Source of the DNA: an uncultured bacterium
GTDB taxonomy: Bacteria > Hydrogenedentota > Hydrogenedentia > Hydrogenedentales > JAEUWI01
Direction of reading: 5' to 3'
Length of the DNA stretch: 16,420 nucleotides
Assembly: GCA_963977445.1 (NCBI GenBank)
Contig: CAXBPH010000151.1
Span: 1-16,420 of the forward strand
Of this stretch, positions 1-16,420 are shown piece after piece (position 1 is the first letter of the stretch; the number at the start of each line of letters is the position of its first letter). A model generated the notes under the pieces. It did not search any database. It was given only the letters and a program-made list of their open reading frames with translations, and was not told where the DNA came from. A program made the translations under genes and the position numbers.

Positions 1-771
1 CGTTGCTGCCGCCATGGCCGGGGATACACTCTCAAAGGATTCCATCCCGACGATGCCCTGGTAATCGGCTTCACCCAGGGCCCGGTAGATCCCATCCCAG
101 TCCACCACGCCCGTACCGGGTGTACCGCGATGGCTTTCACTGAGATGAAAATGGCAAAGGTGGGGTGCTGCTTTCAAGGTGGGTGCGTAAAACTCACACT
201 CTTCAATATTCATATGATAGGCATCGAGATGGACCTTCACGTTGGGCTCACCAATGCGCTCCATGAGAGACAGGGCCTGGTCTGCAGTATTCACGAGAAA
301 GGTTTCATAGCGATTTATCGCTTCCAGGCCAATCGTAACACCGTGATCCTGGGCATAGTGGGCCGCATCTTTCAACACGGCTGCCGCGTGATTCCAATAG
401 GACTCATCGGGACGTCCGGTAATTTTCCTTCCGATGGCGGAGTAGGTGACGCCGGTAAATACCGTCCCGCCCATATCGGCGGTGGCCTTAATACATTGCT
501 TGAGATAGGTGAGCCCTGCTTCCCGCACGGCGGGAATTTCACTGGTGGGATCCGTGTCTTCGGCGCAGGCGGTTGAGGTGCACAAATCGATTCCGACCGC
601 TTCGGCACGTTCCTTTATGGCCGCCGGGTCAATTTTCTTAATCTCCATAAGGGGCACCTCGACCAGATCGAATCCCAGTGCCTTTGCCTTATCGATTATG
701 TCCAGCGTTTCATTGCTCCAACTATTGGTCCACGCATAGGCGTGTACTGCATATCGTAAGCCTGCCATCAT
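1..771 (-). CDS. Sugar phosphate isomerase/epimerase, D-tagatose/D-psicose 3-epimerase family (xylose-isomerase-like TIM barrel); 3' end runs off the window
   Basis: Absent from the ORF track because it has no stop in the window, so translated by hand. ATG ATG at 771/768 follows GGGAGAGAG. It reads MMAGLRYAVHAYAWTNSWSNETLDIIDKAKALGFDLVEVPL...GLEAINRYETFLVNT...VHLDAYHMNIEE...HFHLSESHRGTPGTG...GMESF. The E/D/H/E metal-binding motifs of ketose 3-epimerases are all present, and the frame is open to base 1. Confidence 0.93.
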   Translation of the reverse strand, partial: MMAGLRYAVHAYAWTNSWSNETLDIIDKAKALGFDLVEVPLMEIKKIDPAAIKERAEAVGIDLCTSTACAEDTDPTSEIPAVREAGLTYLKQCIKATADMGGTVFTGVTYSAIGRKITGRPDESYWNHAAAVLKDAAHYAQDHGVTIGLEAINRYETFLVNTADQALSLMERIGEPNVKVHLDAYHMNIEECEFYAPTLKAAPHLCHFHLSESHRGTPGTGVVDWDGIYRALGEADYQGIVGMESFESVSPAMAAAT

Positions 772-818
772 CTCTCTCCCATGCATTCCCAGCCCCCCTT
801 TGGAGGCCATCCACTCGC

Positions 819-1385
819 TTAATAGTCGCTTTCATACTCGGTACAGTCGTCCTCCGACTGATATTCTTCAATCATCGCCTGGGCGACCCCTTCGGTGGTC
901 AGGTAGGCCAATTCGTCATCGGTCACCCCATAGGAACGCAGCAAGGTCATTTGTTCCTCTGTTGGCGGGGGCTGAAGCACCTCGATCATGCGTATTGCTT
1001 GGCTTCGTGTCACAAGATTCGCGAGTTGCGCTTCCGTTGCCCCGAGCTCCTTGAGCCGGGCCAACTGATCCGTCGTGGGGGGCGAATCGTTGTGGATGGG
1101 TATACCCATTTCCTCGGCGATCTCATCGTCCCAGGCGTGAATATCATTCAGGGCTTCATCGAGCCGCGACTCGAAGCCATCCGACGGTGCCACGGGCACG
1201 ACGGCGGTGGAAGCGGGTGCGGCCACCTCGCGGGGGGGTAATGCCTGTGCCCGCTGGGCGTTCAGCATATTGCGCTCTCCCACCAGCGCAATACGACCAC
1301 CGCATTTCTTGCAATAACCACGGAATCCTAAAAACTGAGGACGAATCTGAAGGTTTTGTTCACAGTGTGGGCATATAAATATCAT
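819..1385 (-). CDS. Hypothetical protein with N-terminal zinc ribbon (CPHC...CKKC) and two tandem 37-aa C-terminal repeats
   Basis: ORF 819..1397. The ATG at 1385 (MIFICPHC) is preferred over the GTG at 1397. It has two CxxC knuckles, a Pro/Ala linker, an acidic helix, then two PPTxxQxxxLxxxGxT...AxxMIE repeats. Confidence 0.85.
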   Translation of the reverse strand: MIFICPHCEQNLQIRPQFLGFRGYCKKCGGRIALVGERNMLNAQRAQALPPREVAAPASTAVVPVAPSDGFESRLDEALNDIHAWDDEIAEEMGIPIHNDSPPTTDQLARLKELGATEAQLANLVTRSQAIRMIEVLQPPPTEEQMTLLRSYGVTDDELAYLTTEGVAQAMIEEYQSEDDCTEYESDY

Positions 1386-1510
1386 GGAAAAACTCACGTT
1401 GTTCTTGTGCTTGAGGACAGCACCACCGCTCGAACGCCGATGAGGGCGTTCACAGCCACATAGATACTGTACCGCAGGGCACCTGAGGAATTAAATCTAT
1501 CGTACATTGC

Positions 1511-1540
1511 TTGACGTGGCGACGATGGTCTCTATAGAGT
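1511..1540 (+). promoter_or_regulatory. Putative sigma70-type promoter for the GH20-like gene
   Basis: TTGACG at 1511-1516, then TATAGA (16-nt spacer) or TAGAGT (18-nt spacer), about 57 nt upstream of the ATG at 1597. Confidence 0.45.
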
Positions 1541-1596
1541 GGTGTGACCTCGATCCAAGACCTGTTTTTTACAAAAGCCGTGCCAATGGGAAGCCC

Positions 1597-4359
1597 ATGA
1601 GACGATTGACCAACGCCCCCCTCGCCGGGAAACTGCCCGCAGGGACCCGACGTGCTGCGTCCGCCCTTGCCGGGGTTATTTTTATGCTGTCCGCCTCCGT
1701 TGCCATCGCTGGTCAAGAGCCGCCGTATATTTATTCTTCAGACGGGTTGGCCCCGGGGCAAACCATGACGAGCTGGCTCATTTGCGGCCCCTTTCCCAAT
1801 AGCGATGTACAGGACACTCCCACGGGTGAATGGGTACACGACGCCCGGTGCGTCGGACTCTACACCGACTTTCTGGTGGGCGCTGGCGGCGAATCCAGCA
1901 TTGCTCCCCAGGCCGGGTTGAAAGTACCTGCCCCCGATGGACAGTTGCACGGCTGGACGAGTATCACTGCGGCCCACGATCAGGTCTTTCTCGGCGACTA
2001 TATGTCCCCCACCATCAACCAGATTGCCTACGCGGCATGCTGGATTGACCGTGATCAGCCGGAAGATATTCTGATGGGCTTGGGAAGCAGTGACGGCATA
2101 CGTATCTGGGTCAATGGGACGGAGACCTTTCGCGTTCACGAGGGTCGCCCCCTGGCCCTCGACGACAACTATTTCCGCCTTCCTCTCGTGGCGGGACGGA
2201 ACCAGGTATTGGTCAAGATAGAAAATGGCGATGGACGTTGGGGCTTTGCGCTCCGACCTGTTGACAATGTGTCGGCGGTCAAGGCGCTCATTCCCCGGTT
2301 GAAAGATGTCCTACGCTTTGACTATCAAAAAAATGAAACCGGGTATACCGTAACCTTTGGCGACCCCACCATCGTGGGCAACCTCGAAAACCTCTCCGAA
2401 GCCAAGGTTGCTATTGAGACGAGCTCGGGCGAGCAGGCAGGCATGTTAACCGTTTCCCTGGGACGTCCCTTTTTTATACCCTACAGCGATTACGAAGATG
2501 AATCCTACCAGCTTTCGGGCGAAGTCCTCTGGCCCTATCGTGGCAAGGTAACGACGTCGGGATTGCTCTATCGGGGAGATTTGCGTAGCGAAGTCGTAGA
2601 AATGCTTCAGGGTACGCAGCCGGAACTGATACCTTCCCGGGCAAGTGACGCCTACACAAGCTTGCTGGGTACCACACGACGGGCAGACCGATTAAACCGT
2701 CTCAATGGCGAATCACAGGCCTATGCGTGGCTGAAAGACGGCTTGACGCAGGCGCTACAAGGCGCTGTCGGGCTTCAAAACAGCAACGACCCCTACGGTC
2801 GATTATTTCCCAAACCACGCAATGTGGGCACCAGTTCCAACGAGATGGTCCAGGTCACTGGCGATTGGACCCTTTCCATTGCAGACTCCATTTTCGATGA
2901 CGAACTGGACGATTCTCTGGTTTCCACGTGGACGGCCTACACGGACGCACAGACGGGCACCGTCATCGGGCAGGTCTACGTCCTTGCCTTGGAAACCGAT
3001 TTTCTGGCCACCCCGACATTGGAATTACGGAGCGATGATACGGAGTACAAAGAGCCTGCGGAATCCATTCGGGAACGGGTTCCGACTAATCCGGAAGGCT
3101 ACGCAATTCAAATCACCGGCAACCGCATCGTCGTTGCCGGGCGGACCGCCCGAGGGGCGGGCTATGGGATGGACACGCTGCTACAGCTCCTGGCCCAATC
3201 CACGACGCTTCCTACGGCGACAATAATCGACGAACCGGTGTACCCCACCCGGGCCATGGTCATTCCACTGGAAGGCTTTGACAACGAATTTCGAGCGGCC
3301 ATCGACGAAGCCGCGAAACTTCGGCAAAACACCGTATTTCTCCCGTCCTCCCTCTACCCCGACCTGGAAGATACGGAGATCCAACCGATCCTGAAAGAAG
3401 CCTACGCGTATTGTCGTGCCCGCTTTGTTGAACCCATTCCACTGGTCGAAACTTTTGGTGACAAGACGCTTGCCGCGACGATAGATCCAAATTTCCTGGA
3501 GGGACTCTCCGTCAGGGAACTGCCCGTCGAAGTGGACGACCTCCGCCGGGTCCACCTGCCCTATGATCGCATCCTGATGAACGAAAGCACCATGCCCCAA
3601 CTCAGGACGGCCAAGGGTTACAACGTCTTGCGCCTGGATCGGGATTTTGTTTTTGAGTCTGTATCTCCGCCCATCATCCAATTGAAGGGCAAGGCCCCTG
3701 TGCAAACGGGAGAGACGCTTCTGCTCACGGCGGATGTGGTTGATCTTTCCATCGCGTCCAACGGTGCCAGTTGCCCCTCTGACACGGGTGTTTGGCTCCT
3801 GACCGAAAAAATTATCCAGGGCATCTATACCCATCTTGCCCCCGTGGGCATTCACCTGGGACAGACCGGGGTCGGATATCTCAATCGGGACAGTCGTTGT
3901 CTGGCGCGTGAAATGCCCAACGCGTTGCTACTGGCCGATGCGGTACAAAAGAGCCACGACATTGTGAAGAACATTGATGAAAAAGCGACGCTCTATATGT
4001 GGGGCGATCAATTCAGCCCCTTCCAGCGCGCCCAGTCGCTTGACGCGATACAGGCGGCAGAATACCTCCCCAAAGACATCATCGTTCTGGACTGGTGGTT
4101 TAAGGGCGCCACCGCCTTTGACCGGTGGCGGGTGGAACAGGGCCTGCGCTACTTTGACCAGTTTGGCTTGAAGACCCTTGGCGTCGTGCGGGATGATCCC
4201 TTGAATATCCAGCAATTTGCCACCATGAACATCCACTTCTCACAACGATTTAAGGGCATCGTCCACCAGAATGAAGGAACGGGGAACGACGGGCGCTACC
4301 TTGCTGCGGAAGCCGGTTGGCAGGGTTCCACTTCGCTGGGGACTCCACTCACCGATTAG
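1597..4359 (+). CDS. Secreted multidomain GH20 (beta-N-acetylhexosaminidase)-like protein, probably catalytically degenerate
   Basis: ATG at 1597 after GGGAAG, in the frame of ORF 1507..4359. Signal peptide (..RRAASALAGVIFMLSASVAIA/G). Jelly-roll/PA14-like module (SWLICGPFPN..AYAACWID..GSSDGIRIWVNG..NQVLVKIENGDGRWGF). GH20 domain 2 (LFPKPR..EGYAIQITGNRIVVAGRTARGAGYGMDTLLQLL..IIDEPVYPTRA). C-terminal TIM-barrel-like region (IHLGQTG, MWGDQ, LDWWF). Confidence 0.8.
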   Translation: MRRLTNAPLAGKLPAGTRRAASALAGVIFMLSASVAIAGQEPPYIYSSDGLAPGQTMTSWLICGPFPNSDVQDTPTGEWVHDARCVGLYTDFLVGAGGESSIAPQAGLKVPAPDGQLHGWTSITAAHDQVFLGDYMSPTINQIAYAACWIDRDQPEDILMGLGSSDGIRIWVNGTETFRVHEGRPLALDDNYFRLPLVAGRNQVLVKIENGDGRWGFALRPVDNVSAVKALIPRLKDVLRFDYQKNETGYTVTFGDPTIVGNLENLSEAKVAIETSSGEQAGMLTVSLGRPFFIPYSDYEDESYQLSGEVLWPYRGKVTTSGLLYRGDLRSEVVEMLQGTQPELIPSRASDAYTSLLGTTRRADRLNRLNGESQAYAWLKDGLTQALQGAVGLQNSNDPYGRLFPKPRNVGTSSNEMVQVTGDWTLSIADSIFDDELDDSLVSTWTAYTDAQTGTVIGQVYVLALETDFLATPTLELRSDDTEYKEPAESIRERVPTNPEGYAIQITGNRIVVAGRTARGAGYGMDTLLQLLAQSTTLPTATIIDEPVYPTRAMVIPLEGFDNEFRAAIDEAAKLRQNTVFLPSSLYPDLEDTEIQPILKEAYAYCRARFVEPIPLVETFGDKTLAATIDPNFLEGLSVRELPVEVDDLRRVHLPYDRILMNESTMPQLRTAKGYNVLRLDRDFVFESVSPPIIQLKGKAPVQTGETLLLTADVVDLSIASNGASCPSDTGVWLLTEKIIQGIYTHLAPVGIHLGQTGVGYLNRDSRCLAREMPNALLLADAVQKSHDIVKNIDEKATLYMWGDQFSPFQRAQSLDAIQAAEYLPKDIIVLDWWFKGATAFDRWRVEQGLRYFDQFGLKTLGVVRDDPLNIQQFATMNIHFSQRFKGIVHQNEGTGNDGRYLAAEAGWQGSTSLGTPLTD

Positions 4360-4454
4360 GCGGCCCGTATTGGCGGGGGAAGTTACGTGATGGAATTTCC
4401 GACACGTACCTCCGAATCACACGTCGTGGCAATTCGTAGTTTTTTGCCATTCAG

Positions 4455-4463
4455 TGCTACCAT
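4455..4463 (+). promoter_or_regulatory. Possible extended -10 element upstream of the MshEN-FHA-GGDEF gene
   Basis: TG-C-TACCAT lies about 60 nt upstream of the ATG at 4524. There is no convincing -35. Confidence 0.3.
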
Positions 4464-4523
4464 ACTTGATGTGACTCACCGTGTTTGGCGTAGCGTCGCC
4501 GTAATAGCAGAGACCCCGTTTAG

Positions 4524-6017
4524 ATGACAGATTCCGATCAACCACGTGCCGATCTCCCTGGCAAATCATCCAACCGACTGGCTACCATGCTGGTCCAGCG
4601 TGGTGCTGTCAACGCGACCCAAATGCAAGCGGCCCTCGCGCTCCAGGGGGATATTGCCCAATCGCTTGTGGACCTTGGCTTTATGAAAGAAGGGGAACTT
4701 ACCTCCTTTTTCGTGAAGGAAATGAAGATTCCCCGTTTGAATCTCCAGGACTATCAGGTAAATCCGGACATGGTGAAAATCGTCCCTCGTGAGCTCTGCC
4801 TGCGCTATCAACTGCTTCCCATGGACACGCTCGGAAAAAACCTCACCCTCGCCATGGTCAATCCACTGGACGACGCCGCTCTGGAGGCCGTTGGCGCGGC
4901 TTGCCCGGCCTATAGCATCAAGCCCTTTCTCTGCACCCGATTTGATTTCGAATCGGTGGCGAGCCGCGTCTTTCAGGACGCCGATGCCAAAGAGGCCGGC
5001 GGTAGTGGCATGAGCCTGGATAGTCTGGGCCTTCCTCCGACCCGCAAGGCTGCTGTGCCCACGCCATCGACACCACCAGCACCAGCACCAGCACCGGCCC
5101 CACCGCATGAGACGGATGAAGACGATGACGCCCATGCGACCATGATCTTCGACGATACGATGTCACCGGCCAATCGTTCGGGTGGCCCGTTGCGGTCCAG
5201 CCTCATTTGTCTTGATGGTTGGGAATTGGGACGGGAGATTGAGATTACCGGTAATTCCTATACCTTGGGTCGCTCTGCCGAGGCCGATACGACGATTCGT
5301 TCTCCCCTCATTTCCCGGGAGCATGCCCGTCTGACACGCAACTCAGAATACGGCCAGGACACCTTTGTCATTACCGATCTGAAGTCGAGTAACGGCACCT
5401 TCGTTAATAACATACCGGTGACGAGCACCCTCCTGCGTCACGGTGATCGCATCTTGCTGGGAGACGTGCTCTTCAAGTTTGTCCTCCTTGATGAGGTGGA
5501 GGCGCGTTTTCACAAGGACGTTCACCAACTCTACCGCATCCAAAAAGACACGGGCCTGCTGCCTGCCGATGCCTGGCGCAGCGAACTGGCCCGGGTGGTT
5601 GCGGCGGCCCCCGCGACCTCATTAAGCGTGTGTCTCATTGAAATGGACGGCCTCCAATCTATCCGGCAGGCCCACGGTCATATGGCCGGTGCTATCGTGC
5701 TGAATGACATCAGCGATCTGCTGAATCGCCAATTGGAGAAAACCGACCTGCCCGGGGACTACAGTCAGGAGCGAATTGCGGTCCTGTTTGAAGGCAAGCC
5801 GATTGAATCGGTCTTTCCCGTCCTGGAAGACCTGCGACGGGCGGTGGAGGTTCACGTTTTCCACCACAAAGAAGCGAGTTTCCGAAGCACGATCAGTGTG
5901 GGCGTTAGCTCCGTCTCCGATTCAGGCTTGGCCCCGGAAGCCGTCGTCTCCGCCCTGGAGAATGCTCTGGCACGTGCCATCGTCGAGGGCCGCAATCAGG
6001 TAAGCGTCGCCACGTAA
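4524..6017 (+). CDS. MshEN/T2SSE_N domain - Pro-rich linker - FHA domain - degenerate GGDEF domain protein
   Basis: The N-terminus RLATMLVQRGAVNATQMQAALALQ..LVDLGFM..IPRLNL..LLPMD..LTLAMVNPLD resembles the PilB/GspE N-domain. FHA motifs LGRS, SREH, SSNGTFVN and LRHGDRILLG are present. The GGDEF-fold region has DTGL, IEMDG, HGHMAG and TISVGVS..GRNQV, but YSQER at the GGDEF position. Confidence 0.92.
   Translation: MTDSDQPRADLPGKSSNRLATMLVQRGAVNATQMQAALALQGDIAQSLVDLGFMKEGELTSFFVKEMKIPRLNLQDYQVNPDMVKIVPRELCLRYQLLPMDTLGKNLTLAMVNPLDDAALEAVGAACPAYSIKPFLCTRFDFESVASRVFQDADAKEAGGSGMSLDSLGLPPTRKAAVPTPSTPPAPAPAPAPPHETDEDDDAHATMIFDDTMSPANRSGGPLRSSLICLDGWELGREIEITGNSYTLGRSAEADTTIRSPLISREHARLTRNSEYGQDTFVITDLKSSNGTFVNNIPVTSTLLRHGDRILLGDVLFKFVLLDEVEARFHKDVHQLYRIQKDTGLLPADAWRSELARVVAAAPATSLSVCLIEMDGLQSIRQAHGHMAGAIVLNDISDLLNRQLEKTDLPGDYSQERIAVLFEGKPIESVFPVLEDLRRAVEVHVFHHKEASFRSTISVGVSSVSDSGLAPEAVVSALENALARAIVEGRNQVSVAT
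5074..5097 (+). repeat. In-frame hexanucleotide tandem repeat (CACCAG)3-CACCGG encoding a Pro-Ala linker
   Basis: Directly visible; encodes part of PPAPAPAPAPP. Confidence 0.85.
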
Positions 6018-6019
6018 CC

Positions 6020-6313
6020 CGGCAGAGCCGGTGGTATGAGGAAAGCCCCGGCAACGGGGCTGCTAAGTCCACGAAGTGGGCGATATATCGTAGCCCAGCG
6101 GCGAGCGTAGCGAGTCCTGGGTTTTGGTCGACACACGCCAATACTAGTCCCAGCGGGGCGACATAGGGCGCGAATTGGGTCCCATCTCCGAAAATTCTAT
6201 GCCGCCCCCTCCGGGGCTAAAAGCGCTTCGCGCCTTCGAATTCTGCAACACTGTAAAAACTACGCTGCTTGAGCTAACCGTAGAAAAATTCGACGGAACG
6301 GCAGAGCCGGTGG
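6020..6313. repeat. Intergenic REP/BIME-like palindrome mosaic bounded by a 15-bp direct repeat
   Basis: CGGCAGAGCCGGTGG occurs at 6020-6034 and 6299-6313. Related hairpin units sit at 6065-6087, 6145-6166 and (inverted) 6197-6219. A GCCCAG..CTGGGT stem spans 6093-6122. Confidence 0.7.
6044..6061. terminator. GC-rich hairpin AGCCCCG-GCAA-CGGGGCT between convergent genes; possible terminator or pause site, or part of the repeat
   Basis: Perfect 7-bp stem with a GNRA loop, 26 nt after the stop at 6017. It has only a short T run on the - strand and none on +. Confidence 0.35.
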
Positions 6314-6358
6314 ATTGGCTAGGATTTAGATTGACAGCTTCCGGAACGATCTAGCGCT

Positions 6359-7702
6359 TCACTTAGTGCCTTCGATGTAGTTCAACAGCTGGTTCACGTG
6401 GACGTTAAAATCTCGTACCAGCACCATGGGCACCTCGGGCGACACCCCTTGCTCTTTGTAATATTCAAGTTGTGAACTGCTCGGGTTGCGCGTCCAAAAC
6501 CCCTCGTCGGAGAGGCGGTCACAAATCCCGGTGATCACTTTCTCTGCGGGCGCATTGACTTGGTGTTTCACCTTCCTGGAGGCCTCGTCGCGATAGGCGT
6601 CACCACCCTGGGCCTGAATGGCGACATAGGCCTTCTTCGCTTCTGTGGGATACCAGTCCCCCTGCCAGCCGTAACCCTCGCAGGCGTTGGCGAAGTCGTA
6701 GACTTTTTCGGCCTTGTCCCGTCTTCCATAGACGGGGCGTTGGGTACCGGGTTCATAGAGCCGGGCGTACTTGCCGTTTTCCAGTTTGTGTGTGTCATAC
6801 CAGTCGAGTGCGCGGCCTAAAGAAGCCACGTAGCGCTGGTCGCCCGTTTCGACGTAGAGCGCGACCAGGGTGTTGCAGACGCCGACGGACTCGGCGGGCG
6901 TATATCCGGGGGGTTCAAAACGTCGCGCCCATGCGGGCTCGAGGGTTTCCGGGTCATATTGCTGTGCCCAAATGGCCTCCCCGTCGCCTCCCTGTAATTT
7001 CAGGATACATTCGGCACCCCGCATCATGGCCGCGTGGTACTTCGGGTCGCCCGTTTCCGTAGCGAGTTTCTTCAGGGAGCTCATGATATTGCTGAAATTA
7101 CCATCGTTAAAGGTGATGTAGCGCCCGTAGGTATCTGGCGGCGGAAAAGATTGTGGCCAGCCGCCCGAACTCGCCATCTGGGACACCACAATGAAATTCC
7201 CAATACGATCTACGGCAGCCCTGTCTTCCGCAGCATTGGTGTGGTGCCACATGTCGAGAAAAAATGCGAGGGCTTCGGTGGTGGTGCCGTCGTCAAAACT
7301 GCCACGTTTCGATGGGCCATCATCGGGTGGTCCCTCATGGGGCAGTCCCCCCTCGACGGACTGTAGTCGGGAAAGTGCCGTATGGGCGTTGCGTGCCACA
7401 TCAATCCAACGGGTCTCGTTCAATACCTTCCCGGCCCGCAGATAGGTACCGGCTATGGTCGGTGTGGCTGGTGGCTGCACGGTGATCCAATCGTCTGCAA
7501 TGGGCCGAAACTCCCCCCACACTGCTTTTTCGTCCAGACTCCATTCCATGGCCCAGCCCCCGTGGCGGTGCACGTCGGCCATGGCCTGCAGGGATTTTTC
7601 CAGTGTCTTGAGGGCCCGTTCCCGGAGTGTCTGGGCAGGGACGACGGCCGAGAAGACAACGGTGGCGATCATCAGAATGGAGTATGCATAATATCGGTAC
7701 AT
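6359..7702 (-). CDS. Secreted pectate lyase, polysaccharide lyase family 10 (PelA/Pel-15E type)
   Basis: Signal peptide and an AGGA RBS. PL10 motifs GSFDDGTT, GGWPQSFP, ITFNDG, IWAQQYDPETLEPAWARRFEPP (catalytic Arg) and ARLYEPGTQRPVY. Confidence 0.9.
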   Translation of the reverse strand: MYRYYAYSILMIATVVFSAVVPAQTLRERALKTLEKSLQAMADVHRHGGWAMEWSLDEKAVWGEFRPIADDWITVQPPATPTIAGTYLRAGKVLNETRWIDVARNAHTALSRLQSVEGGLPHEGPPDDGPSKRGSFDDGTTTEALAFFLDMWHHTNAAEDRAAVDRIGNFIVVSQMASSGGWPQSFPPPDTYGRYITFNDGNFSNIMSSLKKLATETGDPKYHAAMMRGAECILKLQGGDGEAIWAQQYDPETLEPAWARRFEPPGYTPAESVGVCNTLVALYVETGDQRYVASLGRALDWYDTHKLENGKYARLYEPGTQRPVYGRRDKAEKVYDFANACEGYGWQGDWYPTEAKKAYVAIQAQGGDAYRDEASRKVKHQVNAPAEKVITGICDRLSDEGFWTRNPSSSQLEYYKEQGVSPEVPMVLVRDFNVHVNQLLNYIEGTK

Positions 7703-7812
7703 CTATATTTCCTGGATGGGGTAAACGGGAGTCCATACAACCGATTTTTTGGTTCTTATCCACCCTACCACATGAATTGGAAGGCCCACAACGGCACGAC
7801 ACAGGAACGGCA

Positions 7813-8457
7813 ATGAAACTTCAATCGGTAAATATTTCTGGCCTGACCCAGGTCGTGCATCGTGGGGAACTGGTATCCACGGGCATCTTCAAGCAGCCCG
7901 TAACGCATTCCGTCACGGTGGAACGCCTCCAGATTACCGGCGACAAGCAGGCGGACCTCATTAATCATGGTGGAGAAGACAAGGCCGTTTACGGCTATCC
8001 CTGGGAGCACTATGCCTATTGGGCCGAGGAACTTGGACGAGACGATTTTACCGCAGGTCAGTTTGGCGAGAATCTCACGACGGAGGGCATTCTGGAAACG
8101 GAGCTTTCTATCGGTGACCGGCTGCGTGTGGGTTCGGTGTTATTGGAAGTGAGCCAACCCCGACAGCCCTGCTTCAAGCTCGGCATTAAAATGAAGATCC
8201 CCCGCTTCCCAAAGGACTTCATGAAAAGCGGCCGGGTGGGTTTCTATTTTCGCGTCCTCGAAACAGGTACGCTGACCGTGGGAGATCCCATCACGATAGA
8301 GCCGACGGCACAAGAGCGCATCTCCGTCCACGATGCGAACCACCTGCGCTTCTTCGACAACAAGAACCTGCCGGAGATCGAACGCATACTCTCCAACACG
8401 GCGTTTTCTGCGACGTGGCGCAGGGCCTTCGAAGACTTTCTGGCCAATCGGCGCTAA
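7813..8457 (+). CDS. yiiM: MOSC domain protein with C-terminal 3-alpha domain (YiiM-like)
   Basis: ATG at 7813 after AGGAA; the 7627 extension overlaps the PL10 gene. Motifs TGIFKQPV, GDKQADLINHGGEDKAV, FGENLTTEG, VSQPRQPCFKL (conserved Cys) and GFYFRVLETG. Confidence 0.92.
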   Translation: MKLQSVNISGLTQVVHRGELVSTGIFKQPVTHSVTVERLQITGDKQADLINHGGEDKAVYGYPWEHYAYWAEELGRDDFTAGQFGENLTTEGILETELSIGDRLRVGSVLLEVSQPRQPCFKLGIKMKIPRFPKDFMKSGRVGFYFRVLETGTLTVGDPITIEPTAQERISVHDANHLRFFDNKNLPEIERILSNTAFSATWRRAFEDFLANRR

Positions 8458-8462
8458 ATAAG

Positions 8463-8634
8463 CGAAGATTCATCTCGGGCGCGCCGAGATTACTTCGAAG
8501 ACGTACTAAATCGTGCCTTCGGCCCGTGGCAGGCGGGCCGCCTACGCTCCCATTTGTCAAAGGACGATATTTAGGCGACAGCGGCTAAGCTGTCGGTGCG
8601 TTGGACTTTTTTGCCGCAAAAGAACGCAAAAAAG
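8463..8634. repeat. Cluster of hairpins including a REP-like unit between convergent genes
   Basis: Stems at 8472-8490 (ATCTCGG/CCGAGAT), 8520-8540 (CGGCCCG/CGGGCCG), 8576-8595 (CGACAGC/GCTGTCG) and 8606-8634 (CTTTTTTGC/GCAAAAAAG). A REP-like GCAGGCG-GGC-CGCCTAC-GCTCCC is at 8529-8551. Confidence 0.6.
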
Positions 8635-8648
8635 CCTATCCCATTGGG

Positions 8649-9941
8649 TCATGACGGGATAAAAAGTCCGTGGGTAAAAAGGGCATCCAGAAGACCACCA
8701 TGGAGCACGTGGGAAGCCGCTGAGAAATCCTGATGGAGGGTATGTTCGATGGGCAGGGCGCAGGGTACCCCCACGCCGGCACCACGATGGGCGATAATCC
8801 CTACTTCCGTATCCTCGAAGCCAATCACCCGACCGGCGTCGGGTCCGTGGAGGCCGAGGCGATCCAGGGCCAGGGTGTAGGGATCGCGGAAGGGCTTGGT
8901 GCGACCATCGATGACATCGTCGCAGGTTACGATAGTGTCGAAATAGGACGAGGGCGCGGCAAAGCCTTCCAGAATGCGTTGCGTCGTTGGCCGATCCAGA
9001 GACCAGGCGTCGACCTCGGCACGCATGGAACGAAATACGGCCTCCAGGACGAGTCCGGTTTCGTGGGAACCGGAGGACGTCACCAGCGCAATCGGGACGG
9101 GCGCGGCGACAAAACACTTACACAGGGCACGCAAGGTTTCTGCTTCTTCCTCGGGCCGACTGTGTGCTTCGCACAACATGGCGGCATCGTCGGGAGAAAG
9201 CCACCCTTTGGCCAGCGCACATAACAGGGACACACCGGGCATGGGTGCCACGGCGGAGCGGGTCGCGTCGCCAAAGAGGGCTCGGGAAACGACAGCGCCT
9301 TCTCCGCTATTAATTTTTTCCAATGCATCGAGATAGTCTGCAAAAAAGACCATGAGGCCAAATTGCGAAAACACCGCTGAATCCAGTTGGGGAAAACGCT
9401 CTTCGCAGGTCGTCCGAAAATCGGCATCGGGTACCTGGTGGAAGGAACCATCAACCCACCAGTCACTGAGCCCATAACTCTTCATGAGGCTATCGATGCG
9501 GGTTTCCGTTTCCTCCGGCAATTCCTGGGCCCCTAAAAACCGCAACGATGAATCGACCGCGATAAAAAACGGGGCACGCTTCATATGCTGTCCCTGGAGC
9601 GTGTAGAGATACTCCAGGTTACGGACGGTGCTGAAACCCACGATCTTTGGCAAGTCGCGCGCTTTGTCGAGGCAGAACAAGGCCTCTTTCGTGCCCCCGT
9701 CCATGGCACGGCGAACGACCATCTCTACCCCGTGAAGGAAGAGGGGCTCCGTATCCGTCACGGTACCATCCATATCCAGAAAGATGGCCGAAGGTCCGCC
9801 CTGTAGCTGGGTATAGCGGGGCGCGAGGGGCACCAGCTCCTGTGGGGGAAAGATGCCGGGCGGATTGTCGAGCAGTGCGAATTCGTCCCCCATGGTCTGG
9901 GCAATTGCCAGGGCCTCGGCAGCGCTTCGAATCATACTCAT
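8649..9941 (-). CDS. HAD-superfamily hydrolase (beta-phosphoglucomutase/CbbY-like motifs) with greatly enlarged cap and insertions
   Basis: Motif I FLDMDGTVTDTE, PMPGV, motif II VTSS, motif III TKPFRDPY and motif IV GFEDTEVGIIA. Its start overlaps the upstream stop (ATGA, 9938-9941). Confidence 0.88.
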   Translation of the reverse strand: MSMIRSAAEALAIAQTMGDEFALLDNPPGIFPPQELVPLAPRYTQLQGGPSAIFLDMDGTVTDTEPLFLHGVEMVVRRAMDGGTKEALFCLDKARDLPKIVGFSTVRNLEYLYTLQGQHMKRAPFFIAVDSSLRFLGAQELPEETETRIDSLMKSYGLSDWWVDGSFHQVPDADFRTTCEERFPQLDSAVFSQFGLMVFFADYLDALEKINSGEGAVVSRALFGDATRSAVAPMPGVSLLCALAKGWLSPDDAAMLCEAHSRPEEEAETLRALCKCFVAAPVPIALVTSSGSHETGLVLEAVFRSMRAEVDAWSLDRPTTQRILEGFAAPSSYFDTIVTCDDVIDGRTKPFRDPYTLALDRLGLHGPDAGRVIGFEDTEVGIIAHRGAGVGVPCALPIEHTLHQDFSAASHVLHGGLLDALFTHGLFIPS

Positions 9942-11026
9942 GGGGCCGCCGATTCCGCTGGGGTCGCGGGCACGGGAAAGCGCCCAAAGGCTGACTCGAT
10001 GATGCTTCCAAAATACAACATGCCCTCGTGTTCCTGGACGCTCGTAATGGGTGCATAGGCCCCATCGGGATCCTGAAGGTTATGGAGGACCTTGCCGTCG
10101 CCATTGATACCCACGACAAAACTGTATTGCACGGGCTTGGGCCGCAGGAATCCGGGCAGGCGCATGACGACCTTTCTCAAGAAGGGTTTCGGGCCCAGTT
10201 TATCCATCAGGCCATTTCGCGGCGATGCCAGAGCAATCCAGAAGACCCCATTGGTGCCGGTGGAGATGCCATCGGGAAAACCGGGTAGATTGTCGATAGT
10301 CACTTCGTTCTGCCCTTTTTTCGGGCCAGCTATCCAGTATTTTCGCACCAGGTAAAAACCGGTCTCATTTACCAGCACAAATTGCTGTGCGGGGTCGATG
10401 GCAACGCCATTGGCAAACTGAAGATCATCCAGTAGCAATTCGGTCTCACCGCTTTCGGGGTGGTAGGCCAGCAAGCGCCCGTGGGCCCCATGTTCGATGA
10501 GGTCTTCCATGAATTGGGTCTGGCCGAATTTATGGGAGGCATCGGAAAAATAGATGGTGCCATCTGCAGCGATATCCACGTCGTTCGTGAAACCATAGGG
10601 AAGGCCCCCCTGCTCCGTCGACAACACCTTGAGTTGACCTTCCGGGTCAATGGAGAGCAAGCCCTTGAAGGAGTCCGCCACAATCAGGTTTCCCTCCTTG
10701 TCGAAATGAAGCCCCAACGGTCGCCCGTCGGTATTGGCGAACAACTCCGGGTCTTGCGCTGATGGACTCCAACGCATAATCCGCCCATCCTCGAATCCGG
10801 CATAGATTCTGCCCTGGGCGTCAATGGCGATGTCCTCTGGCTTGGGGCCGACGCCTTCCCCGAGACGTTCTACCGTGGCCAGGTCGTGATTCACTGCGTA
10901 GATGTCAGTCAGGGCCGGGGCCACGGGAGGCGTCCAGGCAATGGGTGCGACGGAGACTGGCCAGAAGAGTAAATAGGCCAGCAGCAGGAAGAAGAGAGCG
11001 CCCACGACGCGCAGCAGTTTTTTCAT
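9938..11026 (-). CDS. Strictosidine-synthase-like / SMP-30-gluconolactonase family six-bladed beta-propeller (APMAP-like) with N-terminal membrane anchor
   Basis: ATG at 11026 preceded by GAGGT (MKKLLRVVGALFFLLLAYLLFWPV). Motifs PEDIA, GRPLGL, FTNDVDI, IYFSDAS, GRLLAY, FANGVA and NLPGFPDGI. The E/N/N/D metal ligands are retained, consistent with the hydrolytic members of the family. Confidence 0.92.
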   Translation of the reverse strand: MKKLLRVVGALFFLLLAYLLFWPVSVAPIAWTPPVAPALTDIYAVNHDLATVERLGEGVGPKPEDIAIDAQGRIYAGFEDGRIMRWSPSAQDPELFANTDGRPLGLHFDKEGNLIVADSFKGLLSIDPEGQLKVLSTEQGGLPYGFTNDVDIAADGTIYFSDASHKFGQTQFMEDLIEHGAHGRLLAYHPESGETELLLDDLQFANGVAIDPAQQFVLVNETGFYLVRKYWIAGPKKGQNEVTIDNLPGFPDGISTGTNGVFWIALASPRNGLMDKLGPKPFLRKVVMRLPGFLRPKPVQYSFVVGINGDGKVLHNLQDPDGAYAPITSVQEHEGMLYFGSIIESAFGRFPVPATPAESAAP

Positions 11027-11095
11027 AGATACCTCGGGGGTTCGGGAAACACTGGAGTTTAAGAAGGCCGCGACGGGTGAAGCCATCGGGGCGCC

Positions 11096-11104
11096 ATCAT
11101 AACA
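11096..11104 (-). promoter_or_regulatory. Putative extended -10 promoter for the SSL-HAD operon
   Basis: TG-T-TATGAT on the - strand, about 70 nt upstream of ATG 11026, with a weak -35 (GTGAAT) at 17 nt. Confidence 0.5.
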
Positions 11105-11224
11105 AGACACCGGAGGTAATTCACAGACCCGCCCCATCGTCGAGAGGGATGTTAAGGGGGAGGAATCTTGCAGAAATGGATTCCACGCTTCCACATGGGC
11201 CCCGTATTTTGGGGTCGCGTAAGA

Positions 11225-11253
11225 TTGCGCCCCGATAGCCAACTTGATATACT
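11225..11253 (+). promoter_or_regulatory. Putative sigma70 promoter for the pfkB-family gene
   Basis: TTGCGC-N17-TATACT with an extended -10 TG at 11245-11246, 46 nt upstream of ATG 11300. Confidence 0.65.
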
Positions 11254-11299
11254 CCAAGGGCTGCGAATTCATTACCTTTTTAACCCAAGGGCGACGTGT

Positions 11300-12247
11300 A
11301 TGTCTAGTGATCTTGTTACTATAGGTTGTGTGTGTGCCGATGTGAAAGCACAACCTGTAGATGAACTCCCGAAACGGGGTACCTTGGGCCTTGTGCCCTC
11401 TATCGATATGACTATGGGTGGCCTTGCGGGCGTGACTGCGGCCGTGTTCAGCCGCCTCGGTGGACAGGCTGCTTTTGCCGGCTGCCTGGGCAACGATGCC
11501 TTTGGCGACTTCCTCATCCGGGCCTTTCAGGATGCCAACGTAAACACCGACGGCATTCGTCGTGTGGATGGCTGCAACTCGGCGGCGACGGTGGTATTAA
11601 TTGGCAGTGACGGCGAGCGAACCTTCATTCACAACGTCGGTACGGTGGGCATTCTTTCGGAAAACGATATCGATTTTGATCTGGTTGGTCGGGCGAAGGT
11701 GTTTCACTGGGGCGGTCCAGGGCTTACCCCAAAATTGCATGGGGCACCCATTGGTCGGGTCTTCGAACGGGTACAGGCGCTCGGCGTCAAGACGTCTATC
11801 GACACCTGTTTCGACGGATCCAACACGTGGCTTCCCCTCATGGAAGCGGCCCTCCCCCACACCAATATTATCTGCACCAGCATGAGTGAAGCGCCCCACT
11901 ATACGGGCAAGACGGAACCCGACGACATCGTGCAATTTTTTCTCGATTATGGTGTGGAGTCCATCTTGCTGAAAATGGGTAGCGATGGGCTCATGGTCTG
12001 CAATGCCGAAAGCAAACATGTGTTCGCTTCCCACGACGTCAGCGTCGTCGATGGAACGGGTGCGGGCGATGCTGCCTGTGCAGGTTTTATTCATGGAATC
12101 ATCGAAGGATGGGATCTGGAGCGCTGTGGTGCGCTGGCGAATGCGGTCGGCGCGTTGACCGTCCAGACGCTGGGCAGTGCGGGCAACAATATCTCTCTCG
12201 AAGCCGCGCTGGCGCTGGCGGAGAAACAGCCCTGTCACCAGTCCTGA
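11300..12247 (+). CDS. PfkB/ribokinase-family carbohydrate kinase
   Basis: ATG at 11300 (MSSDLVTIGCVCADV) after AAGGG. Motifs GG..TAAVFSRLG..AGCLGNDAFG, DGERTF, LKMGSDG and VVDGTGAGDAACAGFI (catalytic Asp and anion hole). Confidence 0.93.
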   Translation: MSSDLVTIGCVCADVKAQPVDELPKRGTLGLVPSIDMTMGGLAGVTAAVFSRLGGQAAFAGCLGNDAFGDFLIRAFQDANVNTDGIRRVDGCNSAATVVLIGSDGERTFIHNVGTVGILSENDIDFDLVGRAKVFHWGGPGLTPKLHGAPIGRVFERVQALGVKTSIDTCFDGSNTWLPLMEAALPHTNIICTSMSEAPHYTGKTEPDDIVQFFLDYGVESILLKMGSDGLMVCNAESKHVFASHDVSVVDGTGAGDAACAGFIHGIIEGWDLERCGALANAVGALTVQTLGSAGNNISLEAALALAEKQPCHQS

Positions 12248-12369
12248 GTTATTTTGAGATACAATAAGATGTATTAGCTCGCGGTGGCCTGAACAATTCG
12301 ACCACATGGCGTATTTATAAATTAAACGGAGTTGGGCCCTGTCCACTCCCAGGATATTCAGCTCGGAAA

Positions 12370-15300
12370 GTGATCTACGTGACTTTTCAATCGAAGCACC
12401 TTAGCCCTATCGCCGCAGTAGTCATCACGATGATGATTACGACGACAGCATTGGCACAGTCGTTCACCCAGACCCAGGAAATTCGGGGGCAATTCCGGGA
12501 TGGTGTCATCGACTTGGGCCGTGGGCAGTTAATTGTTGCCGTGTATGAACGGGACAGTCTCTGGCGGGTCGACCCGGCAACGGGCGACGTCGCCACGCGG
12601 ATCAAGGTCGGCAAAGGTCCAGTCGCCCTCGCATCCGACGGAACCTTCATCGCCTGTGCCAACTATCTGGATGACTCGGTAAGCCTTATTCGCCTCAGCG
12701 ATTTAAGTGTCGTTTCAACCGTTGCGGTCGGTGACAGTCCCAGTGCGATTGCCGCCCTGGGCGATGGCCGATTCATTGTGGTCAACACCTTTTCCGACTC
12801 CCTCTCTGTCATCGACACGCGGGGCACCGTTTCCGTATCCAGCATGGAGGGTGCACCGGCTGTCCCCGTGGCCATCGCGGTCACCCGTGACCAGGTGGCC
12901 GTAGCGAGTCGTGCCGACCGGAAAATCTATTGTTATGACCGGGCTTCGCTAAGCCCTTCGAAACAGATTGCCCTTTCCGGGGCCACGACGGATCTGGCCG
13001 CTCTGGCGGGAGACGTGGTCATTGCACTGGGGCCCTCGGGGCTTCAACGCATCGACTTAAGCACCGGCAACGTGGGAAAGAACATTTCTCTTAAGGCACG
13101 CAGTATTGATGCGGATGGTGGGCTTCTTCATGTAGCCACCGACGATAGCTATTTGACCTACGATGAGAACCTCGTTCCCGTGGCGACTCACCCCCTTGCG
13201 GAAGGTGCCTCGGTCATCGTCGTACGGGATGGCGTGGTTGCCCTCCTCGACCCCAAGTCGCAAATCATGCAGACCCACAATCTGGCCGCTCTGCAACCGG
13301 CGGCCGCCACCGCACCTGCTCCGGCAGCAGAACCCGCTCCGGATAACCGTGGCGACATGGTCATTGTTGAGGCCAAGCCGGTCGTGGAAACTGCGGCACC
13401 CATGCCCGATTCCACACCGACCGAAGCGACCCCCGAGGCCGTAGCGCCGACTCCTGCGGTGGAAGAAGCAACGGCGGCACCGGAGATGGTCGCGACAACT
13501 ACCGCCGGACCTACAGGCAATGACTCGGCGAGCGTACGGCGCAACCCTTTCCTTTCGAGCGGCGTACGTGCGCCCTCACCGGGTCGTCCGTCCGTCTCTC
13601 CCCTGGAACAGCTTTCCCAAAAGACCATAACGGACGCCGTCATCCGGCCAACCGAGTTTGGTTCGAGCTCGGGCGGCTTCCAGGCCCCTGATTTGACGAA
13701 GCCCCTGGAAAACATCAAGTTTTCATCGGCCAAGCGCGCTTCTTCTGAAGCGCCGACGAGCTACAAGGATTTTCGGGCGGAGCTTGGGGACATGAAGTTG
13801 CAGTCGGACAACTTCACCCACAAACAGGAGCCCGTCGAAATTGAGGCCGAGGGCAATGTGCTGATTACCCAGCAATCCTCGACTATTTCCGCCGATCTTA
13901 TTCATTACATACTGGACCCTGTCCCTGCTGCGGACGTGAAGAAGAACGAAACGATCCTGGAAGGCGAGATGACTGAAAAGGGTGCCCCCCTCGACCAAGG
14001 GCGACTCATCCTGGATAATGCCCACATCGTCGAACCGACCCGTGAGATGACCGCCGAACACGTGGAATACGATTTCCGAACCGGCGCGGGCGAACTTACC
14101 AAAGCCAAAGGGCAGGCCGGCATTTACTACTTTTCCGCGGAAAAACTTCACCTCCATGGTCCGCAAACCCTCAGTGGCGATGATGTGTGGGTCACCACGT
14201 GTGATCGCCCCAATCCTCACTATCGCATTCGCCTGAGTGATGTGGAACTTGTTGACGGCGAGCCCACAGGCGGGTCCAATGCCCGCCTCCAGTTGGGCAA
14301 GGCCAACACCCCACTCTATCTGCCCCGATGGCACCGTGGCGGCGTGGGTGGCTCACCGTGGAATATAGATTTCGACAGCGGTCGACAGGCGAAAACGGGC
14401 TACTACGTCAATTTGGGCCAGCAGTATGAGATCAATCCCGATGTTTCTCTTGGACCCCGGATTTTCGCGACGGAGAAGGAAGGGGTGGGCCTTGGCGCGG
14501 ACTTGTACTACGATTTCATGGAAAATCCCGCATCACATTTGTACCGAACCAAAGGCGAAGCCCACGGGCTCTTCACCACCAAAGAACGGGGCTACGTTCA
14601 TTGGTATCACCGCTATGAATACAGCAACGATCTGGTCGTACGTGCACAGGTCGAACACTGGAGTGACCAGGACTTCTACAAAGACTTCTACTACGACACC
14701 TTCCGAAACCGGTCTCGTCCCCGCAGCTTCGTCAATCTAACCTACCGCCAACCAAACTATATTGCCACCGGCACGGTGCGCACCCAGACCCACGGTTGGT
14801 TCAGCGAAACGGAGCAGGCCCCGGAATTCACGTTCCATCAACTCGAGCGCAAAATCGCCAACGACCTCTACTTCACGTTTGATACGGTCAATGGCTATTA
14901 CAATCGTGAACCCTATGGTATCGATGCGGCCCGGTCGGTTAACGTGGCCCGCCTGACGTACAACTGGGATCCCCTGCCCGCCCTGGCCATTACGCCATTC
15001 CTGCAGCTGGACACCAGCTTCTACACCCGTGATCGCCGTGACAACAACCCGTATGCCCGTTTTGGGTCGACTGCAGGCGTCACCGCCCAATCCCGGTTTA
15101 GCCGCACCTACAATGGACGCTGGGGGTTTTCTGCCTTCAAGCACATCGTTGTCCCTTCCGTCACCTATTCCTACCGGCCCCGGACCAACGTGAAAGCGCC
15201 TGAGATCCCCCAGTTCGATCCTCTTGACAGTGATTTTGGTCGCAGCCGCATAGAGCTTAAACTGAGCAATGTCTTTTATGGTCGGGACGCCGAATCGGGC

Positions 15301-15909
15301 GAAGTCTGGCAGGTAGGTCGCATCACCCTGTATCAGGGCAATGACTTCTGGAATGAAACACGCCGAACCGAAGATTATGAAGTGGAAATCGATATTCGCC
15401 CGCGGCCCTGGTGGGGATTTCAGTTGGTGGGCGAGCGGCAGGAAACGTCAAACGAAGACAGCAGTCTTGCCCAATTCTCACTGGCCCGGAACTATCCCCG
15501 CTTCTACGAGGAGGTTATCGGCAACATCTTTGGCAGTCCTAATGCGCAGGACTTCAGTGGTCGTTTTGGCGACTACAACCGTGTGCTTTCCCAAGTCTAT
15601 TATGACGGCGAGCCCCGCGGCGGCAAGTTTTCGGGCCGGGTTGGTTTTGCCTACACCGAGACCCAGAGTCAGGTTTTCAACCGCGAAGCCCTCTATGGAT
15701 TGGGCTATAAAATCAGCGATAAGTGGGGCTTCGGGTTTGAGCATATCTACGACCTGGAAGACAATAACCTGCGCAGACAGACTTACGAACTGCGTCGGAG
15801 TCTCCACTGCTGGGAAACGGCGATTCGATTCCGGGATCGTGAATCGGGTTTCGACCTCAATGTGGAATTCAACATCAAGGCCTTCCCTGGAAGTCGCGTG
15901 AAGTTTTAA
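12370..15909 (+). CDS. lptD: LPS-assembly protein LptD homolog with an extra N-terminal YVTN-type beta-propeller and low-complexity linker
   Basis: Signal peptide ending ALA/Q. YVTN-like blades (VGKGPVALA..ACANYLDDSVSLI; VGDSPSAIA..VVNTFSDSLSVID). OstA-like jelly roll (IEAEGNVLITQ..ISAD; MTAEHVEYDFRTGAG). LptD signature VTTCDRPNPHYRI. Aromatic-rich barrel with WSDQDFYKDF, FKHIVVPSVTYSY and LHCWE, ending in Phe. Confidence 0.87.
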   Translation: MIYVTFQSKHLSPIAAVVITMMITTTALAQSFTQTQEIRGQFRDGVIDLGRGQLIVAVYERDSLWRVDPATGDVATRIKVGKGPVALASDGTFIACANYLDDSVSLIRLSDLSVVSTVAVGDSPSAIAALGDGRFIVVNTFSDSLSVIDTRGTVSVSSMEGAPAVPVAIAVTRDQVAVASRADRKIYCYDRASLSPSKQIALSGATTDLAALAGDVVIALGPSGLQRIDLSTGNVGKNISLKARSIDADGGLLHVATDDSYLTYDENLVPVATHPLAEGASVIVVRDGVVALLDPKSQIMQTHNLAALQPAAATAPAPAAEPAPDNRGDMVIVEAKPVVETAAPMPDSTPTEATPEAVAPTPAVEEATAAPEMVATTTAGPTGNDSASVRRNPFLSSGVRAPSPGRPSVSPLEQLSQKTITDAVIRPTEFGSSSGGFQAPDLTKPLENIKFSSAKRASSEAPTSYKDFRAELGDMKLQSDNFTHKQEPVEIEAEGNVLITQQSSTISADLIHYILDPVPAADVKKNETILEGEMTEKGAPLDQGRLILDNAHIVEPTREMTAEHVEYDFRTGAGELTKAKGQAGIYYFSAEKLHLHGPQTLSGDDVWVTTCDRPNPHYRIRLSDVELVDGEPTGGSNARLQLGKANTPLYLPRWHRGGVGGSPWNIDFDSGRQAKTGYYVNLGQQYEINPDVSLGPRIFATEKEGVGLGADLYYDFMENPASHLYRTKGEAHGLFTTKERGYVHWYHRYEYSNDLVVRAQVEHWSDQDFYKDFYYDTFRNRSRPRSFVNLTYRQPNYIATGTVRTQTHGWFSETEQAPEFTFHQLERKIANDLYFTFDTVNGYYNREPYGIDAARSVNVARLTYNWDPLPALAITPFLQLDTSFYTRDRRDNNPYARFGSTAGVTAQSRFSRTYNGRWGFSAFKHIVVPSVTYSYRPRTNVKAPEIPQFDPLDSDFGRSRIELKLSNVFYGRDAESGEVWQVGRITLYQGNDFWNETRRTEDYEVEIDIRPRPWWGFQLVGERQETSNEDSSLAQFSLARNYPRFYEEVIGNIFGSPNAQDFSGRFGDYNRVLSQVYYDGEPRGGKFSGRVGFAYTETQSQVFNREALYGLGYKISDKWGFGFEHIYDLEDNNLRRQTYELRRSLHCWETAIRFRDRESGFDLNVEFNIKAFPGSRVKF

Positions 15910-15999
15910 ACATTCTCTGGGCATGATTGCCTTGTGGGCGGTTGAGGTAGACGAAGGCATTTGGCTATTTCATCCACCCCGTAGAAGCGCATCTGCACC

Positions 16000-16420
16000 A
16001 TGACGAAAACGATGATTGCCATGAACGACTCTCTCAAAAACGCTGCCGAAGCTCTCGTTCCCGAAGTTCGCGCATTGCGTCACGAATTACACCAGCATCC
16101 GGAAATCCGCTTTGAAGAGCACTGGACCTCCGCGCGGGTAAAACAATTCTTGACGGAGAACGGCATCCCCCACACGGGCGGACATGCCAAGGGTACGGGC
16201 ATCGTCGCCACCATCTCGGGCACCGGGGATAAGACGGTGGCCTTACGGGCCGACATGGATGCCCTTGAGATTCAGGAAGAAACTGGACTCCCCTATGCCT
16301 CGACCATAGCGGACCGTATGCATGCCTGCGGGCATGACGGTCACACGTCCATGTTGTGTGGCGCGGCGAAACTACTCTGGACGCAACGGGAGCAGCTCGC
16401 CGGAACGGTGAAGTGTATTT
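16000..16420 (+). CDS. M20D-family amidohydrolase (hippurate/IAA-amino-acid hydrolase-like); 3' end runs off the window
   Basis: Translated by hand: ..LRHELHQHPEIRFEEHWTS..GTGIVATI..VALRADMDALEIQEETGLPYAS..MHACGHDGHTSMLCGAA. In-frame ATGs are at 16000, 16012 and 16021, so the true start is uncertain. Confidence 0.93.
   Translation, partial: MTKTMIAMNDSLKNAAEALVPEVRALRHELHQHPEIRFEEHWTSARVKQFLTENGIPHTGGHAKGTGIVATISGTGDKTVALRADMDALEIQEETGLPYASTIADRMHACGHDGHTSMLCGAAKLLWTQREQLAGTVKCI

Follow-up and report, generated by a model that had tools for sequence, protein, structure and literature searches.

Model Gram-negative bacteria cannot live without LptD, the LPS translocon, which is a target of both drugs and phages, and what is known about it comes almost wholly from Proteobacteria. 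The canonical representatives of E. coli, Shigella, Klebsiella and Neisseria (4q35, 5iv9, 8h1r and 7omm) consist of a periplasmic OstA-type jelly roll and a very large C-terminal barrel. According to PMC6164715, LptA docks head-to-tail on the jelly roll of LptD, while in E. coli the assembly of LptD requires BAM, LptE and disulfide reshuffling, and the interdomain disulfide of the protein is essential.

The gene described here, in a window of 16,420 nucleotides (the whole stretch of DNA that was analysed), shares both of these parts with the canonical proteins and differs from them in about 440 extra N-terminal residues, which comprise a propeller, a tether and a conserved segment ahead of the jelly roll. 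It is virtually certain that a genuine LptD core (the C-terminal ~710 residues) is joined here to a tethered, folded and acidic seven-bladed propeller, in a fusion which is old but accessory. The explanation favoured for the whole, with a probability of roughly 45%, is that the gene specifies LptD, the LPS translocon, in a member of Candidatus Hydrogenedentota and that the propeller acts as a tethered binding head. A literature search found no published description of a propeller-LptD fusion, in agreement with the original prediction, which knew of no characterised example. The novelty lies in recognition and analysis; public databases already contain many of the fused sequences under the names LptD, YVTN protein or hypothetical, the last being the label of most copies.

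Domain architecture of the propeller-LptD gene

The reading frame starts with GTG and contains zero internal stops across its 1179 aa in the ORF list. A further GTG at 12379 is an alternative start and agrees with the 'MTF' start of homologues, and the database copy P0002 begins at Met21, so that the signal peptide would be absent from it. The features of the locus are the following.

12370..15909, + strand: whole propeller-tether-LptD fusion gene, a single ORF of 1179 aa, stop codon included
12370..12459, + strand: signal peptide, residues 1-30 (judged by eye, with the AF2 helix 11-24 and homologue N-termini)
12460..13299, + strand: seven-bladed YVTN-type beta-propeller, residues 31-310, acidic, pI 4.8 (AF2, Foldseek, family profile)
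13300..13557, + strand: disordered acidic Ala/Pro/Thr/Glu tether, residues 311-396 (pLDDT 30-48, family composition)
13357..13383, + strand: hydrophobic island MVIVEAKPV in the tether, residues 330-338 (sequence)
13558..13779, + strand: conserved ~75-aa pre-jelly-roll segment, residues 397-470 (alignment A1; pLDDT climbs from 60 to 93)
13780..14289, + strand: LptD N-terminal beta-jelly roll, residues 471-640 (Pfam LptD_N, family profile, Foldseek)
14290..15906, + strand: LptD C-terminal beta-barrel, residues 641-1179 (Foldseek, DSSP strands, phmmer)

This order, from signal peptide through the seven-bladed YVTN-type propeller, acidic tether and pre-jelly-roll segment to jelly roll and barrel, is that of the full-length AF2 model (mean pLDDT 84.3, pTM 0.61), in which the individual domains are confident. 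The original prediction had described one uninterrupted 1179-aa frame with signal peptide, propeller, linker, jelly roll and barrel in succession, and on both counts it is borne out; the YVTN/YncE-like propeller, which it placed at about nt 12457-13290, is refined to 12460-13299 with seven blades. Its linker at nt 13294-13700 is retained for the first part, the disordered tether, whereas the Ser/Pro-rich second half (about nt 13558-13779) turns out to be a conserved segment. The architecture recurs in full-length homologues which share 37-68% identity over approximately 96-100% of the query. Given 146 homologues at E<=1e-3 and, in a separate search, 98 cluster representatives at E<=1e-30, chance resemblance is not a concern. 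A scan for promoters and terminators returned sites no more frequently than in shuffles.

The LptD core was identified by fold and by sequence links to known family members. With the full AF2 model as query, the 27 PDB chains listed first by Foldseek were all LptD (best E 4.6e-28; target-normalised TM 0.46-0.68; alignments of 760-890 columns at 12-13% sequence identity), which disposes of the concern, raised together with the original prediction, that the barrel might not be LptD-like when modelled. The model is confident from residue ~430 and presents the jelly roll and the barrel of about 26 strands that define the LptD fold; the count of DSSP strands in the barrel is 25-28, varying with where the jelly roll is taken to end. 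Strands of the jelly roll are modelled from residue ~447, with a low-confidence insertion at residues ~516-545, and its family profile matches LptA (8onu, E 5e-6) and LptD (7omm, E 1.4e-4). Moreover, phmmer from the query reaches canonical LptDs of ~700 aa with E values from 1e-33 to 1e-23; when 13 canonical LptDs were scanned, 11 had PF04453 or PF19838 above cut-off and 12 had some LptD-family Pfam domain. The query falls below the Pfam and NCBIfam cut-offs for all three domains, PF03968 (Pfam LptD_N) scoring 18.8 bits against a cut-off of 20.4 and PF04453 giving no match, so the assignment to LptD is based on the Foldseek matches and the phmmer links.

Two cysteines of the core are well conserved, C611 at the end of the jelly roll (97% of rows) and C1147 near the C-terminus (83%). 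Judging from sequence, the pair may link the two domains by a disulfide comparable to the essential one of E. coli, whose cysteines would be their positional equivalents; a second disulfide of the E. coli type cannot form, as no cysteine precedes the jelly roll. In the ESM Atlas, the query's own cluster (Hydrogenedentota) gave 0.99, and LptD clusters of other phyla, among them a 1203-aa Planctomycetota 'OstA family' cluster, gave 0.85-0.86 and serve as leads only.

The signal peptide, as judged by eye, has an h-region coinciding with the AF2 helix 11-24, followed by ALA|QS, and lacks a lipobox Cys. The propeller which follows it is modelled with a pLDDT of ~97 in the full-length protein, where 27 strands and an N-terminal closing strand make up seven blades, and with a pLDDT of 96.3 and a pTM of 0.92 when folded alone. 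Its best Foldseek match is 1l0q (E 1.1e-14, rmsd 2.5 A over 257 columns, query-normalised TM 0.75), which is also the top match of the family profile (E 8e-40), and the profile matches YncE 3vgz at E 6e-11. The seven blades are those of a YVTN/YncE-like propeller, and blades 2-3 show the repeat consensus V-G-x-G-P .... The query scores 26.5 bits with PF21783 (Pfam YNCE; cut-off 27.1) and 25.8 bits with TIGR02276 (NCBIfam; cut-off 27.85), both below the curated thresholds. By profile and fold, the domain is a divergent YVTN/YncE-like member lying outside these thresholds. Among 40 fused relatives at E<=1e-3, PF04453 was matched by 12, PF03968 by nine and PF21783 by eight; since its three domains are borderline for Pfam, the fusion will largely be missed by architecture databases.

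In the full model, pLDDT drops below 50 at residues 319-396 and 406-416. Across the family, the tether is composed of 19% Ala, 19% Pro and 13% Glu, with a median net charge of -11 and a median length of 107 aa (range 30-240). The island MVIVEAKPV is found in 20 of the 122 fused proteins, and a search for DNA tandem repeats in the tether returned none. The consensus of the pre-jelly-roll segment is R-A-P-x4-R-P-S ... F-G-x3-G-F-x-P-D-W; the majority residue occurs in 89-97% of the 110 rows of alignment A1 at P393, P402 (97%), P407 (90%), F437 (89%) and D441 (91%). This segment is kept in 26 relatives which have no propeller.

Distribution, age and repeated loss of the fusion

A survey was conducted on 79 species-representative loci, each with a distinct accession prefix and 60 of them titled Hydrogenedentota. 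Propeller and barrel lie in one ORF at 45 of the 79 loci, with linkers of 105-315 aa between them, while 26 loci are propeller-less, eight are 5'-truncated and none is split; on the protein level, all three parts are present in 122 of the 255 sequences fetched. Stand-alone propeller genes were considered as a split form and rejected, P0190 and P0230 being 'partial' records and P0196 and P0231 lying on contigs of 1.9 and 1.1 kb. Separate genes in relatives had been named as the sign against the original prediction, and the survey speaks the other way. The possibility that assembly chimerism or a recent stop-codon loss joined two genes can be dismissed for practical purposes, as the in-frame fusion is repeated in 45 independent assemblies, the two parts occur as separate genes at 0 of 79 loci, and propeller and barrel co-diverge with the former under purifying selection.

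This co-divergence is seen in the correlated pairwise identities of the two domains (Mantel r 0.78, with 0 of 999 permutations as high). The propeller evolves several-fold faster than the barrel, yet under purifying selection: dN/dS, computed for 16 pairs, lay at 0.10-0.30 in the propeller and at 0.01-0.06 in the barrel of the seven pairs with propeller dS<1, the remainder being saturated. In the LptD tree, the distant fusions P0170, P0177 and P0169 branch beneath the main clade. The fusion is therefore old, as it is present both in basal branches of the family's LptD tree and in its crown, inherited with the barrel and kept under selection.

On the LptD tree, the presence and absence of the propeller cannot be explained with fewer than 7-8 state changes, and a single clade of unfused forms is rejected (p-AU 3.7e-6). 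In the sister pairs L020/L026 and L008/L010, signal peptide and tether are kept where the propeller is missing. The propeller has thus been deleted cleanly at least seven times in the phylum, and the signal peptide, the tether and the core of LptD remain in place. Taken together, co-inheritance, purifying selection, faster evolution and repeated loss mark it as an ancestral, accessory module. The cell can do without it, so that any contribution it makes would be modest or conditional. Of the variant lipid-transport machine which had been proposed, the real LptD with a tethered propeller stands, while an obligatory role of the propeller does not, in view of the seven or more losses.

The gene neighbourhood yields no clue to propeller function. 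A PfkB sugar kinase is encoded upstream in 44 of 80 surveyed sequences and an M20 amidohydrolase downstream in 28 of 80, and no lpt, bam or surA genes occur near the fusion in the window or the surveyed flanks. The identification of the PfkB neighbour as the LPS-heptose kinase RfaE/HldE is unsupported, at 50 bits against a cut-off of 345.

Possible functions of the propeller

From the topology of LptD, the propeller is expected to be periplasmic, as had been proposed from the outset. Our tentative mechanism, somewhat short of an even chance, combines this location, at the N-terminal edge of the jelly roll, with the role of a binding head, free of catalysis and held on a flexible leash. The propeller would stay in the periplasm, hanging from the edge at which LptA docks in E. 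coli, and the disordered tether would widen the radius within which the translocon may capture a protein partner in the periplasm or on the inner-membrane side. Candidate partners include a factor of envelope assembly or the Lpt bridge as it grows, and their capture might help the LPS export route to assemble or to be coupled, without being required for either. The fast evolution of the propeller counts against a head which binds a highly conserved Lpt component, for which it would be unexpected.

Binding is preferred over catalysis because the conserved residues are mostly structural and the nearest folds are scaffold propellers. The conserved positions of the propeller are chiefly Gly, Pro, Ala, Leu and Phe of the YVTN repeat, along with R43, N98 and D143. 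It is accordingly highly improbable that the domain is a lactonase, lyase or cyclase-like enzyme acting on LPS or another substrate beside the export site. Weak matches to SGL, Lactonase and Vgb_lyase, in one of 40 family members each, and those of the query to Vgb_lyase (E 0.16) and Glu_cyclase_2 (E 0.22) hint in this direction, but all are far below cut-off, no conserved set of His/Asp/Glu metal ligands is present among residues which, where conserved in at least 80% of rows, are mostly structural, and the closest folds are non-catalytic scaffolds.

The propellers are net negative in 38 of 38 sequences (median pI 4.9), which would argue against direct binding of anionic lipids or nucleic acids. 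No clearly conserved binding face emerges on the propeller with faces set by strand order rather than coordinates, conservation of the putative top-face and bottom loops being 0.45 and 0.39 (Mann-Whitney p 0.16).

Outer-membrane barrels carrying periplasmic wall-binding domains in a comparable way include intimin, with LysM, and OmpA, with its C-domain. By analogy, the propeller might be an envelope anchor or spacer, binding peptidoglycan or another periplasmic polymer while the tether positions the translocon relative to the wall. This would suit a long, flexible, Pro-rich tether of 30-240 aa, the archaeal cell-surface-layer YVTN propeller as closest relative in sequence and fold, and the quick evolution and repeated loss of a generic, replaceable anchoring device. 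We nevertheless regard it as rather unlikely, since Pfam and NCBIfam scans of the query revealed no known peptidoglycan-binding motif or domain, we know of no YVTN propeller with established wall-binding activity, and the domain is acidic in all 38 sequences.

The propeller may instead be a built-in biogenesis aid, the assembly factor which the original prediction had listed beside an anchor and a gate. A soluble domain, fast to fold, it would together with its tether keep the very large and slow-folding precursor of LptD in solution, or help to deliver it to BAM or to fold it. Sequence order makes it the first part to enter the periplasm, dispensability where other chaperones suffice would agree with its repeated loss, and E. 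coli LptD depends for its assembly on BAM, LptE and disulfide reshuffling, according to PMC6164715. Two observations make such a role unlikely: beyond the general propeller fold there is no likeness to BamB, SurA or Skp, and 26 unfused relatives, with barrels 50-58% identical, fold the same core without a propeller.

A gate or regulator, docked on the jelly roll or on the periplasmic mouth of the barrel and competing with or controlling LptA docking or LPS flow, appears very unlikely. The tether does emerge at the jelly roll's N-terminal side, where LptA docks in E. coli, a point of topology only; however, the pTM of 0.61 and the tether pLDDT of 30-48 predict no fixed domain arrangement, and seven or more losses would be surprising in a domain that regulates an essential flow. 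A complex prediction between the propeller (residues 31-310) and the jelly roll with barrel (residues 470-1179), both supplied as alignments, scored 0.06 against a mark of 0.32; it was run without controls and is weighed neither way.

A bolder version of the binding head, which we consider a long shot, is an outer-membrane-anchored 'reach-through' module that spans the periplasm and captures the LptB2FGC/LptA side or another envelope machine. If so, the translocon would template its own trans-envelope bridge, a self-templated assembly which, to our knowledge, has no precedent in the proteobacterial Lpt system, and lineages losing the propeller would have substituted another head or factor.

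Irrespective of its partner, the propeller is a phylum-wide extra domain, maintained by selection and repeatedly discarded, at the edge where the periplasmic LPS bridge meets the translocon. The fused and unfused sister pairs constitute a natural experiment which could show the partner or envelope property served by the propeller, and their comparison could thereby inform Lpt bridge assembly beyond model organisms.

Comparison with related and analogous systems

The nearest systems are the propeller-less LptDs of Hydrogenedentota (loci L010, L026, L056 and L070; proteins P0097 and P0070), which are nested among the fused forms in the tree. These have the same core, with barrels 50-58% identical, the same pre-jelly segment, an acidic low-complexity N-terminal stretch and the same PfkB family as upstream neighbour; in some clades, a short motif N-R/K-x-N-F ... 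follows the signal peptide in place of the propeller. The propeller itself has its seven-bladed YVTN repeat fold in common with the Methanosarcina surface-layer protein 1l0q and with YncE 3vgz, but those two stand alone or belong to surface-layer proteins, whereas the domain described here forms the N-terminal part of a protein with an outer-membrane barrel.

BamB and TolB, to which the original prediction had compared the domain, are likewise periplasmic propellers tied to envelope or outer-membrane machines, and the comparison is reduced to analogy. BamB is an eight-bladed lipoprotein with a lipobox Cys, and TolB is a six-bladed propeller preceded by an extra alpha/beta N-terminal domain. 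The domain of the query is a seven-bladed YVTN/WD40-like disc which directly follows a signal peptide that ends ALA|QS with no lipobox Cys, and it is covalently fused to the barrel; membership of either family was rejected, and neither BamB nor TolB is among the 45 Foldseek matches listed.

LpoA and LpoB are lipoproteins with long disordered linkers which activate peptidoglycan synthases. Related to propeller-LptD neither in sequence nor in fold, they may still illustrate the design principle invoked for the tether, that is, a globular head on a long, flexible, outer-membrane-anchored linker which reaches across the periplasm.

Architecture of the fusion protein

The LptD fusion protein (the query) is encoded by a single gene:

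12370..15909, + strand: lptD-propeller fusion gene, 1179 aa, one open frame with a GTG start

Neither strand of this interval holds an overlapping ORF of similar length, the longest on the opposite strand being 91-203 aa. The hydrophobic N-terminal stretch ending in ALA/QS is read as a signal peptide, which would be cleaved between ALA and QS. A second GTG three codons downstream of 12370 agrees with the 'MTF' start of homologues, whereas the database copy of the query (P0002, 1159 aa) begins at Met21 and thus without the signal peptide (positions 12370-12432); the homologous sequences support an upstream GTG as the probable start, against Met21.

AlphaFold2, run on a 110-sequence alignment, produced a query model with a mean pLDDT of 84.3 and a pTM of 0.61. 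The propeller, residues 31-310, has 27 strands and a closing strand at its N-terminus (pLDDT ~97), and therefore seven four-stranded blades; the isolated propeller, modelled from a 38-sequence alignment, reached a pLDDT of 96.3 and a pTM of 0.92. The pLDDT drops below 50 at residues 319-396 and 406-416, while the model is confident from residue ~430 to the end, with about 13 strands as far as residue 642 and 25-28 long ones after it.

Domain profiles do not settle the LptD identity of the query when applied to it directly, as LptD_N scores 18.8 bits against a Pfam cut-off of 20.4, PF04453 has no Pfam match and NCBIfam also leaves the question unsettled. The identity is settled by structural comparison, phmmer links and the Pfam matches of relatives. 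In Foldseek, the first 27 rows listed for the full model against the PDB are all LptD chains (E 4.6e-28 to 6.6e-14); full-length alignments cover 760-890 columns, with target-normalised TM-scores of 0.46-0.68. An exhaustive phmmer search over 1.84 billion cluster representatives returned 6690 matches at E<=1e-3, 98 of them at <=1e-30, and joined residues ~550-1020 to proteins of ~700 aa (E 1e-33 to 1e-23); PF04453 or PF19838 is above cut-off in 11 of 13 such proteins scanned, and some LptD-family domain in 12. Among 40 fused relatives (fused meaning propeller and LptD core in one protein), 12 match PF04453 and 9 match PF03968 at E<=1e-3. The conserved cysteines are C611, where the jelly roll ends (97%), and C1147, close to the C-terminus (83%); the two are candidates, judged from sequence, for an interdomain disulfide pair of the type that is essential in E. 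coli LptD, as described in PMC6164715.

The family profile of the propeller matched the solved propellers 1l0q (E 8e-40), hydrazine synthase beta (8.5e-16) and YncE 3vgz (6e-11). Foldseek also placed 1l0q first for the isolated model (E 1.1e-14, rmsd 2.5 A, TM 0.75 normalised by query), followed by generic seven-bladed scaffolds, e.g. G-beta, beta-TrCP and Fbw7; BamB and TolB are absent among the 45 matches listed. The query itself lies narrowly under the curated cut-offs (PF21783, 26.5 v 27.1; TIGR02276, 25.8 v 27.85). Most of the residues conserved in >=80% of fused rows belong to the repeat structure (G81, G83, P84, A88, A95, F135, P166 and others), and R43, N98 and D143 are conserved as well; conservation is higher in blades 1-3 than in blades 4-7. 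All 38 propellers examined carry a net negative charge, with a median pI of 4.9.

Two features lie between the propeller and the jelly roll:

13357-13383: hydrophobic strand-like island MVIVEAKPV, residues 330-338, inside the disordered tether
13558-13779: conserved segment of ~75 aa, residues 397-470, R-A-P-x4-R-P-S ... F-G-x3-G-F-x-P-D-W, defined by alignment

The original prediction described a flexible linker with an Ala/Pro/Thr/Glu-rich half and a Ser/Pro-rich half. The former is indeed disordered, but the latter, residues 397-470, proved to be a conserved segment instead. The query tether is Ala/Pro/Thr/Glu-rich with a net charge of -8, and its DNA was examined for a tandem repeat, of which there is none; across 122 fused family members, tethers consist of A 19%, P 19% and E 13%, with a median length of 107 aa (range 30-240) and a median net charge of -11. 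The island is a candidate short linear motif, as 20 of these 122 proteins, mostly of the query's own subclade, contain [LM]-V-[IV]-V-E-A-x-P, against a mean of 1.7 and a maximum of 5 in shuffled sequences. In the conserved segment, the majority residue is present at P402, P407, F437 and D441 in 89-97% of the 110 rows, and conservation extends to fused and propeller-less Hydrogenedentota LptDs alike; the segment is a phylum-specific addition to LptD. In canonical LptD a short N-terminal helix precedes the jelly roll, according to PMC6164715, and the segment is probably an enlarged form of this element and may be more important to LptA docking than the propeller.

Distribution and history of the fusion

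A word-indexed protein search retrieved 146 relatives, of which the full-length ones align to ~96-100% of the query at 37-68% identity; nearly all are from Candidatus Hydrogenedentes, under the names 'LPS assembly protein LptD', 'YVTN family beta-propeller protein' or 'hypothetical protein'. Domain-wise BLASTP found propeller, jelly roll and barrel together in 122 of 255 fetched proteins, with a propeller-to-jelly-roll distance of 105-315 aa (median 182) in the fused ones. One distant member, P0169 (1379 aa), has two tandem propeller regions, at about residues 67-330 and 382-650, before its LptD core.

A survey of lptD loci, limited to one genome per species (GTDB representatives), identified 113 relatives and retained 79 loci. 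Propeller and barrel share one uninterrupted ORF in 45 loci, the propeller is absent in 26, which have a closed 5' end and their own signal peptide, and a contig end truncates the other 8. A separate propeller gene was found at none of the 79 loci, in flanks of up to 10 kb, and the stand-alone propellers from protein searches were rejected as partial records or as lying on 1-2 kb contigs. On these grounds the fusion is real; comparative data exclude, to the extent that such data can, its readings as an artefact or a recent stop loss, the chance of an artefact being negligible.

The record titles of 60 of the 79 loci name Hydrogenedentota, Hydrogenedentes, Hydrogenedentales or Hydrogenedens; the other 19 carry names beginning Nitrospir- (13), 'uncultured bacterium' (3), FCB group (1), Bathyarchaeia (1) or 'metagenome' (1), and interleave with Hydrogenedentota rows in the LptD tree. 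Nitrospirales/Nitrospiraceae or Bathyarchaeia titles belong to L008, L017, L020, L023, L025, L033, L034, L036, L037, L046, L055, L069, L078 and L079; since the LptD of these contigs nests among Hydrogenedentota sequences, such titles are probably placeholders or taxonomic errors. Two propeller-less clades (L011, L013, L016, L017, L018, L022 and L070-L079) carry a short motif, N-R/K-x-N-F, after the signal peptide, followed in one of them by a helix-like A-L-x2-L-R; the motif looks like an alternative small 'head' replacing the propeller.

In a maximum-likelihood tree of jelly roll and barrel (83 rows; LG+G4 model, quick search; canonical LptDs as the root), the fused proteins interleave with the unfused, with a minimum of 8 changes, at least 7 of them forced by well-supported branches. 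Once distant members were added, the fused proteins P0170, P0177 (named Hydrogenedentota) and P0169 (near the family base) branched below the main clade, whose earliest branches are fused in the extended tree. A single clade of the 13 unfused rows of the extended set was rejected (p-AU 3.7e-6), the group having been set by architecture, though after the tree had been inspected. Pairwise identities of propeller and barrel are correlated in 45 fused sequences, i.e. 44 loci and the window (Mantel r 0.78, 0/999 permutations as high), with means of 33% and 54%, respectively. Comparison within the sister pairs L020/L026 and L008/L010 shows alignable signal peptides and tethers, with the propeller alone missing. 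These data are most simply read as a single old fusion that was passed on vertically and from which the propeller was repeatedly and cleanly deleted; loss is preferred to gain because of the outgroup root and because recurrent formation of an identical fusion is implausible. Of 16 pairs analysed by the Nei-Gojobori method, 7 have a propeller dS<1 and the rest are saturated; dN/dS in these 7 was 0.10-0.30 for the propeller and 0.01-0.06 for the barrel, and thus selection maintains the propeller where present, under much weaker constraint than the LptD core.

Gene neighbourhood

The other genes of the window encode a xylose-isomerase-like TIM barrel, a GH20b-domain protein, an MshEN-FHA-GGDEF protein, a pectate-lyase-like protein, a MOSC protein, a HAD hydrolase, a strictosidine-synthase-like propeller, a PfkB kinase and an M20 peptidase; no envelope-biogenesis gene is among them. 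Four of them are located as follows:

1507-4359, + strand: 950-aa protein, sole Pfam match GH20 'domain 2' at residues 433-575
4524-6017, + strand: 497-aa protein with MshEN, FHA and GGDEF diguanylate cyclase domains
11168-12247, + strand: PfkB-family sugar kinase, just upstream of lptD
16000-16419, + strand: M20 amidohydrolase, downstream of lptD

Outside its GH20 'domain 2', the 950-aa protein is unassigned, any catalytic domain included. The MshEN-FHA-GGDEF protein has an unusual signalling architecture, joining an N-terminal domain of c-di-GMP-binding type to a cyclase. The flanking genes are conserved across the 79 loci and the window, with the kinase just upstream in 44/80 and the amidohydrolase just downstream in 28/80. 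The kinase is under every NCBIfam cut-off, fits no specific equivalog and scores 50 v 345 bits for the LPS-heptose kinase domain; a connection with the metabolism of LPS sugars is conceivable, yet unsupported.

Possible role of the propeller

The protein is an LptD core bearing a folded N-terminal propeller on a disordered acidic tether, which departs from the jelly roll on its N-terminal side. The LptD jelly roll is periplasmic; the propeller would be periplasmic too, free to explore the volume set by a leash of ~100 residues. An anchoring of the leash's head to the wall or to another polymer is rather unlikely. LptA is bound head-to-tail by the LptD jelly roll, as reported in PMC6164715. A propeller gating the jelly roll appears quite improbable. 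A cis-acting aid to biogenesis is unlikely, slightly more so than an anchor. No catalytic signature was found in the propeller, and an enzymatic role is very improbable. This absence, the scaffold-like folds, the acidic surface, the fast evolution and the repeated loss favour an accessory binding head over an enzyme or a fixed structural part, and a partner-recruiting head is our tentative reading, with a probability of roughly 0.4.

None of the papers listed by full-text searches, which did not extend to subscription journals or bioRxiv supplements, concerns an LptD-propeller fusion, and a full-text search for Hydrogenedentes together with LptD found nothing. Fused sequences are already public, partly under the name LptD. 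An ESM Atlas cluster with 238 members, 'OstA family' proteins of ~1200 aa found most often in Planctomycetota, shares no common Pfam domain; much-enlarged LptDs with different additions may also exist in other phyla. The propeller is a lineage-specific accessory domain on LptD, and would be of greater significance if the tethered head organised the trans-envelope bridge. Among known systems, its best profile match, 1l0q, is an archaeal YVTN surface-layer propeller.
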